Part shown: one piece after another, positions 1 to 64,000 of the stretch
How the letters are laid out: each line of letters starts with the position of its first letter
Numbering within the stretch: position 1 is the stretch's first letter
Program-made: the position numbers and the translations under genes
The notes under the pieces: generated by a model
The model's input: the letters and a program-made list of their open reading frames with translations, nothing else
Told to the model about the DNA's origin: nothing
Database searches by the model: none
Source: Thermomicrobiales bacterium
GTDB lineage: Bacteria; Chloroflexota; Chloroflexia; Thermomicrobiales; JALYUS01
Reading direction: 5' to 3'
DNA length: 64,000 bases
NCBI GenBank assembly: GCA_038231255.1
Contig: JBBRLR010000010.1
Location: 8,989 to 72,988, forward strand

Positions 1-1
1 C

Positions 2-82
2 GCGCAGACGCTCGACCGCCGCAACGCCAAACTCGTCGCCGCTCTCCGCGAGGACCGCAAGGAACGCGATACTTCACCATAG
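2..82 (+). CDS. 3' end of an upstream gene (last 26 codons only, product unknown)
   Basis: Open frame enters the window and ends at TAG 80-82 (..LVAALREDRKERDTSP*). Too short to assign. Confidence 0.25.
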   Translation, partial: AQTLDRRNAKLVAALREDRKERDTSP

Positions 83-119
83 AGCCTGCTGTATAGCGAT
101 ATGACCGTCCGTTTACGGG

Positions 120-872
120 ATGGAGAACCTGATGCATCCCACGCTTGATAGACGCAATCAGCGGATATATACCGGAATGTGGATTGCACTCGCGCTCGCG
201 CTCGCCTTGTACGTTATTGCTATCGAAGTCTTGCATGCTCCCCGTATTGTCGCCCTCCTTTTCGCGGTGTTACCCGGAATCACTGTGTTGGTGCTTTGTT
301 GCAAGATCCGACCAACCGGCTTCCGTGTAACCGGCTGCTTCCGTCTTAACAGCGGCGAAACGATCACGCGTACGATTCCGATGTATTTGCCAGACAAAAG
401 CGATGATGAAACGTTTCTCATTGCGGCGGGAGCGTTCCTGCAACAACTTCAGACGAGTGGACATCAGTTCCCTGAAGGTACTGGACGGCTAGTGGAACTA
501 CTCGGCAAACCGGATGCTGCTCACAAGCGACTCATTCTGCAAGGCGATTTTCAAATGGCTAACGGCGAAGTCGTGACCCGAACCGTGTCGTGTCGCCTCG
601 CAACAAAGGTAGTGTTACGAACGCTCGCGACATTCGCGCAGCCATCGAGGATGAACTTCGCGCGGAGGGATTCCGATTCCCCGATGGAGTTGGCCAACTT
701 GTCACGACAAAGGGCGCGATATATGCCTGACGATACGGTTGTTGAGATACACTGTGGACATAACCGTGCCACCGCTACCGTCCGTCGCTTCGTGTCCCGT
801 CACGATCCGCACGTCTTTCCGCTCACGCGGCTTCCGCAGGGATGGGGCGGAACACGAGGCGATCTAAGGTGA
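120..872 (+). CDS. hypothetical membrane-anchored protein (orphan)
   Basis: ATG ORF of 250 aa with two N-terminal hydrophobic helices (WIALALALALYVIAIEV, VALLFAVLPGITVLVLCC). No motif recognised. G+C looks lower than the neighbours. The 3' end overlaps the convergent GtrA-like ORF by about 50 nt. Confidence 0.4.
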   Translation: MENLMHPTLDRRNQRIYTGMWIALALALALYVIAIEVLHAPRIVALLFAVLPGITVLVLCCKIRPTGFRVTGCFRLNSGETITRTIPMYLPDKSDDETFLIAAGAFLQQLQTSGHQFPEGTGRLVELLGKPDAAHKRLILQGDFQMANGEVVTRTVSCRLATKVVLRTLATFAQPSRMNFARRDSDSPMELANLSRQRARYMPDDTVVEIHCGHNRATATVRRFVSRHDPHVFPLTRLPQGWGGTRGDLR

Positions 873-1278
873 CGAAGTTGACGACCGCCGCCGCGATGAT
901 GCCGAGCGCGGCGGCGTAGAGGGCGGGGAGCACCAGGTGGGCGACGGTGAAGACGGAGAGATTGAGCAGCGCCGTCCCGGCGATCGAACCGTGGAAGGCG
1001 AGCCAGCAGCGACCGAGCGTCTGCCGCGTCGTCGTTGCCCGCCAGGCGCGCCAGGTGATGTTGATGTGGAGGAGGAAGTTCACCTGCGCGGAGACGAAGA
1101 AGGCGACAATTTCCGCGACGATGGCATTCCAGCCATGCCCCGTGAGGATATGCAGCAGCGCGAGTTGGAGCACGGCCGATGTCCCGCCGACGCAGGCGAA
1201 GCGGATCGGGCACGCCCGCGCGATCAGCCGCCCGCCCGCCCACTGCCCGAACGACGTGCGACGAAAAAACGCGGTCAT
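823..1278 (-). CDS. GtrA family membrane protein
   Basis: 151 aa with four hydrophobic segments and the N-terminal IRFACVGGTSAVLQLALLHIL signature typical of GtrA. Starts 8 nt downstream of the GT2 gene on the same strand. Confidence 0.8.
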   Translation of the reverse strand: MTAFFRRTSFGQWAGGRLIARACPIRFACVGGTSAVLQLALLHILTGHGWNAIVAEIVAFFVSAQVNFLLHINITWRAWRATTTRQTLGRCWLAFHGSIAGTALLNLSVFTVAHLVLPALYAAALGIIAAAVVNFVTLDRLVFRPIPAEAA

Positions 1279-1286
1279 GATCTAGT

Positions 1287-3467
1287 TCATCCCTTCTCGT
1301 TCGCGCTACCGCCCGCGAGCTGTGACGTAATTGCGGCCTCCGCATGGCCGGTCGTTGACAGCCCGTGCGAAGTCTTCTCCCAATAGAACGGCTTGGTAAT
1401 CAGTTGCCAGAGCGCCTTGTAGGCGGCAATGCTCATCATCAGCCAGTACACCGGTATCAGTACGGCGGGCACAATCAGCCCGTAATAGCGGCGGCGCATC
1501 GCCGCCATCATGCAGGTGATCACAAAGTACAAATTGCCGAAGACCAGCGCGACGAAACTGATGATACTGAGCACACCGGAATACAGATCCGCGATGATCG
1601 CCGGGTGGAAGACGAACCAGATGACCGATGTTGACCAGAGGATCGGGTTGATCAGCAGCACCGCGAACGATCCGCCCACCGTCGCCTGGACGCTCCAGAA
1701 GTCGCGCGTGCCCAGTTCGCGCCAAAGGCGGAGGGGGTGCCGGTTGTGGACCAGCCACGTCTGCATGTACCCCTTGATCCAGCGGGAGCGCTGACGGATC
1801 CAGTTACCGTAGCGCGTGTTCGCTTCCTCGAACGTCGTCGAGTCGAGGATCGCCGTGCGGTAGCCCAACTTGAAGAGCCGGATGCCGAGATCGGCGTCCT
1901 CCGTCACATTGTACGGGTCCCACGCGCCCGCCTCGATCAGCCGCTCGGTGATGAAGAAGTTGGAGGTGCCACCGAGCGGGATCGGCGCTTTCGTGACGCC
2001 CAAGCCCGGCAGGAAAAGGTCGAACCACTGGCTGTATTCGAGCGTGAACCAACCGGTGAGCAGATTCTCGTACGGGTTGAAGTAGTTCAATTTCGCTTGG
2101 ATGCAGGTCACATCGTCCGGCGCGTTGCGGAAGGCAACGACGCACTTCTTCAATTGGTCGCTGTCCGGGATGTCCTCGGCGTCGTAGATGACCAGCAGAT
2201 CCCCCGTCGCCTCGATCAGCCCGTAGTTGCATGCCTTCGGCTTGGTCTTCGGCTTGGCGTCGGGCACGCGGACGATCTTGAAGTACTCCGGCGGGCGGGC
2301 GGCGCGCACGGCGGCGGCGGTCTCCTCATCCTCCTCTTCGAGGAGAATCTTCACGTCCAGCTTGATCGCCGGGTAGTCCATATTGGCGATGGCGCGCAGC
2401 AGGACGGGCACAATCGCCGCCTCGCGGTAGAGCGGTATGAGGATGGTGATCGTCGGCAACTCGTCGTCCACCAGCGACGCGACATCTTCCCGCGAGGCGT
2501 TCACCACGAGGTTCGTCGCGCCGCCTTGCAAGATCAGAAAGGTCTTGTAGATGGCGAACGAGGCGTAGATCGCGATAAAGACGATGTTCACCACCGCGAG
2601 CGTCGCGCGCCAACTGAGGATCGCGCCAATGATGACCACGAGCAGCAGTGTGGCGAACCCGATCACTTGTCTGCGCTCGAAGGTGAGGTGCGCGCTGTTT
2701 TCCGCCTGGTCGCGTTGCAGCGCCATCGTGCTCTGGACGATATTCTCCGCGCGGTAGATTTGTCGCAGCGCCCAGTCAATATCCCGGTCGGTCGTCAGGG
2801 CGACATGCACGGCGCGCCCCGTTTCCTGGGCAATCACGTTGCGCGTCGCATCATCGAACAGGTCAACCATCGCGAGCGTGATCGTCGTTTCCGTCAATCC
2901 GACCGGGATCACTCGGCGCTCGCGCAGGAACTGCTGCGGCAGGAGCGATGCGATGGCATCGGGAAACTGCTGCGTCCGCAGATTGACGACTGGCTTGGCG
3001 AGATAGCGCGAGATCAGCAGCGCGAGGTTCCACGGGTTGATGTACGCCATCTGGATCACGGCCAGGCCGAGCGATGTGCCCGTCTGCGCCGCATAGAACG
3101 CCGCCTCCGCCACCTGCTCCGCTGAAAGGGTGTCGCTCGCGACGAGGATTTCCGCCAGCGAGGTTGGAGCGGACGCCACCGCCTCGTCCGCGCCGAAGAA
3201 CTCGTCCATCATCGCATCGAGTTCGCCCGCCGAGACAGTGAGGACGCGCAGCGGTTTTGTTACGAGCGCTTCGAGGAACTCGCGCGACACCTCGGGGGCG
3301 TATGCATCGGAGACCGCGATGAAATAGTCGCCGAACTCGCCGAGCGGCAGGACGCGAAATGCCCGCGCGAGCGGGGCGGAGATGGGACCAAGCCCGTCGG
3401 CGTCTACCGGGACAGACGCGCGCTCTGGGAGATTTGTTTGCGTTGATACCATCGTGCCCTCGCTCAT
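1287..3467 (-). CDS. family 2 glycosyltransferase (processive, membrane-embedded) with an N-terminal T2SSE_N/MshEN-like domain
   Basis: 726 aa. The N-terminal ~250 aa resemble the GspE/MshE N-domain (LAEILVASDTLSAEQV.., RERRVIPVGLTETTITLAMVDLFD..ALRQIY). This is followed by TM helices and a GT2 core with YDAEDIPD and the QRSRW (Q(Q/R)xRW) motif, then C-terminal TM helices. Confidence 0.85.
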   Translation of the reverse strand: MSEGTMVSTQTNLPERASVPVDADGLGPISAPLARAFRVLPLGEFGDYFIAVSDAYAPEVSREFLEALVTKPLRVLTVSAGELDAMMDEFFGADEAVASAPTSLAEILVASDTLSAEQVAEAAFYAAQTGTSLGLAVIQMAYINPWNLALLISRYLAKPVVNLRTQQFPDAIASLLPQQFLRERRVIPVGLTETTITLAMVDLFDDATRNVIAQETGRAVHVALTTDRDIDWALRQIYRAENIVQSTMALQRDQAENSAHLTFERRQVIGFATLLLVVIIGAILSWRATLAVVNIVFIAIYASFAIYKTFLILQGGATNLVVNASREDVASLVDDELPTITILIPLYREAAIVPVLLRAIANMDYPAIKLDVKILLEEEDEETAAAVRAARPPEYFKIVRVPDAKPKTKPKACNYGLIEATGDLLVIYDAEDIPDSDQLKKCVVAFRNAPDDVTCIQAKLNYFNPYENLLTGWFTLEYSQWFDLFLPGLGVTKAPIPLGGTSNFFITERLIEAGAWDPYNVTEDADLGIRLFKLGYRTAILDSTTFEEANTRYGNWIRQRSRWIKGYMQTWLVHNRHPLRLWRELGTRDFWSVQATVGGSFAVLLINPILWSTSVIWFVFHPAIIADLYSGVLSIISFVALVFGNLYFVITCMMAAMRRRYYGLIVPAVLIPVYWLMMSIAAYKALWQLITKPFYWEKTSHGLSTTGHAEAAITSQLAGGSANEKG

Positions 3468-4981
3468 GCATTGCCGTCCTTCACGCGATGAAAAACGACA
3501 ATTTCGCCATCGTCATAGATGCGTGCGAAGCCGGCGATTGCCCCATCGCGCACCACCGCGCGGTTCACGCGGTCGTTGCGGTATTCCCGCGAGGTCGGGC
3601 TGAGAGTGATGACCGTCGTGATGGAGGACGGTACCGCCGCCAGCGCCGCCGTCCATCCCACCGGGTCGGATGAGTCTATGTACTCGTGGAGTGCGTGCCC
3701 GCCCTCGGTGTAGATGATTTTGCTCTGCGGCTGGAGTGTGTCATCCATGAGCGTGAGGCCGTCGTGCGGCTGACTCTTGAACCAGCGCGCCGCCGTATGG
3801 CTCGCCTGGGCATTCAGCGCGCGGTCCTGCAATCGCCCTTCCGCCACGATCACCGGGCCGAGCGGCTCGAACAACTGGGCGACGCCGGAAATGAGGACGA
3901 GCGCAACGATGATCGCCCCGCCGATACGCGCGTGGCGACCGAAGAAGCCAACGAACGCCGCAGCCATCAGCGCGATCAGCGGCGCGAGCGTCGCACCGTA
4001 ACGGATGTTGAAGATGCCTCCCGGTTGCGCCGCGCGGGTAACAATCACGCTCTGGCTCGTCGTCAGCGCGAACACATAGAAGAGCAATGGCCCGAGCAGC
4101 ATCGGATAGATCAGGGCAATCGGACGGCGGCGCATCCGCACTGCGGCAACGATGCCGCCAACCGCGATCAGCAGCGGCACGACGCCCGTAACCTCGAAAA
4201 CTGCCGTCGCATACGTCAGCAGCGCATGCACGGGGTTCCCCCGCTCCGGTGGATGCCCGTTGATGGTAGGGATCACGCCGTTCGCCGCCAGATCGGCGAC
4301 AATACGCGCTGAGGAGTACTCGCCCCGAAAAAACGCCAGTGGATCACCGAAGATCACCCAGTTGTAGATCAACCAGAGCGCGAGGGCGGAACAGGGAAGC
4401 AATGCATAGCAGATGGCGACGGCCTGCACAGCGAGCCGGTCGCGCAGCCACCAGCCCGTCGCGATGAGAATTCCCAAACCTACGAGCACGCTGGTCATCC
4501 AGTTGTCGTAGCGGGACAGCATCCCGCAGGCCGCGAAAAAGGCGGCGGCGAAGAGCGCGTCGGGTTGCACCTCGCCACGCGGCAGCCCTTCGAGCACCCG
4601 CGCCGCCGCCGCGATGCAGAGGCAGGTGAATGTGAGCGCGGCCACTTCCAGGAGCGGTGTGACGTACAAGTAGACGACGTTCGGGGCGGCGAGGAAGACG
4701 AGCGCGGCGACCCACCCCATCGTCGCCCCGCCGAGTAGGACGCCCGTCCGATAGAGCGCCCCGACGGAAAGTTGCAGGAACACGCCGCCGAGCAGCGCGC
4801 CTGCCAGCCCGGAATGCCAGAGCGGGTCTATCCAGACAAGCGGAGTGAGCAGAAGCGACGGGAGCGGGAGCCAGACCGTGCCGAGTTGGCCAACACCCGG
4901 ATTGAGGCTGTCTATCACACGGCGGGCGATCAACTCGTGCGAGAGGGCGTCCCCATAGGCGCGCAGCAGGCTGGCGTGCAT
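3464..4981 (-). CDS. polytopic membrane protein, GT-C (ArnT/PMT-like) glycosyltransferase candidate
   Basis: 505 aa with at least 10 hydrophobic segments followed by a soluble C-terminal region. Its stop overlaps the GT2 start by 4 nt (ATGA). The family assignment is tentative. Confidence 0.55.
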   Translation of the reverse strand: MHASLLRAYGDALSHELIARRVIDSLNPGVGQLGTVWLPLPSLLLTPLVWIDPLWHSGLAGALLGGVFLQLSVGALYRTGVLLGGATMGWVAALVFLAAPNVVYLYVTPLLEVAALTFTCLCIAAAARVLEGLPRGEVQPDALFAAAFFAACGMLSRYDNWMTSVLVGLGILIATGWWLRDRLAVQAVAICYALLPCSALALWLIYNWVIFGDPLAFFRGEYSSARIVADLAANGVIPTINGHPPERGNPVHALLTYATAVFEVTGVVPLLIAVGGIVAAVRMRRRPIALIYPMLLGPLLFYVFALTTSQSVIVTRAAQPGGIFNIRYGATLAPLIALMAAAFVGFFGRHARIGGAIIVALVLISGVAQLFEPLGPVIVAEGRLQDRALNAQASHTAARWFKSQPHDGLTLMDDTLQPQSKIIYTEGGHALHEYIDSSDPVGWTAALAAVPSSITTVITLSPTSREYRNDRVNRAVVRDGAIAGFARIYDDGEIVVFHRVKDGNA

Positions 4982-5444
4982 CGCTCAGCTGACCGCAACG
5001 ATCCAGACCGCCAGTGTCAGGAGGCGCAAGGGGCGTGGCACCACCGAGGTGAGGACGGCCGCGGGCGGCCGCCCCGCGCGGTGCGCATCGGTCGCACTTT
5101 GTTCCGGGTGCATCGGCACGCGCCATGTGCGCGGCGGCATTGCAGTAATCGCATCTTCCGCCAACGCCGAATGAGCCATCGTTCTCGCCATCGTATCCCC
5201 CACTGCGCCACCGGACGGAGATGAGTGTACAAAATAGCCCTATGCGGTAACTGTATACATCAGTCCATCATTTACAACGTATCCTGTGGTGATTTGTGAC
5301 GAATTGTTCAGGTCAGTCGCGTTTTCGTCTATCGTACGGAGATGCATGTGCGCCATGCGTCGCCGATGAACGGGGGCGCCAACGAACCGGCATCGGGCAA
5401 GAAATGAGCGTGAACGCGTAGGAATAGCGGTATACTGACGCACG

Positions 5445-6530
5445 ATGACACACTTGGATATCGCACACGTGCGGCTACACAACCACCATATTGCAGGGAC
5501 GAAACTCGCCGCGCCCGATGCGGTCGTGCGGTGGATGGGCGCTGTTCAGTCCCAGGATTACGCGGGCGCGAAATGGGCGGTCGGCCAGCGCATGCACGAC
5601 ACGACCGACGCCGCCCTAGACCGGGCATTCGCCGACGGGGCGATCCTTCGCATCCATATGATGCGGCCCACCTGGCATTTCGTCGTTCCCGCCGATATTC
5701 GCTGGCTGCTGGCGCTCACGGCCCCGCGCGTCAATGCCACCAATGCCTATCACTACCGGAAACACGGCCTCGACGATGCCACATTTACCCGCAGCAACGC
5801 CGCGCTGACGAACGCCCTGCGGGGCGGGGCGCAGCGGACCCGCACCGAACTCGCGTCCGTGCTGCAACAGGCCGACATCGCGACAAACGACCTACGGCTC
5901 GGCCTCATCATGATGCGCGCCGAACTGGACGGCGTTGTGTGCAGCGGCGCGCGGCGCGGCAAACAATTCACCTACGCCCTGCTCGATGAGCGCGCGCCGC
6001 ACGCCAAAACGTTGGCACGCGACGAAGCCCTGGCGGAACTCACCCGGCGTTACATGACGAGCCACGGCCCGGCGACCGTGCAGGATTTCGTCTGGTGGTC
6101 GGGACTGACGATGACCGACGCGAAAGCCGGGCTCGAAATGGTAAAATCCCAACTGCTGCATGAGGTTGTGGACGACCGGACGTATTGGTTCACCGCGTCC
6201 GCGCCAATCGAGAGAAATCCATCACCGACCGCCTTCCTGCTGCCGTATTTCGATGAGTACACCGTCGGCTATACCGACCGGAGCGCCATTCTCGATGCGC
6301 CGCCCGCCGAAAATGTTGATTCACGGAACAGTCTCCTCCTCAATCCCGTGATGATTATTAACGGTCGGGTGATCGGCACCTGGAAGCGCAGGCTCAAGAA
6401 GGACGCGGCAATCATCGAAGCAATCCCCTTCGCGCCGCTCGGCGCCGCAGCAGTGCTGGCCCTCGAAGTCGCGGCAGCGCGCTACGGCCAGTTTATCGGT
6501 GTGCCTGTCACGCTGCGGCTTGGCCGATAG
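5445..6530 (+). CDS. winged-helix DNA-binding protein, YcaQ/AlkZ-like (DUF1006) crosslink-repair glycosylase family
   Basis: 361 aa. The N-terminal VRLHNHHIAG..VVRWMGAVQSQDYAGAKWAVGQR and overall length match my recollection of YcaQ-family proteins. Confidence 0.7.
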   Translation: MTHLDIAHVRLHNHHIAGTKLAAPDAVVRWMGAVQSQDYAGAKWAVGQRMHDTTDAALDRAFADGAILRIHMMRPTWHFVVPADIRWLLALTAPRVNATNAYHYRKHGLDDATFTRSNAALTNALRGGAQRTRTELASVLQQADIATNDLRLGLIMMRAELDGVVCSGARRGKQFTYALLDERAPHAKTLARDEALAELTRRYMTSHGPATVQDFVWWSGLTMTDAKAGLEMVKSQLLHEVVDDRTYWFTASAPIERNPSPTAFLLPYFDEYTVGYTDRSAILDAPPAENVDSRNSLLLNPVMIINGRVIGTWKRRLKKDAAIIEAIPFAPLGAAAVLALEVAAARYGQFIGVPVTLRLGR

Positions 6531-6588
6531 CAACACCAGAAGAGATGTTATGCCGGTCGACACTGCCGCCTTTCTCCGGCTATAGTGA

Positions 6589-8268
<1,680 letters not shown>

Positions 8269-8277
8269 CGACCTGCC

Positions 8278-10503
8278 CTAATCCGTAGCCCGCGCGCCCT
8301 TAGAGATGATCGGCGTATCGCGGCGGACTTCGTAGATGTCGCGGATTTGCTCGAAGCGCTGGAGGATGCGGCTGAGGGCTTCGACGCCCGCCACCTCGAC
8401 GGTCAGGCGCATCGTCACCGTGCGGTCGGGGTGAGTGTGGCTGTTGATCGAGAGCAGATTGATCTTCTCGTCCGCCGCCATGCTGGACACATCGCGCATC
8501 AGGCCGACACGATCCCACGCCTCCAGCCGCACGCCGACGGGATACGCCTGGCTCTGCGTCGTACCTCCCCACGAGACGGGCACGAGCCGCTCCTGCTCCG
8601 GTTCCTTGACGACATTCGGGCAGTCGGTGCGGTGGACGGTGATGCCCTTGCCGCGCGTCACGTAGCCGATGATCTTGTCGCCCGGCACGGGCTTGCAGCA
8701 GGGCGCGAGCCGCGTCAGCATATCGCCGACGCCCATCACCTCGATACCGGAGGACGAACTGGCGGGGCGGGGCGTGGCCTCGGTCGGCGGCAGGGCGATC
8801 ACCTGCTCGACGGGATTGAGCGCCGAGACTTGCTGCGCGATCTGCTGCGTCGTCACCGCGCCGTAGCCGATAGCGGCGAGGAAGTCGTCGAGGCGGTTGT
8901 AGCGCGTGAACTGCTTGGCGATCTCGTCCAGTTTCATCTCGACACCGAGCCGCTTCAGCTCCTTTTCCAGCATGTCCCGGCCCTGGGCGATATTTTGGTC
9001 GCGCTGCTGGCGGCGGAACCATTGGCGGATCTTCTCGCGCGCCTGCGCCGTATGCACGTAGCCGGACGAGGTGAGCAGCCAGTCCCGGCTCGGCCCGACC
9101 TTCGCGCGCGAGGTCATGATCTTGATCATCTCGCCATTTTGCAGCTTATAGTCGAGCGGCACGAGCCGGTCGTTGACCATCGCGCCGACGCAGGTATGGC
9201 CGACATCCGAGTGGATGCGGTAGGCGAAATCCACCGGCGTCGAACCGGCAGGCAACTCGATGATGTCCCCGGCGGGCGTGAAGACGTAGAGCATCTCCTG
9301 GAAGACATCGCTCTTCAGCGTTTCGACAAATGCTTGCGCGTCCACCACCTCGTCGCGCCAGTCCATCAGTTGCCGCAGCCACGCGACGCGCGCCTCCAGC
9401 CCGGCGTCCCGCTTGCCGCCCTCTTTGTAGCGCCAGTGCGACGCGATGCCGTACTCGGCGGCAATATGCATCTCCTTGGTGCGGATCTGCACCTCGACCG
9501 GGCGGGCGTCGAGGGCACGGACTGCGGTATGGAGGGACTGGTACATACTCTCCTTCGGGGAGGCGATGTAGTCGTCGAACTCGCCGGGGATCGGCCGCCA
9601 CATTGTGTGGATGATGCCAAGGGCGGCGTAGCAATCCTTCAGTTCCGGCACGATCACGCGGATGGCGATCGCGTCGTAGATCTCTTCGAGCGTCCGGCGC
9701 TTCTGATCCATCTTCCGGGCGATGGACCAGAGGTGCTTGGCCCGGCCGTAGACCTCGGCCGGGATGCCCGCCGCGCCGAGCGCTTCTTTCAGCGTCTCGA
9801 TCACCCGGTTGATATAGGCGGTGCGATTGCCGCCCTGCGCTTCGAGCGAGGCGTCAATCGTGCGGTAGCGGTCCGGTTCGAGCGTCCGGAAGGCGAGGTC
9901 TTCCAACTCGCTCTTGATCTGCCAGATACCGAGCCGGTTCGCCAGCGGCGCGTAGATTTCCAGCGTCTCCTGGGCATTCGCCATCTGCGAGCGTTCGGAC
10001 ATCGCGGCGATTGTGCGCATGTTGTGCAGGCGATCCGCCAGTTTGATCAGCACCACCCGCACATCATCCGCCATCGCGAGGAACATCTTGCGCAGGCTTT
10101 CCGCCTTCGAGGAATCTTCCTTGCCCGCCGTCCATTCGATCCGCTCGAGTTTCGTGACACCGTCCACCAGCCGAACGACCTTCTCGCCGAACTGATTGCG
10201 GATGTTGTCGAGCGTGATCGTCGTGTCTTCGGGCACGTCATGGAGCAGGGCGGCGGCAATCGTCTCGGCGTCCATCTGCATATCGGCGAGGATCGTCGCG
10301 ACCGCCACGGGATGCGTGATGTACGCCTCGCCCGACTTGCGCTCCACCCCGGCGTGTGCATCCGCCGCCATCGGGTAGGCGCGCGCGACAAGCGAAAGAT
10401 CGGAGACGCCCATGCCCGCGCCCTGCAACTGCGCTTCGAGCGGCAGGAAGTACGTCATATCGGTGGGTGGATGTACCGAAGAAACGGCGGGAGCGGTAGC
10501 CAT
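8278..10503 (-). CDS. rel: bifunctional (p)ppGpp synthetase/hydrolase, RelA/SpoT family
   Basis: 741 aa. HD hydrolase domain (HPVAVA..LHDVPEDT), RelA/SpoT synthetase core (YRSLHT-like MYQSLHTAV), TGS (VFTPAGDIIELPAGSTPVDFAY) and a C-terminal ACT-like domain. Confidence 0.95.
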   Translation of the reverse strand: MATAPAVSSVHPPTDMTYFLPLEAQLQGAGMGVSDLSLVARAYPMAADAHAGVERKSGEAYITHPVAVATILADMQMDAETIAAALLHDVPEDTTITLDNIRNQFGEKVVRLVDGVTKLERIEWTAGKEDSSKAESLRKMFLAMADDVRVVLIKLADRLHNMRTIAAMSERSQMANAQETLEIYAPLANRLGIWQIKSELEDLAFRTLEPDRYRTIDASLEAQGGNRTAYINRVIETLKEALGAAGIPAEVYGRAKHLWSIARKMDQKRRTLEEIYDAIAIRVIVPELKDCYAALGIIHTMWRPIPGEFDDYIASPKESMYQSLHTAVRALDARPVEVQIRTKEMHIAAEYGIASHWRYKEGGKRDAGLEARVAWLRQLMDWRDEVVDAQAFVETLKSDVFQEMLYVFTPAGDIIELPAGSTPVDFAYRIHSDVGHTCVGAMVNDRLVPLDYKLQNGEMIKIMTSRAKVGPSRDWLLTSSGYVHTAQAREKIRQWFRRQQRDQNIAQGRDMLEKELKRLGVEMKLDEIAKQFTRYNRLDDFLAAIGYGAVTTQQIAQQVSALNPVEQVIALPPTEATPRPASSSSGIEVMGVGDMLTRLAPCCKPVPGDKIIGYVTRGKGITVHRTDCPNVVKEPEQERLVPVSWGGTTQSQAYPVGVRLEAWDRVGLMRDVSSMAADEKINLLSINSHTHPDRTVTMRLTVEVAGVEALSRILQRFEQIRDIYEVRRDTPIISKGARATD

Positions 10504-10774
10504 TCGTGCGTGTCACCTTTTCCTGTTGTGTGCAGTGTATTGCCGAGGTCAGGCGGGGCCGTTCCGCCCTCCTGAAAAGTATAACACACGGCGAATACGC
10601 CTTGTTCCTGGTTCTTACTATGCTACCGTAGCGGTTCCAAGGCAAAACCCTCGGGATCATATGATCCCCTGCACTAAACAACTGTTGACCGATTACAGAT
10701 CTCTGTGAGGCGCTGCCTAACGCAATCACTGAGTGGACAATCATGCGGCAACGCTGTATGCTCAATCGGAAGAC

Positions 10775-10792
10775 GTACAGATATTTGTACAG
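10775..10792. promoter_or_regulatory. possible antitoxin operator (two GTACAG/TGTACA half-palindromes 12 nt apart)
   Basis: acGTACAGatatttGTACAGaac lies about 25 nt upstream of the phd/yefM start, in an AT-rich stretch. This is only a pattern argument. Confidence 0.25.
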
Positions 10793-10817
10793 AACATTGC
10801 AATAAAGGAGCACGATC

Positions 10818-11090
10818 ATGGTTGCGACGCTCTCGATGGCCGAAGCGCGCGAGCAATTCACCCGGTTGCCGGAGCAATTCGAGCAAGAACCGGAACTGAC
10901 CGTACAAGTGACGCGACACGGGCGGCCGGTGATGGCGGTGCTTTCGTGGGAACTCTATGAGTCAATCACAGAGACACTGGAAATTCTCGGCGATCCGGAA
11001 CTGATGGCAGCGTTGCGTCAGAGTGCTCAGGAGATCGCGCGCGGCGAAACCATTCCTTGGGAAACCGTCAAGGTCGAGCTCGGCGTGTGA
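10818..11090 (+). CDS. type II antitoxin, Phd/YefM family
   Basis: 90 aa (..LSMAEAREQFTRLPEQ..VTRHGRPVMAVLSWELYESITETLEIL). AAGGAG ribosome-binding site upstream. Its stop overlaps the toxin GTG start. Confidence 0.8.
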   Translation: MVATLSMAEAREQFTRLPEQFEQEPELTVQVTRHGRPVMAVLSWELYESITETLEILGDPELMAALRQSAQEIARGETIPWETVKVELGV

Positions 11091-11437
11091 ATCTCACATG
11101 GCAGATTATCCTTACCCCGATGGCGCGGGCACAGATTCGTGCGATCACCGACGTGCGGGTACGGAAAGCGGTTATCGCGCGCATTGATGATCTCACGCAC
11201 GAACCGGAGCAGCGCGGGAAGCCGCTCTTCGAGGAACTCGCCGGTCATTACTCCGTTCGTGCGGACGGGCAACGCTATCGCATCATTTATCAACTCGACA
11301 ATCAAACAGTGATTGTCCATGTCGTCGCTATCGGTAGACGCAAGCAAGGTAATAAGAACGACATCTATACGTTAGCGCGGCGGCTATTCCGTCAAGGGTT
11401 ACTCGCCCCTGACCTACCCACGGATGAAGAAGGCTGA
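11087..11437 (+). CDS. type II toxin, RelE/ParE family
   Basis: GTG at 11087 overlaps the antitoxin stop (GTGA). About 116 aa, containing ..GKPLFEELAGHYSVRADGQRYRIIYQLDNQTVIVHVVAIGRRKQ, typical of RelE/ParE. Confidence 0.8.
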   Translation: MNLTWQIILTPMARAQIRAITDVRVRKAVIARIDDLTHEPEQRGKPLFEELAGHYSVRADGQRYRIIYQLDNQTVIVHVVAIGRRKQGNKNDIYTLARRLFRQGLLAPDLPTDEEG

Positions 11438-11465
11438 CTGCGCACGAGCGAAAGGGAACGAGCCG

Positions 11466-11936
11466 ATGGCAAATCACTGGATACTTGTCGGATCACCGGG
11501 CAATTTCGAGAAGAGCCGCGATCTCGGCTGGACGGTGCAGGGCATCAAATCCCGCCACCGCAAGAAGGCCGAGCAGATGCACGCGGGCGATACCTTTATC
11601 TATTACCTGACGGGCGTGCAGGCATTCGGCGGCATCGTGGAAGTGATGTCCGACTACTGGGAGGATCACCACACGCCGATCTGGAAGAGCAAGGACCCGA
11701 AAAAGGCGACCGAGGATTACCCCTTCCGCATCTCGATCGCGCCCGTGCTAATCCTCGATCAAGCAGACTGGCTGCCCGCGATTACGGTCGTCCCGGCGAT
11801 GGACTATCCGAAGCGATGGCCCATAGAACACTGGCACCTCGCCTTTCAGGGGAATGTTCACAAGATTTCCGACGCCGACCACGCGATCATCGCGGACGCA
11901 CTCGCGGCGCGCGTGCCCTCCGGTATCGGGCGCTAG
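11466..11936 (+). CDS. EVE (PUA-like) domain protein
   Basis: MANHWILVGSPGNFEKS..GDTFIYYLTG..FGGIVEV..PFRISIAPVL resembles EVE/ASCH-type PUA-like folds. I prefer the ATG at 11466 over the 11424 start, which overlaps relE. Confidence 0.65.
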   Translation: MANHWILVGSPGNFEKSRDLGWTVQGIKSRHRKKAEQMHAGDTFIYYLTGVQAFGGIVEVMSDYWEDHHTPIWKSKDPKKATEDYPFRISIAPVLILDQADWLPAITVVPAMDYPKRWPIEHWHLAFQGNVHKISDADHAIIADALAARVPSGIGR

Positions 11937-11993
11937 TCGCGAACGAGAGGGATAACGGGGAACGCATCGAACGCGACTGCCCCGTCTTGATAT

Positions 11994-12362
11994 ATGACAG
12001 CTGACACCGAGTATCTTATCCACCTGTGTTTCGGATCGAACTGCACGCTGGCCGGGTCGCGGCGGCTTCTCCATGTGCTGGAGGAGGAAGTCGCCGCGCT
12101 CGGTATCGGCGACCGCGTGACGATTGTCCCGACGACATGCCGTAACCGGTGCGACTGGGCGCCCTCGATGAATGTGATGCCCGGCAACGTCTACTACAAC
12201 GACCTCGATGCCGACGCGATGCGCCGCATCGTTCGCGAGCATCTCGTAACGGGCACAGTCGTTGCGGACTACCTCTTTCGCCCGCCGCCCCCGCCCGTCC
12301 CGACGCACGGACGCCGCGTCTTCACCTTCGATCCGAACGCCTTTCGCCCGAAGGATGAGTAA
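11994..12362 (+). CDS. thioredoxin-like [2Fe-2S] ferredoxin
   Basis: 122 aa with a CFGSNC....CRNRC cysteine pattern (C-x4-C ... C-x3-C) and NuoE/ferredoxin-like spacing. Confidence 0.65.
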   Translation: MTADTEYLIHLCFGSNCTLAGSRRLLHVLEEEVAALGIGDRVTIVPTTCRNRCDWAPSMNVMPGNVYYNDLDADAMRRIVREHLVTGTVVADYLFRPPPPPVPTHGRRVFTFDPNAFRPKDE

Positions 12363-12366
12363 GGAC

Positions 12367-12412
12367 GTTCGAGGTTCGTAGAACCGGAATCTCCGAACCC
12401 CGACCCCCGAAC
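12367..12412. repeat. heptad-built hairpin (GTTCGNG units) between convergent genes
   Basis: gttcgag-gttcgta ... ccgaacc-ccgaccc-ccgaac. Imperfect palindrome lying between the stops at 12362 and 12417. Confidence 0.5.
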
Positions 12413-12416
12413 TTCC

Positions 12417-13109
12417 CTACCCCTTCGCCCGCCCAAGCATCGAGTTCAATTCGACCATGGACTTCTCGCCGGTCTGCACATCGCGGATAACACCGCCCTT
12501 ATCCACGGCCATGATCGTCGGGTAGGAGGCGATGCCGTACGCGGCCGCGGCTTTGCCGCCGTCCTGATAGGTCGGGAAGGGGAGATCGTGCTTCTGCTGA
12601 AAGTCGTAGATGTCGCTCACCGTTTCGCGGTCGCCGACGCCGACCATCACGACTTGCACGTCCGGGTTCTTCGCGGCGAGGTCCTTGATCAGCGGCGCCT
12701 CATTGTTGCAATGCGGGCACCACGAGGCGAAGAAGACCATCATCGTCGGCTTGCCGAGGGTCTGCGCCTTGGTCAGCGTCGAGCCGTCTTTCGCCACAAC
12801 ATTGAAATCGGGGGCGGTGGCCCCGGCGACGGGAGATGCAACGGGCGGCGGGCGGACAATCGTCGAGCGGTCCTGGTTCCCTCGTGTCGCCAGGACGATG
12901 CCGACCACGACGACGACGGCGGCGATCAGCAAGCCACCCGAGATAATCAACGTCCACGGCGTGTTCTTGATCGGCTTGGTGACCGAGCCGCGCCGCGCCT
13001 GGGGAATTTGCTTGCGTGTCGTGCGCTGCTCACCGTCCTTCGCGGCGGGGGCAGGGGGTTTGGTTGCATTCGCCCGTGTGTTTGCCTGAGAATATGATTG
13101 CTTCGCCAT
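12417..13109 (-). CDS. TlpA/ResA-type thiol-disulfide oxidoreductase, membrane anchored
   Basis: Thioredoxin motif FFASWCPHCNNEAP and one TM helix (WTLIISGGLLIAAVVVVVGIVL). The ATG at 13109 is preceded by GGAAGGGAACCTCC. Confidence 0.8.
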   Translation of the reverse strand: MAKQSYSQANTRANATKPPAPAAKDGEQRTTRKQIPQARRGSVTKPIKNTPWTLIISGGLLIAAVVVVVGIVLATRGNQDRSTIVRPPPVASPVAGATAPDFNVVAKDGSTLTKAQTLGKPTMMVFFASWCPHCNNEAPLIKDLAAKNPDVQVVMVGVGDRETVSDIYDFQQKHDLPFPTYQDGGKAAAAYGIASYPTIMAVDKGGVIRDVQTGEKSMVELNSMLGRAKG

Positions 13110-13168
13110 TGCGGAGGTTCCCTTCCTTGTGTTGTTCGTCGCACCATGATGATTATAGGATACAAACG

Positions 13169-13633
13169 ATGGATCGCGCGCGTATTGCAACTTTTCCTTT
13201 CCTCGCCCTCCTGCTCCGCGTCGCGGTCGGCCTGACGCTCATCGTCGCCGGGGCGGGCAAACTGACGGACGCCACCGCCGCGCAACGCGCGACCGAGGCG
13301 ACGCTGCACGTCGGCGGCACGACTGCACAAGTCTTGACAATCGGCGTGTCGGTGTTGGAAATCCTGCTCGGCATCCACCTCGTCGCCGGCCTGAACCTGC
13401 GCTGGTCCGCCCTCGCCTCGGTGGCGCTGCTCGGCGTCTTCCTCCTCTTCGTCATCTATTTGTGGGCGACAGGCTACACGGGTGGCTGCGGCTGCTTCGG
13501 TGTCTTCGGCGGCGGCTCCCCCGGCCCGGCGGAAACGACGCGCGACGCGATCCTCTTCGTCGCCGCTGTCGGCGCATGGCTCGGCCGCGACCTCGGCCCC
13601 TCACTCGACCACCTGATGCACTCCGAAGCGTGA
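13169..13633 (+). CDS. MauE/DoxX family redox-associated membrane protein
   Basis: 154 aa from ATG 13169. Four TM helices and a GGCGCFG motif. Divergent from the TlpA-like gene, which is a common pairing. Confidence 0.6.
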   Translation: MDRARIATFPFLALLLRVAVGLTLIVAGAGKLTDATAAQRATEATLHVGGTTAQVLTIGVSVLEILLGIHLVAGLNLRWSALASVALLGVFLLFVIYLWATGYTGGCGCFGVFGGGSPGPAETTRDAILFVAAVGAWLGRDLGPSLDHLMHSEA

Positions 13634-13685
13634 TCGCACCTGATGATCGCCGCGCGATCTGTCCGCCATCGCATGTATTGAGCGA

Positions 13686-14177
13686 TTACACGAGTTCGAG
13701 GCGAAGCTGACCAAGCCGTTCGACCGTTCGCAGCCCTGCCGCCGCGACGACGTGTTCCGGCAGCGGAAGCCGCTCCAAATACCCGGCGATAATATTCTTG
13801 TCGTCATCACGAAAGATGAGGAGATCAGGGCGTTTCAGTTGACCGAGGCCTGCCGCCTCCAACCGCTCGAAGTAGAGTTCGAACGCACGCACATCCTCAT
13901 CTGGTGCGGTTCCGCTCGGACCATAGGGAAAAGCGACGTAGCGGCCCGTCTCATTGATTGCTTCGGTAAGCCGCTCCTCGCTCCATACCCCCTGCGACCA
14001 CCGCATGAGAAAGTCGCTTCCGCGCAAACGACGTGGATTCAGCAGATATTCTGCCCACGGCACTGAATTGTGTCCGCGCAATTCGAACTCAATATCTACG
14101 GCGCTAACGCTCAGGATTTCTTCAAACGGATGCATGAGATCCGCCATCACCCGTTGGTACGCCATGCAAATCAACAC
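13686..14177 (-). CDS. hypothetical protein, possibly a 3'-truncated PD-(D/E)xK-type nuclease remnant
   Basis: 163 aa. KRPDLLIF resembles the PD element of PD-(D/E)xK nucleases, but no downstream (D/E)xK appears before the stop. G+C looks lower. Confidence 0.35.
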   Translation of the reverse strand: MLICMAYQRVMADLMHPFEEILSVSAVDIEFELRGHNSVPWAEYLLNPRRLRGSDFLMRWSQGVWSEERLTEAINETGRYVAFPYGPSGTAPDEDVRAFELYFERLEAAGLGQLKRPDLLIFRDDDKNIIAGYLERLPLPEHVVAAAGLRTVERLGQLRLELV

Positions 14178-14274
14178 CCTTCATGAAGCTCGGAACATTC
14201 TCAATGTCATGGTGGACGATACACTGAACGTACACTCAGCACAATGGGTAAAATGCGGCGAATGGAGCGCAGTA

Positions 14275-14943
14275 TTACGCGCGCGGGGTGCCGCAGACGG
14301 GGCAGGTACGGTCCTGGGAGCGCAGTTCGGTGCCGCAGCGGCGGCACTGCGGGGACTCAGCGACCTGCTCGGCGACGGCGCGACCGCAGACGGGGCACGC
14401 GGTGTCGTTCGCCCGCAGCGGCATCCGGCAGTGGGAGCAGCGCCGCTCCACCGGTTTTGTTGTCGGCCTGCTCACGTCGTTGGACGATGTGCCGGGCGCG
14501 ATGCGGGTAGGCCCCGCGTCGCGCGAGGACCGACCGGTGGGGGCGATCACCGTCGCGGAATCCTCGCTGCCCGACGAGGCGGGGATGGGCGGCAGGCCGG
14601 GAGGGCGATGCGCGGCAGGAGGCACAGACACGGACGGTTGGCTAATGGGCATTGACACCGCCGGGAGCGCACGCAGGTTCGCCTCCAACTGCACTACCTG
14701 CTGTTCGTGGTCGTACAAACGCCGACAGGTGGCGACAACAATCGGATCGCGTAGTTGGCCCTGGAGAACGAGGCTGAACAGGTACTCGCCGATCTCCGCC
14801 GCAATCTGCGGGCGCTGCTCCCGCAATGCATGGAGCGCCGCCTCGAGTTGCATGCGCTGGCTCTCGCCCCCTTGCATTGATGGCGAAGGATAGGGGGACC
14901 ACGGATAATTAGAATCTGAACCGGAACCGGGCGTCCCAGCCAT
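14275..14943 (-). CDS. double zinc-ribbon protein with a Pro/Ser-rich linker
   Basis: The C-terminus has CSHCRMPL..CPVCG and CRRCGTEL..CPVCG (two CxxC...CxxC ribbons). ATG at 14943. Confidence 0.55.
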   Translation of the reverse strand: MAGTPGSGSDSNYPWSPYPSPSMQGGESQRMQLEAALHALREQRPQIAAEIGEYLFSLVLQGQLRDPIVVATCRRLYDHEQQVVQLEANLRALPAVSMPISQPSVSVPPAAHRPPGLPPIPASSGSEDSATVIAPTGRSSRDAGPTRIAPGTSSNDVSRPTTKPVERRCSHCRMPLRANDTACPVCGRAVAEQVAESPQCRRCGTELRSQDRTCPVCGTPRA

Positions 14944-15087
14944 GCACATCCTCCTGTGTCGGTCCCACAACTGCCCTGTGGCAGCGCACGTTTGCCGCCG
15001 AATGGCGATAGTATAGCAGGGAAATCAGTCGCGATACCGATGACGGGAGGGAGCGGATTTGCCGAACGAGGAACGGACAACGGAGCG

Positions 15088-15750
15088 ATGAGCGACCTCG
15101 ACGCGCTGCTCGGCGAATCGCTCGCCCCGGCGCGCATCTCCTACGATGCCGCCGGGCGCGACTGGGAGACGTGGCTCGCCGATCACCCGTTGCCGACCAA
15201 CGCCGCCCTCGATGCTCGCCTGTCCGATCCCGCCGCCCGCGCGGGGTTCGTCGCCGTTTGCCGGGCGCGTGGGCTTTTCCATCTGCCCACCGTCGAGTTT
15301 GTCGCCGCCCTCGTGCGTCTCCTCTTGCGATTGCCGGGACCGTGGCTGGAAGTCGGCGCGGGGCAAGGCGATCTCGCCCGCGACCTCCGCACAGTCGGCG
15401 TGCCGATCACGGCGACGGACGACGGCGCGTGGTGGCCCGATCCGCTGCCCGCCGATGTCGAACAGTGCGCGGTCGAAGTGGCGCTGGCGCGGTACCGACC
15501 ACGCACTGTGCTCTGCGTCTGGCCGCCGCGCGGCACGGACTGGCCTGCCCTGTTCCGCGCCGCGTCGTCCGTGCGCGCCTACCTGCTGATCGGCGACGGC
15601 CCGCGCGGCATGACGGGCAATGCCGCGTCGTGGGCTGGCGCACCGGCTTGGCGGTGTCACGCGCTCCCGCGTCTCGCCACGCTCGGTCGCTGCCGTTTGG
15701 ATACCGATGGCGCACTCCACACGAACGCGCTCCTTGTCTGCCGTGCTTAA
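15088..15750 (+). CDS. hypothetical protein with a SAM-methyltransferase-like motif I
   Basis: LEVGAGQGDLARDL resembles class I methyltransferase motif I. The start is placed at ATG 15088. The rest of the protein is unrecognised. Confidence 0.45.
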   Translation: MSDLDALLGESLAPARISYDAAGRDWETWLADHPLPTNAALDARLSDPAARAGFVAVCRARGLFHLPTVEFVAALVRLLLRLPGPWLEVGAGQGDLARDLRTVGVPITATDDGAWWPDPLPADVEQCAVEVALARYRPRTVLCVWPPRGTDWPALFRAASSVRAYLLIGDGPRGMTGNAASWAGAPAWRCHALPRLATLGRCRLDTDGALHTNALLVCRA

Positions 15751-15882
15751 CTATTGGCGCCATTACCGCCTTACATCACGACACGGCGTGGGTTGACGGC
15801 CGCGACATTCGTCGGCATTATTCCGCCACATCCACCGCGTTGCGGATAGCCGGGCGATACGCAGGACTGGAGGCTCATCGGT

Positions 15883-16596
15883 ATGGCACAGCGGCTCCGC
15901 AACAGCGAAATCGCGATCTTCTGCGCGTTCGTCCTGTTCGGCATCGCGTGGTTGCCGCTGCTAGGGATGCGCGATCCGCTCCCCCTCTGGGAAAGCGCCG
16001 TGCAGCCCCACCCGGAGATTCGGGCGGCATTCGTCGTCGCCCAAATCGCGGGTGTCGTCGCCTTCCTCGCTGTCGCGGCGGGAGGAGTGCCCGTGCTCAC
16101 CCTGCTCGCCGTACGCGCGGTTCGTGGCCGTCGCCGGGATGTGTTGCTCCCCCTCACCGTCCCCTTCTTCGCGGCGGCGATCCTCGCTGGCTATAGCCTG
16201 CTCGCATCGTCGGCATGGACAGAGCGACAAACAGCCGCGCCTGATGCACCGCTGACGCTTCTCGCAGTCGCGCTCCAACTCGGGCTTGTCGCCATCGTCG
16301 GGCTGGCGATTGTCGGGAGTGCCCTCGCACTTGCGGTCGCCGTCGCACGGAGCGAGCCGGACGGGCGGATGGCGCGCTACGCGCTCGTCCCCGCCGCCGT
16401 GGCAACGCTCGCGATGGTGTGCGGCTTGCTCGCGACGCTCGTGCTTTGCGCCCTCACGCGGCTGGAAACGTCGCCATTGCGCTCATCCGGGGACCCGCCG
16501 GTGATCCTCGCGATGGGCGGCGCGGCGTTGCTCGCAACCTGCGCGCTCCGCCGTGGATTGCAAACACGGTCTGGACAGGGCACGCTCACAGACTGA
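15883..16596 (+). CDS. hypothetical integral membrane protein
   Basis: 237 aa with about 6 hydrophobic helices and no recognisable motif. Confidence 0.5.
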   Translation: MAQRLRNSEIAIFCAFVLFGIAWLPLLGMRDPLPLWESAVQPHPEIRAAFVVAQIAGVVAFLAVAAGGVPVLTLLAVRAVRGRRRDVLLPLTVPFFAAAILAGYSLLASSAWTERQTAAPDAPLTLLAVALQLGLVAIVGLAIVGSALALAVAVARSEPDGRMARYALVPAAVATLAMVCGLLATLVLCALTRLETSPLRSSGDPPVILAMGGAALLATCALRRGLQTRSGQGTLTD

Positions 16597-17371
16597 TGGT
16601 GGGGATCGTCCGCTCTGACGGCGCCGGCCTGGTCATGGCGGTCATCGAGCCGAAGACGACGCCGAGCGCCGCACCGATCACCGCGCCGCCGATTATCGCG
16701 CCCGCGACATTCGCCGCCGACGATGCCGTGACGAGCAGCATGACGAGCAACGTGCCGCCACCGCCGAGCAGCGCGCCGAGCAGGATACCCCAGCCCGCCC
16801 CCGCCTCCGCCTGGCGCAGCGTCGCTTCCGTCGCCGGATCGCCCATGCCGATCCGGTCAATACTCCCATCGAGAGAGAACATCGCACCGAGCGTCGCGCC
16901 GTAGACGAGATGCAGGATCGTGTTGCCAATCACCGGCAGCGGCCCCGCGCCGATCTTAATACCGAAGATGCCGCCGCCGACGAGCGGCAGGAAGACGACG
17001 AGCGAGAGCACGGCGGGCGGCAGCGCGAACAGGATGCCGCGCAGCCAGCCGGGGAACGCGATCAAACGGTCGTTCGCGTCCAGAGCAAAGAGCAACGCCC
17101 AGACGATCCCGGCAGCCAGATTCAGCCCGACGACCGCGAGCAGCGACGAGCGCGCGTGCTCCGTCACCGGGTTGTGCGTCAGGGCATAGAGCCATTGCTG
17201 GAAGAGATTGCCGCTCGCCGTGCCGATGCCGAGGGCGAAGCCGTAGCCGATCAAGGCGGTGATCGCCATTGCCGTCGTCGCGACGAAACCGGAGATGACG
17301 GCAGGGCCGAATCGCTCCTTCATGGCAGCGCGCGGCACGGCGGGGAATGAGACGGGAGAAGACGTAACCAT
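16586..17371 (-). CDS. hypothetical integral membrane protein (Gly/Ala-rich helices)
   Basis: 261 aa with multiple TM helices. Convergent with the previous gene and overlapping it by 11 nt. Confidence 0.5.
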   Translation of the reverse strand: MVTSSPVSFPAVPRAAMKERFGPAVISGFVATTAMAITALIGYGFALGIGTASGNLFQQWLYALTHNPVTEHARSSLLAVVGLNLAAGIVWALLFALDANDRLIAFPGWLRGILFALPPAVLSLVVFLPLVGGGIFGIKIGAGPLPVIGNTILHLVYGATLGAMFSLDGSIDRIGMGDPATEATLRQAEAGAGWGILLGALLGGGGTLLVMLLVTASSAANVAGAIIGGAVIGAALGVVFGSMTAMTRPAPSERTIPTISL

Positions 17372-17494
17372 CGGACACCCCCATACAAAGACGGCGGGGG
17401 CGAACTGGCGACGCTGCCAACCCTTGCTTCGGTGCGCCCGTGGTCCCTTCAGTGTGCCACAACGCGTGCCAGCGCGCCACAGTTGGCCCGAAAT

Positions 17495-18721
17495 CTACGG
17501 GAACCCGCGCAAACTCGAAGCCGGAGAGGGCTGGAGGAATCGGCGGATGACGGGCGTCATCTGGGCGAATTCCTTGAGAAAGGCGTCATGGCCGTCGGGC
17601 GAAACGAGTTCCCAGTAGTGGGCGGGCGCGCCGAGCGCGCGCAACTCCTCCGCGACGGCGCGAACATGGCCGGGCGGGAAAAGGATGTCCGAGCTGATGC
17701 CGACCAGCAGCGTCGGCATCGTCAGGCGGCGCAGCGCGTCGGTGTACGAGGCCAAGCCATTGCCGAGATCGAACAAGTCCATCGCGCGCGTCAGATACAG
17801 GTACGCGTTCGCGTCGAAGCGGCGCACGATGCCATCCCCCTGATAATGGAGGTAGCCCTCGATGTCGAACTTGCCCGCGAACGGCGCGTGCCGCGATGGC
17901 CGGGTCGCCGCCCTGCGTCCGAAGCGCGCCGTCATCCCTTCGTCGCACTGGTAGGTAATCATGCCGACCATCCGGGCAATCGCGAAGCCGTCGCGCGGTG
18001 GGTCGGCAGGGTCGTAGTCGCCGCCACGCCACTTCGGATCCGCCATGATCGCGCGGCGGCCGACCTCGTTGTAGGCGATCCCCTGCGCGTGGAAGCGTCC
18101 CGACGCGCCGAGGGCGACAATCGCCCCGGCGCGCTCCGGGTAGGTCACGCCCCACTGGAGCGCCTGCATCCCGCCGAGCGAGCCACCGACAACGGCATGG
18201 AGTTCTTCGATCCCGAATCCGTCCAAAAGCGCCGCCTGCGCCCGCACCATATCGCGCATGGTGACAGCGGGGAAGCTCGTGCGGTAGGGTTGACCGGTGG
18301 CGGGATTCACGCTCAGCGGGCCGGTGCTGCCGTAGCAGCCGCCGAGGATATTCGGGCAGATGACAAAAAAGCGGTTCGTATCAATCGCCCGACCGGGGCC
18401 GATCAGGTCGCCCCACCACGGTTCGGGCGCGGGGGATTCAGTGTCGGCATGCGGTCCAGCATGCGGTCCACCCGTCAGCGCGTGGAGGACGAGGATCGCA
18501 TTGTTACGCGCGGGCGCGAGCGTGCCCCACGTCTCGTAGGAAATCGTCACTGCATCGAGGCGGCCGCCACTATCCAGTGAGAAGGGCAGTTGATGGTTCG
18601 GCACGGAATAAAAGCGGGTATGCGCGAGGTCCATCCCCTCCGCCCTGTATGGGGGGAAGCGGTCGTCGTGCGCGAGGGGTGCACAGACAGGCTCCGCGCT
18701 CGTTGCCGCGACAGTATGCAT
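17495..18721 (-). CDS. metX: homoserine O-acetyltransferase
   Basis: Alpha/beta hydrolase with NAILVLHALTG and the nucleophile elbow GGSLGGMQALQW, at MetX-like length. I prefer the ATG at 18721 (MHTVAATS..) over the ORF-track start at 18811. Confidence 0.9.
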   Translation of the reverse strand: MHTVAATSAEPVCAPLAHDDRFPPYRAEGMDLAHTRFYSVPNHQLPFSLDSGGRLDAVTISYETWGTLAPARNNAILVLHALTGGPHAGPHADTESPAPEPWWGDLIGPGRAIDTNRFFVICPNILGGCYGSTGPLSVNPATGQPYRTSFPAVTMRDMVRAQAALLDGFGIEELHAVVGGSLGGMQALQWGVTYPERAGAIVALGASGRFHAQGIAYNEVGRRAIMADPKWRGGDYDPADPPRDGFAIARMVGMITYQCDEGMTARFGRRAATRPSRHAPFAGKFDIEGYLHYQGDGIVRRFDANAYLYLTRAMDLFDLGNGLASYTDALRRLTMPTLLVGISSDILFPPGHVRAVAEELRALGAPAHYWELVSPDGHDAFLKEFAQMTPVIRRFLQPSPASSLRGFP

Positions 18722-18927
18722 CCGAAACCTCCGAACCAGGGGGCCACCGCCCGAAAAACGAAAACGCCAATCCTCACCCCACGGGGCAAGCGATTGACGC
18801 GCAACGCTCACGGTACCACCCTGTTCGCCGTGGCCTCGCGACCACAGCCTCGACGGGTACGGCGTGCCAGAGATGCACGCCCGACCCTCGCCCGGTATCG
18901 GGGGCGAACCGACGCGGCCTACGTGGG

Positions 18928-19008
18928 GAAGTTCGCAGTTCGGAGTTTGAGGTTCGAAGATTGCGGGATTCCCCTACATCGAACTGCGAACTGCGAACAT
19001 CGAACTTC
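18928..19008. repeat. heptad-built hairpin (GTTCGCA units) inside the metX leader
   Basis: Left arm gaa-gttcgca-gttcgga-gtttgag-gttcgaa, right arm catcgaa-ctgcgaa-ctgcgaa-catcgaa-cttc. The arms are complementary and 7-nt periodic. Confidence 0.6.
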
Positions 19009-19184
19009 ATTCAGCCGGTAGCTCGGCGGGCATATCCAGCGGGGGTCCTGCTCCTCGGGCTTCCACCATGCCCCGATTCGCTGCGAGCGTTTCCCCTGCG
19101 GACTCATCCGCGTCCACGCCATGCGGGGCCGGATATGATCCTCGCCGTCACGCTTCACTGCGACGGCGGCTCACTCCGGCATCC

Positions 19185-19297
19185 CTCGTATCTCGCCCCG
19201 ACGGGGCAGGAGTTGGCACCTTAGCCACGCGCATTGCCTGCGCCGCCGGTTGCCGGGCTTCAACGGGCCGATTACCCTCCACCACTCTGGATACGAG
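19185..19297 (-). promoter_or_regulatory. SAM-I (S-box) riboswitch
   Basis: The minus strand reads CUCGUAUCCAGAGUGGUGGAGGGUAAUCGGCCCGUUGAAGCCCGGCAACCGG...CUAAGGUGCCAACUCCUGCCCCGUCGGGGCGAGAUACGAG. This holds the conserved SAM-I blocks AUC-AGAG-GG-GGAGGG, GGCCCG-UGAAGCCCGGCAACC, GGUGCCAA-UCC and GAGAUA, closed by P1 CUCGUAUC/GAUACGAG. It lies upstream of metX. Confidence 0.9.
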
Positions 19298-19319
19298 CCG
19301 CATTCAATTGTCAGTATAA

Positions 19320-19349
19320 AGCATAGCAGCGGAAACCCTCTCGCGTCAA
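19320..19349 (-). promoter_or_regulatory. putative sigma-70-type promoter for the riboswitch-metX transcript
   Basis: The minus strand has TTGACG (19349-19344), an 18-nt spacer and TATGCT (19325-19320), about 20 nt upstream of the riboswitch P1. Confidence 0.3.
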
Positions 19350-19637
19350 GCAATCGCCGATATTCATCGCGAGGCCGACCATATCCAAAATCATTACCCA
19401 ATCATCATGCCGCAATTACGTATTTTGGCATCGGGATGGGCTACAGTGACTGCGGTAGGGTACACATAACGCGATGGCGCTACTCCCGCTATCGCGCCAG
19501 ACCTCCTGAACAACCCTTCCACTCCTCTTCCCTCGCGCTGGTGGGGCACTCCCGGCCTCACCAGCGCATTTTTCCGTCTTTTCGTGCTATCGTGTTGCCG
19601 CTACCGACGACACGCACCGCGCAAAGGATGAAGCAAC

Positions 19638-20381
19638 ATGGTCATCGAGAGCCGTTCCGACCTCAACGGTCTGCGCCGCGCGAACCGCGCCACGGCCCGC
19701 CTGCTCAAACATCTCGCCCAGATGGCGAAGCCCGGCGTGACGACGCGCACCCTGGACGGTTTCGCGCGGGCATACATCGCGGACCTCGGTGCGGTCCCCG
19801 TCTTCCACACTGAAGAAGGCTTCCCCGGCGCAATCAATACGTCCGTCAATGACGCCGCGCTGCACGGCGTACCGAACGATGACGCATTACGCGAAGGCGA
19901 CGTATTGAGCATTGATGCGGGGATGCAGCTCGATGGCTACTGCGGCGACGCGACGACCACCGTCGCCATCGGCGCGGTCAGCCCGGAGCGGCAGCGGCTG
20001 ATCGAGGCGGCGCGCGGAACGATGCAGGCCGGGATCGCTGCCGCTGTCACCGGCAACCGCGTCGGGGACGTCGGCGCCGCGATGCAGCAGTACGCGGAGT
20101 CGCGCGGGTTCGGCGTTTTCCGCGATTTCACCGGGCACGGCGTCGGCCATGTGATGCATGAAGCGCCCGCGATCCCGTTTGTCGGCAAGGCGGGCACCGG
20201 CCTGCTCCTCGCCGAAGGACAGGTCATCACCATCGAGCCGGTGATCACCGAGCGGTCGTCGCGCTACCGGATTGACCCAGACGGCTGGACGGTGCGCACG
20301 ACGGACGGCGGCTATGCCGCACAGTTCGAGCATACCGTGATCGTTACGCGCCGGGGCGCACAAATCCTCAGTCAGGTCTGA
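19638..20381 (+). CDS. map: type I methionyl aminopeptidase
   Basis: 247 aa with metal-ligand context DGYCGD, GHGVGHVMHE and QFEHTV, typical of MAP type I. Confidence 0.9.
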   Translation: MVIESRSDLNGLRRANRATARLLKHLAQMAKPGVTTRTLDGFARAYIADLGAVPVFHTEEGFPGAINTSVNDAALHGVPNDDALREGDVLSIDAGMQLDGYCGDATTTVAIGAVSPERQRLIEAARGTMQAGIAAAVTGNRVGDVGAAMQQYAESRGFGVFRDFTGHGVGHVMHEAPAIPFVGKAGTGLLLAEGQVITIEPVITERSSRYRIDPDGWTVRTTDGGYAAQFEHTVIVTRRGAQILSQV

Positions 20382-20382
20382 T

Positions 20383-20498
20383 CCGATAGGAGCTACGCAA
20401 TTCGCGAGAGAAACCCAGTGGTGGGGGGCTTTAGCCTGCCATAGCGAGACAGGCTAAAGCCCGGCACCACTAGGAAATTGCCCCATCTGCGTAAGTCC
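20383..20498. repeat. long palindromic element, family 2 (GGGCTTTAGCCTGCC core), copy 1
   Basis: gataggagctacgcaattcgcgagag..cagtggtggggggctttagcctgcc-atagcgaga-caggctaaagcccggcaccactag..ccccatctgcgtaagtcc. Near-identical architecture to 32683-32797. Confidence 0.75.
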
Positions 20499-20631
20499 TA
20501 AGAAGTTCACTACGCGACACGGGGAACGTGATTCGCCACTCGCCGTGCATCAATGACCGCCCGATGCCGAAGGTAGTACGCGAGGTCAACCACGCGCCAC
20601 CTCCATTTGAGCGAACGCGTTCATCTATCAT

Positions 20632-23430
20632 TCAGAGCAACCGTCCCTGCTGCGCGACGACGGCGATCCGCTTCGCTTCGCGCTCGGCCTGATTGATCGG
20701 TTTCAGTTCGTCCCAGTTCTGGCCGGCCTTCGCCTCGACTTCGAGCGGGACGACGAGTGTGAACGCGCCGGTCATCGCCTCGGTGACGGCTTCGCAGGTG
20801 CGCTCCAGTTCGCTCGCGGGCACTTCCAGCACCAGTTCGTCGTGCACTTGCAGGAGCATCTTGCCGCGCAGGTTATCACGCCGCAGCATCTCGTCCACGC
20901 GGATCATCGCCCGCTTGACGATGTCCGCCGCCGTGCCCTGGATCGGCGCATTCATCGCGGCGCGCTCGGCGGCCTGGCGGACATTCGGATTGCGCGACTG
21001 CAACTCCGGGAAATAGCGGCGGCGACCGAGCAGAGTGGAGACGTACCCTTTCTCTAATGCTTCCTCGCGGATCGAATCGGTCAACCGCTTCACGCCGGGG
21101 AAGCGCTCGAAGTAGATTTTGATGTAGTCGCGCGCCTTCCCCTGCGAGATGCCCGCGCTGTTCGCGAGACCGAAGGCGCTGATGCCATAGATGATGCCGA
21201 AGTTGACCGTCTTCGCGAGCCGCCGCGTGTCCGGGTCCACCGACTCATACGGCACGTCGAACATCTCCGCCGCAGTCGCGGTGTGGATGTCCCGCCCCTC
21301 GCGGAAGGCTTCCAGGAGCGATTCATCGCGCGAGACGTGGGCGAAGATGCGCAGTTCGATCTGCGAGTAGTCGCAGGCGAGCAGTACCGCCGGTTCGCCG
21401 TCAAAGATCGTCGTTTCCGGTGTATTCCCCGCAACAAAGGCGTGGCGCACCTCGCGCCCAACTTCGGTGCGAATGGGGATATTTTGCAGGTTCGGGTCGG
21501 TCGAAGAGAGCCGCCCTGTCGAGGCGACCGCCTGATTGAACGACGTATGCACGCGCCCCGTTTCCGGGTTGATGAGCAGCGGCAGCGCGTCTACGTATGT
21601 ACCTTTTAGCTTCGACAACTGCCGGTATTCGAGAATTTGCTTGACGATCGGGTGCTCCCACTGCAACGGCTCCAGCACATCCGAGGCGGTGCTATAGCCC
21701 GTTTTCGTCTTCTTGCCGTGCGGCAGGCTCAGTTCATCGAAAAGCACCGCGCCCAGTTGCATCGGGGAGTTGATGTTGAACGGATGCTTCGCCAATTCGT
21801 AGACATCGGCGGCGAGCGCGGCCATCTGCTCATCGAGGCGCACGGAGAGCGTGCGGAGGTAATCACCGTCCACCGTGATGCCGGTGCGCTCCATACCTGC
21901 GAGGATCGGCACGAGCGGTAGTTCGATCTCGTCCAGCAGGTGCAGGATTTCGCGCTTCTGCAAGTCGTCCCGCAGCGGCGAGACAAGGGCATTGGTGCAG
22001 TATGCATCGGAGGCGGCATAGGCGGCGGCTTGCGGCACCGGTACCTGCGCCATCGTGATCTGGTTGCGCCCCGTGCCGATCAAGTCCGTGATGTGCGTCA
22101 TCTCGATGCCGAGGCGCGTGAAGGCGAGTTCCTTCAATCCGACCGACGTTTCGCCAAGCAAATATGCGGCGAGCATCGTGTCAAAAACGAGGCCGTTCAG
22201 TTCCAGCCCCGCCCGCTCGAAGGCGAGGATGTCGAACTTCGCATTGTGCGCCACTTTGACAATGTCCGGGTCGGCGAAGACCGGGCCAAGACACTCGCGC
22301 ACCTCGGGCACGCTCAGTTGCTCGTCCGCCAGATAATGGCCGACGGGCAGATACCACGCCTCCTTGCCATCCACGGCGAGCGAGATGCCGACCAGCGCGC
22401 CCGTCACCGGGTTCGTGCTCGTTGTCTCAGTGTCGAAGGCGAACGTCCCCGCCTCGCGGAGCCGCGCCGCCAACGCAGGCAAATCCGCCGCCTTCGTTAC
22501 TGTCGTAACGATATGGTCGTGGTCGCCGTGGTTCGTGCTCTTCTGCGCCGAGACGTGCTCGGGCAACTTCGTCAGCAGGGAACGGAACTCCAACTCGCGG
22601 AACAGGCTGACGACTTTTTCGCGGTCGTACTCGTGCGTCCGGCACGCTTCGAGGTCGAGCTGAAGGTCAACGTCCGTCACAATTGTCGTCAGCACCTTGC
22701 TCTTCAGGGCATCCTCGTACTGCGACGTGATGAGGTCGCGGATGCGCGGGGGCATGATCTCGTCGAAATGATCGCGCCAGTTTTCGAGCGGGCCGAGTTG
22801 CTTGAGGAGCGCGGTCGCGCTCTTCTCGCCGATTCCCTTGACGCCGGGGATGTTGTCGCTCTTGTCGCCGACGAGCGCCTTATAATCAGCGACGAGCGGC
22901 GGCGCGAAGCCGTATCGCTCGACGGTCTTCGCCATATCGTAGATACGGAAGTCCGAAAAGCGATTCTGCACGCCGGGCAGCACGACGCTCACGCCGTCGT
23001 CCGAGACGAGTTGCAGCGTGTCCGTGTCGCCTGTGACGATATACGTTTCGACCCCTTCGCGCGCCGCGACCCGGCCGAGCGTGCCGATCACATCGTCCGC
23101 CTCGTAGCCGGGAATCATGAAGATCGGGATGTTAAGGGCCTCGACGACCTCCTTGACGCGCTCCTGCTGCTGCCGCATCTCATTCGGCATTGGCGGACGG
23201 TGCGCCTTATAGGTGGCGAGCAGGTCGTCGCGGAATGAGCCGCCCTTATCGAAGGCGACGACGATGTACGCTGGCGAAAAGGCGCGCAGTGCGTCGAGCA
23301 TCATCGCGGTGAACCCAAAGGTCGCGTTGACAAGTTCGCCGGACGAGGTCGCCATCGTCTGCGGCAGCGCAAAGAAGGCGCGATACAGGAGGGCGTGGCC
23401 GTCAATCAGGACGATTCGTTCTTTTGCCAC
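20632..23430 (-). CDS. polA: DNA polymerase I
   Basis: 932 aa with a 5'-3' exonuclease N-domain, a 3'-5' exo-like domain and a pol A family palm with DYSQIELR and QVHDELV motifs. Confidence 0.95.
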   Translation of the reverse strand: MAKERIVLIDGHALLYRAFFALPQTMATSSGELVNATFGFTAMMLDALRAFSPAYIVVAFDKGGSFRDDLLATYKAHRPPMPNEMRQQQERVKEVVEALNIPIFMIPGYEADDVIGTLGRVAAREGVETYIVTGDTDTLQLVSDDGVSVVLPGVQNRFSDFRIYDMAKTVERYGFAPPLVADYKALVGDKSDNIPGVKGIGEKSATALLKQLGPLENWRDHFDEIMPPRIRDLITSQYEDALKSKVLTTIVTDVDLQLDLEACRTHEYDREKVVSLFRELEFRSLLTKLPEHVSAQKSTNHGDHDHIVTTVTKAADLPALAARLREAGTFAFDTETTSTNPVTGALVGISLAVDGKEAWYLPVGHYLADEQLSVPEVRECLGPVFADPDIVKVAHNAKFDILAFERAGLELNGLVFDTMLAAYLLGETSVGLKELAFTRLGIEMTHITDLIGTGRNQITMAQVPVPQAAAYAASDAYCTNALVSPLRDDLQKREILHLLDEIELPLVPILAGMERTGITVDGDYLRTLSVRLDEQMAALAADVYELAKHPFNINSPMQLGAVLFDELSLPHGKKTKTGYSTASDVLEPLQWEHPIVKQILEYRQLSKLKGTYVDALPLLINPETGRVHTSFNQAVASTGRLSSTDPNLQNIPIRTEVGREVRHAFVAGNTPETTIFDGEPAVLLACDYSQIELRIFAHVSRDESLLEAFREGRDIHTATAAEMFDVPYESVDPDTRRLAKTVNFGIIYGISAFGLANSAGISQGKARDYIKIYFERFPGVKRLTDSIREEALEKGYVSTLLGRRRYFPELQSRNPNVRQAAERAAMNAPIQGTAADIVKRAMIRVDEMLRRDNLRGKMLLQVHDELVLEVPASELERTCEAVTEAMTGAFTLVVPLEVEAKAGQNWDELKPINQAEREAKRIAVVAQQGRLL

Positions 23431-23445
23431 GTCGCTCTCCTTTTT

Positions 23446-23504
23446 GAGGACGAAGGACTGAGGACTAAGACGGCATCCAACTTAGTCCTCAGTCCTTCGT
23501 CCTC
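23446..23504. repeat. perfect 24-bp hairpin built from GAGGAC-type heptads
   Basis: gaggac-gaaggac-tgaggac-taag, an 11-nt loop, then cttagtcctcagtccttcgtcctc. Lies between the BFN gene stop (23507) and the polA start (23430). Confidence 0.7.
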
Positions 23505-23506
23505 TC

Positions 23507-24031
23507 TCAATTGCCTTCTTTTTTCTCGTCCGGGAAGTCGAGACCGTTGATAAAACTGCGGAAGGAGTTAAGCTTCTCGTCGTCGGGGGACGGCTTCGGC
23601 TTCGCTTCTCCGTCGGCTTCCTCCTCGTCCTCACCGAAAAGGACGCCTGCCTTCTCCATTACGACCTCGTCCACGAAGATCGGCACCTTGGTCCGCACGG
23701 CGAGGGCGATGGCATCGGAGGGGCGGGAATCAATTTCCACCTGCCGCCCAGCCGCCTCGATGACGATGGTGGCGTAGAAGACATCGTCGCGCAGGCCGGT
23801 GACGAGGATGCGCCGAACGCGCCCGCCGAGGTCGCCAATGATATTCTTCATGATGTCATAGGGGAGTGGCCGGGCCGCCTCGACCCCCTGCAACTCCATC
23901 GCAATCGCCTCGGCCTCGAAATGCCCGATCCAGATAGGGAGGTAGCGCTCGCCCTCCAGTTCCTTGAGGATGACGACGCGCTGGCTCGTGACGAGGCTGA
24001 CGCGGATAGATTCGACGACTGATTCGATCAT
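23507..24031 (-). CDS. bifunctional nuclease (BFN/DUF151) family protein
   Basis: From ATG 24031: VVILKE..GERYLPIWIGHFEAEAIA..RPLPYD..SRPSDAIALAVR, typical of DUF151, followed by an acidic C-terminal tail. Confidence 0.8.
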   Translation of the reverse strand: MIESVVESIRVSLVTSQRVVILKELEGERYLPIWIGHFEAEAIAMELQGVEAARPLPYDIMKNIIGDLGGRVRRILVTGLRDDVFYATIVIEAAGRQVEIDSRPSDAIALAVRTKVPIFVDEVVMEKAGVLFGEDEEEADGEAKPKPSPDDEKLNSFRSFINGLDFPDEKKEGN

Positions 24032-24178
24032 CTGGCGCACGCCTTTCGCGGCAGGCTTTCGGTGCGGAATATCCCGGTACGGCGCGATGCGGATACATGC
24101 GGAAATTCGTCCTCCATGCAGCGAACCAACGCCTTGTTTTCGCTCCGATTGTACCGCCATCGCCCGAATCGGGCAACG

Positions 24179-24991
24179 TCATCGCGCTCCAGCCACTACC
24201 GGGGAGAGCGTAGCCGCAACGCGCTCCAGGAGTTCGTCCGCCAATTCCCGATACGCCTGCGCGCCCCGCCCGGAAGAGTCGTATTCGGTGATCGCCTGCC
24301 CGTACGACGGCGCTTCCGCGAGGCGGACAGTGCGCGGTACGACGCTCTTGAAGATGCGCGTCGGGAAGAAACGGCGGACCTCCGCGACGACTTGCGGCGC
24401 GAGCCGGGTGCGCGCGTCGTACATCGTCATGATAACGCCCGTCACATCCAGCGTCGGATTGACGGTGCGCTTGACACGATCCACCGTCTGCACCAGTTGC
24501 AGTAGCCCTTCAAGGGCGAGGAATTCGCACTGGATCGGGATGAGAACGCCGTGCGCGGCGGTCAGCGCATTGACGGTGAGCAGGCCGAGCGAGGGCGGGC
24601 AATCCACGAAGATGAAATCGTAGGATTCAGCAACCGTCCCGAGCGCGGCGCGCAGGTAGGTTTCGCGCCGGGGCAGGTCCACCAGTTCGATCTCCGCCGC
24701 TGCAAGGACACTCGTGCTCGGCAGGAGATCGAGATGCGGCACGCGCGTTGGCCGGATCACTTCGGCGGCGGGCGCTTCGTTGAGCAGCACGTCGTAGAGC
24801 GTCGTCAGCATCGCCGCCTTATCCATGCCGAGGCTGCTGGAAGCGTTCCCTTGCGGATCGGTGTCCACCAAAAGGACACGCCGCCCTTTCGCCGCAACGC
24901 ACGCCGCGAGATTAACGGCGGTCGTCGTCTTGCCGACGCCACCCTTCTGATTCGACACCGCGAAAATTCGCGCGCCCCCGCCCATACACAC
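24179..24991 (-). CDS. parA: ParA/Soj family partition ATPase
   Basis: Deviant Walker A motif NQKGGVGKTTTAVNLAA, DTDPQGN and ParA-like length. No parB gene is adjacent. Confidence 0.9.
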   Translation of the reverse strand: MCMGGGARIFAVSNQKGGVGKTTTAVNLAACVAAKGRRVLLVDTDPQGNASSSLGMDKAAMLTTLYDVLLNEAPAAEVIRPTRVPHLDLLPSTSVLAAAEIELVDLPRRETYLRAALGTVAESYDFIFVDCPPSLGLLTVNALTAAHGVLIPIQCEFLALEGLLQLVQTVDRVKRTVNPTLDVTGVIMTMYDARTRLAPQVVAEVRRFFPTRIFKSVVPRTVRLAEAPSYGQAITEYDSSGRGAQAYRELADELLERVAATLSPVVAGAR

Positions 24992-25073
24992 CGCTTCCGA
25001 ACACCCGTACGAACACTGCCGCGAGTGTAGCGCGATGGCCGGGGGAGTGCAACGGGGAGGGGAACCTCACCCT

Positions 25074-25787
25074 TTACGCCACCGCAGATCGATTCTCGGC
25101 GCGGAACATGTAGCCGATGCCGCGCACGGTATGGATGTATGTCGGGGCGGCGGGGTTGGATTCGATCTTCGCGCGCACGCGGCGGATATACACATCCACG
25201 CGGTTGCCGAAGTCGTCGCAGTCGTAGCCCCAGGTCCGCTCGATCAGCGCCTCGCGGGTGATGACGCCGTTGGCGTTGCGCATCAGGCACTCGAGAATCT
25301 TCATCTCGGTCGGCGTGAGCAGGACAGGGGGTCGGCCCGGCGCGGAGAATGCCAAGTCGCCGAGGTCGAGGCAAATCTCGCCCACTTTGATGACGGAGCC
25401 GTAGACATTCCGCTCGACGCGGTGATAGCGACGCAGCACTGCCTGGATGCGCGCCAGGAGTTCGGTCGGCTCGAACGGCTTCGCGACATAATCGTCCGCA
25501 CCGTGCTCGAAGCCTTCCACTTTGTCGCTCACATGCGAGCGCCCGCTGAGGAAAATGATCGGTATGTCGGGGTGCGCGTCGCGCATCTCTTTCGCGACGA
25601 CATAACCGTCCACATGCGGCAGCGTGATGTCGAGCAGGACAAGGTCAATCGCGTTATTGTGCAGGAACGCGCTCGCGCCGCGCGGGTCCGCGAGGACGGT
25701 GATCGAATACCCCGCATCAGCGAGCAGAAACGTCAGCAATTTACCGATGAGGGGATCGTCGTCAATAAGTAAAATGTGCGTGTTCAT
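25074..25787 (-). CDS. OmpR/PhoB-family response regulator
   Basis: From ATG 25787: receiver domain (ILLIDDD..DLVLLDITLP..) plus a winged-helix trans_reg_C domain (LTPTEMKILECL..VRGIGYMF). No histidine kinase gene is adjacent. Confidence 0.9.
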   Translation of the reverse strand: MNTHILLIDDDPLIGKLLTFLLADAGYSITVLADPRGASAFLHNNAIDLVLLDITLPHVDGYVVAKEMRDAHPDIPIIFLSGRSHVSDKVEGFEHGADDYVAKPFEPTELLARIQAVLRRYHRVERNVYGSVIKVGEICLDLGDLAFSAPGRPPVLLTPTEMKILECLMRNANGVITREALIERTWGYDCDDFGNRVDVYIRRVRAKIESNPAAPTYIHTVRGIGYMFRAENRSAVA

Positions 25788-26072
25788 TTGTCGTTTCCCT
25801 GTATGGTCCAGCGCATCGCGGCCTTTTCCTTCCCGTACGTGCCCATGCCCCATATGACACTGACACCACGTCTCCCCTTCCATGGACGATAATGCATCCC
25901 TATCCTGACATTTATTTCTGATCTACAGCCCTCAAGTATGACAGCTTTGTCACTTGGTCTCGGCTCCCACCTTCCGGCCTGTTATTCGGCAGTTCGCGGC
26001 GCGGAGGGGAACGGAGCATGTACACTACCGATCAACGACGACCGCGCCAGGGTGAAGGAGGGAGATGCACCG

Positions 26073-26933
26073 ATGCAAACCGCCAGTCGAGGGCTGATCG
26101 TGGATACGCACATGCATGTCTGGAAGATTGACCCGCCACGCTATACGCTCGAACAAACGCTCACGGATGTCCCGCTACCAACGGAGGATGCGCCGATCGA
26201 GGACCTGCTCGCCGACAACGCGGCGGCGGGCGTCGCGCATACCGTCCTCGTGCAGCCGAGCACATCCGGGTGGAACAACCGCTACGTCGTCGAGAGCGCG
26301 GCGGCGCACCCGCGCCTCTTCGCGGCGCACGGGCTGATTGATCCCAATTCGCGGACGAACGCCGCCGATCTGCGCGAATGGATGGCGGCGGGCATGGCCG
26401 GTTTCCGGTTCAACATGGTGCGCGACCGTGACCCGGCATGGGTGAACGCGCCGCGCAACCACGCCCTCTGGGAGACGGCGCAGGAACTCGGGGCGGTGAT
26501 CAATGTGCAGATGCACCCACCCCAGGCGTGGCGGCTCCTCGAGATCGCCGGTCGCTATCCCGGCGTCAAGGTGATCGTGGACCATCTCGGCAAGCCGGAC
26601 ATCGCCGAGCCGCCGCCGTACGCGCAGTTCGCGCAGGTCCTCGCGCTCGCCGATCTGCCGAACACCTACGTCAAGGTTTCCGCGCTCTCGCTCGCCTCGC
26701 GCACCAGGGAATACCCGTACCGCGATGTCTTTCCCTGGGTGAAGATGCTTTACGAGGCGTTCGGCCCGTCGCGGCTTCTCTGGGGCACCGGCTATCCCGG
26801 TGTGCGCCGCGCCCTACCGCTCGATAAGGAACTAGCGATCATCACGCAGCACCTCCCCTTCCTGCTCGAAGACGACAAGCAGTGGATCCTCGGTCGCACG
26901 GCGATGACCATCTGGCCCTTCGAAACACGCTGA
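26073..26933 (+). CDS. amidohydrolase-2 (TIM-barrel metal-dependent hydrolase) family protein
   Basis: ATG 26073 follows AAGGAGGG. IVDTHMHVW metal motif, and VDHLGKP later in the protein. Confidence 0.7.
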   Translation: MQTASRGLIVDTHMHVWKIDPPRYTLEQTLTDVPLPTEDAPIEDLLADNAAAGVAHTVLVQPSTSGWNNRYVVESAAAHPRLFAAHGLIDPNSRTNAADLREWMAAGMAGFRFNMVRDRDPAWVNAPRNHALWETAQELGAVINVQMHPPQAWRLLEIAGRYPGVKVIVDHLGKPDIAEPPPYAQFAQVLALADLPNTYVKVSALSLASRTREYPYRDVFPWVKMLYEAFGPSRLLWGTGYPGVRRALPLDKELAIITQHLPFLLEDDKQWILGRTAMTIWPFETR

Positions 26934-26936
26934 GGC

Positions 26937-27067
26937 GAAACCGGGGAGAACCGCAAAGGACGCAAAGAAGAAAGAGGGAAGAGAAATAAGAAAATGAGAA
27001 TGGAATCTTCTTTCTCACTCTTTGCGCTCTTTGCGTCCTTTGCGCCTTTGCGATTCTCCCTGGCTTC
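26937..27067. repeat. palindromic intergenic element, family 1 (9-nt GCAAAGGAC/GCAGAGGAC units), locus 1
   Basis: gaaaccggggagaaccgcaaaggacgcaaagaag ... ctctttgcgctctttgcgtcctttgcgcctttgcgattctccctggcttc. Begins 4 nt after the stop at 26933. Confidence 0.8.
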
Positions 27068-27157
27068 ACCTCTCTAGCACCAGGATGTGTTTGCCACTAT
27101 ACTGGCGTGTGTTCGTACACAGTGGGAGGGTGGCTATCGCAGGGAAGGGGCGGGTAC

Positions 27158-27712
27158 GTGCAGACCGAACGCCGCGAGACGGGCAAAAACGAGACGGACG
27201 AATCCAAAACGATTGACGAACATCCTGCATTGAAACAGGAGCATAGTCGGCAATCGGAAGCGGTACGGCGCGCTATCACGCCGTGGTTGAGCGGCGCGGA
27301 CACACTCGTCTATGTTCTCGTCGGCATCGTCTTTCTCGCGGGCGCATTGGCGATGCTTGGCTACACCGTGTACACCTTCATCGGGCATTTCAACGACGAT
27401 TTTCCGCAGGCGATCATTACGCTTGTCAACGACCTGCTACTCGTGATGATTATTATGGAGGTCTTGCGCACCGTGCTTTCGTACATCGAGGAACGTGGCG
27501 CGTCGCTCCGTCCGTTCCTCTTCATCGGCGCGATCTCTGCGACCCGGCGCATCCTCGCCATCGGCGCGGAAGCGACGATCACCGATCAACAGAAGCCCAG
27601 CATCCCGCACGAAGAGTTCATGCGCCGTCTCGTAGACCTCGGCGTCAACGCCTGTGTTATCCTCGCGATCGTCATCGCACTCTTCCTGCTTTCCCTGCGC
27701 GATGCATCGTAA
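27158..27712 (+). CDS. PsiE-like (phosphate-starvation-inducible) membrane protein
   Basis: The TM core LVYVLVGIVFLAGALAML..LLLVMIIMEVLRTV..FLFIGAISATRRIL resembles the PsiE family. The start is uncertain: GTG 27158 follows GGAAGGGG, while the ORF track starts at 27107. Confidence 0.55.
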   Translation: MQTERRETGKNETDESKTIDEHPALKQEHSRQSEAVRRAITPWLSGADTLVYVLVGIVFLAGALAMLGYTVYTFIGHFNDDFPQAIITLVNDLLLVMIIMEVLRTVLSYIEERGASLRPFLFIGAISATRRILAIGAEATITDQQKPSIPHEEFMRRLVDLGVNACVILAIVIALFLLSLRDAS

Positions 27713-27754
27713 CATGACGGCGGCGCTATCTCACAGGCGCGTGCCCACGGGCGC

Positions 27755-28507
27755 TTATGACGGACTCGCGGCGCGCAACCGGCGCGCGGACAGCGCCGGG
27801 AAGGGCGCTTCGGATTCCGCCAACTCCGCGATCACCGCTTCGTAATCGTAGGCGACGCGCCGGTGCGTGACCTGCCAGTGGTCGCCGTCCCACGCAACAA
27901 GCGCGTACGCCGCGCGGTGATCGCCATCGAAGGGGAAGCCGGACGCGCCGATGGATGCGACGCGCCAGCCGCGCACCATGCCCGCCGAGGCGTAATGAAT
28001 GTGCCCGTAGAGGATCAGATCGGCCCGCGCATCGCCGATCATCGCCGTCGCCTCGTCTTCCGACGTAATCTGTTGATCGGTCGCCCCGGGCCGCAATTGC
28101 ACAATCAACGTCGCGTTCACATCCGTCGGCGTCGCGTGGACGATCAACAGGTCATCTTCCGGCGATCTGCCGCCGGGTGGCGTGATGCGATGCTCGAAGG
28201 GCAGCGACGCGAGATAAGCGGCACCATCCGCCCCGATCCGCTCGCGTACCCACCGTACGCCCGGATCGTTCGCCATCGGGCTGTTGGCATCGGTGAAGAA
28301 CCGGTCCGTGTTGCCGTAGATCGTCGGGACGTTTTGCTCACGCACCCGCGCCAGCGACTCCGCCGGGCGCGGCCCGTTCAAGACGAGATCGCCCGCAATC
28401 ACGAGCGCGTCGTATCGCTGCGTCGCGAGCGCCGCGAGCGCGGCGTTGAACCCGGCGAGATTGCCGTGAATGTCCGATAGCACCGCAACGGTGTACTGGT
28501 GCGCCAT
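27755..28507 (-). CDS. metallophosphoesterase (calcineurin-like) family protein
   Basis: Motifs VLSDIHGN, AGDLVLNG, GNTD, VHATP and YGHIH. Confidence 0.8.
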   Translation of the reverse strand: MAHQYTVAVLSDIHGNLAGFNAALAALATQRYDALVIAGDLVLNGPRPAESLARVREQNVPTIYGNTDRFFTDANSPMANDPGVRWVRERIGADGAAYLASLPFEHRITPPGGRSPEDDLLIVHATPTDVNATLIVQLRPGATDQQITSEDEATAMIGDARADLILYGHIHYASAGMVRGWRVASIGASGFPFDGDHRAAYALVAWDGDHWQVTHRRVAYDYEAVIAELAESEAPFPALSARRLRAASPS

Positions 28508-28519
28508 CTCGCATCCCTC

Positions 28520-29134
28520 CTACAGCAACACGAAGACGAGTACGCCGACGACCGCCCCCACAAACGCCCCCGCCGAGATCTCCCCCGGCGTGTGTGCCCG
28601 AAGCGTCAGACGCGCCCAGCCAACCGCACCGATCACCACGAGGACGGGCAAGAACGCGGCGCCATAGGCCATCGGAAGCGCGACCGCAGCGACCGCAGCG
28701 CTCATCGCGTGGAGGCTGAATTTGCATACCAACTGGTTCACGCCCGCACCGATGATGAGGCAAAGCGTCATCGCTACCATCAGCAACATCGTCCGGCGTG
28801 GCGCGACGACCCGGATCGTCAGTTCCGTCCCGACGATGTAGCAAAGAATCATCACGCCGTACGCGAGCGGGCGTTCGTTCCGATTCGAGACGTACAGATC
28901 GGTAATCGTGCCGCGCTTCAGCATGACGACGAAGAGGATCGCCGGGAGCGTCGCCGCGCAGGTGATCGTCGCGCAGCACCAAACGAGCCAGCGGGCCACG
29001 GTGACGCGCGGCTCGTGAAAACCGTTGAACAACGCTAGAAGCGGGATGATCGTTACCGTCGGTTGCATGACGGCGCTAATGGTCCGCGCGGCGATAATGT
29101 GAGCAGACGTGCGCGTGAGCGATCCGATGACCAT
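28520..29134 (-). CDS. PAP2-like membrane phosphatase candidate
   Basis: From ATG 29134: six TM helices, SLHAMS (PSGH-like) and ARLTLRAHTPGE (SRx5Hx3D/E-like). The longer ORF-track N-terminus runs through a hairpin repeat and is rejected. Confidence 0.5.
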   Translation of the reverse strand: MVIGSLTRTSAHIIAARTISAVMQPTVTIIPLLALFNGFHEPRVTVARWLVWCCATITCAATLPAILFVVMLKRGTITDLYVSNRNERPLAYGVMILCYIVGTELTIRVVAPRRTMLLMVAMTLCLIIGAGVNQLVCKFSLHAMSAAVAAVALPMAYGAAFLPVLVVIGAVGWARLTLRAHTPGEISAGAFVGAVVGVLVFVLL

Positions 29135-29150
29135 GCCGGAATGATACCAC

Positions 29151-29224
29151 GGGAGTTCGCGGTTCGCGGTTCGGGGAGAACTTTCCCTTCTTCGAACCGC
29201 GAACCGCGAACCGTGAACTCCCCT
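29151..29224. repeat. heptad-built hairpin (3 x GTTCGCG per arm)
   Basis: gggag-ttcgcgg-ttcgcgg-ttcgggg-agaac ... cgaaccg-cgaaccg-cgaaccg-tgaactcccc. Lies between the S8 peptidase stop (29226) and the PAP2-like start (29134). Confidence 0.75.
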
Positions 29225-29225
29225 T

Positions 29226-31604
29226 CTACCCCAGCACGACGCTATAGTTCGTGAACACGACATCTGCCGGGCCGTTCGTTCCGCCGCCACCGACGAATCC
29301 GAATGCACCCTGCGTCCAGATATCACCGATGTCCACCCGCGTCACCGTCTGGCCGTTCACCGCGAAGGCGAACTTCGTCCCATCAATGGTGACGCGCAGC
29401 GAATTCGCGCCGTTCACCTTGATCGCGGGGCTTGCTCCGGCTGTCCCAACCGCGTGGAGGCTACCGTTGACGCGCGCGAACGCACCGTACAGTCCATCGT
29501 TGGCGATCACGAAGAGCAGGTAGTTATCCTTGTCCAGCCGCCGCACTTCCATGCCCATCAGGGCGTCGTCCGCACCGCCTGTTTTTCGCACCTGCACCTC
29601 GTACGTCTCACTTGCCGCGCGCTGGACGAAGCGGGGATAGGTGACGGGCGTCAGGCTGCCGGTGTCTGCGTGGACGCGGTACTCACCGTTCTGGTAGCCC
29701 GGCGCGGGCAGGCCGCTGGTGGACGAAGCGAAATTGTCCGTGAAGGTCACACCCGCCGTCATCGGCGTGCCGACGAGCGTCGGCACGGTCGGCGCGGCGC
29801 TCGGGGCGGGGCGGGTACTGCCACTCTGCGGCACAGCGTCGAGAAAGAGTAGGCCCACGCCGGAAATGTTGTCGCCGGCGAGCGATCCTTGCGGCTTGCG
29901 CGCGTGGTCGGCGAAGAAGCGGAAGGTCGCATCCGGTGTCGCATTCGGCACCGCTTGTTTGTAGAGTGCTGCCGCCCCCGCGACATGGGGCGTCGCCGCG
30001 CTCGTGCCGGGGAAGGATGGATTGCCCGCACTCGCGTAGGCGAAACTGGAGTTGTTGTCCGGCCCGCTGATTTCCGGCTTCTTGCGCCCGTCCATCGTCG
30101 TGCCCTGGGACGAATATTCCTCGACCTTACCCGTCTTTACATCAACCGCCGCGATGGTGAACGCGCCCTTCGCGTCGGCGGGTGTGGAAAGGCTGTTCGC
30201 CGCCGTCACCTGCTCGAACTGCGACCCGCCGAAGAAGAGATTGAAGGGAAGGTCGGGGTCGTTCGGGTTAACTTTCTTCACCTTGAGCAGATACGTGCCC
30301 CGCGCCACCTTGCCACGGATCGCCTCGACGGGCGACTTCCCGGTGCGCGCCTGATTGTCGTCGCTGCGGGCCACCTCCTTGCCCGCCATGTCGTACAGGA
30401 AGAGATCGTAGTTGACGTGCGGCCGCTGCCAGTCATCCCAATTGAGGATGATGCGGAATGGTTCGGTGCCGGTCTTCACTTGCAGACCATTCTTCTGCTT
30501 CGCGCCGGCAAAATCGTGGAAGCCGTCGCCGTCGCCGTCCGCGAAAGTCGCGCCGAAGTGTCCTTCCGCGCCATCCGAGCCGAAGATGCCGCTCGCCTCG
30601 TTACCCGCCGAGATGGCGAAAAAGACGCCCGCCGCTTTCGCCCGGTCAATCTCCTGCGCCAGCGGGCCGGAGCCGTCGAGCGGGAAGCGACCGTCGAAGC
30701 CGATCGAGGTGCTAATCACCGAAACGCCGACCGTCCCGACGAGCCAGCGGATCGCCGTCACGAACTCGCCCGGTGTATCGAAGGCGGTGAGGTAGATTTC
30801 GGCGTCCGGGGCCATCTCCGCGACGATCTCGGCGCAGGCCGTGCCGTGGATCGCCTCCGCCTCCTCCGGGTCCTCGATCAACCCATCCGTGCGGAAGGAC
30901 TTGGTCGTCACCTTCACGCCGCCGAGGAACTGCTGATAGTTGTTGAACGCGCCATCAATGATGCCAATCTTGACGCCCTTGCCGGTGATGCCCGCCGCCT
31001 GCCATTTGTCCGCGCCCGTCAGCGCAACGCCCTCGCTCTTCGCGCCCTGCGCGCTGCGCGTGCCCGACCCGGCGGGTGGTGTCACCGAAGGTGTCATGGT
31101 CGGCGTGCGCTTGATGTCTCGGACGTGCGGGAAATCGGCGAGATCGGCGAAGAAATTCCGCTTGTTCGCCTGCTTGCCGTACTCCATCAGCGTTTGCGCC
31201 GGGACGACGAATTCCAGTTGATTACCCATCGTCGCCGTCACACGCCCGCCGAGCCGCCCGACGGAAAGCGCGGTGCTGTCCGCGACGGCCGGATCGTCGC
31301 TATCCAGAATGAGCGTGACGCGCACCTCGTCCTGTTTGGTGACAAGGCCCTGATCGCGCGCGAACTGCTTGGCGGCGTCCACGCCCTGCGACTGGTAAAT
31401 GGCGATCAGTTGGAGGAAAATCTTGTCTACTTTGTCGAGATTCTGCCCGCCCGTCGGGTTGCCCGTCGCCGCCGGGAGGCCGGGCGCGCCGCTCCCCGCT
31501 TGCGGTGTGGATGTCGCCTTCGACCCACCGCATGCTGCGAGCAGCAGCACGAGCAGCATCGGCACGATGACGCCCCGCGTTTTCGCATTGACCCCACTCG
31601 CCAT
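29226..31604 (-). CDS. S8 (subtilisin-like) serine peptidase, lipoprotein
   Basis: Lipobox LLLAAC|GG, catalytic His context HGTACAEIV, Ser context GTSAATPHVAGAAALY and a large C-terminal beta-rich extension. Confidence 0.9.
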   Translation of the reverse strand: MASGVNAKTRGVIVPMLLVLLLAACGGSKATSTPQAGSGAPGLPAATGNPTGGQNLDKVDKIFLQLIAIYQSQGVDAAKQFARDQGLVTKQDEVRVTLILDSDDPAVADSTALSVGRLGGRVTATMGNQLEFVVPAQTLMEYGKQANKRNFFADLADFPHVRDIKRTPTMTPSVTPPAGSGTRSAQGAKSEGVALTGADKWQAAGITGKGVKIGIIDGAFNNYQQFLGGVKVTTKSFRTDGLIEDPEEAEAIHGTACAEIVAEMAPDAEIYLTAFDTPGEFVTAIRWLVGTVGVSVISTSIGFDGRFPLDGSGPLAQEIDRAKAAGVFFAISAGNEASGIFGSDGAEGHFGATFADGDGDGFHDFAGAKQKNGLQVKTGTEPFRIILNWDDWQRPHVNYDLFLYDMAGKEVARSDDNQARTGKSPVEAIRGKVARGTYLLKVKKVNPNDPDLPFNLFFGGSQFEQVTAANSLSTPADAKGAFTIAAVDVKTGKVEEYSSQGTTMDGRKKPEISGPDNNSSFAYASAGNPSFPGTSAATPHVAGAAALYKQAVPNATPDATFRFFADHARKPQGSLAGDNISGVGLLFLDAVPQSGSTRPAPSAAPTVPTLVGTPMTAGVTFTDNFASSTSGLPAPGYQNGEYRVHADTGSLTPVTYPRFVQRAASETYEVQVRKTGGADDALMGMEVRRLDKDNYLLFVIANDGLYGAFARVNGSLHAVGTAGASPAIKVNGANSLRVTIDGTKFAFAVNGQTVTRVDIGDIWTQGAFGFVGGGGTNGPADVVFTNYSVVLG

Positions 31605-31755
31605 CCTGCCTCCCGTTCAGCACTGTCATCAAGGCCCGGCTACCGGCGTCACGACCCACATGCTCCCATGAGTATCGGGAACTGCGTATCGAAAAGCAAT
31701 CCTGCCCGAACGCAAGGTCGGGCAGGAAGATCACCGGAGGATTATCGCGGAGCGT

Positions 31756-32490
31756 TTACTGGCTGCTCGCATAGTATGGTGGCGAGACGACCGCGCCTTC
31801 GTCTTCGCGGACGCGCAGGGGGTTGCGGCGCGCGTGTGCGTAATTGATCGGCGTTACCTGCGCCATCGGGCGGCGCGGGGCGACGGCGGGCATCGTGTCG
31901 AAGTGCATCCCGTATTCCTGCTGCGGCATCGGCGCGCGCTCGGGCCGCGCGCCACGGCGATACGAGGTATAGGGCCCCTGCGGTGCGAATGGCAGTGGCA
32001 GTTCGTTCGCGACATAGAGGAGCAAGGCGCCGACGAGGGCGACGACGAGATACGCGAGCGCCTGTGGAAGCGCACTGCCACCCCGGATTAGTAGCACCAG
32101 CACCGCCTCGACGACTAGCAGGACGACCATCGCGCAGCGGATCGGCACAATACGCGCGCTCGGCGTCAGCCAGCGCGTCACCGCGCCACCGCACCAGAAC
32201 ACAAAAGTGATCAGCCATGCGCCGCCGACCCCCGGCGTCGCGAGCAGATACAGGCTACCGATGAGGAAGACGATGGCGAACGGGAGATCGAAGCGCACTA
32301 GCCGCGACTGCTGCTCCGCGAAATCGCGCGGGCCGGGCGGCAGGACGACGATTCGCCGCACCACCGCGCGCGACTCCGCCGGGCCGGGCGGTCGGACGAG
32401 CACAAATCGCCACAGCCGACCGAGCACCGCGACTCCCGCCACTGTCAGGAATGCTATGCTCACGAGCATGACGATTGTCCGTCCGATCAT
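31756..32490 (-). CDS. hypothetical membrane protein
   Basis: From ATG 32490: about 5 TM helices and a Pro/Arg-rich C-terminal tail. No motif recognised. Confidence 0.45.
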   Translation of the reverse strand: MIGRTIVMLVSIAFLTVAGVAVLGRLWRFVLVRPPGPAESRAVVRRIVVLPPGPRDFAEQQSRLVRFDLPFAIVFLIGSLYLLATPGVGGAWLITFVFWCGGAVTRWLTPSARIVPIRCAMVVLLVVEAVLVLLIRGGSALPQALAYLVVALVGALLLYVANELPLPFAPQGPYTSYRRGARPERAPMPQQEYGMHFDTMPAVAPRRPMAQVTPINYAHARRNPLRVREDEGAVVSPPYYASSQ

Positions 32491-32682
32491 GACCCCTACC
32501 CCTTCCCCATCGACCGCAAAATTGCCCGCGTGCATAGAACGTACACACAGTGTAAACGTGTACGTACAGGCTGTCAAGTATCCGCGTGCAGTTGAGTAGT
32601 TTTCGTAGGATTCGCTTATTCTGTTGTGGGTTGGGGAGTGCGCCACTATATCCTGAGAAGTAGCATCGATCGTATAGCGATG

Positions 32683-32797
32683 CGGATAGGAGTTACGGAG
32701 TTCGCGAGAGAAGTCTGGTGGTGATGGGCTTTAGCCTGCCACAGAGAAGCAGGCTAAAGCCCATCACCACCAGGGAATCGCCCCAACTGCGTATCTC
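32683..32797. repeat. long palindromic element, family 2, copy 2
   Basis: ggataggagttacggagttcgcgagag..ctggtggtgatgggctttagcctgcc-acagagaag-caggctaaagcccatcaccaccag..ccccaactgcgtatctc. The central stem is about 25 bp. Confidence 0.75.
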
Positions 32798-32860
32798 GGC
32801 GCTGCGAGATTTATTGCGCTCGTGCGATAGCCACGTCGCGTTTGTTCGACCTGACACATA

Positions 32861-33187
32861 CTACGGCTCGATTTTCGGGCGCAGCATCAACGCTTCGACG
32901 AACGTCCTGACTCCCTCGTTCCCGGTGAGGTGCAGCCAGATTGCCCCATGATTCGGCTCGAACACCAGCCCAAAGGTGAAGAAAGGACAACATTCTCGCT
33001 CGTGAATGATGAATTCCATCAGGGCATTCGCCCGCGCATCGTCGCCGGGAAAGCGCAGTGCATAGCCATCGGGCAGTTCGCGCCGCTCGTCGTAACCCTC
33101 AAAAATCGTTCGCCCCATGCCGCCCTGCCATGCCCTTTGCTCCTTGGCGGTCAGCGTGCAGGCGATGGGTAGTTCCGTGTGTGTCAT
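32861..33187 (-). CDS. small conserved hypothetical protein with an ERECCPFF motif (MerR-divergent target gene)
   Basis: 108 aa with paired cysteines in HERECCPFFTF. Transcribed divergently from the MerR gene behind a 19-bp-spacer promoter. Confidence 0.5.
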   Translation of the reverse strand: MTHTELPIACTLTAKEQRAWQGGMGRTIFEGYDERRELPDGYALRFPGDDARANALMEFIIHERECCPFFTFGLVFEPNHGAIWLHLTGNEGVRTFVEALMLRPKIEP

Positions 33188-33238
33188 GTTTCATCCGTCC
33201 TTTCCCTATCGAGGGCACCCGCGTGCCCCGTTAGTGAT

Positions 33239-33269
33239 ACGATAGAACTTCAAGTGGGCTTGAAGTCAA
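33239..33269 (-). promoter_or_regulatory. MerR-type promoter (TTGACT-N19-TATCGT) with the operator dyad ACTTCAAG-N4-CTTGAAGT
   Basis: The minus strand has -35 TTGACT (33269-33264), a 19-nt spacer and -10 TATCGT (33244-33239). The perfect 8+8 dyad at 33247-33266 fills the spacer and resembles SoxR/CueR-type boxes. Confidence 0.55.
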
Positions 33270-33280
33270 GGGAAACGACA

Positions 33281-33682
33281 TTGACGCCACCCGATCTCAC
33301 CATCACGGACATTGCGCGGCGCGCGGGCATCCGCCCCTCCGCCATCCGTTACTACGAGAGCATCGGCATACTCCCGCCACCGTCACGGGTGAATGGCCGC
33401 CGCCGATACGACGCGGGCGTCTTGCAGCGCCTGATGATTATCGGCACGGCGCAGCAGATGGGCTTCACCATCGCGGAGATCCACACGCTCCTGCACGGCT
33501 TCAGTGCGGAAACGCCCGCTTGGGCGCGCTGGCAAATGCTCGCGAAGGGGAAGTTGCCGGAGGTTGATGCGCTGATCGGCAAAGCGCAAAGGATGAAGCG
33601 CCTCCTCGAGGCATCGCTCGCGTGCGACTGCCTGACACTTGAAGAATGTGCCGCGACCCTGCAAACCACGCCGTCATCGTGA
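33281..33682 (+). CDS. MerR family transcriptional regulator
   Basis: HTH LTITDIARRAGIRPSAIRYYESIGIL..RRRYD, a coiled-coil region and C-terminal cysteines (ACDCLTLEEC). A TTG start at 33281 is proposed because the ORF-track start at 33179 would overlap the operator and the divergent gene. Confidence 0.75.
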   Translation: MTPPDLTITDIARRAGIRPSAIRYYESIGILPPPSRVNGRRRYDAGVLQRLMIIGTAQQMGFTIAEIHTLLHGFSAETPAWARWQMLAKGKLPEVDALIGKAQRMKRLLEASLACDCLTLEECAATLQTTPSS

Positions 33683-33707
33683 GATGACACCCCAGCCATC
33701 GTCTTGC

Positions 33708-33926
33708 TCATGCGGCGTCGCGCTGCGTCCACCACCGGCGCAGCGCCACCATCGCCCAGACCGCCTCGACCACGCCGAAGGGCCAAGCGCCGATAAGCCA
33801 GCCATAGGTCGAGGATGCGGCGCAGGCGCAGGCGAAGACGAGGAGCCACCAGGCGGATCGGCGTTCGAGTGCGTAGGAGACCATCATTATCGTCACCGCG
33901 ACCGCGCCGAACAGAGTGAGCGCCAT
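33708..33926 (-). CDS. small two-helix membrane protein, translationally coupled to the FHA-ABC gene
   Basis: The ATG at 33926 overlaps the upstream TGA (TGATG). 72 aa: MALTLFGAVAVTIMMVSYALERRSAWWLLVFACACAASSTYGWLIGAWPFGVVEAVWAMVALRRWW. Confidence 0.5.
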   Translation of the reverse strand: MALTLFGAVAVTIMMVSYALERRSAWWLLVFACACAASSTYGWLIGAWPFGVVEAVWAMVALRRWWTQRDAA

Positions 33927-36490
33927 CAGGCGAGGCGCGGTTCGGGGACGACGGCCTGCGGGCGCAGTTTCACCAGTTGCCGCTCCACATCCTTGCGCCG
34001 GAGCGCCCAGACGGTGATGCCGAGCGAGACGACCACCATCACGAGCAAGATCAGGACGCTCGGCCACGCGCCGATGTAGAAGGGTTCTTTGACATTAGCG
34101 TTGTTCTGGCCGGCCTCCATTCGCGCTGCCGCGTTGACGACGGCGCCAACGCCGGACGCCTGCCCGACTGCCTGCACGCCCCAGTTCCCCGCCACGAACC
34201 ACGAAAGAATTTTGCCCACGACCGGCAAATCCGCCACTTTGATCAGCGTGCCGGAGAAGATGATCTGCGGAATCAGCACAATCGGCACGATGCTCGCAGC
34301 GCGATCCGGGTTCGCGACGAAGGCGGAGAGCAGCATTCCGAGCGCCACCCCGGCGAGTGAGACGGCGATCAGCGTCACGTACGCCTTGATCCACGATCCG
34401 CCAATCGGTTCGAGCCGGGACGGGGTACCGACGATTTTCTGCAGGCGGTACGGCGACAGCACGCCGAGGATGCCGAGGAGCAGCAGGTTCTGGACGAGGC
34501 ACAGGCCCATCAGCACGACGAACTTCGAGGCGAGGTACGGGCCGAGGCGGAGGTTCACCATCCGCTCGCGCCGGAAGATACTCGCCTCCTTGACGATCTC
34601 CCGCGCGGAGTTGGAAACGCCGAACCAGAGCGCGACGACGACGATCAGCGTCGTGAGGGTGGAGGCCTGGTTCGGTCGCCAACTCAGCCCGGTCGGCTGG
34701 CCGATGACGTTGGTTTCGATCAGCACCGTGAAGACATTGCGACCGTAGGTCATCCCCAACAGTAGCGCGATGATCGGCGCTTGCAGGAGCAGGATGGCGA
34801 GGTTGCGGCTGTCCTTGAGGATCGTCGCGACATAGCGCGCGGTCAGGGTTCGGAACTGGCTGAGCGACTGCGCCCGCTGCAGTTTCTGATCCGGCCGGAC
34901 GGCGGGCGGCGGCAATCCTCGCTGTCGCCCTTGCGCGGCGAGCGCCCGACCGATGCGCGCGTCCACATACCGCGCATGGTAGGGCGATTCGGCATACCGC
35001 CGCGCCCATTCCTCCGGCGCGCCCGGCTGCCCGAGAATCACGTAGATGTCCGCGAACGTTTCGACGCCGAAAAACACCAACGCCTTGCGCGGTGGCCCGA
35101 AAAAGGCGAGCCAGCCGCCGGGGGCCACGAAGACGACCTTGTCGCAGAGTGTTACATTCTGCGTCGCGTGGGTAACGAGGATCACCGTCTTACCGGTGTC
35201 CGCCACCTTGCGCATCAGTTGCATCATCCGCGTTTCGAGCCCCGGATCGAGGCCGGAGGTCGGCTCGTCGAGGAAGAAGAGCGTCGGCTCGGTCAGCAGC
35301 TCGACGCCGATCGAGACGCGCTTGCGCTGCCCGCCGGAAAGGCGATGGATCTCGACATCCTTGCGCGCCGTCAGTTCCATCAAATCCATCGCGCGCTCGA
35401 CGCGAGCCTGAATCTCCTCGGGCCGGGTGTCGTGCGGCAAACGGAGGCGGGCGGCGTAGGTGAGCGCCTGCCCGACGGTCAGGTACATCGGCACGATGTC
35501 TTCCTGCGGCACATAGCCGATCAGGGCGCGGAACTCGGCCATATTCGCGTAGGAATCCGTGCCGTTGTAGAGCACCTCGCCGTGCGAGGCGGGGCGGACA
35601 CCGCTGATCGCGTCCAGCAGCGTGGACTTGCCCGCGCCCGATCCGCCGACGATGCAGACAAATTCCCTGGGCAATATCGAGAAGGCGATGTCCCGCAGCA
35701 GGAGGACATGCTCGCCGACCTCCTGCGTGATGTTGATCGCGTCGAGGCGGATCTGATCGTGCTGCTGGCGGAGCGCACCCTGCGCGAACAGGAAGCGGAA
35801 CGGTCCGATCTGCACCCGTGCGCCCTCCGGCAGCGCCGCCTCGCGCAGCCGCTCGCCATTGACGTAGACGCCGTTCGTGCTGTTCAGGTCGCTGATCACG
35901 TACTGCGAACCGTTCCAGCGCACCTGCGCGTGGCGGCGGGAGACCTGCGGATGATCCAGTACGAGGTCGTTTTCACCCGCGCGGCCAATCGTCGCCAGTT
36001 CCTTGCCGTAGAGCATCAAGGAGGCGGCGATGCCACCCTCGTCATCGGCGTTGTTCGGCGCACCGTCAGCGGAGGTCGTGCTCTTCGTCGCAACCGAGCG
36101 CGGCAATCCCCCCTCGATGCGCGTCTCCTGCCGCAAACGGGTGGGGTCAACCCGCTGCTCCGTGTCCACCGAGAAAAGGAGCAGATACTGGCCGAGTTGG
36201 ACGAGGTCGCCCGGCTTGAGCGGCGCACTCTGCGCGGGCTGACCATTGACACGCATGCCGTTCGCGCTGCCGAGATCGCGTGCATAGTACAGGCCGTCGC
36301 TGCTGCGAGCGATCTCCATGTGCTTGCGGCTGATCCAGTCGTCCTTGATGACAATCGTGTTGCCGTCGGCCCGCCCGACCGTCACCGGGCCGGCATCGAG
36401 CGGCACCACCTGCTGCTCCCCATCCGGGCGCCGCACCGTGATCCGCGCGATAGAGGCAGCCGGAATCCCCGGCGATGCAAACCGATCCAC
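33926..36490 (-). CDS. FHA-FHA-ABC transporter fusion (ATPase plus ABC-2/ABCG-type permease), Rv1747-like
   Basis: 854 aa. Two FHA domains (VTVGRADGNTIVIKDDWISRKHMEI..GSANGMRVNG and ATIGRAGENDLVLDHPQVSRRHAQV..NSTNGVYVNG). Walker A GGSGAGKST, signature LSGGQRKR, Walker B LFFLDEPTSGLD and six C-terminal TM helices. Confidence 0.85.
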   Translation of the reverse strand: MDRFASPGIPAASIARITVRRPDGEQQVVPLDAGPVTVGRADGNTIVIKDDWISRKHMEIARSSDGLYYARDLGSANGMRVNGQPAQSAPLKPGDLVQLGQYLLLFSVDTEQRVDPTRLRQETRIEGGLPRSVATKSTTSADGAPNNADDEGGIAASLMLYGKELATIGRAGENDLVLDHPQVSRRHAQVRWNGSQYVISDLNSTNGVYVNGERLREAALPEGARVQIGPFRFLFAQGALRQQHDQIRLDAINITQEVGEHVLLLRDIAFSILPREFVCIVGGSGAGKSTLLDAISGVRPASHGEVLYNGTDSYANMAEFRALIGYVPQEDIVPMYLTVGQALTYAARLRLPHDTRPEEIQARVERAMDLMELTARKDVEIHRLSGGQRKRVSIGVELLTEPTLFFLDEPTSGLDPGLETRMMQLMRKVADTGKTVILVTHATQNVTLCDKVVFVAPGGWLAFFGPPRKALVFFGVETFADIYVILGQPGAPEEWARRYAESPYHARYVDARIGRALAAQGRQRGLPPPAVRPDQKLQRAQSLSQFRTLTARYVATILKDSRNLAILLLQAPIIALLLGMTYGRNVFTVLIETNVIGQPTGLSWRPNQASTLTTLIVVVALWFGVSNSAREIVKEASIFRRERMVNLRLGPYLASKFVVLMGLCLVQNLLLLGILGVLSPYRLQKIVGTPSRLEPIGGSWIKAYVTLIAVSLAGVALGMLLSAFVANPDRAASIVPIVLIPQIIFSGTLIKVADLPVVGKILSWFVAGNWGVQAVGQASGVGAVVNAAARMEAGQNNANVKEPFYIGAWPSVLILLVMVVVSLGITVWALRRKDVERQLVKLRPQAVVPEPRLA

Positions 36491-36581
36491 CTGATTCCCG
36501 CTCCCCTCCCCGGCGCCGCCGAGGTTTCACATCGAATCGTCCCGTGGCAATGAAGCAACGATGCAATGATGACGTGTGCGC

Positions 36582-37703
36582 TCAGTATATCGCGCGCATC
36601 ACGTCTGGCAGGTCAAACGGCCCCGAGGCACGCGCGGTTCCATCGCCTTCCTCTTGAACGACCGGCAACGCGGTCGCGTGACGGACAAAGAGGCGTACGG
36701 CGGCGCCCGGTTCGCTCTCCATCGTCTTCGGCGCGGTGACGCGCAGCGCGAGCGTGCCAACGCGGACCATGTAGCTCGCATGGTCACCGAGATACGTCCG
36801 GCTGGCAATTTCGCCCAATGTGCCCGATGCCCCGCCTGCATCGGGAGTGAGCGCGATGTCTTCCGGGCGAATGACCGCGCTGAACGACGGCGCGGGCGGC
36901 GCGAGCGGCACCACGAGATCGGGTGCGCCGATGGCCCGCACCACGCCGCCGTCGTCCACCGCATCGAGCAGGTTGACCGCGCCGACGAACGCGGCGACGA
37001 AGCGGGTGGCGGGCTGCTCGTAAATCATGCGCGGCGTGCCGACCTGCTCGATTGCCCCGGCGCGCATCACCGCGACGCGGTCGGAGAGCGCCATCGCCTC
37101 ATCCTGATCGTGCGTGACGAATAGGACCGTCGTGCCGACCGATTGCTGCACGCGGCGAATCTCGGCGCGCAGTTCCTCGCGCAGTTTGGCATCGAGGTTG
37201 GAGAGCGGTTCGTCCAGCAGCAGGATATCCGGCTCCCCAACGAGCGCGCGGGCGAGCGCTCCCCGCTGCTGCTGCCCGCCGGAAAGTTCGTGCGGGTACC
37301 GCTCCGCCAATCCGTCGAGGGCGACGAGACTGAGCAGATCGCGCACGCGGGCCGCGCGCTGTTGTGGGAGCACACGGCGCAATTTGAGCGGATAGCCGAC
37401 ATTCGCGGCGAGCGTCATGTGCGGCCAAAGGGCGTACGATTGGAAGACCATGCCGAGGTTTCGCTTGTTCGGCGGCACGAACCGCCTCCGCGCCACGTCC
37501 GCCACAACCCGCCCACCAATGGCGATGACGCCACTCGTCGGCGGTATCAGCCCCGCCACCATATGCAATGTCGTCGTCTTGCCGCAGCCGGACGGCCCGA
37601 GCAGCGTCACGAACTCACCGTCCGCCACCGCGAGATCCACCCCCCGCACCGCGACCGCGTCACCGTACCACTTCGTCACTCCGGCCAACGTCACTTCAGC
37701 CAT
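36582..37703 (-). CDS. ABC importer ATP-binding protein (FbpC/PotA-like)
   Basis: Walker A GPSGCGKTT, LSGGQQQR, LLLDEPLSNLD and a C-terminal TOBE-like regulatory domain. Confidence 0.9.
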   Translation of the reverse strand: MAEVTLAGVTKWYGDAVAVRGVDLAVADGEFVTLLGPSGCGKTTTLHMVAGLIPPTSGVIAIGGRVVADVARRRFVPPNKRNLGMVFQSYALWPHMTLAANVGYPLKLRRVLPQQRAARVRDLLSLVALDGLAERYPHELSGGQQQRGALARALVGEPDILLLDEPLSNLDAKLREELRAEIRRVQQSVGTTVLFVTHDQDEAMALSDRVAVMRAGAIEQVGTPRMIYEQPATRFVAAFVGAVNLLDAVDDGGVVRAIGAPDLVVPLAPPAPSFSAVIRPEDIALTPDAGGASGTLGEIASRTYLGDHASYMVRVGTLALRVTAPKTMESEPGAAVRLFVRHATALPVVQEEGDGTARASGPFDLPDVMRAIY

Positions 37704-37706
37704 GCG

Positions 37707-38444
37707 CTATGACTCCGCCCGCATCTCAGGCGGTAGCATCCGCTCTAGTTCAGCGATCAATGGCGCGAGATCTGCGGTTACAGTTTTCCAGATAATATCG
37801 TCATCCACGTCACCGTAGCGATGAACGAGCACGTTACGCATCCCGCTCACTTCCGACCACGGAATTCCTGGGTGAAGATCACGCGTCGTCCGGGAGACAT
37901 GCGTAGCCGTTTCTCCGATCGTCTGGACAAGATGGAGTACCGCTAACTGGAAAATCTCGTCGGTATCATAAATATCGCGCGTGCGTCCGCTGACAATTCG
38001 CTGTGTATGTCGCGCTTTGTCGAGCATGTCTCCAATGTACAAATTCTCATCTTTCACCATATCACGCCCATACACCGAGCGATTTTCCCGTGCAAGGGTC
38101 ACCTCCTCAGGCGGGTCGCCGTAAAGCGTCTCCACATCTGCGTATACACGATCGCGAATGCGCCATTTGAGATTTTCGATACAGATGAAATCCGCCTCAT
38201 GGGCACTGCCGAACAGGCGGAACAGTTCTTCAGCCACCGAGAAACGGTCGAGTTTCTTCCTCGGTTCGAGGGCATAAAGCACATCAATATCGCTCTCATC
38301 GCGGAAATCGTCGCGCAGCACGGAGCCGAAGAGCGCCAGCCAGCGGACATGGTGCGCCCGGCAAAACGCCGCGATCTCCTCCGGCAAGGCGTGAATCCGC
38401 TTGTGCATGACTGCCGGACTTACCTTATGAACAACCTGCGCCAT
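37707..38444 (-). CDS. fused minimal nucleotidyltransferase (MNT) and HEPN (DUF86) protein
   Basis: Single 245-aa ORF. The N-terminal half has LFGSVLRDDFRDESDIDVL (GSx10DxD NTase motif). The C-terminal half has MRNVLVHRYGDVDDDIIW (Rx4HxY HEPN/DUF86 motif). G+C is clearly lower than in the flanking ABC genes. Its stop lies 3 nt before the ATPase start. Confidence 0.8.
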   Translation of the reverse strand: MAQVVHKVSPAVMHKRIHALPEEIAAFCRAHHVRWLALFGSVLRDDFRDESDIDVLYALEPRKKLDRFSVAEELFRLFGSAHEADFICIENLKWRIRDRVYADVETLYGDPPEEVTLARENRSVYGRDMVKDENLYIGDMLDKARHTQRIVSGRTRDIYDTDEIFQLAVLHLVQTIGETATHVSRTTRDLHPGIPWSEVSGMRNVLVHRYGDVDDDIIWKTVTADLAPLIAELERMLPPEMRAES

Positions 38445-38533
38445 TCGACCGCTTCCTCATCGTGTTCAACGATCCAGTACTGCTTCATCATACGCTATTG
38501 ACGTAGGTATCCGAGGAACGGACGGGGGCGGGG

Positions 38534-40245
38534 TTAGGTTCCCCGCCGCCGCGTCAACGTCTGCGCCGCGAGCGAGCCGCCGAGCGCGACGAGCATCAGG
38601 ACGAGCGCAAGAGCGGCAGCGGGCGCGACAATACCGCTTTCCAGCAGATTGAAGACCGCGAGGCAGGGCACGAAAACGAAGAGCCAGCCGCCGAGCAGCG
38701 CGGGCCGGACGAGCGGAAAGACCGCATCCCGCTGCGCCTGCCACCACGACGCGCCGCTGACCCGCGCGGCGGCGGGCAACGTTTCCGACACACCGGCGAG
38801 CGCCGCGCTCGCCGTGCTAATGCCGAACGTCAGGAAACGGGCGAGGTACGCCAGCAGAATGATCCAGAGGGTATTGTAAAGATGCAGCCCGAAAATCGGT
38901 CGCGCGAAGGCGAGAATGAAGGCGAGTGCGAGGACGGTTCCCGGCACGGCGTACGGCAAAGTCGCCAGCGCTTCCAGTGCGCCGCTGCCCCGGACCCGAC
39001 CGCGCAACCGGAACTGTGCCAGCGCGGCGCCGAGGATCATGATGACCGTTGCGCTCAGGGCGGCGAGCAGGAGGCTGTTGCGGAGCGCGCGCTGCGTGGC
39101 GGCGGTCTCCACAAAGGCGATGTGGAAATTGTGCAGCGTCAGATTCCCCGGCGTCGGCGCGTATCCCGCGACTCGCGTCAACGCGGAAAGCGCGACAGCG
39201 ACGAGCGGCGCGACAAGCACACCGACCGCGAACACGGTGGCGAGAACGGTCACCAGCCAACGCCACTTGCCAAGCGGCAACCGATCCACCGCCCGGCCCT
39301 GCGCGCCCGTGATCGCGTAGTGCCGCCGCGCCAGCAAGCGCCGCTGCGCAAACAACGCGCCGCCCGCCACGGCGACGAGCAGGAGCGACATCGCGGCGGC
39401 GAAGGCGAGGTTGTTGCGCGTGTCGTAGTCGAGCGCGACCTGATAAATGCGCGTCGTCAGGACGTAATACCGCCCAGGGATGCCCATCACCGCCGCGATG
39501 CCGAAGTCCGCGATGCAGGTGACGAAGACGAGAAATGTCCCCGCGAGGATAGCGGGTGCGAGCAACGGCAGGCTGACATCGCGGAAGACGCGGCGCGACG
39601 ACGCACCCGCCACCCGCGCCGCGTCCTCCAGCACCGGCTGGAAGCGGTCGAGGGCCGCGACGACCGGCAGATAAACGAGCGGGTAATGGTGCAAGATGAG
39701 CAGGAAAACTACCCCGCCCGCACCATAGGGGCGGACGAGCGGATCGCCCACCCCCGCAAGGTGCTTGTATGCCTGATTGAGATAGCCGACCGGCCCGATG
39801 ATCTGCAACCAGGCAATCGCGCCGATGAATGACGGCACATAAAACGGCAGCGCGAAGACGAGACGGAAAAACGACGCCGCCGGGAGGTTCGTCCGCACGA
39901 CGAGCCAGGCGAGCGCGACGCCTAGCACCGTGGCGACTACCGTCGCGGCGACACCGACGACCAGCGTATGCCCGAACGCGCTCCGCGTCCGCGCATCCGT
40001 GGCGAGGTCGTGGTACGGCGCGAAGGTGATGGCCGCCGTCGCGCCGACATGGAATGAGCGCCAGACAAGCCGGTACGCCGGGTACAGGACAATAAACGCA
40101 ATCACCGTGACGAGCAGCGCGTACGCCAGCCGCTCGCCGCGAAACAGGTCGCGACCGCGCGCGCGCCAGGCATCCCCGCGTGTGGGGCTGGCGGCTCGAC
40201 GTCCGGCCGGGCCGATCAAACCGGGTACGCTCTCCGGCGTTCGCA
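38534..40245 (-). CDS. ABC importer permease, duplicated (two-domain) FbpB/ThiP-like
   Basis: About 570 aa with 12 TM helices and two BPD-transporter repeats. A GTG at 40245, just after the SBP stop, is proposed as the start. The ORF-track start at 40375 overlaps the SBP gene. Confidence 0.8.
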
Positions 40246-40247
40246 CG

Positions 40248-41489
40248 CTACGCCCCGAAGATGTCCGTGAATTGCTTCTTCGCGTCCGGTAACTGCTTGG
40301 CAATCGCCGGTGCGTCCACCGGGAACTCCTTGATATTCGTAGGCACACCGGCGGGTGGAGCGACGCCTGCCGCAAGCGGAATGTAATTCTGCGTGACGAT
40401 CAGCGCCTGCCCATCCGGCGACAAGACGAAGTCCACGAATGCCTTCGCGGCATCGAGGTTCTTCGTCCCGGCGACGACCGCGATCGGTTCTGTGACCGGG
40501 ATCGCGCCGTCGGTCGGGTAGATCATCTCGATAGGCGATCCTTTCGCCTTCGCCGCCCGCACACCGTTATCCGTGACGATGCCGACGGGCGCTTCGCCGG
40601 AAATGATCTTGTTCAGCGCGTCACCGTTCGCCTGCACGACCGTCATCCCGTTCCGCTGCAACCCCTTCACGAAGTCCGCGCCATACGCCGTGGTGTTGAG
40701 GAAAACGGCGTAGTTGAGCGCCGCCGCGCCCGAATACTGCGGGCTGGGCGAGACAAGTTTCCCCTTGTACTCAGGCTTCAGGAGGTCTTTCCACGTCGCG
40801 GGCTTCGGCAGGTTCGCGGTCGTGTTGACGGCGATCCCACTGTTGATGATTTTCGTGCCTGCATAGTATCCCTCCGCGTCCACAAATTGCTTGTCGAGCG
40901 CACTCGCGAAGGGCGATTTGTAGGGCTGGAGGAATTTATCCGCCTTCAGGTTCTCCATCGTCGGCGCGTCGGCGATCAGCAGGACATCGGCCTGGATGCT
41001 CTTCGCATCCTGCTCAGCGCGCAGTTTGGCGATCACTTTCTCGGTGCCGTCGCGGTAAATCGTGACGGCGACATTTGGGTACTTCTTGTTGAACGCCGTC
41101 TTGAGGCCATCCGCATCCGTCTGCACCGCCGAGGTGTAGAGCGTCACTTTGCCAGCCACACTCGATGAGACGGCGGAGCCGACCGGGGCCGCCGTCCCGC
41201 TCGTGCTCGCCGCGATCGCGGGCGTCGAGGCGCCGGTGGTCGCCGTGACGCCCGGCGCCGCTGTCACGGCAGCAGTCGCGGTCGGCACGCTCGGCGGCGC
41301 GGTCGGACTACCGGCGGGGACGGCGGTACCGTTCGTGCTCGCCGCAACTGCGGGTGTGGAAGCTCCATTCGTCGCGGCAGGCTTCGGCGTCTCGGTCGCC
41401 TTCGACCCGCCGCACGCCGCCAACACAGCCGCAGCCGCACTCGCCGCGATTCCGCTCAAAAAATGTCGCCGTGACAGGCGCTGCACCAT
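40248..41489 (-). CDS. ABC importer substrate-binding lipoprotein (Fe3+/family-1 type) with a long Ala/Thr/Pro/Ser linker
   Basis: From ATG 41489: SRRHFLSG (Tat-like) followed by the lipobox LAAC|GG, then a repetitive linker (GASTPAVAASTNGTAVPAGS.. / GASTPAIAASTSGTAAPVGS..) and an SBP_bac_1/8-like body. Confidence 0.8.
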   Translation of the reverse strand: MVQRLSRRHFLSGIAASAAAAVLAACGGSKATETPKPAATNGASTPAVAASTNGTAVPAGSPTAPPSVPTATAAVTAAPGVTATTGASTPAIAASTSGTAAPVGSAVSSSVAGKVTLYTSAVQTDADGLKTAFNKKYPNVAVTIYRDGTEKVIAKLRAEQDAKSIQADVLLIADAPTMENLKADKFLQPYKSPFASALDKQFVDAEGYYAGTKIINSGIAVNTTANLPKPATWKDLLKPEYKGKLVSPSPQYSGAAALNYAVFLNTTAYGADFVKGLQRNGMTVVQANGDALNKIISGEAPVGIVTDNGVRAAKAKGSPIEMIYPTDGAIPVTEPIAVVAGTKNLDAAKAFVDFVLSPDGQALIVTQNYIPLAAGVAPPAGVPTNIKEFPVDAPAIAKQLPDAKKQFTDIFGA

Positions 41490-41630
41490 GATCCTTGCTC
41501 CTTGCTCCTTGCTTCGCATTCGCTACTTCAGTACATCATCGCCCAGCAGCATCGCATGCGTGATGCTCGCACAAAACGATGATCGAAATGTGAGCGCAGC
41601 ATACCATCCCGCGTCGCGTATACTGCACGG

Positions 41631-42371
41631 ATGGAAGATCGTTCCACCGCGCCCACGCTGCACGCCGCCCCGCTTGTCTGCCCGCACTGCGGCAGTGGCG
41701 ACCTCGCGCGGGACGCGGAGCATCCGCACGAGTTCGTTTGTGCGCATTGCCAGACGCGCTCGCGGATGCTGCCGCGTGGCGGCGCGCTGCTCGTGCTTGG
41801 CTGGGTTTGCCCGGACTGCGGTCACGACAACGAGCGCGGCAACCGCTTCTGCACGCAGTGCGGCACACCGCTCACCAAACCGTGCCCGAACTGCGGCGCG
41901 GCGATGCGCGTCGGCGACAAGTTCTGCAATGCCTGCGGCAAGACCCGCAACCAGCTCGTCGCGGAATGGTACCGGGCGGGCAAGGGCGCGCTCGACGCCG
42001 GGCGACCGTGGGAGGCGATGCCGCCGCTCCAGCGATTGGTCGCCCTCGATCCATCGTACGGCGACGTGCAAACGCTCCTCGAACGGGCGGCGCATGCCGC
42101 CGCTACCCCGCCCGCGCCGCTACCGACTGATACGCCCTCCCCGGCGGCGATCGCAGTGCGCGACGCGATTGCGAGCCTGAAGCGCGAGAAGCGACGCGGC
42201 CACATGGTCGCACGCCTCGTGGTCGTCTCCACGGCGCTCCTTTCCCTTATTATCGCCGTCTCGGCGCTCGTCGGGCTGCTTCTCCATTCCATCGCCTTTG
42301 GCATCCTCTTCTTCCTCTTTGTCTGCGCGCTGATCGTCGCGAATGTCTGGATCGCGTTGCACAACCCCTAA
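41631..42371 (+). CDS. multi-zinc-ribbon protein with a TPR-like middle region and C-terminal TM helices
   Basis: CPHCG..CAHC, CPDCG..CTQCG and CPNCG..CNACG ribbons. C-terminal hydrophobic helices (LVVVSTALLSLIIAVSAL.., ILFFLFVCALIVANVWIAL). Confidence 0.55.
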   Translation: MEDRSTAPTLHAAPLVCPHCGSGDLARDAEHPHEFVCAHCQTRSRMLPRGGALLVLGWVCPDCGHDNERGNRFCTQCGTPLTKPCPNCGAAMRVGDKFCNACGKTRNQLVAEWYRAGKGALDAGRPWEAMPPLQRLVALDPSYGDVQTLLERAAHAAATPPAPLPTDTPSPAAIAVRDAIASLKREKRRGHMVARLVVVSTALLSLIIAVSALVGLLLHSIAFGILFFLFVCALIVANVWIALHNP

Positions 42372-42429
42372 CGAATCATCGAGTTTTACCGCAATGTGAT
42401 TGATTTTTTCAATGTGTTCGTCAATAATC

Positions 42430-42458
42430 TTGACAATATTATCGTAATCAATTAGGCT
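42430..42458 (+). promoter_or_regulatory. putative sigma-70-type promoter upstream of the MFS genes
   Basis: TTGACA (42430-42435), a 17-nt spacer and TAGGCT (42453-42458), in an AT-rich gap. Followed by the small palindrome tgctgacacagca. Confidence 0.3.
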
Positions 42459-42505
42459 CGATCTGTGCTGACACAGCATTCGGTAGAGGATAGGGAGCAG
42501 CGGCA

Positions 42506-43819
42506 ATGCAAACAGTGACTATCGAGGCCACGACAGCACCCGCGCGCCGCGCGCCGATTATGGCGCTGCTGGCCGCGAATGTGATCTCGCTGCTCGGCAG
42601 CATGCTGACATTGATCGCACTGCCGTGGTTCGTCCTCCAAACGACGGGCAGCGCGGCGAAAACTGGCATTGCGGGCGGCTTTGTCGCGCTGCCGGCGTTT
42701 GTCGCGGGGGTGTTCGGCGGCACGCTGGTGGATCGCCTCGGCTACAAACGGTCGAGCGTGATCGCGGACGTGGTGAGCGGCATCGGCATCGCCTGCGTGC
42801 CGCTCCTGTATCACACGGTCGGCCTCGCTTTCTGGCAACTGCTTGCCTTCATCTTCGTCGGCAACCTGCTCGCCATCCCCGGCCTGACCGCTCGCCGCGC
42901 GATGCTGCCCGAACTGGCGACCCTCGCCCGCTGGCGGCTTGAAGGAGTCAACGCGTCGTTCGAGGGCGTCCAATACCTTTCGGTGTTGCTCGGCCCACCC
43001 ATCGCCGGGCTGCTGATCGCGATCATCGGCACGAGCAATGTCCTGTGGCTGGACGCGGCCTCCTTCGCGGCGTCGGCGATCATCGTCGGCGGGCTGATCC
43101 CGCGCGTCGCGTCCGGCATGAAGGACGCGGCGCGCGGCAAATACCGCGACGAACTGATCGCGGGGCTGCGCTTTCTGCGCGGCGACCGTTTGTTGTTCGC
43201 GCTCGCCATCGGCCTCGCCATCGGCAACATGCTCGGCAGCCCGCTCTTCGGCGTCGTCCTGCCCGTCTTCGCACGGCAGACATACGGAAGCGCCGCGCTA
43301 CTCGGCATCCTCGTCGCTGCGACGGGTGGGGGTCAGGTGATCGGCGCGACGCTCTACGGCGTGGTCGGCCATCGGTTGCCCCGGCGTGCCCTCTGGATCA
43401 CCTCCTTCATCGTCGTGCCGCTGCCATGGCTCGTCTTTCTCTTCACGACCTCGCTACCCCTGATCGTCGGGGCGCTTGCACTCGGCAGCATCGTTTCCGG
43501 GCCGACCAATCCGCTCCTGGTGACGATCCGGCACGAGCGCATCCCGCAGGCATTGCGCGGACGGGTTTTCAGTACCTTTTCCGCCATCGCGTCTGTCGCG
43601 CAACCAATCGGGCTGGCCGTGGGCGGCTTCGCGGTGGAGGCATTCGGCCTGAAAGGCACGATCCTCGCCCTGACGCTCGCCGAACTCTCGCTCGGCATCG
43701 CGATGTTCTTTATCCCCGCCCTCTATGACATGAACCGGGACGAAACCGGGAAGAACCGCAAAGACGCAAAGAGCGCAGAGGACGCAAAGAGGGAAAGGAG
43801 AGTCTTGAATGATGCATAA
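42506..43819 (+). CDS. MFS transporter
   Basis: 437 aa with 12 TM helices, paralogous to the next gene. The last ~26 codons (NRDETGKNRKDAKSAEDAKRERRVLNDA) are encoded by a family-1 repeat. Confidence 0.85.
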   Translation: MQTVTIEATTAPARRAPIMALLAANVISLLGSMLTLIALPWFVLQTTGSAAKTGIAGGFVALPAFVAGVFGGTLVDRLGYKRSSVIADVVSGIGIACVPLLYHTVGLAFWQLLAFIFVGNLLAIPGLTARRAMLPELATLARWRLEGVNASFEGVQYLSVLLGPPIAGLLIAIIGTSNVLWLDAASFAASAIIVGGLIPRVASGMKDAARGKYRDELIAGLRFLRGDRLLFALAIGLAIGNMLGSPLFGVVLPVFARQTYGSAALLGILVAATGGGQVIGATLYGVVGHRLPRRALWITSFIVVPLPWLVFLFTTSLPLIVGALALGSIVSGPTNPLLVTIRHERIPQALRGRVFSTFSAIASVAQPIGLAVGGFAVEAFGLKGTILALTLAELSLGIAMFFIPALYDMNRDETGKNRKDAKSAEDAKRERRVLNDA

Positions 43820-43879
43820 TCTTCTTCTCCTCTTTGCGATCTTTGCATCCTCTGCGTCTTTGCAGTTCTCCCCGGCTTC
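43742..43879. repeat. palindromic intergenic element, family 1, locus 2
   Basis: gaaaccgggaagaaccgcaaagacgcaaagagcgcagaggacgcaaagaggg ... cctctttgcgatctttgcatcctctgcgtctttgcagttctccccggcttc. Confidence 0.8.
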
Positions 43880-43894
43880 TTCCCATGGAGAGGA

Positions 43895-45178
43895 ATGATG
43901 TTTGGGGTTTTGCGTCAGCGGAACTATGCGCTGCTGTGGATCGGGCAACTGATCTCGGTCTTCGGCGACTGGGTGCTGCTAATCGCGCTCCCTTTCTACA
44001 TTTTCGATCTGACCGGCTCCGCGCTGGCGACGGGGGCGATGTTCATGGCGGCGAACCTGCCGCGCGTCCTGCTCGGCTCCGTCGCGGGTGTATTTGTGGA
44101 CCGCTGGAACCGCAAACGGACGATGATCGCCGCCGATCTGCTCCGTGCGGCGCTCATCCTCATTTTGCTGACGGTCCATTCCATCCACTGGCTGTGGATT
44201 GTCTACCTCGTCGCCTTCACGCAGGCGCTGATCGCGCAGTTCTTCACGCCCGCGAAGAACGCCGTCATCCCGCTGCTCGTCGGCGAATCGGATTTGATCC
44301 CCGCGAACACGCTCAACTCGCTCAGTGAGAATCTGACGCGCCTGATTGCGCCAGCGCTCGGCGGCGCGCTCTTCGGGCTGTTCGGCCTCGCCAGCATCGT
44401 CTGGATTGATAGCGTGTCGTTCCTGATTTCGGGATTGCTGATTGCCGGGATCGTCCTGCCAGCGAGAGCGCGAAACATGACCAGCGCGTCGCGCGGCAGG
44501 TCGTGGACGGCGGTCTGGGGCGAATGGCGGGATGGCATGCGCCTGATGCGCGCCGATCCGACGATCACAGCAGTCTTCGCGGCAACGGGTGCGGCAATGA
44601 TCGGGGAGGGGTTCTTTACCGTTATGCTCGTGCCATTCGTCAAGGAAATACTGCACGGCGGCCCGCAAGACTTTGGTTTACTCGCGAGCGCGCAGGCGAT
44701 TGGCGGGCTGATCGGCAGCCTCTTTATCGGTCGGATCGGCAGGACTGTCCGACCCGGCATCCTGATCCCTTTGAGCGGCTTCCTTTTCGGGTTGAGCGAC
44801 ATCGCCCTCGCCAACCTTCCCGGTCGCGGCGGGCTACCGCCTCTGCTCGTCGGCGTCGTGGCGATTAGTCTCGCCGGCGCCCCTGTTGTCGGCTTTTCCG
44901 TCGGCCTCCAGACACTCCTGCAATCAAGTGTGGCGGACGCCTATCGCGGGCGCGTCTTCGGGGCCTATGGGACAACCATCGCGTTCATGACACTCGTTGG
45001 ACAAGCTATGGCCAGTGTTTTCGGCAACCGTTTCGGCGTCGTACCCATCTTTACGCTTGCCGGTTGCTTCGAATTTCTCGGCGGTCTCGTCGCCTTCGTC
45101 CTCCTGCGCCGCGCCTCTCGCATCGCGACGGAAGCGAACCCGACCGAGGAAATGGCGGCAATGGCTGTTGAAGATTAG
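43895..45178 (+). CDS. MFS transporter (paralogue of the preceding gene)
   Basis: 427 aa with 12 TM helices and conserved MFS loop motifs (FVDRWNRKRTM). Confidence 0.85.
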   Translation: MMFGVLRQRNYALLWIGQLISVFGDWVLLIALPFYIFDLTGSALATGAMFMAANLPRVLLGSVAGVFVDRWNRKRTMIAADLLRAALILILLTVHSIHWLWIVYLVAFTQALIAQFFTPAKNAVIPLLVGESDLIPANTLNSLSENLTRLIAPALGGALFGLFGLASIVWIDSVSFLISGLLIAGIVLPARARNMTSASRGRSWTAVWGEWRDGMRLMRADPTITAVFAATGAAMIGEGFFTVMLVPFVKEILHGGPQDFGLLASAQAIGGLIGSLFIGRIGRTVRPGILIPLSGFLFGLSDIALANLPGRGGLPPLLVGVVAISLAGAPVVGFSVGLQTLLQSSVADAYRGRVFGAYGTTIAFMTLVGQAMASVFGNRFGVVPIFTLAGCFEFLGGLVAFVLLRRASRIATEANPTEEMAAMAVED

Positions 45179-45182
45179 CCCG

Positions 45183-45244
45183 CCAAGAGGGAAAAAGATT
45201 GAGCGCAGAGGACGCAGAGAGCGCAGAAAAGAAAAAATAAAGGA
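45183..45244. repeat. family-1 palindromic element, locus 3, left arm (split by the IS insertion)
   Basis: gccaagagggaaaaagattgagcgcagaggacgcagagagcgcagaaaag.. matches the left arms of other copies. The partner arm is at 47252-47305. Confidence 0.7.
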
Positions 45245-45269
45245 GGCGACTATGTACTTGACAAACCCA
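45245..45269. repeat. left terminal inverted repeat of the IS
   Basis: See the mobile element entry. Confidence 0.85.
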
Positions 45270-45460
45270 TGCGCGTACCTATAGACTGAGGGACAAACCT
45301 CGCGTTTAGTGAAACGAAGGGAGTGCCACGATGTTAATCGCCAGCAAACGACGGAAACGGCTCGGTAACGCCCGACAACGCTACGAAGCCGCGCACATGG
45401 CCTTTCGCCGTTCGCTCCCTCTCTCTTCACGACGTAAACCCAAAGAACAGCAATTGCAGA

Positions 45461-45489
45461 GAAAGGAACAGCGGTCTGCCGTTCCTTTC
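45461..45489 (-). terminator. hairpin immediately after cargo ORF-B (possible terminator)
   Basis: gaaaggaac-agcggtctgcc-gttcctttc (9-bp stem) abuts the TAA at 45490-45492. The minus-strand downstream sequence is only moderately T-rich. Confidence 0.3.
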
Positions 45490-45636
45490 TTATTCGTCCT
45501 GCTTGCCGCCGCCCTTCTTGGCCTTCGGCTCTTTCGGCGGTGGCGGCGTCGCTAGAAGCCCCTTCAACGCTTCCTCGAAGGAGAGCGGTGCGAGGCTGAT
45601 CTTCGACTGGTCAGGCTTCTTCTTGTCTGTCGTCAT
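45490..45636 (-). CDS. small cargo ORF-B (48 aa, basic C-terminus)
   Basis: MTTDKKKPDQSKISLAPLSFEEALKGLLATPPPPKEPKAKKGGGKQDE. Below the 60-aa cut-off of the ORF track. Its ATG at 45636 overlaps the end of ORF-A by 26 nt. Confidence 0.35.
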   Translation of the reverse strand: MTTDKKKPDQSKISLAPLSFEEALKGLLATPPPPKEPKAKKGGGKQDE

Positions 45637-45853
45637 AGTTCGATTCTAGCAGATGCCCGCTATCCTCCACATGCGCCGTGAGTGCCGCCGCCTTTGTCGG
45701 ATACACATCTTTGCTCAGGCTGAGCAAGGCTATCAACTTCTCGATTGCTTCTTGTGTCACCGTGCCGGTCAGCACAACTCTAGCCGTGCTTTGCGCCGCA
45801 AGCCTAAAAGAGAGGACTTCCGCCCCTTCATCGGGCACGGGCGCAATAGCCAT
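45611..45853 (-). CDS. small cargo ORF-A (80 aa, or up to 102 aa from ATG 45919)
   Basis: MAIAPVPDEGAEVLSFRLAAQSTARVVLTGTVTQEAIEKLIALLSLSKDVYPTKAAALTAHVEDSGHLLESNYDDRQEEA. This is the protein-like C-terminal part of the 187-aa ORF-track entry. The N-terminal part of that entry is antisense to the tRNA-like genes. Confidence 0.35.
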   Translation of the reverse strand: MAIAPVPDEGAEVLSFRLAAQSTARVVLTGTVTQEAIEKLIALLSLSKDVYPTKAAALTAHVEDSGHLLESNYDDRQEEA

Positions 45854-46008
45854 TGCAGACGAAGTGGAGAAAATCTGCGGTCGTGACGGCGGGCTCATGG
45901 GCGTTCGCAGTGTTTCCATCGGCGACTCGCTTACGGAAGGGGGCCGACACGCAAACAAAACGAGCGAGCCGCTTTCGACGGAGACTCGCCCGTTTCGCGG
46001 TACACAAT

Positions 46009-46085
46009 GCGCCGTAGTCGAGGAAGATCGTGAAGGTTCATAACCTTCAACCGTTAGCAGGGTTCGAGTCTCTCGCGGCGCACCA
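46009..46085 (+). tRNA. tRNA-like gene, anticodon CAU, non-canonical D, variable and T arms (possible pseudogene)
   Basis: Acceptor stem GCGCCGU/GCGGCGC, anticodon arm GAAGG-UUCAUAA-CCUUC, GGUUCGAGUC T-loop, A73 and an encoded CCA. However, the D stem is 3 bp with a 6-nt loop, the variable region is 9 nt, and the T stem has a C-C mismatch and a G.U pair. Confidence 0.45.
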
Positions 46086-46089
46086 TTTC

Positions 46090-46173
46090 GGGGCAGTGGC
46101 GAAACCAGCAGACGCGCCGGACTTGGAATCCAGTTCCCTCCCAGGATCGCGGGTGCAAGTCCCGCCTGCCCCA
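46090..46173 (+). tRNA. class II (Leu-type scaffold) tRNA-like gene with anticodon UGG
   Basis: Perfect acceptor stem GGGGCAG/CUGCCCC and A73. UG at positions 8-9. D arm GCGA-AACCAGCAGA-CGCG. Anticodon arm CCGGA-CUUGGAA-UCCAG with one C-A mismatch. 15-nt variable arm. T arm GCGGG-UGCAAGU-CCCGC. Followed by CC. Confidence 0.5.
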
Positions 46174-46203
46174 CCTGTTCCTTAGCATAACATTAGCAAT
46201 CTG

Positions 46204-47201
46204 TCAAGAGCCTACTGGCTCCTTGTATCGCAACCGCTTCCCCGCCGTCTGCCGGATTGCCCGCTCCGTCCGCTCTCCGTCCTTCATCTTGCGCGTGTTG
46301 TAGCGGTAGTCGAACTCGCCAAGATAGGACGGCAAGTGCTTCTCCGAGACGCTATGGTGCGGGCCGTCAATCGAACGCTTCAACTGCGAGAAATAGCCCT
46401 CTGCGGTGTTCGTGTATACGTCGCCGCGCACATATTCGTCCTTGCCGTGGTCAACGGTTTCGTGCGAGGCGAATGCCTTGCCCGGCTCTCATAGGCCGCG
46501 AACGAATCGGTCATCAGCCGCGCATCGGGATGGATGTTCGTGTCCAGCACTTCTTTCAGCGTCGCGCCCGAAACATCCGTGACAACCTTCGAGCGGACGT
46601 TGCCGCCGCGCTCGACAAGCGAGACAACGGGCGTCTTCTTGGAATCCTTGCCGGGCCGTCCGCGTTTGCCCTTCTCGACGCCGCCGATGTACGTTTCGTC
46701 CGCTTCCACGATGCTGGAGAGCATGTCAACCAATGGATGTTGCGCCATCGCGTAACGGATACGATGCGCCATAAACCACGCCGTTTTGTACGAAACGCCC
46801 AATGTCCGCTGCAATTCGAGGGCGGCAACGCCGTTCTTACCCGCCTGCATCATGTGGACGGCAAGGAGCCATTTCGAGAGCGGCACTTTGGAATCCTCGA
46901 AGATCGTGCCGACAAGGACGGAAAACTGCTGGCGGCAATCGCCGCACTTCCACACGCGGCGGAACGTCGCCTTGCCCGTACTGGTCGTGCGTGTGCCATC
47001 CTTCGGCGCGAGATAGTAGGCATTGCCGACAACGCCGCAATGCGGGCAGATCGGGCCGGACGGCCAGCGCATCCGCTCGACCAGTTGGTACGCCGCGTCC
47101 TCATCGGAGAAGTGCTTGGCGATGGTGCTAAGATTCAGGCCAGCAAAGGCAATCTCTGGAACCATCTCGCGTACCGCCTTGTCGAGTGCAATCCGTTTCA
47201 A
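46204..47201 (-). pseudogene. IS1595-family transposase, interrupted by a frameshift
   Basis: The N-terminal 273-aa frame (TTG 47201) has a zinc ribbon CPHCG..CGDC, HTH and DDE region (EADETYIGG..). The conserved C-terminus (GKAFASHETVDHGKDEYVRGDVYTNTAEGYFSQLKRSI..HLPSYLGEFDYRYN) continues in another frame (46204-46431+). The frame switch is near 46475-46490. Confidence 0.85.
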
Positions 47202-47226
47202 CCGTACTCATTGTACGCGATCATCG

Positions 47227-47251
47227 TGGGTTTGTCAAGTACATAGTCGTC
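47227..47251. repeat. right terminal inverted repeat of the IS
   Basis: See the mobile element entry. Confidence 0.85.
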
Positions 47252-47305
47252 ATAAAAGATTCCCCTCTGTGACCTCTGCGCACTCTGCGCACTCTGCGTT
47301 AAGTG
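47252..47305. repeat. family-1 palindromic element, locus 3, right arm
   Basis: ..gattcccctctgtgacctctgcgcactctgcgcactctgcgttaag matches the CTCTGCG-type right arms of other copies. Confidence 0.7.
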
Positions 47306-47336
47306 TTTTCCTGACGTTCTTGAGTTCAACTCGTCC

Positions 47337-48038
47337 CTATCGCCGTGTGCCCGCGCCGTAGAGGAAGAAGGTGGACGTTTCGCGAACGTCCACGGTGAGC
47401 CCGGCACGGGCGCACTGGGCAGCGAGGGCATCCGGGACGTAGAAGTTTTTGACGATCTGGTAGGCGCGGCCATCGTTGAGTTTGCGCGTCATCACCTGCG
47501 CGCCCTGTTCGGGCAGGACGTGGTTTTTCGCGGTCGTGGTTGGCTCGCGGCGACCGTCCACGAAAAAGACCTTGCCACCCGGCCGGAGCGCGCCCGCAAC
47601 CGTCGCGAGGAAGCCATCCAGCCGCTCAGCCGGCACATGCGAAATCCAGAAGCCGAAGCAGACGGCGTCGTACTGCCGGTCGGGCTGCCACGCGAAGAGG
47701 TCCGCGATGATGTAGGAAACGCGGTCGCTGTCGAGTTTCGCGCGGTTGATCGCCACCATCTCCTCGGAGGCGTCAACGGCGGTGATCGCGTCCGCTGTCT
47801 TCAGCAACCGCTCCGTCCAGATGCCGGTGCCGGGCGCGAGTTCGAGCACATCGCCAGCGATCTGGAGCGCGTCGAAGGCGGCGTAGACCTCCGCCATTTC
47901 CGCGAACCATCGCCCGTTCTGCTCCGGCCCGTGATCGTAGCGCCCCTGCCGGTACCACCACTCGTCGTACTCGGCGGCACGCGCCCGGTAGTAATCCACC
48001 ATGTCGGTCAGTACATCCGGTGCAACGGTGTCAGTCAT
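47337..48038 (-). CDS. class I SAM-dependent methyltransferase
   Basis: From ATG 48038: YYRARAAEYDEWW and motif I VLELAPGTGIWTE, with an acidic residue after beta-2 (AVDASEEM). Confidence 0.8.
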   Translation of the reverse strand: MTDTVAPDVLTDMVDYYRARAAEYDEWWYRQGRYDHGPEQNGRWFAEMAEVYAAFDALQIAGDVLELAPGTGIWTERLLKTADAITAVDASEEMVAINRAKLDSDRVSYIIADLFAWQPDRQYDAVCFGFWISHVPAERLDGFLATVAGALRPGGKVFFVDGRREPTTTAKNHVLPEQGAQVMTRKLNDGRAYQIVKNFYVPDALAAQCARAGLTVDVRETSTFFLYGAGTRR

Positions 48039-48090
48039 TTTTGCCCCCAGTATCCCCAGTGGCGGTGGGCTACAGCCTGCCACTACCCAA

Positions 48091-49791
48091 TCAAAGCACA
48101 TCCGCTATCGCGGCGCGCACGGCATCCAGCGGCACATCACGGCGCGCGGCGACGCGGGCATCGGTCGCGCTGCCAGTCGGCAGGAGCCACGATGTTGTAC
48201 CGCCGACGGTTTTCTTGTCGCGCGCGATATACGGCAGGACGCGTTCGATGTTGAGCGACAGGCCGAGATCGGCGGCGCGGCGCGGCAAGCCGACGGCATC
48301 GAGCAGCGCGCCGTATGCCGCCGGGACATCCGCCGTGCAGTGGCTGAGCATCGCCGCTATCGCCGCCTCGGCGCGCAGGCCGAGCGCGACCGCCTCACCG
48401 TGGAGCAACGGTGTCGCCTCGCCCGCCGACGCATCCGCAAGCGCCGCAGCCTCGATAGCGTGCCCCGCCGTATGACCGGTGTTAAGGATCGCGCGCAGCC
48501 CCGTCTCCTCCCGCTCGTCGCCGCGTACGACGGCGAGTTTCAGCGCGACATTCCGCGCGATCACGCTCGTCAGCGCCAGCGAATCGCCCGCGACGAGCAG
48601 CGCGGCCCGGTCCCGGAGCGTCGGCAGGAGCGTCGGCGCGAGGACGCCGGGCACGCTCCCCTCGACAAAGGCGTGCTTGACGATCTCTCCCCAACCGGAA
48701 CGCGTCTCGCGCTCCGGTAGCGTCCGTACGCAGGCCGGGTCCACAAGGACGAGATGCGGCTGATAGAACGCGCCGACGAGGTTCTTGCCGGCGGGCAAAT
48801 CTACCGCCGTCTTGCCGCCGACGCTCGAATCCACCATCGCGAGCAGCGTCGTCGGTATCTGCACGAGTGGCAGGCCGCGCAGATAGGTCGCTGCCACGTA
48901 GCCGGCAAGATCGCCGACGACGCCACCGCCGAGCGCGATGATCGCCGTCTTCCGATCCATCCCCGCCGTTGCGAGCGCGGTATAGAGCGCGCCGGCTTGA
49001 TCGAGGCTTTTGCTTGTTTCGCCGGCAGGCACGGTCAGTGTCATCTTCAGTGGATGCGACGATGCCGCGAGCAATTCCCGCACCCGGTCGCCGAGGGCCG
49101 CGTTCACTCGTTCATCAGTAATGAGTACGATGCCGGAAAGTCCACTGGGCCAGCGCGCCGCGAGCCGCTCCGGCAATTGGTTCAGTAGGCCATAGCCGAC
49201 GGCGAGATGCGATGCGTGCGACGCCGTATCAAACCGATCCTCCCAGAGCGCAGTCGGTTCCCCACGCACGAGGGCGGCGATGAGATCGGCGACCACTTCC
49301 GGCGCGCGCCCCTCGGTATCGAGCGCGACATCCGCCCGCGCATAATCGGCGGCGCGGCGCACCATCATCGCGCGCAGGGCAGCCGCCGGTTCCGCCCCGG
49401 CGAGCAGCGGTCGCGCCGCGACCTCCCGCCCGTCGCGCCGCGCATGCTCCTCCAACCGGCAGAGCAGCGTCCCCGGCGACGCGCCGAGATGGACGACGAG
49501 CGCATCCCGCCGCATCAGCGACCAGTTCGCCTCGACCGTCACGACGCCACCACCGGTGGCAACAACCGTCTGCGGCTCCCGGCAGGCATCGGCGAGCGCG
49601 GCGGATTCGAGCGCGCGGAAGGCCGCTTCGCCATCCTCCGCGAAGACACGCGGGATCGGCTTCCCGGCCCGCTGCTCCAGCAGGTCGTCCGAGTCTACCG
49701 CCTGCCAGCCGAGCCGCTCCGCCAGCCGCCGCGCGACCGTGCTCTTCCCACTCCCGCTCAGCCCAACCAGCACAATCCGCTGATACCGCAA
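48091..49791 (-). CDS. aroKB: bifunctional shikimate kinase / 3-dehydroquinate synthase
   Basis: N-terminal AroK domain (LVGLSGSGKSTVARRLAERLGW..DSD) fused to AroB (GGGVVGDLAGYVAATYLRGLPLVQIPTTLLAMVDSSVGGKTAVD). I prefer the TTG at 49791, which has AGGAG 7 nt upstream, over the TTG at 49821, which lies inside a repeat. Confidence 0.9.
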   Translation of the reverse strand: MRYQRIVLVGLSGSGKSTVARRLAERLGWQAVDSDDLLEQRAGKPIPRVFAEDGEAAFRALESAALADACREPQTVVATGGGVVTVEANWSLMRRDALVVHLGASPGTLLCRLEEHARRDGREVAARPLLAGAEPAAALRAMMVRRAADYARADVALDTEGRAPEVVADLIAALVRGEPTALWEDRFDTASHASHLAVGYGLLNQLPERLAARWPSGLSGIVLITDERVNAALGDRVRELLAASSHPLKMTLTVPAGETSKSLDQAGALYTALATAGMDRKTAIIALGGGVVGDLAGYVAATYLRGLPLVQIPTTLLAMVDSSVGGKTAVDLPAGKNLVGAFYQPHLVLVDPACVRTLPERETRSGWGEIVKHAFVEGSVPGVLAPTLLPTLRDRAALLVAGDSLALTSVIARNVALKLAVVRGDEREETGLRAILNTGHTAGHAIEAAALADASAGEATPLLHGEAVALGLRAEAAIAAMLSHCTADVPAAYGALLDAVGLPRRAADLGLSLNIERVLPYIARDKKTVGGTTSWLLPTGSATDARVAARRDVPLDAVRAAIADVL

Positions 49792-49802
49792 TCTAAACTC
49801 CT

Positions 49803-49941
49803 GAAACCGATTGAACCGCAATGACGCAGAGGACGCAAAAAGAACGCAAAGGAGAACCGAAAGAGATTGGGAGATGCACGCTATCTTTCTCTTCTTTGCG
49901 CTCTTCGCGTCCTTTGCGCCTTTGCGGTTCTCCCCAGTTTC
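49803..49941. repeat. palindromic intergenic element, family 1, locus 4
   Basis: gaaaccgattgaaccgcaatgacgcagaggacgcaaaaagaacgcaaaggag ... ttctttgcgctcttcgcgtcctttgcgcctttgcggttctccccagtttc. Confidence 0.8.
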
Positions 49942-49959
49942 GATTCGTCCCCGGTTTCC

Positions 49960-51180
49960 TCAAAAGATGTGGCCGAAGTCGGTGGTGAAGACATATTCGT
50001 TCTCGCTCCACGGCTGCCGCCAGGAGTCGTCGGCGAAACGGGCGAGGCGGAAGGGGGTGAGGTCCACGGCAGGCGGTTCGCCGGTGATGAACTGCGCCAT
50101 GCACTCGCCGATTGCCGGCGCCTTTTTGAAGCCCGCGCCACTGAATCCGACCATCATGAATAAGCCCCCCACATCTGGCGCGCGGTCGAGGATCGGATGC
50201 GTGTCCGGCGACATGTCGTAGAGGCCCGCCCAGCCGGTGAGGAAGCGCGCCTCCCGCATCGGCGGCATCCGCCCGGCAATCTGGGCGATCGCCGCCGCAC
50301 CGTAAGCGGCGTCCACCGTCTCATCGTAATTGTCGGGGTTTACGTAGGAATGATGCTCTGCCGTCGCGACGCCCATCAGCGTCTGCCCCGGCTTCCACTT
50401 GCGGCAGAAAATGCCGGCAGCGGTATCCACGTACGCCATATGCCCCGCCGCCATCGCGGGGGGCCGCTCCAGAATCGCCACTGGCACGCGCATCACCTCG
50501 ATTGGCACGGCAACGCCCGCCGTCGCGAGCAGCGGCGCGCTCCAGGTATTCGCGCAGCAAACGACGACCGGCGCATCCACCGGCCCATCGCTCGTCTCGA
50601 CGCCCACCACGCGCCCGTTCGCCGTGCGGATCGTCGTGACGGTCACGCCCTCGCGCAGCCGCGCGCCCTGCCGCTCCGCCGCCGCGATCAGCGAGCGCGT
50701 CGTGGCGACGGCATCCACCGCGCCGCCTTCCGCTTCGTACGCCGCGCAGACAAGGTCATCCACCCGGTCGAAGGGCTGCAATTCGCGCAACTGCTCCGCC
50801 GTGACCACTTCCGTCTTGATGCCGACCCGCCGCTGCATCGCGATATTGGCGTGCATCCGCGCGACATTCGGATCGTCCGGACCGGTCTGGTAGACGGTGG
50901 CGATCAGGCCGCTGCCGTCGTATCCGCAGTCGCCGCCGACGATCTCGTTCCACTGCTTGAAGACCTGCACGGAGCGGTGAACGAGCGTCGCCTCCGGCAC
51001 ATTCGAGTAGTGCTGCCGCAGCAACGCCCCAGTCTTGCCGGATGCCCCCGCCGCCACATGCTTCTTTTCGAGGATCAATACGTCGCGCACACCGAGCCGC
51101 GTCAGATGAAAGGCGAGACTCGCCCCCATCACTCCCGCCCCGATAATGACGACCTCCGCCCGTTCTCTCACCATCGCCAT
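49960..51180 (-). CDS. FAD-dependent oxidoreductase (DAO / sarcosine-oxidase-beta-like)
   Basis: VVIIGAGVMGASLAFHL dinucleotide fold and DAO-family length (406 aa). Confidence 0.8.
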   Translation of the reverse strand: MAMVRERAEVVIIGAGVMGASLAFHLTRLGVRDVLILEKKHVAAGASGKTGALLRQHYSNVPEATLVHRSVQVFKQWNEIVGGDCGYDGSGLIATVYQTGPDDPNVARMHANIAMQRRVGIKTEVVTAEQLRELQPFDRVDDLVCAAYEAEGGAVDAVATTRSLIAAAERQGARLREGVTVTTIRTANGRVVGVETSDGPVDAPVVVCCANTWSAPLLATAGVAVPIEVMRVPVAILERPPAMAAGHMAYVDTAAGIFCRKWKPGQTLMGVATAEHHSYVNPDNYDETVDAAYGAAAIAQIAGRMPPMREARFLTGWAGLYDMSPDTHPILDRAPDVGGLFMMVGFSGAGFKKAPAIGECMAQFITGEPPAVDLTPFRLARFADDSWRQPWSENEYVFTTDFGHIF

Positions 51181-51209
51181 CCCCCTTCACCCGCAGTATA
51201 CCGGAGGGT

Positions 51210-51346
51210 GAAGCCGGGGAGAACCGCAGAGGACACAGAGGACGCAGAGAGCGTAGAGGAAATGGAAGGAGGATCGTTTTTGGTCCTCTTTCTTTTTTCT
51301 CCTCCCTACTCTGCGTGCTCTGCGCCTCTGCGGTTCTCCCCGGTTT
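51210..51346. repeat. palindromic intergenic element, family 1, locus 5 (best-preserved copy)
   Basis: gaagccggggagaaccgcagaggacacagaggacgcagagagcgtagagg ... ctactctgcgtgctctgcgcctctgcggttctccccggtttg. Confidence 0.85.
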
Positions 51347-51347
51347 G

Positions 51348-52442
51348 TCAGTCAGCGGCGGGGATGACGTGGACAGGTGGAACGATAGCGAGATGAGTGT
51401 CGGGCCGGCGCCATTTCGAGGCGAGGTGGGTGCGGCTGCTGAAGCGTTCTTCGACCCCGCCGATCAGGCCGCCGATGCGCTCCTTAAACCCCTGCATGCG
51501 CGTATTGCCGACGCCGAGAGAGGTCTTCGTCCCTTCCTGCACGCCACGCAGCCAGGCGCGCACGCCGTCCGGGTTAGCGAGCGTGCGGGCGAGCATACCC
51601 GACGCGACCGTGCCGCCGTAGGCAATCACGCCCTTGGGCAGGAATGACGCACCCGGAATGACACGCACCGCGCGGGTTGCCAGCTCGCGCCAGCCGAGGC
51701 CCGCGACCAAATACGGCGCGGAATTCATCAGCATGGTCTTCTGGTCGCTCAGATCGCGCCCGTGGATGGCCGCGAGTTGATAGGCAAGGATCAGTTGGTT
51801 CTTGGTCAACACGAAGAAGTCCGCGCCCGTGGAGGCGAGGCCGCCGACCATCGGGATGCGCGCGGTGATGTCCGTCATGATCGCGAACTGCGCGTTCGCC
51901 CGCGCTGTCTGCTCGATCAGGTAGTCCGTCATCGGCTGCCGGAAGCCGACAAATGTCCGCCCCCACGCGACCCGCCGGTTCGGATGGAGCATCGGCACGA
52001 GCCGCGTGCGCAGCGTATGGAGCGCTTGCGGGTTCGCCGGATCCGCCACGACGATGGACGGGATGCCGGGGTCCATCGCCGCGCCCGGCCCAGTGACAAT
52101 CGCCAGCACCGCCGTCTGCCGCTGATCGCTGATAATGCGCCGGAGGGCGAGATTTTGCCGCATGGCGGGTGTCGGGTCGAGCAGCAAGACTGTGTCGTAC
52201 GGCGTCGGCCCGACCTGCAAGCCATCGAGTATTTCTGGCGTCGCGACCGTCATCGTGCGGCGCGCGGTGGCTTCGTCCGGCGTTTCGCCACCGGCGAGGG
52301 CGAAGGCGAATTGCTGTGCGAGCCGTGCGTCCGGCCCGACGATGAGCGCGAGCGGCGGCTGGGCGATCTGCGCCTGCAAATCGTCCAATTGCACCGTGCG
52401 CATGATACTGAAAAAGTCCTTTGCGTGATTCCTGAGCGCCAT
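51348..52442 (-). CDS. hypothetical protein, DUF697-like C-terminal region and P-loop-less N-terminal domain (tentative)
   Basis: 364 aa. The C-terminal half (..ARIPMVGGLASTGADFFVLTKNQLILAYQLAAIHGRDL..) recalls DUF697. No Walker A motif is seen in the N-terminal half. Confidence 0.4.
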   Translation of the reverse strand: MALRNHAKDFFSIMRTVQLDDLQAQIAQPPLALIVGPDARLAQQFAFALAGGETPDEATARRTMTVATPEILDGLQVGPTPYDTVLLLDPTPAMRQNLALRRIISDQRQTAVLAIVTGPGAAMDPGIPSIVVADPANPQALHTLRTRLVPMLHPNRRVAWGRTFVGFRQPMTDYLIEQTARANAQFAIMTDITARIPMVGGLASTGADFFVLTKNQLILAYQLAAIHGRDLSDQKTMLMNSAPYLVAGLGWRELATRAVRVIPGASFLPKGVIAYGGTVASGMLARTLANPDGVRAWLRGVQEGTKTSLGVGNTRMQGFKERIGGLIGGVEERFSSRTHLASKWRRPDTHLAIVPPVHVIPAAD

Positions 52443-52651
52443 GTGTTGTACCCCTTTCGGCGTGACTTCGTTCCTTCCCTTGAATGCACGGAAGGTGCCA
52501 CGATAATTCCGCCATCATTGTAACAGAATTACGACTTACAAAGCATGTGGCACAGTTCCTGCATTACTCCCTGATAGTCAACGGTGAAGGGTAACGAAGG
52601 ACCCTTCCGCAACTCCCGCATGATGCGGGACGACGTAAGGAGAGAAGTAGC

Positions 52652-52804
52652 ATGCTTTGGGCAATTGTAGCAGTGTTGTTAATCCTCTGGCTGCTTGGGT
52701 TCATCGGTAGCATCGGCGGTGCATTCATCCATTTGTTGCTCGTCATCGCTGTCGTGGTATTGATTGTTCAGCTACTCAGCGGTCGGCGCGGCAGCGCGCT
52801 CTAA
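52652..52804 (+). CDS. lmo0937-family small membrane protein (50 aa)
   Basis: MLWAIVAVLLILWLLGFIGSIGGAFIHLLLVIAVVVLIVQLLSGRRGSAL. TAAGGAG ribosome-binding site upstream. Below the ORF-track size cut-off. Confidence 0.7.
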   Translation: MLWAIVAVLLILWLLGFIGSIGGAFIHLLLVIAVVVLIVQLLSGRRGSAL

Positions 52805-52882
52805 ATACCAGAAAAAGCGGAGAATACGGATGCCATCGGATTGATCGCTGGTGGCATTCCTTCTGCGTGAAACAACGAGGTT

Positions 52883-52942
52883 GGTGGCGGCGGGCTTCAG
52901 CCTACTGTTTGCCTCTGCGACAGATTGAAGCCCGCCGCCACC
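52883..52942. repeat. hairpin related to family 2 (GGTGGCGGCGGGCTTCAGCC core)
   Basis: ggtggcggcgggcttcag .. ttgaagcccgccgccacc, lying between the convergent small membrane gene and moeA. Confidence 0.55.
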
Positions 52943-52961
52943 GAAAAAAGAGGATCAGCCT

Positions 52962-54194
52962 TCAAAAGCAATGCGCGAAGAGGATTGCTTGCACAATCTC
53001 TCCTCCGGCAACACGTGCAGTGCCTTCCGGGATCATCACCAGCCCGTTCGCTTCCCCAAGCCCTGCGACATTACCGACCGCTTGATCCATCGTTGTATCC
53101 GCTTCCCAGCCGGTCGGCGTCACGCGGAGACGCGCGCGCACGTAGGTCTGCTGCTCACCGCGATGCTCGACCGCGTGCATCAGTCGCGCCGGGACGGTCG
53201 GCGGTAGTTCGGGCGTCTGACCGAGGAGGCGGGCGAGGGCGGGGCGGGCGAGCACATGGAACGACACAAAGGCCGCGACCGGGTTGCCGGGCAGGGCGAG
53301 GATCGGCGTTGCCCCGATCACGCCGCAGGCGACGGGATGGCCCGGCCGCATCCGCACCCGCCAGAAATCGAGCGCGCCCCGCTCCGCGATCACGGCGCGC
53401 ACGGCGTCGTACGCCCCCACGGATACACCGCCCGTCGTGATGATGCAATCCACATCCGGCGCCACATCGAATGCACGCCGCAAATCGTCCGGTGTATCGC
53501 GCGCGATGCCGAGATGGATGGGATCGCCGCCGTACTGGATGATCAGCGCGGCGAGCAGCGGGCCGTTGGTGTCCGGGATCTGCCCCGGCCCCGGTTGCTC
53601 CCCGGCAGCACGAAGTTCGTTGCCCGTGGAAAGGATGGCGATGCGCGGTCGGCGCACCACCGATGCATGCGCGTCCCCTGCTGCGGCGAGGAGCGCGATC
53701 TGACCGGGCGAAAGCCGCGTCCCCCCGAGCAGGAGCGTCGTTCCCACACGCACCACCTCACTCTGTCGCCGGACATTCGCGCCCGCCGCGACTGAGGCGC
53801 GAATCGTCACGGTCGCCGCGCCGCCGTCTGTTTCTTCGAGTCGCACGACGGCGTCCGCACCGGCGGGCAGCGGCGCGCCGGTCGCGATCGCGGTGGCTTC
53901 GCCCGCCCGGATCGTCAACGACGCGGCATCCCCGGCGGCGTGCATGCCGATTACAGCGAGCGTGACGGGTCGCGCGGCGGACGCACCATTGGTGTCAAGG
54001 GCATGGACGGCGTAACCATCCATCGCGCTGTTCGTGAACGATGGGAGATCGCGCGCCGCAAACGCATCCGCCGCCAGCGTCCGGCCAAGCGCGGCGGTGA
54101 GGGCGACGGATTCGGCCTCGCCGCGACGAAAGTGAGTGAGGAGACGCGCCTGTGCCTCCGCGACGGAAAGGGGGCGCGGCGCGTCCATCCGCAT
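52962..54194 (-). CDS. moeA: molybdopterin molybdotransferase (MoeA/gephyrin-like)
   Basis: 410 aa with MoeA N, MoCF-binding (STGNEL..PGQIPDTN..ITTGGVSVG) and C-terminal domains. Confidence 0.9.
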   Translation of the reverse strand: MRMDAPRPLSVAEAQARLLTHFRRGEAESVALTAALGRTLAADAFAARDLPSFTNSAMDGYAVHALDTNGASAARPVTLAVIGMHAAGDAASLTIRAGEATAIATGAPLPAGADAVVRLEETDGGAATVTIRASVAAGANVRRQSEVVRVGTTLLLGGTRLSPGQIALLAAAGDAHASVVRRPRIAILSTGNELRAAGEQPGPGQIPDTNGPLLAALIIQYGGDPIHLGIARDTPDDLRRAFDVAPDVDCIITTGGVSVGAYDAVRAVIAERGALDFWRVRMRPGHPVACGVIGATPILALPGNPVAAFVSFHVLARPALARLLGQTPELPPTVPARLMHAVEHRGEQQTYVRARLRVTPTGWEADTTMDQAVGNVAGLGEANGLVMIPEGTARVAGGEIVQAILFAHCF

Positions 54195-54200
54195 GATGCC

Positions 54201-55184
<984 letters not shown>

Positions 55185-55275
55185 TCACGTCTCCGCCCCA
55201 GTACGCCGGGCAGATCATCGTATCACAAGCGGATAGCAGGCAGTAGGCAATAGGCGCGGGCAGCGAAGATGCCAG

Positions 55276-55848
55276 TCAGATGTTAAGCGCGTACTGCCAG
55301 CCACCTGCTACCCGCTGCCCGCTATGCGCGCGTTCGTGGTCGAGCAGCCAGCGTTTAACGTGGACGCCCCAGGCGTAGCCCGTCAGACTGCCATCGCTGC
55401 CAAGGACGCGGTGGCACGGCACGATGATCGAGACGGGATTGTGCGCGACTGCCCCGCCGACCGCCTGCGCGCCGCCCGGCTGGCCGAGGGCGCGCGCGAG
55501 ATCGCGGTACGTCACGGTGTCGCCGTAGGGAATGGTGAGCAGCGATTCCCAGACCCGCCGCTGGAACGGCGTCCCGACCAGATCGAGGGGCAGATCGAAG
55601 GTTTGACGCGCGCCGCTCAGGTAATAGGTCAGTTGCGCCGTCGCATCCGCGAGCATGCCGGTATCCGGCACGAGCGGCGCGGGGCAATATCGCTGGAGGG
55701 AATCGCGCGCCGCCGTCGTCTCCGCGTGCGCCGCGATGATCAGCGCACAAACCCCCCGCTCCGTCCCCGCCACGAGCATATCGCCGACGGGCATCGGGAC
55801 CGCGACATACGAAACGATGGCCACGTCGCATTTGATACCCTGCATCAT
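55276..55848 (-). CDS. ogt: methylated-DNA--protein-cysteine methyltransferase
   Basis: Active-site motif IIVPCHRV. IPYGDTVTYRDLA helix-turn-wing. Confidence 0.85.
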   Translation of the reverse strand: MMQGIKCDVAIVSYVAVPMPVGDMLVAGTERGVCALIIAAHAETTAARDSLQRYCPAPLVPDTGMLADATAQLTYYLSGARQTFDLPLDLVGTPFQRRVWESLLTIPYGDTVTYRDLARALGQPGGAQAVGGAVAHNPVSIIVPCHRVLGSDGSLTGYAWGVHVKRWLLDHERAHSGQRVAGGWQYALNI

Positions 55849-56435
55849 GGCGCCATGAATAGCGCGTCTGCCCGCAATTCGAGGCCCGGCAGAACGCGCG
55901 AGGGGACAGAATCTTCTCCTCGCGCCAGCGCGATCGCGACATATGTTCCGCGCACAAGCGCGAAAACCGTCGAGGTTTTCGCTTCGGGATCAACGATCCA
56001 GTATTCCTTGACACCGAACCGCGCATATCGTTCGTACTTGACGGTGCGATCATAGCCACGCGTCGAAGGAGATGCGATTTCGATGCACAGATCGGGCGCA
56101 CCGTGCATCCCTTTCACCTCAACGAGCGGCATGCGGTCGTGGGAAATAAAGGCGATATCGGGCTCGAACACGTCGTGCGGACTCAACATTACCGCGAAGG
56201 GGGCGTAAAAGAGACGACCCAGCCCGTGCTGCCGGATATGAGCGCCGAGCAACCACGTTAGTTCGGCGCTCGTCCATTGATGCGCGGTGATCAGCGGCGG
56301 CGACACGATCACCTCCCCGTCAATGATCTCGTAGCGATTGCCATCGTCCGGGAAAGTCTCGTAGTCTTTGTAGGTCAGTTTCGTTCTCGTCGCCACGGTG
56401 TGCCCCCTTGCTGTGCGGGAAGATGTGCGCGCCAT
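55845..56435 (-). CDS. Uma2 (DUF820) family PD-(D/E)xK endonuclease
   Basis: YEIIDGEVIVSPP.., EPDIAFI, PDLCIEIASPST and EYWIVDP, typical of the Uma2 family. Its stop overlaps the ogt start by 4 nt. Confidence 0.8.
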   Translation of the reverse strand: MARTSSRTARGHTVATRTKLTYKDYETFPDDGNRYEIIDGEVIVSPPLITAHQWTSAELTWLLGAHIRQHGLGRLFYAPFAVMLSPHDVFEPDIAFISHDRMPLVEVKGMHGAPDLCIEIASPSTRGYDRTVKYERYARFGVKEYWIVDPEAKTSTVFALVRGTYVAIALARGEDSVPSRVLPGLELRADALFMAP

Positions 56436-56441
56436 TATATC

Positions 56442-57128
56442 TTACGGGCGGGCGGCACGGGCGAGGCGTTGGGCTTCGTTGTGGGCGAGGCGAGAGGGTT
56501 CGGGGAGCTTGGTGCGCACCGCGCTTTGGCGGACGATTTCAACCGCCGCGTCGAGCGTGATGCGGTGGCCGACGGAGGGGAAAACGGGCGCGACGCCGGT
56601 CCGCGTCCTGAGCGCCATCGCGACGACCTCACCCTTGTCCACGAGAGGCGCGACGCTGCCCGCTTCCTCCGCCAGCCCCGCGTATCGCCCGACGAGGATG
56701 GACTTCGCGCAGCCGAGTGTCGGCACATTCACCGCGAGGCCGAGATGGCACGCCAGCCCGAAACGGCGCGGATGAGACCGCCCGTGGCCGTCCGCGATCA
56801 GCACGTCGGGCGCCTGGGGCAATTGTTCCAGCGCGGCGATGGCGGCGGGCAGTTCCCGCCACGAGAGTAGCCCCGGCACGTAGGGATACGCGAGCGGCGC
56901 GTCGGCGGAAACGACGGCAATCAGCGTCAGATCGGGGAAGGTGACGAGCGCCGCGACGCCGATCGCCCGATCCGCGCCGAGGTGGACATCAACGGCGGCA
57001 ATCGTTTCCGTCGGATGCGCCAGCGGCTCTTCCCGCACCAGCGCCGCCCAGACGCGCTGCCGGGCAATCGCCTCGCGCGGCGGCTCGGCGGGATCGGGCA
57101 GGTACGCGGGATTGACCGTGATGCGCAT
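56442..57128 (-). CDS. nfi: endonuclease V
   Basis: From ATG 57128: AAVDVH.., YPYVPGLLSWRELP, LIADGHGRSHPRRFGLACHLG and GCAKS. The ORF-track N-terminal extension runs into a palindromic repeat. Confidence 0.85.
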   Translation of the reverse strand: MRITVNPAYLPDPAEPPREAIARQRVWAALVREEPLAHPTETIAAVDVHLGADRAIGVAALVTFPDLTLIAVVSADAPLAYPYVPGLLSWRELPAAIAALEQLPQAPDVLIADGHGRSHPRRFGLACHLGLAVNVPTLGCAKSILVGRYAGLAEEAGSVAPLVDKGEVVAMALRTRTGVAPVFPSVGHRITLDAAVEIVRQSAVRTKLPEPSRLAHNEAQRLARAARP

Positions 57129-57149
57129 ACGCTTCACCAGACCCAGTGG

Positions 57150-57322
57150 CGTAGGCTGATGAACCTTTACAACGTAACCGGGTAATCGTGGGGCAGCAGG
57201 CTGGAAAGTCTGCCCTACCGGTAGCACCGGCTTTCCAGCCTGTGAAGCCAGTACCCGATCAAGTTTTTAAGATTCATCAGCCTACGTCCCAGTGCGATAC
57301 GAGGAACGGGGACGCAGGCTGA
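57150..57322. repeat. compound nested palindromic element
   Basis: Outer pair gtaggctgatgaa / ttcatcagcctac, inner pair caggctggaaag / ctttccagcctg, and an overlapping pair tcagcctacgtccc / gggacgcaggctga. Confidence 0.6.
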
Positions 57323-57341
57323 AGCCTCCGCTACCGATCTA

Positions 57342-57770
57342 TTACATCCGCCGTTTGCGGTGATAGAACACGATCTGCACGACGGTGATCACGATCATCA
57401 CCAGCACGCTTGCCCGGAAGAGCCAGCCGAAGTCCTTCTGCACCCGAGTTGATTGCCGAAGTTCATGCCGAAGACACCCGTTCAGAATGGAGGTTGGCAA
57501 GAAGATGGCCGCGACGTCCCGCATCGCGTGCTATGCTCCACTTTCGTCTGAAACTATTTCAATGAAAGTGCAGCAGAGCGGCCAATGTGCTCCATAGGAG
57601 AAGGCAATGCTATCGCGCCTGAGTGCCTGACGATTGGCAGCGGCGGTGTTATACTCTCCTTTGTGATGACTGTGACGATCCTGCGACGGCTTTTTGGGGC
57701 GCATGCACGGACACGATGCACGCGGAGCCGGACGGAAATAAGAACAGGTAGATGCGTCGTTGGAATGCAC
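57342..57770 (-). pseudogene. corA-type Mg2+/Co2+ transporter remnant (5'-truncated, with stop and frameshifts)
   Basis: The minus strand reads ..HAMRDVAAIFLPTSILNG, then GVFGMNFGN (the GMN motif) in the +1 frame, then FGWLFRASVLVMIVITVVQIVFYHRKRRM back in the first frame. There is an in-frame stop just upstream (..SDESGA*). Confidence 0.45.
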
Positions 57771-57906
57771 ACACGACAGATAGTGGACAGTCGAAGTCGA
57801 AGTTGGCTATCGCGATGATCGCGCCATGCCATAGCGAAGGCATGGCGAGGTTTGAACACGGGCGACGGGGCGCGTTGCCCCGGACGAGCGGAGCGGAGAT
57901 GAGCGT

Positions 57907-58587
57907 ATGGCTGCGACGGTAGCGCTTTATCGCACGTCAATCGGCAAAAAGACGGTCATGGCGGTGACGGGGATCATCATGTACCTGTTCATGATTCTCC
58001 ATATCTACGGCAACCTGAAGGTCGTCGAGGGGCACGATAAATTCAACGCCTACAGCGACTACATCCGCACCGTCGGCAACCCGATCTTCTTCCGCACCGA
58101 ACTTCTGTGGATCATCCGCGTCGTCCTGCTCGTTTCCGTGATCCTGCACATCGTCGCGGCGGTACAACTGACGCAGCAGAGCGTCGCCAGCCGCCCGGTG
58201 CGCTACGTCAACAAGAAGGATACGGATGCCACCATCGCCTCCCGCACGATGCGCTGGGGCGGCCTCGTGATCTTCTTCTTCATCATCTACCACATCCTCG
58301 ACCTGACGGTTGGCGTCGCCCACACCGGCGCGTACCGGGAGGGCGATGTCTACGGCAATGTCGTCTCCGGTTTCAGCCATTGGTACGTGACGATCTTCTA
58401 CCTTCTCGCGATGCTCGCACTCGGATTTCACCTGTATCACGGCGTTTGGAGCATGTTCCAGACGCTCGGCGTCAATCGCCGCAAGTACAATCGCTTCTTC
58501 CGGGGCCTCGCCCTCGTCTCGGCGGTACTGATCGCCGGGGGCGGTTGCGCCGTTCCGCTCGCCGTCTTGACCGGAATCGTCAGTTAG
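57907..58587 (+). CDS. sdhC: succinate dehydrogenase cytochrome b (b558-type) subunit
   Basis: 226 aa with five TM helices and conserved His residues. Immediately upstream of sdhA and sdhB. Confidence 0.8.
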   Translation: MAATVALYRTSIGKKTVMAVTGIIMYLFMILHIYGNLKVVEGHDKFNAYSDYIRTVGNPIFFRTELLWIIRVVLLVSVILHIVAAVQLTQQSVASRPVRYVNKKDTDATIASRTMRWGGLVIFFFIIYHILDLTVGVAHTGAYREGDVYGNVVSGFSHWYVTIFYLLAMLALGFHLYHGVWSMFQTLGVNRRKYNRFFRGLALVSAVLIAGGGCAVPLAVLTGIVS

Positions 58588-58602
58588 GAAAGTGAATCAG
58601 CG

Positions 58603-60578
58603 ATGGCAACGACAATTGCCCCTCCGACCGTTGACGTTGGCCGCCGCGCACCGGGCGGGCGCGACATCGTGCTGGACGCCAAAATTCCGTCCGGGCCAAT
58701 CGAGCAGAAGTGGGAGAAGCACCAGTTCGAGATGAAACTGGTGAACCCCGCGAACAAGCGGAAGTTCACCATCCTGATCGTCGGTTCCGGCCTCGCGGGC
58801 GCGTCCGCCGCCGCGACGCTGGCCGAACTCGGCTACCACGTCAAGTGCTTCTGCTACCAGGACTCGCCGCGCCGCGCACACAGCATCGCCGCGCAGGGCG
58901 GCATCAACGCCGCTAAGAACTACCGCAACGACGGCGACAGCGTCTATCGCCTCTTCTACGACACCGTCAAGGGCGGCGACTTCCGCTCCCGCGAGGCGAA
59001 TGTCTACCGGCTGGCGCAGATCAGCGTCAACATCATTGACCAGTGCGTCGCGCAGGGCGTCCCCTTCGCGCGCGAGTACGGTGGCCTGCTCGACAACCGC
59101 TCCTTTGGCGGCGCGCAGGTGTCGCGCACCTTCTACGCGCGGGGCCAGACGGGGCAGCAACTGCTGATCGGTGCATACTCGGCGCTGTCGCGGCAGATCG
59201 GCCTCGGCAATGTGGAAATGTATTCACGCCACGAGATGCTCGACCTCGTCGTCGTGGACGGCGTGGCGCGGGGTATCGTCGCGCGCGACCTCGTAACGGG
59301 CGAGACCACGCCGCATGTCGCCGACGCCGTTGTGCTGGCTTCCGGCGGCTATGGCAATGTCTACTACCTTTCGACGAATGCAAAGGGGTGCAACGTCACG
59401 GCAGACTGGCGGGCGTACAAGCATGGCGCATTGTTCGCCAACCCCTGCTACACACAGATTCACCCCACCTGCATTCCGGTGTCGGGCGATCACCAGTCAA
59501 AACTGACGCTGATGAGCGAATCGCTGCGCAACGACGGGCGCGTCTGGGTGCCGACCCGAGCGGGCGACGCACGACCGCCCGCGCAGATACCCGAGAGCGA
59601 GCGCGATTATTTCCTCGAACGGAAGTATCCGAGCTTCGGCAACCTTGTCCCGCGCGATGTCGCCTCCCGCAATGCGAAAGAAGTCTGCGACGAGGGTCGC
59701 GGCGTCGGCCCCGGCGGGCGCGGCGTCTATCTGGATTTCGCGGACGCAATCAAGCGACTCGGGAAGCGCGTCGTCGAGGAGCGGTACGGCAACTTGTTCG
59801 ATATCTACAACAAGATCACCGGCGAGAACTCTTACGCGTCGCCGATGCGCATCTACCCCGCCATCCACTACACGATGGGCGGGCTGTGGGTAGACTACAA
59901 TCTGATGAGCACGATCCCCGGCCTGTTCGTCGCGGGCGAGGCGAACTTCTCCGACCATGGCGCGAACCGCCTCGGCGCGAGCGCGCTGATGCAAGGGCTG
60001 GCGGACGGCTACTTCATCCTGCCCTACACGATTGGCGACTATCTCGCGACCGCCAAACTGCCGAAAGCAGACACGACGCACCCCGCCTTCGCGGAGTCCG
60101 AAGCGGAGGTGAATGCCCGCGTCAAGCGGCTGCTCGGTATTCACGGCAACCGGACGGTGGATTCGTTCCACCGCGAACTCGGTCACATCATGTGGGACAA
60201 CTGCGGCATGGCGCGCACGGACGCCAGCCTCCGGCACGCAATCGCACAGATCGGGGAAGTGCGCGAGGAGTTCTGGCAGAACGTCAATGTGCTCGGCGAG
60301 AACGCGGAACTGAACCAGTCGCTCGAAAAGGCGGGCCGCGTCGCGGACTTCATCGAACTGGGTGAACTGATCTGCACCGATGCGCTCAACCGCACCGAAT
60401 CGTGCGGCGGCCATTTCCGCGAGGAGAGCCAGACGGCGGACGGCGAGGCCCTACGCGATGATGAGCATTTCTCGCACGTTTCGGCCTGGGAGTACACCGG
60501 CGTCGGCAACATCCCCGCGCTGCACAAGGAACCCCTCGAATTCGAGTATGTTCACCCCTCACAACGGAGCTACGTGTA

Positions 60579-60579
<1 letters not shown>
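58603..60579 (+). CDS. sdhA: succinate dehydrogenase / fumarate reductase flavoprotein subunit
   Basis: [23 protein letters not shown] (FAD histidine region) and HYTMGGL. Confidence 0.95.
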
Positions 60580-61409
<830 letters not shown>

Positions 61410-61472
61410 CGAGTATCATCCGTTCGCCAGGCGATCAACACCATGTTCTCTCATCCCCGGAGGTGCTTTGCC

Positions 61473-62174
61473 ATGCAATTCAAGTCGGCAGTCGCCGTCG
61501 CACTGATGACGCTTCTCCTTGCCGCGTGCGGTGGTACAGCCACCACAAGCACGCCGGTCCCGGCGCCGACAGCTGCTGCAAGCAATGGGGGGGCAGCCGA
61601 TGCCTCCGCCTGTCCTACCCCGGTGCCGAGCGGCGCGACGAGCGCCCCGCCCGCCGCGCGCGCGAGCGGGACGATCACGACGATCGCGGGCACGACCTTC
61701 ACGCTTACCCAGCCGGACAAGACCACGCAGCTCGTCATGACCACCCCGAACACGATCTACAACAAGGAAAGTGCATCGAGCGTCGGCGTGATCGGTGCGG
61801 GCGACCTGCTCATGGTCGCGGGGACCACCAGCGGCGACAGCATCACCGCGACGATGATCTTCGACAACGGGACGCAGATGATGCAGCGGCAACGCACCGC
61901 CCTGGCTGCCGGCTGCCCGTTCGTGCCGACCGGTGGCAATTTCACGATCGGCACGGTCACGAAGGCGAATGGGGCGATGCTGACGCTGGCCACGGCGGGA
62001 GGGAAAACGACGACCGTGACGACCGACGGCGCGACTAAAGTCACCCTGCGGCAGATGGCCACTTTCGCGGACCTGAAGATGGGGGATCAAGCGAATGCGA
62101 TGGCGAGCGGCAACGCGACGGCGACCAGCGGGTTCGTCGCGGTGGTCGTGAACGATCAGGGCGTCGCGCAGTAA
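61473..62174 (+). CDS. secreted lipoprotein with two DUF5666-like beta repeats (tentative)
   Basis: ATG 61473 follows GGAGG. Lipobox LLLAAC|GG. Repeated blocks G(T)ITTIAGTTFTLTQ.. and FTIGTVTKANGAMLTLAT.. Confidence 0.55.
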   Translation: MQFKSAVAVALMTLLLAACGGTATTSTPVPAPTAAASNGGAADASACPTPVPSGATSAPPAARASGTITTIAGTTFTLTQPDKTTQLVMTTPNTIYNKESASSVGVIGAGDLLMVAGTTSGDSITATMIFDNGTQMMQRQRTALAAGCPFVPTGGNFTIGTVTKANGAMLTLATAGGKTTTVTTDGATKVTLRQMATFADLKMGDQANAMASGNATATSGFVAVVVNDQGVAQ

Positions 62175-62714
62175 CCGAGAAGACACATGCCCCTATCGCC
62201 CGCCCCGCTTCTTCGGGGTGGGCGATATTCTTTGCCACCATGCGACCTCGCTCCGATACTGAGTTGGACAAAGGATGACCTCGCCACGAGCGGTGATATT
62301 GATAAGATGCATCGTGTATCGCCGCCGACTTTTCCAACGAAGTGGTTCAATGACGTTTCCGATCCGATGTTAAAGCAGTCGCCGCTCGTTCCTCTGAGGA
62401 AATTGCCGATATACAGGGAAACCGACAGCCAGATCGTTCTCAATATCTACACAGACGGGCCAATGGGTACTGAACAGCGAATGATCTTGGATACTGCCTT
62501 ACACACATGGGAGTATGACGGCCACGAAGACGGATTTACTGGAGCGTTTATTGCTTGGCTAGGTTTCCTCTCGTTTAGTGGTACATCAGTACGATGCGCG
62601 GTGGATGTTGAACCACGACGATCCGCTACGGGCATTGCAGGAATACCTCTCGATTCTCGTTGGGGTGACGGTGAAAGAGATCGTTGTCGGGATCGAGGAA
62701 GTTGGATAGATTCA

Positions 62715-62990
62715 ATGGAGGCCGCATCAATGGAAAGAATCGTATCGCGACCGGGTGTGTTGTCGGGCGAACCAACGATCGCGGGAACGCGCATCTCGGT
62801 TCGTACCGTCCTGCTCACCCATTGCGGATACCACGCCGATATGAAAAATATTCTCGACGCGCACGCAACGCTTACCACCGAAGATGTTCAGGCGGCATTG
62901 CAGTACTCTCACGAGCATCGTGACGAGATCAATCAGCACATCGCTGAAAATACCGAAGGCGAGGACATCCCCTACGACGAACTTGGATGA
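62715..62990 (+). CDS. DUF433 domain protein
   Basis: IVSRPGVLSGEPTIAGTRISVRTVLL....TLTTEDVQAALQYSHEH matches the DUF433 pattern. It is the C-terminal part of a longer ORF-track entry whose upstream part looks like a different, frameshifted gene. Confidence 0.65.
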   Translation: MEAASMERIVSRPGVLSGEPTIAGTRISVRTVLLTHCGYHADMKNILDAHATLTTEDVQAALQYSHEHRDEINQHIAENTEGEDIPYDELG

Positions 62991-63658
62991 CGGAGCATTT
63001 GCCACTCACCGCCGTTATCCTCGCGGGGGGGCGGAGCCGGAGGATGGGGACGGACAAGGCGCTACTGCGGCTACCGTCCGGGGGGCCGACGCTGATCGAA
63101 CGGGTCGTGGTGGCGGCGCGGGCGGTGGCGGATGATGTCGTAGTCGTCGCGGAGGATGCGGGACGGTTGCCGCCGATGGACGCGCGCACGGTGCCGGACG
63201 CGATTGCGGGGGCGGGGCCGCTGGCGGGGCTGATCGCGGGGTTTGGGGCGGCGCGGCACGCGGACATCCTCGCGCTCGCTTGCGATCTGCCCTATCTCTC
63301 CGTGCCGCTCCTGGCGTGGATGGCGGCGTTGCCCCGGACGTGGGATGCGCTCGTGCCGTACCGCCCGAATGAAAATGGTAAGGCGGGCTGGGAGCCGCTG
63401 CACGCGATCTATGCCCGCGCCTGCCTCGCCCCGATGCGCGACGCGCTCGACCGGGGCGACCGGCAGGCGACTGCCTTCTTCCCTGCTATCCATGTACAAC
63501 CCCTGACCGCCGCCGAAATGTTTTTGTATGATACCGTCGGCCGTTCGCCTCAGAGCGTCAATACGCCAGATGCGTGGGGCGAAGCCATCCGTTGGCTTGC
63601 GCATGGCTCTGACGCTATACTGCGCACGGGAAATGATGGGGCGAACGACGGAAAGTAG
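62987..63658 (+). CDS. mobA: molybdenum cofactor guanylyltransferase
   Basis: AVILAGGRSRRMGTDKALL and later LACDLPYL. Start overlaps the DUF433 stop by 4 nt. Confidence 0.85.
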   Translation: MTEHLPLTAVILAGGRSRRMGTDKALLRLPSGGPTLIERVVVAARAVADDVVVVAEDAGRLPPMDARTVPDAIAGAGPLAGLIAGFGAARHADILALACDLPYLSVPLLAWMAALPRTWDALVPYRPNENGKAGWEPLHAIYARACLAPMRDALDRGDRQATAFFPAIHVQPLTAAEMFLYDTVGRSPQSVNTPDAWGEAIRWLAHGSDAILRTGNDGANDGK

Positions 63659-63665
63659 GGGAGGG

Positions 63666-63902
63666 GTGGATACGCGTCAGTATCACGTAGTACTGGAATG
63701 GGATCCGCAGGATCAGGTATGGGTGACCTTCGTTCCCGCGCTCAACGACCTTTCTACCTATGGGGAGACGCGAGAAGATGCGCTCGCCAATACACAAGAA
63801 GCCATCGAGGGCTACCTCGAAGCGGCGACAAAGGAAGGGATCGCGATTCCCGCCTATGGCATCGCGCCGGAAGTTGTGCAGGTCGAAGTTGCGGTTCCGT
63901 GA
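63666..63902 (+). CDS. hicB: HicB-family antitoxin
   Basis: GTG 63666 follows GGGGAGGGG. YHVVLEWDPQDQVWVTFVPALNDLSTYGETREDALANTQEAIEGYLE is typical of HicB/UPF0150. Confidence 0.75.
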   Translation: MDTRQYHVVLEWDPQDQVWVTFVPALNDLSTYGETREDALANTQEAIEGYLEAATKEGIAIPAYGIAPEVVQVEVAVP

Positions 63903-64000
63903 CACGACTGCCGAGCGTCAGCGGGAAGTAGGTTGTACAGGCGCTGGAGCGCAATCAGTTCACACGCTCACATGTGCGCGGCAGCCATCACTACCTTCGC
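63899..64000 (+). pseudogene. hicA: hicA toxin gene with an in-frame amber at codon 11 (partial at the window edge)
   Basis: VTRLPSVSGK*VVQALERNQFTRSHVRGSHHYLR.. The TAG at 63929-63931 replaces the usual Glu (GAG) of the SGKE(V/L) HicA motif. The GTG start overlaps the hicB stop. Confidence 0.6.

Follow-up and report, generated by a model that had tools for sequence, protein, structure and literature searches.

Single chains that join a minimal nucleotidyltransferase (MNT) domain to a HEPN domain have already been described, and the architecture as such is not new. On comparative grounds, the HEPN family of the HepT type was reported as "occasionally fused to MNT", and a route to domestication was described for such fused proteins (Anantharaman et al. 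2013, PMC3710099). More recently, a fused MNT-HEPN protein was characterised as FhepTA (Yao et al., NAR 2026, PMC13000451). Full-length FhepTA is non-toxic and its HEPN half alone is toxic; the tyrosine of its RxxxxHxY motif undergoes intramolecular tri-AMPylation, and a hydrophobic linker of 8 residues is essential for this AMPylation in cis (PMC13000451). Linkers in the FhepTA class are short and hydrophobic, with 3-5 or 8 residues, and two cysteines of the FhepTA HEPN domain, C163 and C270, mediate redox-dependent oligomerisation (PMC13000451).

What becomes of such a module once it settles next to a housekeeping gene? Here we describe a fused MNT-HEPN gene between the permease and ATPase genes of an ABC importer in a Thermomicrobiales bacterium. 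The gene lies in a 64,000-nucleotide stretch of contig JBBRLR010000010.1 (assembly GCA_038231255.1), which we refer to as the window. A literature search found no published case of an ABC transporter operon that contains a HEPN toxin-antitoxin module.

A single reading frame with two domains

The initial annotation of this DNA described one ORF of 245 residues that holds both domains and both catalytic motifs, and our analysis bears this out (Table 1). All three Pfam matches exceed their gathering scores: Polbeta in the MNT half (PF18765, aa 22-109, E 3.9e-9), NTP_transf_2 (E 2.6e-5), and HepT-like in the HEPN half (PF01934, aa 140-236, E 2.9e-22). The protein scores below the 60-bit NCBIfam equivalog cut-off for both MntA (NF047752, 39.7 bits) and HepT (NF047751, 32.6 bits), and it has no Pfam match to families of the KNTase_C/DUF4111 type; Rx4H is present. 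The GSx10DxD residues G40-S41-x10-D52-x-D54 are read from LFGSVLRDDFRDESDIDVL, and Rx4HxY appears as RNVLVHRY (R203-x4-H208-x-Y210), in which Y210 is, by analogy, the predicted AMP acceptor. The linker is polar, with a helix followed by a low-pLDDT loop over some 20 residues, and is the most variable segment among the aligned homologues. In the translation no cysteine follows residue 88, hence there is none in the HEPN half.

Table 1. Annotated features of the importer locus, in order of transcription (window coordinates)
Feature	Position	Strand	Basis
Substrate-binding protein (SBP_bac_6/8/11, TAT-type signal)	40248..41519	(-)	ORF listing, Pfam, NCBIfam
Fused two-domain ABC permease (double BPD_transp_1)	38534..40375	(-)	Maximal ORF
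GC-rich hairpin (7-bp stem, 7-nt loop) across permease stop codon	38527..38547	(-)	MFE and centroid folds
-10-like box TATGAT, 42 nt 5' of fused-gene ATG; putative module-ATPase promoter	38487..38492	(-)	Conservation
Ribosome-binding site GAGGAA of fused gene, 8 nt 5' of ATG	38453..38458	(-)	Sequence
Fused MNT-HEPN gene (type A allele)	37707..38444	(-)	ORF listing: ATG start, 245 aa, TAG stop
MNT domain, aa 1-112	38109..38444	(-)	Pfam, PDB profile and Foldseek matches
NTase catalytic motif G40-S41-x10-D52-x-D54	38283..38327	(-)	Invariant in 36/36 aligned homologues
Interdomain linker, aa 113-132 (helix 113-125 and flexible loop)	38049..38108	(-)	AlphaFold2, alignment
HepT-type HEPN domain, aa 133-236	37737..38048	(-)	Pfam PF01934, PDB profile, Foldseek
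RNase motif R203-N-V-L-V-H208-R-Y210 (Rx4HxY)	37815..37838	(-)	R203/H208/Y210 invariant in 22 type A homologues
ATPase ribosome-binding site GGAG, within final codons of fused gene (GCG GAG TCA TAG)	37713-37716	(-)	Sequence
ABC importer ATPase (ABC_tran and TOBE_2), 373 aa	36582..37703	(-)	ORF listing, Pfam

Structure comparisons agree with the profile matches. AlphaFold2 yields a compact single chain of two domains (pLDDT 90.3, pTM 0.78), with residues 121-130 as the sole low-confidence block (mean pLDDT 59). PDB profile matches are 1wot and 5yep_A (MntA) for the MNT half and the HepT toxin chains 5yep_B/6m6u_B for the HEPN half. The top Foldseek matches are chains of MntA-HepT complexes (7bxo, 6m6v, 7aer and 7ae9), each spanning about half of the model, with the MNT domain matching the MntA chains.

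The initial annotation allowed that a sequencing error might hide a stop or frameshift between two ordinary genes, and the ORF could likewise be an assembly artefact that joins mntA and hepT. At two orthologous loci (L184 and L018, below) a two-gene form does occur, and many tblastn matches elsewhere that look single-framed in fact cross a stop codon. However, the same open frame recurs in about 50 independent cluster representatives of around 244 residues (242-261 aa), from many samples and assemblers, each with both halves uninterrupted; the alignment shows a translated, conserved linker region; the model is one compact chain; and dN/dS is 0.10-0.19. We therefore reject the artefact, whose probability we regard as negligible, on the strength of the independent full-length homologues.

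The fusion had also been presented as unusual. Besides the published cases, 37 of the 150 best relatives in our representative library are single chains with MNT followed by HEPN, so the architecture is not a new one. Among 80 GTDB loci recovered by tblastn, 14 appeared single-framed, and a check for stop codons left 4 that are true fusions in one ORF and have both motifs; L019 is a further single-ORF fusion in this set, of the type B described below, and most of the other apparent cases are two-gene pairs in frame or in the +1 frame.

Expression signals around the module

The gene sits where the initial annotation placed it, with a spacer of 89 nt after the permease stop (38445-38533) and a gap of 3 nt between its own TAG stop and the ATPase ATG (37704-37706). 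The ATPase ribosome-binding site indeed lies inside the end of the HEPN coding sequence, its GGAG 9 nt 5' of the ATPase ATG, and across all allele forms of the module this site is kept 8-10 nt before the ATPase start. The start of the permease itself is probably downstream of the maximal-ORF start, relatives being 583-595 aa long.

Upstream of the module, the block GCGTATGATG is kept in 10 of 12 aligned regions, regardless of the sequence farther upstream; the conserved stretch, which covers roughly -60 to -1, includes both TATGAT and GAGGAA. From this conservation we infer a promoter function for the TATGAT box. No good -35 element is evident for it, and a consensus promoter and terminator scan of 36400-41800 called nothing in the spacer, the box included. 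In two relatives (L179 and L007) antisense genes separate the permease from the module. The string of substrate-binding protein, permease and ATPase had been taken for one operon; given the conserved -10-like box and the antisense genes that follow the permease in some relatives, it is probably not one, and the module and ATPase appear to form a unit of their own. Read-through from the permease may still occur in the window, since the spacer is only 89 nt long and has no T-run terminator: the hairpin across the permease stop is not followed by a T-run, and the spacer as a whole folds no better than shuffled sequence (z -0.86). At the equivalent position in the relative L001, a hairpin is followed by T6.

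The importer's substrate is not assignable from NCBIfam, where the PhnS2/T2/U2 models (2-aminoethylphosphonate) are best and far below their cut-offs. For the ATPase the nearest models are PhnT2, UgpC, PotA and a ferric ABC transporter ATPase, all below cut-off as well. Ferric and polyamine importer models score close to the PhnS2/T2/U2 models.

An old resident of the permease/ATPase junction

The gene had been read as a recent wedge in the importer genes. Comparison of orthologous operons, with ATPases 67-93% identical to that of the window, overturns this reading: 12 of 13 carry an MNT/HEPN module at the permease/ATPase junction (occupied in L001-L017, L018, L019, L179 and L184). The slot takes several forms. 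In the window's own form, type A, the two domains are fused and both motifs are intact; in type B, as in L019, the protein is fused and the RNase motif is gone. L184 has a canonical two-gene pair of MntA (113 aa) and HepT (117 aa) with the same 3-nt gap before the ATPase, and L018 carries a two-gene pair and a fused copy in tandem. A deletion allele is also among the forms, and in L179 Rx4HxY is truncated. Neither module nor remnants are present in the orthologue L182 or in the outgroup L183, where the ATPase directly follows the permease. These insert-less orthologues came from a protein search with contig look-ups; a scan of the genome contigs with the ATPase gave only generic ABC ATPases, at no more than 53% identity, and no insert-less orthologues. 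The L182 ATPase gene stands without a module, so the module is not intrinsically required.

Composition and selection complete the picture. As had been noted, the fused gene is poorer in G+C than its neighbours (0.55 versus 0.64-0.68, and 0.61 versus 0.80-0.86 at third codon positions), and low GC3 recurs in the module of every relative examined. Its dN/dS (0.10-0.19) resembles that of the flanking genes (0.09-0.25), and its dS is at least as high as theirs; like its neighbours, the fused protein is under purifying selection. The initial annotation had held that widespread conservation at this position together with host-like composition would speak against a newcomer. The conserved position is what we find; the host-like composition is not, GC3 being low in all relatives. 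Simple vertical descent leaves this persistently low GC3 unexplained.

Could the module nonetheless be a recent selfish insertion into an intact operon, kept only by addiction? Its low GC3, the abundance of MNT/HEPN pairs on plasmids (1411 PLSDB records) and the module-free operon of the outgroup would all fit. Against it stand the slot filled in 12 of 13 orthologous loci, down to an ATPase identity of 68%, a dS at or above that of the flanking genes combined with low dN/dS, the lack of any transposase, integrase or bordering repeat next to the gene in the window, and plasmid and phage relatives that are at most 37% identical; a phage collection held no meaningful relatives. Contradicted by synteny, a recent arrival is very improbable and we reject it. 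The module is an old, conserved resident of this transporter locus in a Thermomicrobiales/Chloroflexota lineage.

Probable exchange of the gene body

The allele forms differ in a mosaic fashion. At type B loci the flanking genes share 84-93% identity with those of the window, against no more than 44-46% for the fused protein. Nucleotide identity between the window and type B is 80-88% at nt 16-165 of the gene, falls to 30-50% beyond that, and returns to 80-88% from about nt 706 onwards; pS is 0.18-0.46 at codons 2-56 and 0.67-0.78 at codons 57-233. The gene ends are common to the forms, and the body appears to have been swapped by recombination, a reading we adopt because synonymous divergence in the gene body is saturated. 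Wherever the module occurs, it is accompanied by the -10-like box and by the ribosome-binding site of the ATPase.

The replacement of the gene body in close relatives, where its synonymous sites are saturated, would also suit a CapRel-like single-chain sensor of phage infection, in which a phage cue opens an HEPN RNase held closed by MNT to cause abortive infection, and diversifying selection would then act on the slot as on a small defence hotspot. The slot does take other cargo, including a HicB-like gene and its partner of 68 aa as well as tandem MNT/HEPN copies; among PADLOC systems, the N-terminal half of the protein matches the candidate PDC-S09 (E 9e-19); and Yao et al. themselves liken FhepTA to CapRel (PMC13000451). 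However, the PDC-S09 match is confined to the generic MNT half, the surroundings of the gene in the window contain neither phage nor defence-island genes, and selection within an allele class is purifying, not diversifying. We consider an anti-phage role unlikely. It is compatible with the explanation that we prefer below and does not exclude it.

Loss of the RNase motif in one allele class

Rx4HxY is absent from the aligned type B alleles, and the NTase motif is invariant there too, as in all 36 aligned homologues. Type B keeps strongly conserved C-terminal residues of its own and a helical-bundle fold. In the window's allele class the RNase site is under selection: all 22 type A sequences keep R203, H208 and Y210, at a dN/dS of about 0.15.

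[quoted passage not shown] G40, S41, D52 and D54 are present in every allele, Rx4HxY is lost in type B and truncated in L179, and the conserved C-terminus and bundle of type B point the same way, as does the route proposed for fused MNT-HEPN proteins in 2013 (PMC3710099). Foldseek also finds whole-chain likeness to ANT(4'), AAD(9), AadA and HalB, but at an rmsd of 10-14 A. Moreover, the RNase residues are invariant throughout type A, the slot of L184 and L018 holds a canonical MntA/HepT pair, and no candidate target was identified. We give this alternative a small share of the probability.

Discussion

The explanation we favour, with moderate confidence, is that the fused gene is an entrenched derivative of a self-AMPylating type VII toxin-antitoxin system that now heads the transcription unit of the ATPase. 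If it works as FhepTA and MntA/HepT do, its MNT domain would use ATP to oligo-AMPylate Y210 in cis, this modification and a steric block of HEPN dimerisation would together silence the RNase, and a toxin that cleaves mRNA would be set free once the MNT half or the AMP groups were lost. Comparative anatomy suggests that a promoter-like box and a ribosome-binding site come with the module itself, and the ribosome-binding site of the ATPase would be provided by the module's last codons, 3 nt from the ATPase start or overlapping it. With expression signals for both genes within the module, it would thus act as leader cistron in a bicistronic unit with the ATPase. Such entrenchment would account for gene ends that are kept despite exchange of the body, loss of the RNase site, the two-gene state and partial deletion.

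A stronger version, which seems to us rather doubtful, is that the module has been co-opted as the obligatory leader and regulator of the ATPase, for which it would provide both promoter and translational coupling: ATP-dependent self-AMPylation of the RNase would tie ATPase synthesis or mRNA stability to the ATP level of the cell, and type B, with its NTase kept and its RNase site gone, would represent a subsequent stage of complete domestication. If so, one locus would preserve a natural series from two genes through tandem and fusion to a catalytically dead HEPN.

The protein itself is a divergent, cysteine-free and long-linker addition to the FhepTA class. We regard the locus as the more useful result, for a single slot in related uncultured Thermomicrobiales presents the module as a two-gene pair, a pair and fusion in tandem, an intact fusion, an RNase-inactivated fusion, a deletion and an empty site. 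The domestication path proposed in 2013 on comparative grounds can here be followed at one locus, and matched natural variants are available for asking how fusion alters the control of the toxin. In addition, the locus is a candidate case of a toxin-antitoxin-type gene retained because the expression signals of a housekeeping gene are embedded in it.

Comparison with known systems

By architecture, motifs and size, a close counterpart is FhepTA (SO_1440) from the Shewanella oneidensis prophage CP4So. Both proteins are single chains with MNT at the N-terminus and HEPN at the C-terminus, both carry GSx10DxD and RxxxxHxY with the acceptor tyrosine beside the RNase motif, and their lengths are 276 aa (FhepTA) and 245 aa. 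They differ in the linker, which has about 20 residues with a helix in the window protein and 8 hydrophobic residues in FhepTA, and in the HEPN cysteines, whose absence here means that the redox switch of FhepTA cannot apply. The FhepTA class is carried by prophages or mobile islands; the window's gene is not on a mobile element but chromosomal, in a conserved slot with syntenic importer genes on either side.

With MntA/HepT the window protein shares both domains, homologous by profile and fold, and the same catalytic motifs, and a genuine two-gene version occupies the orthologous slot of L184 and L018. Unlike the separate, adjacent mntA and hepT genes, the window has one uninterrupted ORF, which fixes the two domains at 1:1, whereas two-gene systems form 2:6 or 2:2 complexes.

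The aminoglycoside/lincosamide nucleotidyltransferases ANT(4')/KNTase (1kny), AAD(9) and AadA have the same order of a pol-beta NTase followed by a helical domain of the HEPN clan, in about 250 aa. In these enzymes the helical domain is without Rx4H and binds the antibiotic; the window protein, by contrast, has Rx4HxY and matches the HepT-like Pfam family, and whole-chain superposition is poor. CapRel(SJ46), a fused toxSAS form, likewise combines toxin and antitoxin in one chain in which the antitoxin part has become a regulatory domain, but it is built from unrelated domains, with a RelA/SpoT-like toxin, and is borne by phages or prophages.

Results

The gene lodged between the permease and the ATPase of the ABC importer encodes one chain with two domains. 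Pfam models for Polbeta (PF18765, residues 22-109, E 3.9e-9), for NTP_transf_2 (28-93, weaker and overlapping Polbeta) and for HepT-like (PF01934, 140-236, E 2.9e-22) all exceed their gathering thresholds, with the NTase motif reading G40-S41-x10-D52-x-D54 and the RNase motif R203-x4-H208-x-Y210. G+C is 0.55 against 0.64-0.68 in the four adjoining genes, and GC3 is 0.61 against 0.80-0.86. Everything that the initial annotation had observed (the ORF, both domains and motifs, the operon position, the low G+C and an ATPase ribosome-binding site inside the HEPN end) proved correct, and the Pfam comparison it proposed recovered both the NTase and the HepT-like halves.

Features of the importer locus and of the surrounding window
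Feature	Position	Strand	Basis or remark
Fused MNT-HEPN gene	37707..38444	-	ORF calling, ATG start, 245 aa
Fused-gene stop TAG	37707-37709	-	3 nt from ATPase ATG
ABC ATPase	36582..37703	-	373 aa; ATG at 37701-37703
ATPase ribosome-binding GGAG	37713-37716	-	within last codons of fused gene (GCG GAG TCA TAG), 9 nt before ATPase ATG
-10-like TATGAT (in GCGTATGATG)	38487-38492	-	42 nt from fused-gene ATG; conserved block
Fused two-domain permease	ends 38534	-	ORF calling; upstream neighbour of fused gene
Solute-binding protein (SBP)	40248..41519	-	ORF calling; long Ala/Thr/Pro-rich low-complexity tether, aa ~35-125, from TAT-type signal to folded domain
Double-zinc-ribbon gene	41631-42371	+	
MFS gene	42506-43819	+	
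Second G+C trough (0.52-0.54)	42150-42600		spans 3' end of double-zinc-ribbon gene and start of MFS gene
SAM riboswitch	19185-19297	-	Rfam RF00162, 72 bits
Adjacent tRNA-Met/tRNA-Pro pair	46009-46175	+	ARAGORN; only the second meets the Rfam tRNA gathering score

Taken at its maximum (TTG at 40375), the permease ORF runs 128 nt into the SBP gene, and its real start is therefore probably further downstream. NCBIfam models assigned no substrate to the importer, the nearest being 2-aminoethylphosphonate transporters.

A sequencing error hiding a stop or frameshift between the halves is ruled out. Among 5.8 billion proteins searched, some 50 cluster representatives (242-261 aa) align with the window protein over its whole length, at 37-84% identity, and those with annotation belong to Chloroflexota, Thermomicrobia or Thermomicrobiales. 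Pairwise dN/dS is 0.10-0.19, within the range of the SBP, permease, ATPase and downstream FHA-ABC genes (0.09-0.25), and the AlphaFold2 model, built with a homologue alignment, is a confident two-domain chain (pLDDT 90.3, pTM 0.78) whose sole weak block is the linker at residues 121-130. Its top Foldseek matches in the PDB, each spanning roughly half of the model, are chains from the MntA-HepT complexes of Shewanella and Aphanizomenon (7bxo, 6m6v, 7aer, 7ae9); whole-chain matches are to the ANT(4')/KNTase, AAD(9), AadA and HalB architecture, with poor rmsd, and sequence profiles match 1wot together with MntA and HepT chains from 5yep/6m6u. Both predicted catalytic sites and the putative acceptor tyrosine are intact and under selection in type A, the allele class of the window (fused, with an intact Rx4HxY).

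How rare is such a fusion? The initial annotation noted that the two domains normally occur as separate genes. The fused architecture is known from the literature: occasional MNT fusions of the DUF86 HEPN family were already listed in 2013 (Anantharaman et al. 2013, PMC3710099), and a fused protein has been characterised as FhepTA (Yao et al. 2026, PMC13000451). When 1.84 billion representatives were scanned with HMMER, 13,190 proteins matched at E<=1e-3; of the 150 best, 37 are single chains in the MNT-then-HEPN order and about 12 in the reverse order (for example P0244, P0257, P0260 and P0304), an arrangement for which we found no discussion in the accessible part of the FhepTA paper. Of 80 GTDB loci with relatives, four hold true single-ORF fusions bearing both motifs (L018 and one locus each from Planctomycetota, Anaerolineae and Lyngbya), L019 holds a fifth without Rx4H, and the remainder are two-gene pairs. 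Being few yet found repeatedly, fusions are, on this sampling, a recurrent minority state of an already known architecture.

The position is conserved as well. In a synteny survey of all homologues on sufficiently long contigs, the fused homologues of the lineage (38-84% identity; P0005, P0007, P0015, P0030, P0032, P0033, P0035, P0039, L018 and L019) all occupy one and the same permease/ATPase junction, which we call the slot, and their 3' ends either overlap the ATPase start or stop 3 nt short of it. The relatives also share a DZR zinc-ribbon gene, two MFS_3 genes and an FHA-FHA-ABC-ABC2_membrane gene, and the element at window 33926-36490 (minus strand) keeps its position wherever their sequence reaches that far, including L182. 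A fusion only 37% identical, P0058, lies outside this locus. The ATPase orthologues separate cleanly from other matches: they share at least 67% identity, and the next matches reach at most 61%. Among these orthologues, L184 (ATPase 79%) holds MntA (113 aa) and HepT (117 aa) in the slot as a canonical pair of separate genes that ends 3 nt from the ATPase, and in L182 (67%, same synteny) tblastn found no MNT/HEPN trace, the slot holding other genes; in the outgroup L183 (57%) the ATPase directly follows the permease. The shared slot, together with L182 and L183, indicates an insertion that is lineage-specific but ancient within the lineage.

A fresh wedge is thereby very unlikely, and the earlier interpretation survives in part: the fusion is real, and synteny contradicts the recent arrival of a selfish module. 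The initial annotation had named conservation at this position with host-like composition as evidence against itself; the position is conserved, but the composition is not host-like, GC3 staying low in every relative (0.60-0.75 against 0.77-0.90 in the neighbours). Repeated import of the gene body from an external pool would fit this persistent deficit, as would low expression of the gene with little selection on its codons.

Alleles within the slot are polymorphic. The flanks of L015, L016 and L019 are as close to the window's as those of type A relatives (SBP 87%, ATPase 84-89%, FHA-ABC gene 86-87%), and their fused proteins are only 38-46% identical to the window's. These type B alleles, in which the RNase motif is lost, share 80-88% nucleotide identity with the window over nt 16-165 of the gene, drop to 30-50% over nt 165-700 and return to about 80% from nt ~706 into the ATPase. 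Proportions of synonymous differences are flank-like in codons 2-56 (0.18-0.46) and saturated in codons 57-233 (0.67-0.78), a pattern indicating that recombination between conserved ends, not local acceleration, swapped the gene body. Type B proteins are homologous to the window's over their full length (hhalign probability 100%, 245 columns) and keep G40, S41, D52 and D54; R203, H208 and Y210 are lost (for example MYRAVSEDG), and the C-terminus has its own strongly conserved residues and a helical-bundle fold. The type B MNT body stands closest to the two-gene MntA of L018 and L184 (38-62% identity, against 31-42% for type A). In L018 a two-gene pair is followed immediately by a type A fusion, and the first ~56 codons and the PPEMRAEP end are common to all copies; such shared ends would be obvious substrates for exchange. 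L179 carries a deletion allele, with RNVLVHR joined to the tail out of frame. On the long-read contig of L015 (6108-9857), a type B allele is flanked by permease fragments of 357, 117 and 132 aa and ATPase fragments of 79 and 146 aa, which may reflect frameshifts in the assembly or an importer in decay.

The ground between permease and module (the MNT/HEPN gene or genes) varies. In the window the spacer measures 89 nt; its one hairpin, a 7-bp GC stem across the permease stop, lacks a T-run. In L001 the interval is ~210 nt long and includes a hairpin with T6 after it. Antisense genes occupy the interval in L007 (6839-7801, a 320-aa ORF with no family match) and L179 (4010-5704, a 564-aa MFS transporter), and a 413-aa antisense MFS transporter separates permease from ATPase in L182 (4609-5850). 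In these loci SBP, permease and ATPase therefore do not form one transcription unit, and where a module is present it must be transcribed separately with the ATPase. In L013, a more distant orthologue of the window operon, the stretch 7349-7953 ahead of the fused gene holds an ORF of 68 aa and a gene for a HicB-like antitoxin (Pfam HicB_lk_antitox), so the slot gathers more than one toxin-antitoxin-type module. An MBL-fold metallohydrolase gene lies directly upstream of the two-gene MntA/HepT in L018 (640-1392) and L184 (4545-5297); its best NCBIfam models, GPMC-system MBL and PhnP phosphodiesterase, all fall below cut-offs. The protein could belong to the importer's pathway, the importer itself being nearest to 2-aminoethylphosphonate transporter models, or it could serve the module as a phosphodiesterase that removes AMP.

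Whatever lies beyond, a block of ~60 nt upstream of the module ATG is kept (10 of 12 aligned upstream regions), containing GCGTATGATG and a GAGGAA ribosome-binding site; a consensus promoter scan did not call its TATGAT box. The 3' junction is kept in all forms, with the ATPase GGAG within the module's last codons, and GGAGCCGCCGC-GTG is identical in insert-less L182 and insert-bearing L013. From this anatomy and the antisense genes we infer a module-ATPase unit across the lineage, with the module as its leader cistron.

Discussion

A single orthologous slot, conserved, recombining and coupled to the ATPase gene, is seen with a two-gene pair, a tandem, a fusion, a fusion that has lost its RNase motif, a deletion allele, or no module at all. 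If the protein works as its homologues MntA/HepT and FhepTA do, (oligo)AMPylation of Y210 in cis at the expense of ATP, together with hindered HEPN dimerisation, would hold the RNase off, and mRNA would be cleaved once the MNT half was lost or the AMP groups were taken off. The ATPase signals embedded in the module may help to retain it, which would explain how the RNase site can be lost (type B, L179) without loss of the gene. MNT-HEPN fusions have been argued to usually shed their RNase residues during domestication (PMC3710099), and type B alleles are the main support for a domesticated NTase acting on another target, a reading we consider unlikely. A defence function, to which allele turnover in the slot and a PADLOC PDC-S09 match to the MNT half would point, seems to us just as improbable. 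We favour a toxin-antitoxin derivative retained through its coupling to the ATPase.

The closest characterised system is FhepTA (SO_1440, 276 aa, prophage CP4So). According to its description (PMC13000451), the HEPN half is toxic and the full-length protein is not; the MNT domain places three AMPs intramolecularly on the tyrosine of RxxxxHxY and also blocks HEPN dimerisation, and two extra cysteines provide a redox switch. The window protein differs in its linker of ~20 residues with a helix and in having no cysteine in its HEPN half, and its gene lies in a chromosomal, non-mobile context, whereas FhepTA is reported there as prophage-borne. The window protein is a divergent new member of the fused MNT-HEPN class, a derivative of type VII toxin-antitoxin systems.

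What the first reader, a model, noticed from the sequence alone, without database searches (positions are those of the whole stretch)
46009..46175. Tandem non-canonical tRNA-like genes as IS cargo: a CAU species and a Leu-type class II body with a proline (UGG) anticodon
First gene (46009-46085): it has a 7-bp acceptor stem GCGCCGU/GCGGCGC, anticodon arm GAAGG-UUCAUAA-CCUUC (CAU), a GGUUCGAGUC T-loop, A73 and an encoded CCA. It departs from a normal tRNA in having only a 3-bp D stem with a 6-nt loop, a 9-nt variable region, and a T stem with a C-C mismatch and a G.U pair.

Second gene (46090-46173), 4 nt later: it has a perfect acceptor stem GGGGCAG/CUGCCCC, A73, UG at positions 8-9, D arm GCGA-AACCAGCAGA-CGCG, anticodon arm CCGGA-CUUGGAA-UCCAG (anticodon UGG), a 15-nt variable arm and T arm GCGGG-UGCAAGU-CCCGC. 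Segment by segment this has the same lengths as E. coli tRNA-Leu(CAG) as I remember it (GCGG-AAUUGGUAGA-CGCG, 15-nt variable arm, GGGGG-UUCAAGU-CCCCC, A73). It therefore looks like a leucine-type scaffold. Three things differ: the anticodon reads Pro CCR codons, G18 is A, and U55 is G. G18 and U55 are the two partners of one elbow contact, and both are changed.

Interpretation: in the systems studied, LeuRS does not use the anticodon as an identity element. If this RNA is expressed and charged, it could be a Pro-to-Leu missense tRNA. Alternatively, both genes could be decaying tRNA fossils, or tRNA-like RNAs with a non-translational role for the element (decoy, processing signal or primer).

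Context: both genes lie inside the IS terminal repeats, antisense to the transposase and cargo ORFs, so they would travel with the element. Reported allo-tRNAs have 8/4 or 9/3 acceptor/T geometry. This one is 7/5 and would be a different case.
Basis: partly seen in the sequence, partly recalled or inferred. Interest (0 to 1): 0.85.

Follow-up and report, generated by a model that had tools for sequence, protein, structure and literature searches.

The report
Transposon-borne leucine-type tRNA with proline anticodon
A jumping gene in a Chloroflexota genome carries a leucine-shaped tRNA gene that reads proline codons. Dozens of related transposons in several bacterial phyla keep the same kind of mismatched tRNA, which points to a mobile source of genetic-code misreading that I found described nowhere.

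Summary
The second gene (46090-46173, +) is real. ARAGORN calls it and Rfam's tRNA model scores it 46.7 bits against a cut-off of 29. It has the same 84-nt layout as E. coli tRNA-Leu(CAG), A73 and a UGG anticodon.

It lies inside a 2,003-bp IS1595-family element with perfect 23-bp inverted repeats, converging on the transposase gene.

It is not casual cargo. Leu-type class II tRNAs with non-Leu anticodons, mostly UGG, sit beside IS1595 or IS1 transposases in Acidobacteriota, Planctomycetota and Chloroflexota. Transposase adjacency is 25/37 for non-Leu anticodons against 1/119 for Leu anticodons (p = 8e-19). In a sample chosen by transposase homology alone, 14-15 of 80 loci carry one.

Across 52 members the cloverleaf is 99% paired, and 18 of 20 pairs show compensatory change. 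G35 and G36 are better conserved than neighbouring loop bases. Eight-bp target duplications flank whole elements, tRNA included.

The A18/G55 elbow is a natural, covarying tRNA-Leu subtype, not a defect.

The window copy looks degenerate: frameshifted transposase, a unique C28·A42 mismatch and no target duplication.

The first gene (CAU) is called only by ARAGORN. It gets no covariance-model hit and has no homologue, though tandem partners recur in relatives.

Charging and function are untested. Pro-to-Leu (or ambiguous Pro/Leu) decoding is the leading inference.

The parts
45247..45269 (.). Left terminal inverted repeat of the IS (CGACTATGTACTTGACAAACCCA)
   Evidence: A perfect 23-bp inverted repeat with 47227-47249; these are the only two matches in the window. 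The identical repeat bounds the 3,186-bp relative L001. The motif TGGGTYTGTCAAGTRCATA bounds eight other related elements.
45258..45287 (+). Promoter-like site inside the left repeat, facing inward towards the tRNA genes (TTGACA-18-TAGACT)
   Evidence: A consensus scan gives 10 of 12 matches. It is a consensus match only. It lies 720 nt upstream of gene 1, and no promoter-like site lies closer.
45490..45636 (-). Small lysine-rich ORF (48 aa, motif SLAPLSFEEALKGLL) conserved among related elements
   Evidence: 89% nucleotide identity to L001. Homologous small ORFs occur in L035, L047 and L058. No Pfam match.
46009..46085 (+). Irregular tRNA-like element (CAU loop, A73, encoded CCA), 4 nt upstream of gene 2
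   Evidence: ARAGORN calls it. RF00005 gives no hit and no homologue was found. Tandem partners in the same position exist in relatives: L098 (61 bits), L036 (42 bits), L071 and L002.
46090..46173 (+). Class II, tRNA-Leu-type tRNA gene with UGG (Pro) anticodon: 7/5 acceptor/T geometry, A73, A18/G55 elbow, C28·A42 mismatch
   Evidence: ARAGORN. RF00005 46.7 bits. Same layout as E. coli tRNA-Leu. Member of a 52-sequence family with 99% pairing and 18 of 20 covarying pairs.
46204..47201 (-). IS1595-family transposase gene, broken by a frameshift near 46430-46480 (ORFs 46380-47201 and 46204-46431)
   Evidence: Pfam Zn_ribbon_IS1595 and DDE_Tnp_IS1595 are split over two ORFs. Intact 320-aa homologues exist at up to 93% identity. 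tblastn places residues 1-225 and 212-318 of the homologue in different frames.
47210..47238 (-). Promoter-like site for the transposase gene, with its -35 hexamer inside the right repeat (TTGACA-17-TACAAT)
   Evidence: A consensus scan gives 11 of 12 matches. It is a consensus match only.
47227..47249 (.). Right terminal inverted repeat of the IS

Best explanation
Shown. Gene 2 belongs to a widespread, structurally constrained family of class II tRNA genes derived from tRNA-Leu. Their anticodon has been changed to a non-leucine one, mostly UGG. They are kept as internal components of IS1595-family, and separately IS1-family, transposons, usually at the junction between the transposase gene and a variable cargo region. 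Such a tRNA could arise from a tRNA-Leu(UAG) of the A18/G55 elbow type, which exists in Chloroflexales, by a single A35G change.

Inferred. The RNA is probably processed like a tRNA and folds into a normal L shape. It is probably charged by LeuRS, which in the systems studied ignores the anticodon and depends on A73 and the Leu-type D arm and elbow. ProRS may compete through G35, G36 and A73. The tRNA would then decode CCR codons on the ribosome, giving low-level Pro-to-Leu or ambiguous Pro/Leu decoding. I could not establish what the transposon gains from this.

The window copy sits in a decaying element: the transposase is frameshifted, the anticodon stem has a C28·A42 mismatch, and there is no target-site duplication. 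It may be weakened or inactive.

Gene 1 is an irregular tRNA-like partner. Such partners recur in relatives, but this one has no covariance-model support and no homologue.
For: Structure under selection. Across 52 non-Leu members, 99.0% of stem cells are paired, 18 of 20 pairs show double-sided change, and the covariation score is 0.607 against 0.166 for shuffles (0 of 500 shuffles reach it). Slid controls are 37-52% paired. RF00005 scores 12 of 14 relatives tested at 44-58 bits.

Tertiary contact under selection. A D-loop AGC goes with G55 in 163 cases and a D-loop GG with Y55 in 9; there are no mixed cases.

Anticodon loop under selection. In the IS1595 lineage the conservation is U33 91%, G35 94% and G36 91%, against 58%, 52% and 70% for positions 32, 37 and 38. 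Changes at position 34 (UGG, GGG, AGG) stay within the Pro codon box.

Leu identity marks. A73 occurs in 171 of 173 sequences, and U8 and G9 are invariant. Segment lengths equal those of E. coli tRNA-Leu. The best annotated match is a phage tRNA-Leu. Members with CUA, UUA, GUC, UCC, UGA, CCA or CGC anticodons all keep A73 and the Leu body.

Linkage to transposons. Transposase adjacency is 25/37 for non-Leu anticodons against 1/119 for Leu anticodons, Fisher p = 8e-19. In a sample chosen by transposase homology alone, 14-15 of 80 loci carry one. Inverted-repeat pairs enclose transposase, tRNA and cargo in nine elements. Target duplications (8 bp in L058, L161, L193 and L047; 7 bp in L192) flank whole elements. 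Between L039 and L193 the cargo differs, but tRNA and transposase are kept at 83% identity.

Attenuating features. C33 occurs in 5 of 52 members, a parallel to the rare position-33 variants of known natural mistranslating tRNAs (PMC11415595).

Precedent. Allo-tRNAs insert Ser at Leu codons and are toxic in E. coli (PMC5389517).
Against: There is no evidence of transcription, processing, charging or decoding for any member.

The conserved G35 and G36 and the invariant A73 are also what bacterial ProRS needs, so the product could simply be Pro-tRNA.

In this host 67% of Pro codons are CCG. An efficient Leu-tRNA(UGG) should therefore be very harmful, which argues for weak expression or a non-decoding role.

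The position and orientation relative to the transposase vary (convergent, upstream tandem, downstream tandem), so there is no single regulatory logic.

The 28-33-nt structured variable arm of many relatives suggests binding of a protein other than a synthetase.

Only about 18% of the transposase clade carries the tRNA, and close relatives L005 and L006 lack it, so it is dispensable for transposition.

The 'encrypted transposase' idea (Pro codons at conserved Leu positions) was tested and failed.
Confidence: 0.45

Rival explanations
1. The RNA has a non-translational, element-serving role. It keeps a tRNA shape because it is handled by RNase P, RNase Z or the CCA-adding enzyme, or is bound by an element protein. 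It might mark the 3' end of the cargo transcript, insulate it from the converging transposase transcript, seed an antisense RNA against the 3' end of the transposase mRNA, or serve as a protein-binding platform. The anticodon loop would be a recognition site, not a decoder.
For: The tRNA sits exactly at the cargo/transposase junction, 5-55 bp from the transposase stop codon in most elements, with no room for a terminator.

Cargo exchange stops at the tRNA's 5' end.

A winged-helix or HARE-HTH gene often ends about 60 nt upstream on the same strand.

Many relatives have a structured 28-33-nt variable arm.

CCA-ending tRNA-like or minihelix partners recur 2-10 nt upstream.

Some acidobacterial irregular tRNAs were charged but not used in translation (PMC5389517).
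Against: A processing signal or structural platform does not need Y32-U33-NNN-R37, or a Pro-box anticodon conserved above its neighbours.

It does not need invariant A73 either, nor the 18:55 elbow covariation.

The orientation relative to the transposase gene varies, so one antisense or terminator mechanism cannot explain all cases.
Confidence: 0.22
2. It is an extra proline tRNA with an odd body. ProRS charges it through G35, G36 and A73, and it decodes CCR as proline, so there is no mistranslation. The element carries it much as phages carry tRNAs.
For: G35 and G36 are 91-94% conserved, position-34 changes stay in the Pro box, and G37 is present in about half the members, as in true tRNA-Pro. 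A73 is invariant. ARAGORN, which names a tRNA by its anticodon, labels them tRNA-Pro.
Against: The body is Leu-type throughout. The first pair is G1:C72, not the C1:G72 that E. coli-type ProRS uses as an identity element (established knowledge, not tested here).

Sister lineages on IS1 and IS1595 elements carry CUA, UUA, GUC, UCC, UGA, CCA and GGA anticodons on the same body with A73. This fits one anticodon-blind synthetase better than many cognate ones.

Insertion sequences have no evident need for codon supplementation. Pro codon use is similar in the transposase gene and in host genes.
Confidence: 0.15
3. It is a conflict-system effector. The mismatched tRNA is a deliberately toxic or decoy RNA within a defence, addiction or toxin-antitoxin-like cargo module. 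It would be kept silent by the adjacent HTH protein and released on phage attack or loss of the element.
For: The cargo of related elements includes NYN nucleases (L001, L193, L035), DUF3800 (L039) and a dCTP-deaminase-like protein (L192), plus HTH proteins next to the tRNA. Allo-tRNAs were reported near toxin-antitoxin systems and killed E. coli when induced (PMC5389517).
Against: No single cargo gene accompanies the tRNA in every element. The window element has almost no cargo (740 bp). No defence-system model was tested (PADLOC was not run).
Confidence: 0.1
4. Both genes are decaying fossils of a chromosomal tRNA locus captured by the IS. They have no function, and gene 1 may be a chance ARAGORN call.
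For: This copy has a frameshifted transposase. It has the only anticodon-stem mismatch among 52 relatives. It has no clean target-site duplication. Gene 1 gets no covariance-model hit and has no homologue.
Against: For gene 2 the family evidence contradicts neutral decay: compensatory changes in 18 of 20 pairs, conservation across three phyla and across two transposase families, and exclusive linkage of non-Leu anticodons to transposases. Gene 2 still scores 46.7 bits. The inverted repeats are still perfect.
Confidence: 0.08

Closest known systems
Allo-tRNAs and 'polycistrons of irregular tRNAs' of Acidobacteria (Mukai et al., Nucleic Acids Res 2017, PMC5389517)
   Same: Both are class II-like tRNAs with a long variable arm whose anticodons do not match the identity of the body. 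Anticodons are diverse and include stop anticodons. Both come from soil bacteria. The paper notes an association with transposon-related genes and toxin-antitoxin systems, and reports tandem irregular tRNAs in metatranscriptomes.
   Different: Allo-tRNAs have 8/4 or 9/3 acceptor/T geometry, a tRNA-Sec-like D arm, and Ser or Ala identity. The family here is canonical 7/5 (99% paired on that model). It has a tRNA-Leu D arm, A73, mostly a UGG anticodon, and a systematic position inside IS1595 or IS1 elements. The text of that paper does not describe such a position.
Laboratory tRNA-Leu anticodon mutants, such as the E. coli leuX/supP amber suppressor, and engineered tRNA-Leu missense variants (PMC11028032)
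   Same: A leucine body carries a changed anticodon. The logic rests on LeuRS not reading the anticodon. The CUA and UUA members found on IS1-like elements are the natural counterparts.
   Different: Those are selected or engineered chromosomal mutants. Here the genes are natural, conserved over long evolutionary distances, and mobile.
tRNA-ProX/ProRSx of Streptomyces (reviewed in PMC11415595)
   Same: These are natural, genetically encoded bacterial tRNAs with mismatched identity and anticodon. They have unusual position-33 variants thought to limit decoding.
   Different: It is the mirror image: a proline body with Ala, Thr or Asn anticodons, co-encoded with a dedicated synthetase. Here no synthetase is co-encoded and the carrier is a transposon.
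IS1595-family insertion sequences with passenger genes
   Same: The element has a transposase with a Zn-ribbon and a DDE_Tnp_IS1595 domain, short terminal inverted repeats, 8-bp target duplications (seen in relatives) and variable passenger genes.
   Different: I found no report of a tRNA gene as a conserved passenger. The searches covered open-access text only.
Ordinary tRNA-Leu with the A18/G55 (D-loop AGCA, T-loop UGCAA) elbow
   Same: The D arm, T arm, A73 and long variable arm are the same. This subtype is common in Patescibacteria, Planctomycetota, Verrucomicrobiota, Chloroflexales and phages.
   Different: Those carry Leu anticodons and are not next to transposases (1 of 119).

Membership tests
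Bacterial tRNA-Leu (class II) | Long variable arm with a stem | tested here: met
   The variable arm is 15 nt, with a UCC/GGA stem. It has the same length as in E. coli tRNA-Leu(CAG).
Bacterial tRNA-Leu (class II) | Discriminator A73 | tested here: met
   A73 is present in the window gene and in 171 of 173 family sequences.
Bacterial tRNA-Leu (class II) | Leu-type D arm (17 nt, 3-bp stem GCG/CGC) and T arm | tested here: met
   12 of 17 D-arm bases and 14 of 17 T-arm bases are identical to E. coli tRNA-Leu. The A18/G55 elbow variant is shared with more than 100 ordinary tRNA-Leu genes.
Bacterial tRNA-Leu (class II) | Leucine anticodon (NAG or YAA) | tested here: not met
   The anticodon is UGG.
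Bacterial tRNA-Leu (class II) | Aminoacylation by LeuRS | not testable with these tools
   This needs a charging assay.
Bacterial tRNA-Pro | Anticodon bases G35 and G36 | tested here: met
   The anticodon is UGG. G35 is 94% and G36 91% conserved in the IS1595 lineage.
Bacterial tRNA-Pro | Class I body (4-5-nt variable loop) | tested here: not met
   The variable arm is 15 nt and the body is Leu-type.
Bacterial tRNA-Pro | G37 3' of the anticodon (the m1G37 site) | tested here: not met
   The window loop is CUUGGAA, so position 37 is A. Among relatives, 17 have G37 and 14 have A37.
Bacterial tRNA-Pro | G72 (C1:G72) acceptor determinant of E. coli-type ProRS | tested here: not met
   The first pair is G1:C72. 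That G72 is required is established knowledge for E. coli, not tested for this host.
Allo-tRNA (Mukai 2017) | 8/4 or 9/3 acceptor/T-stem geometry | tested here: not met
   The 7/5 model is 99% paired across 52 sequences. The base after pair 7 (U8) cannot pair with C65.
Allo-tRNA (Mukai 2017) | Anticodon unrelated to body identity, and association with mobile or toxin-antitoxin genes | tested here: met
   The description of allo-tRNAs is from PMC5389517.
IS1595-family insertion sequence | Transposase with Zn_ribbon_IS1595 and DDE_Tnp_IS1595 domains | tested here: met
   Pfam E-values are 1e-13, 4.5e-16 and 1.5e-12, split over two ORFs by a frameshift.
IS1595-family insertion sequence | Terminal inverted repeats | tested here: met
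   The repeats are 23 bp and perfect. The motif is shared with nine relatives.
IS1595-family insertion sequence | 8-bp target-site duplication | tested here: inconclusive
   The window copy has no clean duplication (AAAGGAGG against TCATAAAA). Relatives L058, L161, L193 and L047 have perfect 8-bp duplications.
tRNA (Rfam RF00005), applied to gene 1 | Covariance-model score at or above the gathering score | tested here: not met
   No RF00005 match at E <= 10, either in 601 nt or in 98 nt. Only ARAGORN calls it.

The most novel reading that the evidence does not exclude
A previously undescribed class of transposons (IS1595 and IS1 lineages in Acidobacteriota, Planctomycetota and Chloroflexota) carries active, leucine-accepting tRNAs. 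Their anticodons are retargeted to proline, stop and other codons. These would be mobile genes that deliberately rewrite decoding in their hosts, used by the element or its defence-like cargo as a toxin, addiction factor or stress switch.
Probability: 0.25. Interest if true: 0.92.

Novelty: new variant of a known kind. Interest (0 to 1): 0.8.

Why it matters
Natural, heritable tRNAs whose body and anticodon disagree are rare. The known cases are yeast CUG tRNAs, Streptomyces tRNA-ProX and acidobacterial allo-tRNAs.

This family adds a canonical 7/5 tRNA-Leu body retargeted mostly to proline codons. It is conserved with strong covariation and physically built into transposons of two related families in at least three phyla.

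If these tRNAs are charged and used, transposons would spread missense and nonsense suppression horizontally. That bears on how genetic codes drift, on adaptive or weaponised mistranslation, and on what insertion sequences can carry. The family would also offer natural orthogonal-looking tRNA scaffolds for code engineering.

If the tRNAs are not used in translation, they are a new tRNA-like RNA component of DDE transposons.

Either way the question can now be tested, because many intact elements with defined ends are in hand.

Tried and rejected
1. 'Encrypted transposase'. The idea was that Pro codons sit at positions conserved as Leu and are decoded by the element's own tRNA. An alignment of 16 transposases showed no column with majority Leu and minority Pro. 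The IS1-like transposases next to CUA tRNAs are uninterrupted ORFs. Rejected.

2. The transposase frameshift as a programmed +1 event promoted by a tRNA(UGG). The shift needed is -1 at GAG AGC CGG, with no slippery heptamer, and homologues are single 320-aa ORFs. Rejected; it is a mutation.

3. The tRNA lies outside the element, as an insertion target. Rejected, because inverted-repeat pairs and target duplications enclose it.

4. The tRNA forms the terminus of the element. The L039/L193 homology stops at the tRNA's 5' end, which suggested this. The distal inverted repeats lie 1.2-2.7 kb further out, so the break reflects a cargo swap. Rejected.

5. Homologues of gene 1. None were found by blastn-short in about 240 loci. 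The regions upstream of gene 2 do not align between the window and L001.

6. Other copies of this exact element. The exact-product look-up found nothing. Plasmid and phage collections gave only a 107-bp weak hit and one phage tRNA-Leu.

7. Inverted-repeat searches by generic repeat finding in distant loci failed. A motif search derived from the window repeat was needed.

8. Literature. Searches for Leu-type tRNAs with Pro anticodons, tRNAs in IS1595 elements, and mobile suppressor tRNAs returned nothing relevant. The supplementary files of Mukai 2017 are not held, so I could not check whether any of their 7/5 'irregular tRNAs' belong to this family.
Full report
WHAT IS AT THE COORDINATES

ARAGORN finds exactly two tRNA genes in the 64-kb window: tRNA(cat) at 46009-46085 and tRNA(tgg) at 46090-46175, both on the plus strand.

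Rfam's tRNA model matches the second gene end to end at 46.7 bits, against a gathering score of 29. It does not match the first gene, either in a 601-nt search or in a 98-nt search at E <= 10.

- acceptor GGGGCAG/CUGCCCC
- U8 and G9
- a 17-nt D arm, GCGAAACCAGCAGACGC
- anticodon loop CUUGGAA
- a 15-nt variable arm
- T arm GCGGG-UGCAAGU-CCCGC
- A73

The anticodon stem has a C28·A42 mismatch. Gene 2 does not encode CCA.

Gene 2 has the same total length (84 nt to position 73) and the same length in every segment, with 48/84 identical bases. The best match in an annotated collection is a phage tRNA-Leu(UAA).

Gene 1 has the stems and loops described, plus an encoded ACCA. Its D arm and T stem are weak. 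Its folding energy is only modestly better than shuffled sequence (z = -2.3).

THE ELEMENT

Perfect 23-bp inverted repeats lie at 45247-45269 and 47227-47249, the only two copies in the window. They bound a 2,003-bp element.

Its minus strand encodes an IS1595-family transposase with a Zn-ribbon and a DDE_Tnp_IS1595 domain. The gene is split into two ORFs by a frameshift near 46430-46480. Intact homologues are single ORFs of about 320 aa.

The element has 56-60% G+C, against 62-72% in its flanks.

The host is a Chloroflexota bacterium, probably Thermomicrobiales. A neighbouring 854-aa protein is 98% identical to a Chloroflexota MAG protein and 89% identical to a Thermomicrobiales one.

The tRNA genes lie between the transposase stop codon and a 740-bp cargo region, and converge on the transposase gene. 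The cargo region contains a small lysine-rich ORF that is conserved in related elements.

Promoter-like hexamers lie inside both inverted repeats. One faces the transposase gene; the other faces inward towards the tRNA genes, 720 nt away. These are consensus matches only.

RELATIVES: THE KEY RESULT

The closest transposase homologues led to contig L001. It carries a 3,186-bp element with the identical inverted repeats, and a UGG tRNA in the same place and orientation as in the window. Its cargo is different. They also led to L002, which has a UGG tRNA downstream of the transposase gene on the same strand.

The three tRNAs differ by compensatory changes in the acceptor stem, the anticodon stem and the variable arm.

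I then scanned one genome per species with a pattern for the D arm and T arm that ignores the anticodon. It returned more than 120 loci, and viral contigs gave 32 more.

Most hits are ordinary tRNA-Leu genes (UAG, CAG, GAG, UAA, CAA) of Patescibacteria, Planctomycetota, Verrucomicrobiota, Chloroflexales and phages.

About 40 hits carry non-leucine anticodons on the same body:
- UGG, about 26 times, many with a 24-33-nt variable arm that ARAGORN cannot call
- GGG and AGG
- CUA (four times) and UUA (twice)
- GUC, UCC, UGA, GGA, CCA, CGC and CCU

All 18 acidobacterial loci listed are of this non-Leu kind.

LINKAGE TO TRANSPOSASES

tblastn and neighbour clustering show an IS1595-family transposase, 37-67% identical to the window's relative, beside the tRNA in 19 loci. 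An IS1-family transposase (Pfam DDE_Tnp_IS1) lies beside it in 7 more.

Among pattern-ascertained genes, 25 of 37 with non-Leu anticodons have such a transposase in the 8-kb locus. Only 1 of 119 with Leu anticodons does (Fisher p = 8e-19).

I then sampled in the reverse direction, choosing 80 metagenome loci by transposase homology alone. Fourteen or fifteen carry a class II Leu-type tRNA with a non-Leu anticodon next to the transposase gene. Of the 14 ARAGORN/pattern calls, 11 read UGG, one AGG and one GUC; L193 was not read, and L197 was found only by nhmmer.

These include versions with the canonical elbow (D-loop GGUAG, T-loop UUCGAAU). Over the whole data set the D-loop and position 55 covary without exception: AGC with G55 163 times, GG with Y55 nine times, no mixed cases.

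THE tRNA LIES INSIDE THE ELEMENT

A motif derived from the window repeat (TGGGTYTGTCAAGTRCATA) finds inverted pairs that enclose transposase, tRNA and 1.2-2.7 kb of cargo in L001, L035, L039, L047, L058, L161, L192 and L193.

Perfect 8-bp direct repeats flank the whole unit in L058, L161, L193 and L047, and a 7-bp repeat in L192. The tRNA therefore transposes with the element.

The window copy and L001 have no clean duplication.

The usual layout is repeat, transposase gene, then the tRNA gene converging on it, then cargo, then repeat. The tRNA's 3' end lies 5-55 bp from the transposase stop codon. Some elements instead have the tRNA 130-270 bp upstream of the transposase gene on the same strand.

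Between L039 and L193, which are 83% identical, homology stops exactly at the tRNA's 5' end. The cargo beyond it differs.

Cargo in related elements includes:
- NYN nucleases
- DUF3800
- a dCTP-deaminase-like protein
- winged-helix or HARE-HTH proteins that end about 60 nt upstream of the tRNA
- the small lysine-rich ORF

IS THE RNA UNDER SELECTION AS A tRNA?

On an alignment of 52 non-Leu members, the 7/5 cloverleaf is 99.0% paired and 18 of 20 pairs show changes on both sides (203 cells). The covariation score is 0.607, against 0.166 for shuffles; none of 500 shuffles reaches it. Slid controls are 37-52% paired.

RF00005 scores 12 of 14 relatives tested at 44-58 bits. A73 occurs in 171 of 173 sequences, and U8 and G9 are invariant.

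In the IS1595 lineage, G35 (94%), G36 (91%) and U33 (91%) are better conserved than positions 32, 37 and 38 (52-70%). The changes at position 34 (UGG, GGG, AGG) keep the Pro codon box.

This is the signature of an L-shaped, anticodon-dependent molecule, not of a decaying fossil.

The window copy is the only one of the 52 with an unpaired 28:42 (C·A). Its transposase is also broken. I read it as a degenerating copy of a functional type.

MECHANISM: SHOWN AND INFERRED

Shown: descent from tRNA-Leu, structural and anticodon constraint, and residence and mobility within IS1595 and IS1 elements.

Inferred: who charges the tRNA and what it does. Established work on bacterial LeuRS shows that it ignores the anticodon and depends on A73 and on the D-arm and elbow architecture. 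All of these are kept in every member, whatever its anticodon. The simplest family-wide reading is therefore a set of Leu-accepting missense and nonsense suppressors.

For the Pro-box members, ProRS (which uses G35, G36 and A73) may also act.

In this host 67% of Pro codons are CCG, so efficient Pro-to-Leu decoding would be costly. C33 in 5 of 52 members recalls the attenuating position-33 variants of known natural mistranslators (PMC11415595).

One concrete benefit hypothesis was tested and failed: that the transposase gene is 'encrypted', with Pro codons at Leu positions.

Rival roles are set out in the Rival explanations section: a processing, insulating or antisense role at the cargo/transposase junction; protein binding by the long variable arm; or a toxin or decoy in a defence-like cargo module. 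None is excluded.

GENE 1

It has no covariance-model support and no homologue. The regions upstream of gene 2 do not align between the window and L001.

However, a second tRNA-like element ending in CCA lies 2-10 nt upstream of the class II tRNA in several relatives:
- L098: RF00005 61 bits
- L036: 42 bits
- L071 and L002: related GGGGGUAG...CUACCUCC-ACCA elements
- L001: an acceptor/T-like minihelix, z = -3.0

Downstream partners occur in L058 and L186.

[quoted passage not shown] Gene 1 is best seen as an irregular, possibly degenerate, example of such a partner.

COMPARISON AND NOVELTY

The closest known things are:
- allo-tRNAs: same theme, but 8/4 or 9/3 geometry and Ser or Ala identity
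- laboratory tRNA-Leu suppressors
- Streptomyces tRNA-ProX: the mirror case, with its own synthetase
- IS1595 elements with passenger genes

I found no report of a canonical 7/5 tRNA-Leu body with a Pro or other non-Leu anticodon as a conserved component of IS1595 or IS1 elements. The searches covered open-access text only. The supplementary files of the allo-tRNA paper were not available.

I therefore rate this a new variant of a known kind, namely identity-mismatched tRNAs on mobile elements, and of high interest. Function is entirely untested, and the window's own copy is probably decaying.

Noticed in passing
window 19185-19297 (-): SAM riboswitch (S-box leader): RF00162 at 72 bits against a gathering score of 44.4.
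   Followed up: no
window 43737-43884, 45204-45242, 47262-47295, 49813-49942, 51210-51346: A family of REP-like intergenic repeats (CGCAGAGGACGCAGAG... and its complement), partly arranged as inverted pairs. The IS is inserted within one such cluster, which may explain the lack of a clean target duplication.
   Followed up: no
L018 6765-6852, L021 1762-1849, L096 3870-3959, L119 1778-1866; L015 945-1030; L148 3316-3401: Leu-type class II tRNAs with amber (CUA) or ochre (UUA) anticodons. The CUA genes lie just upstream of IS1-family transposase genes in Acidobacteriaceae MAGs. They look like natural nonsense-suppressor genes on transposons.
   Followed up: partly
L025, L035, L036, L039, L042, L046, L047, L063, L071, L075, L098, L099, L116 (class II UGG tRNAs): A subgroup has a 28-33-nt variable arm with a conserved architecture: an outer 5-6-bp stem, an inner hairpin (CCUCU...AAGG) and a 3' ACAA-like bulge. 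The outer stem covaries. ARAGORN misses these genes.
   Followed up: partly
L001 2070-2759, L193, L035 (NYN); L039 (DUF3800); L192 (dCTP deaminase-like); L161, L039, L193, L035, L192 (HTH proteins upstream of the tRNA): The cargo of the tRNA-bearing IS1595 elements is made of defence-like or nuclease genes. An HTH protein gene often ends about 60 nt before the tRNA on the same strand.
   Followed up: partly
window 45490-45636 (-); L001 2785-2970; also L035, L047, L058: A small lysine-rich ORF with the motif SLAPLSFEEAL-GLL is conserved near the inverted repeat far from the transposase gene, in elements whose transposases are only about 45-93% identical. It has no Pfam match.
   Followed up: partly
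L002 1547-1615 and L071 7710-7781: Related tRNA-like partner elements (GGGGGUAG..GGUCAGC...CUACCUCC-ACCA) lie upstream of the class II tRNA in two elements whose transposases share only about 40% identity. Neither ARAGORN nor RF00005 calls them.
   Followed up: partly
L008 1482-5507: A Bacteroidota MAG contig carries a cluster of 15 tRNA genes. It includes irregular ones: tRNA(tta), a call with a 4-nt anticodon, and duplicated Asn, Gly and Gln genes. The cluster resembles a phage tRNA array.
   Followed up: no
L039 3977-4060 and L193 46-129: Two elements that differ in cargo share about 95 nt of flanking sequence beyond the transposase-proximal inverted repeat. This suggests insertion into the same repeated target, or a rearrangement.
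   Followed up: no
L179 3973-4048; L215 2735-2901; L198 4132-4218: Other IS1595 loci carry different irregular tRNA-like genes next to the transposase gene: a 76-nt 'Gln ctg', a tandem 'Arg tcg' plus a class I 'Pro tgg', and an 87-nt 'Asn gtt'. The association of tRNA-like genes with this IS clade may be broader than the Leu-type family.
   Followed up: no
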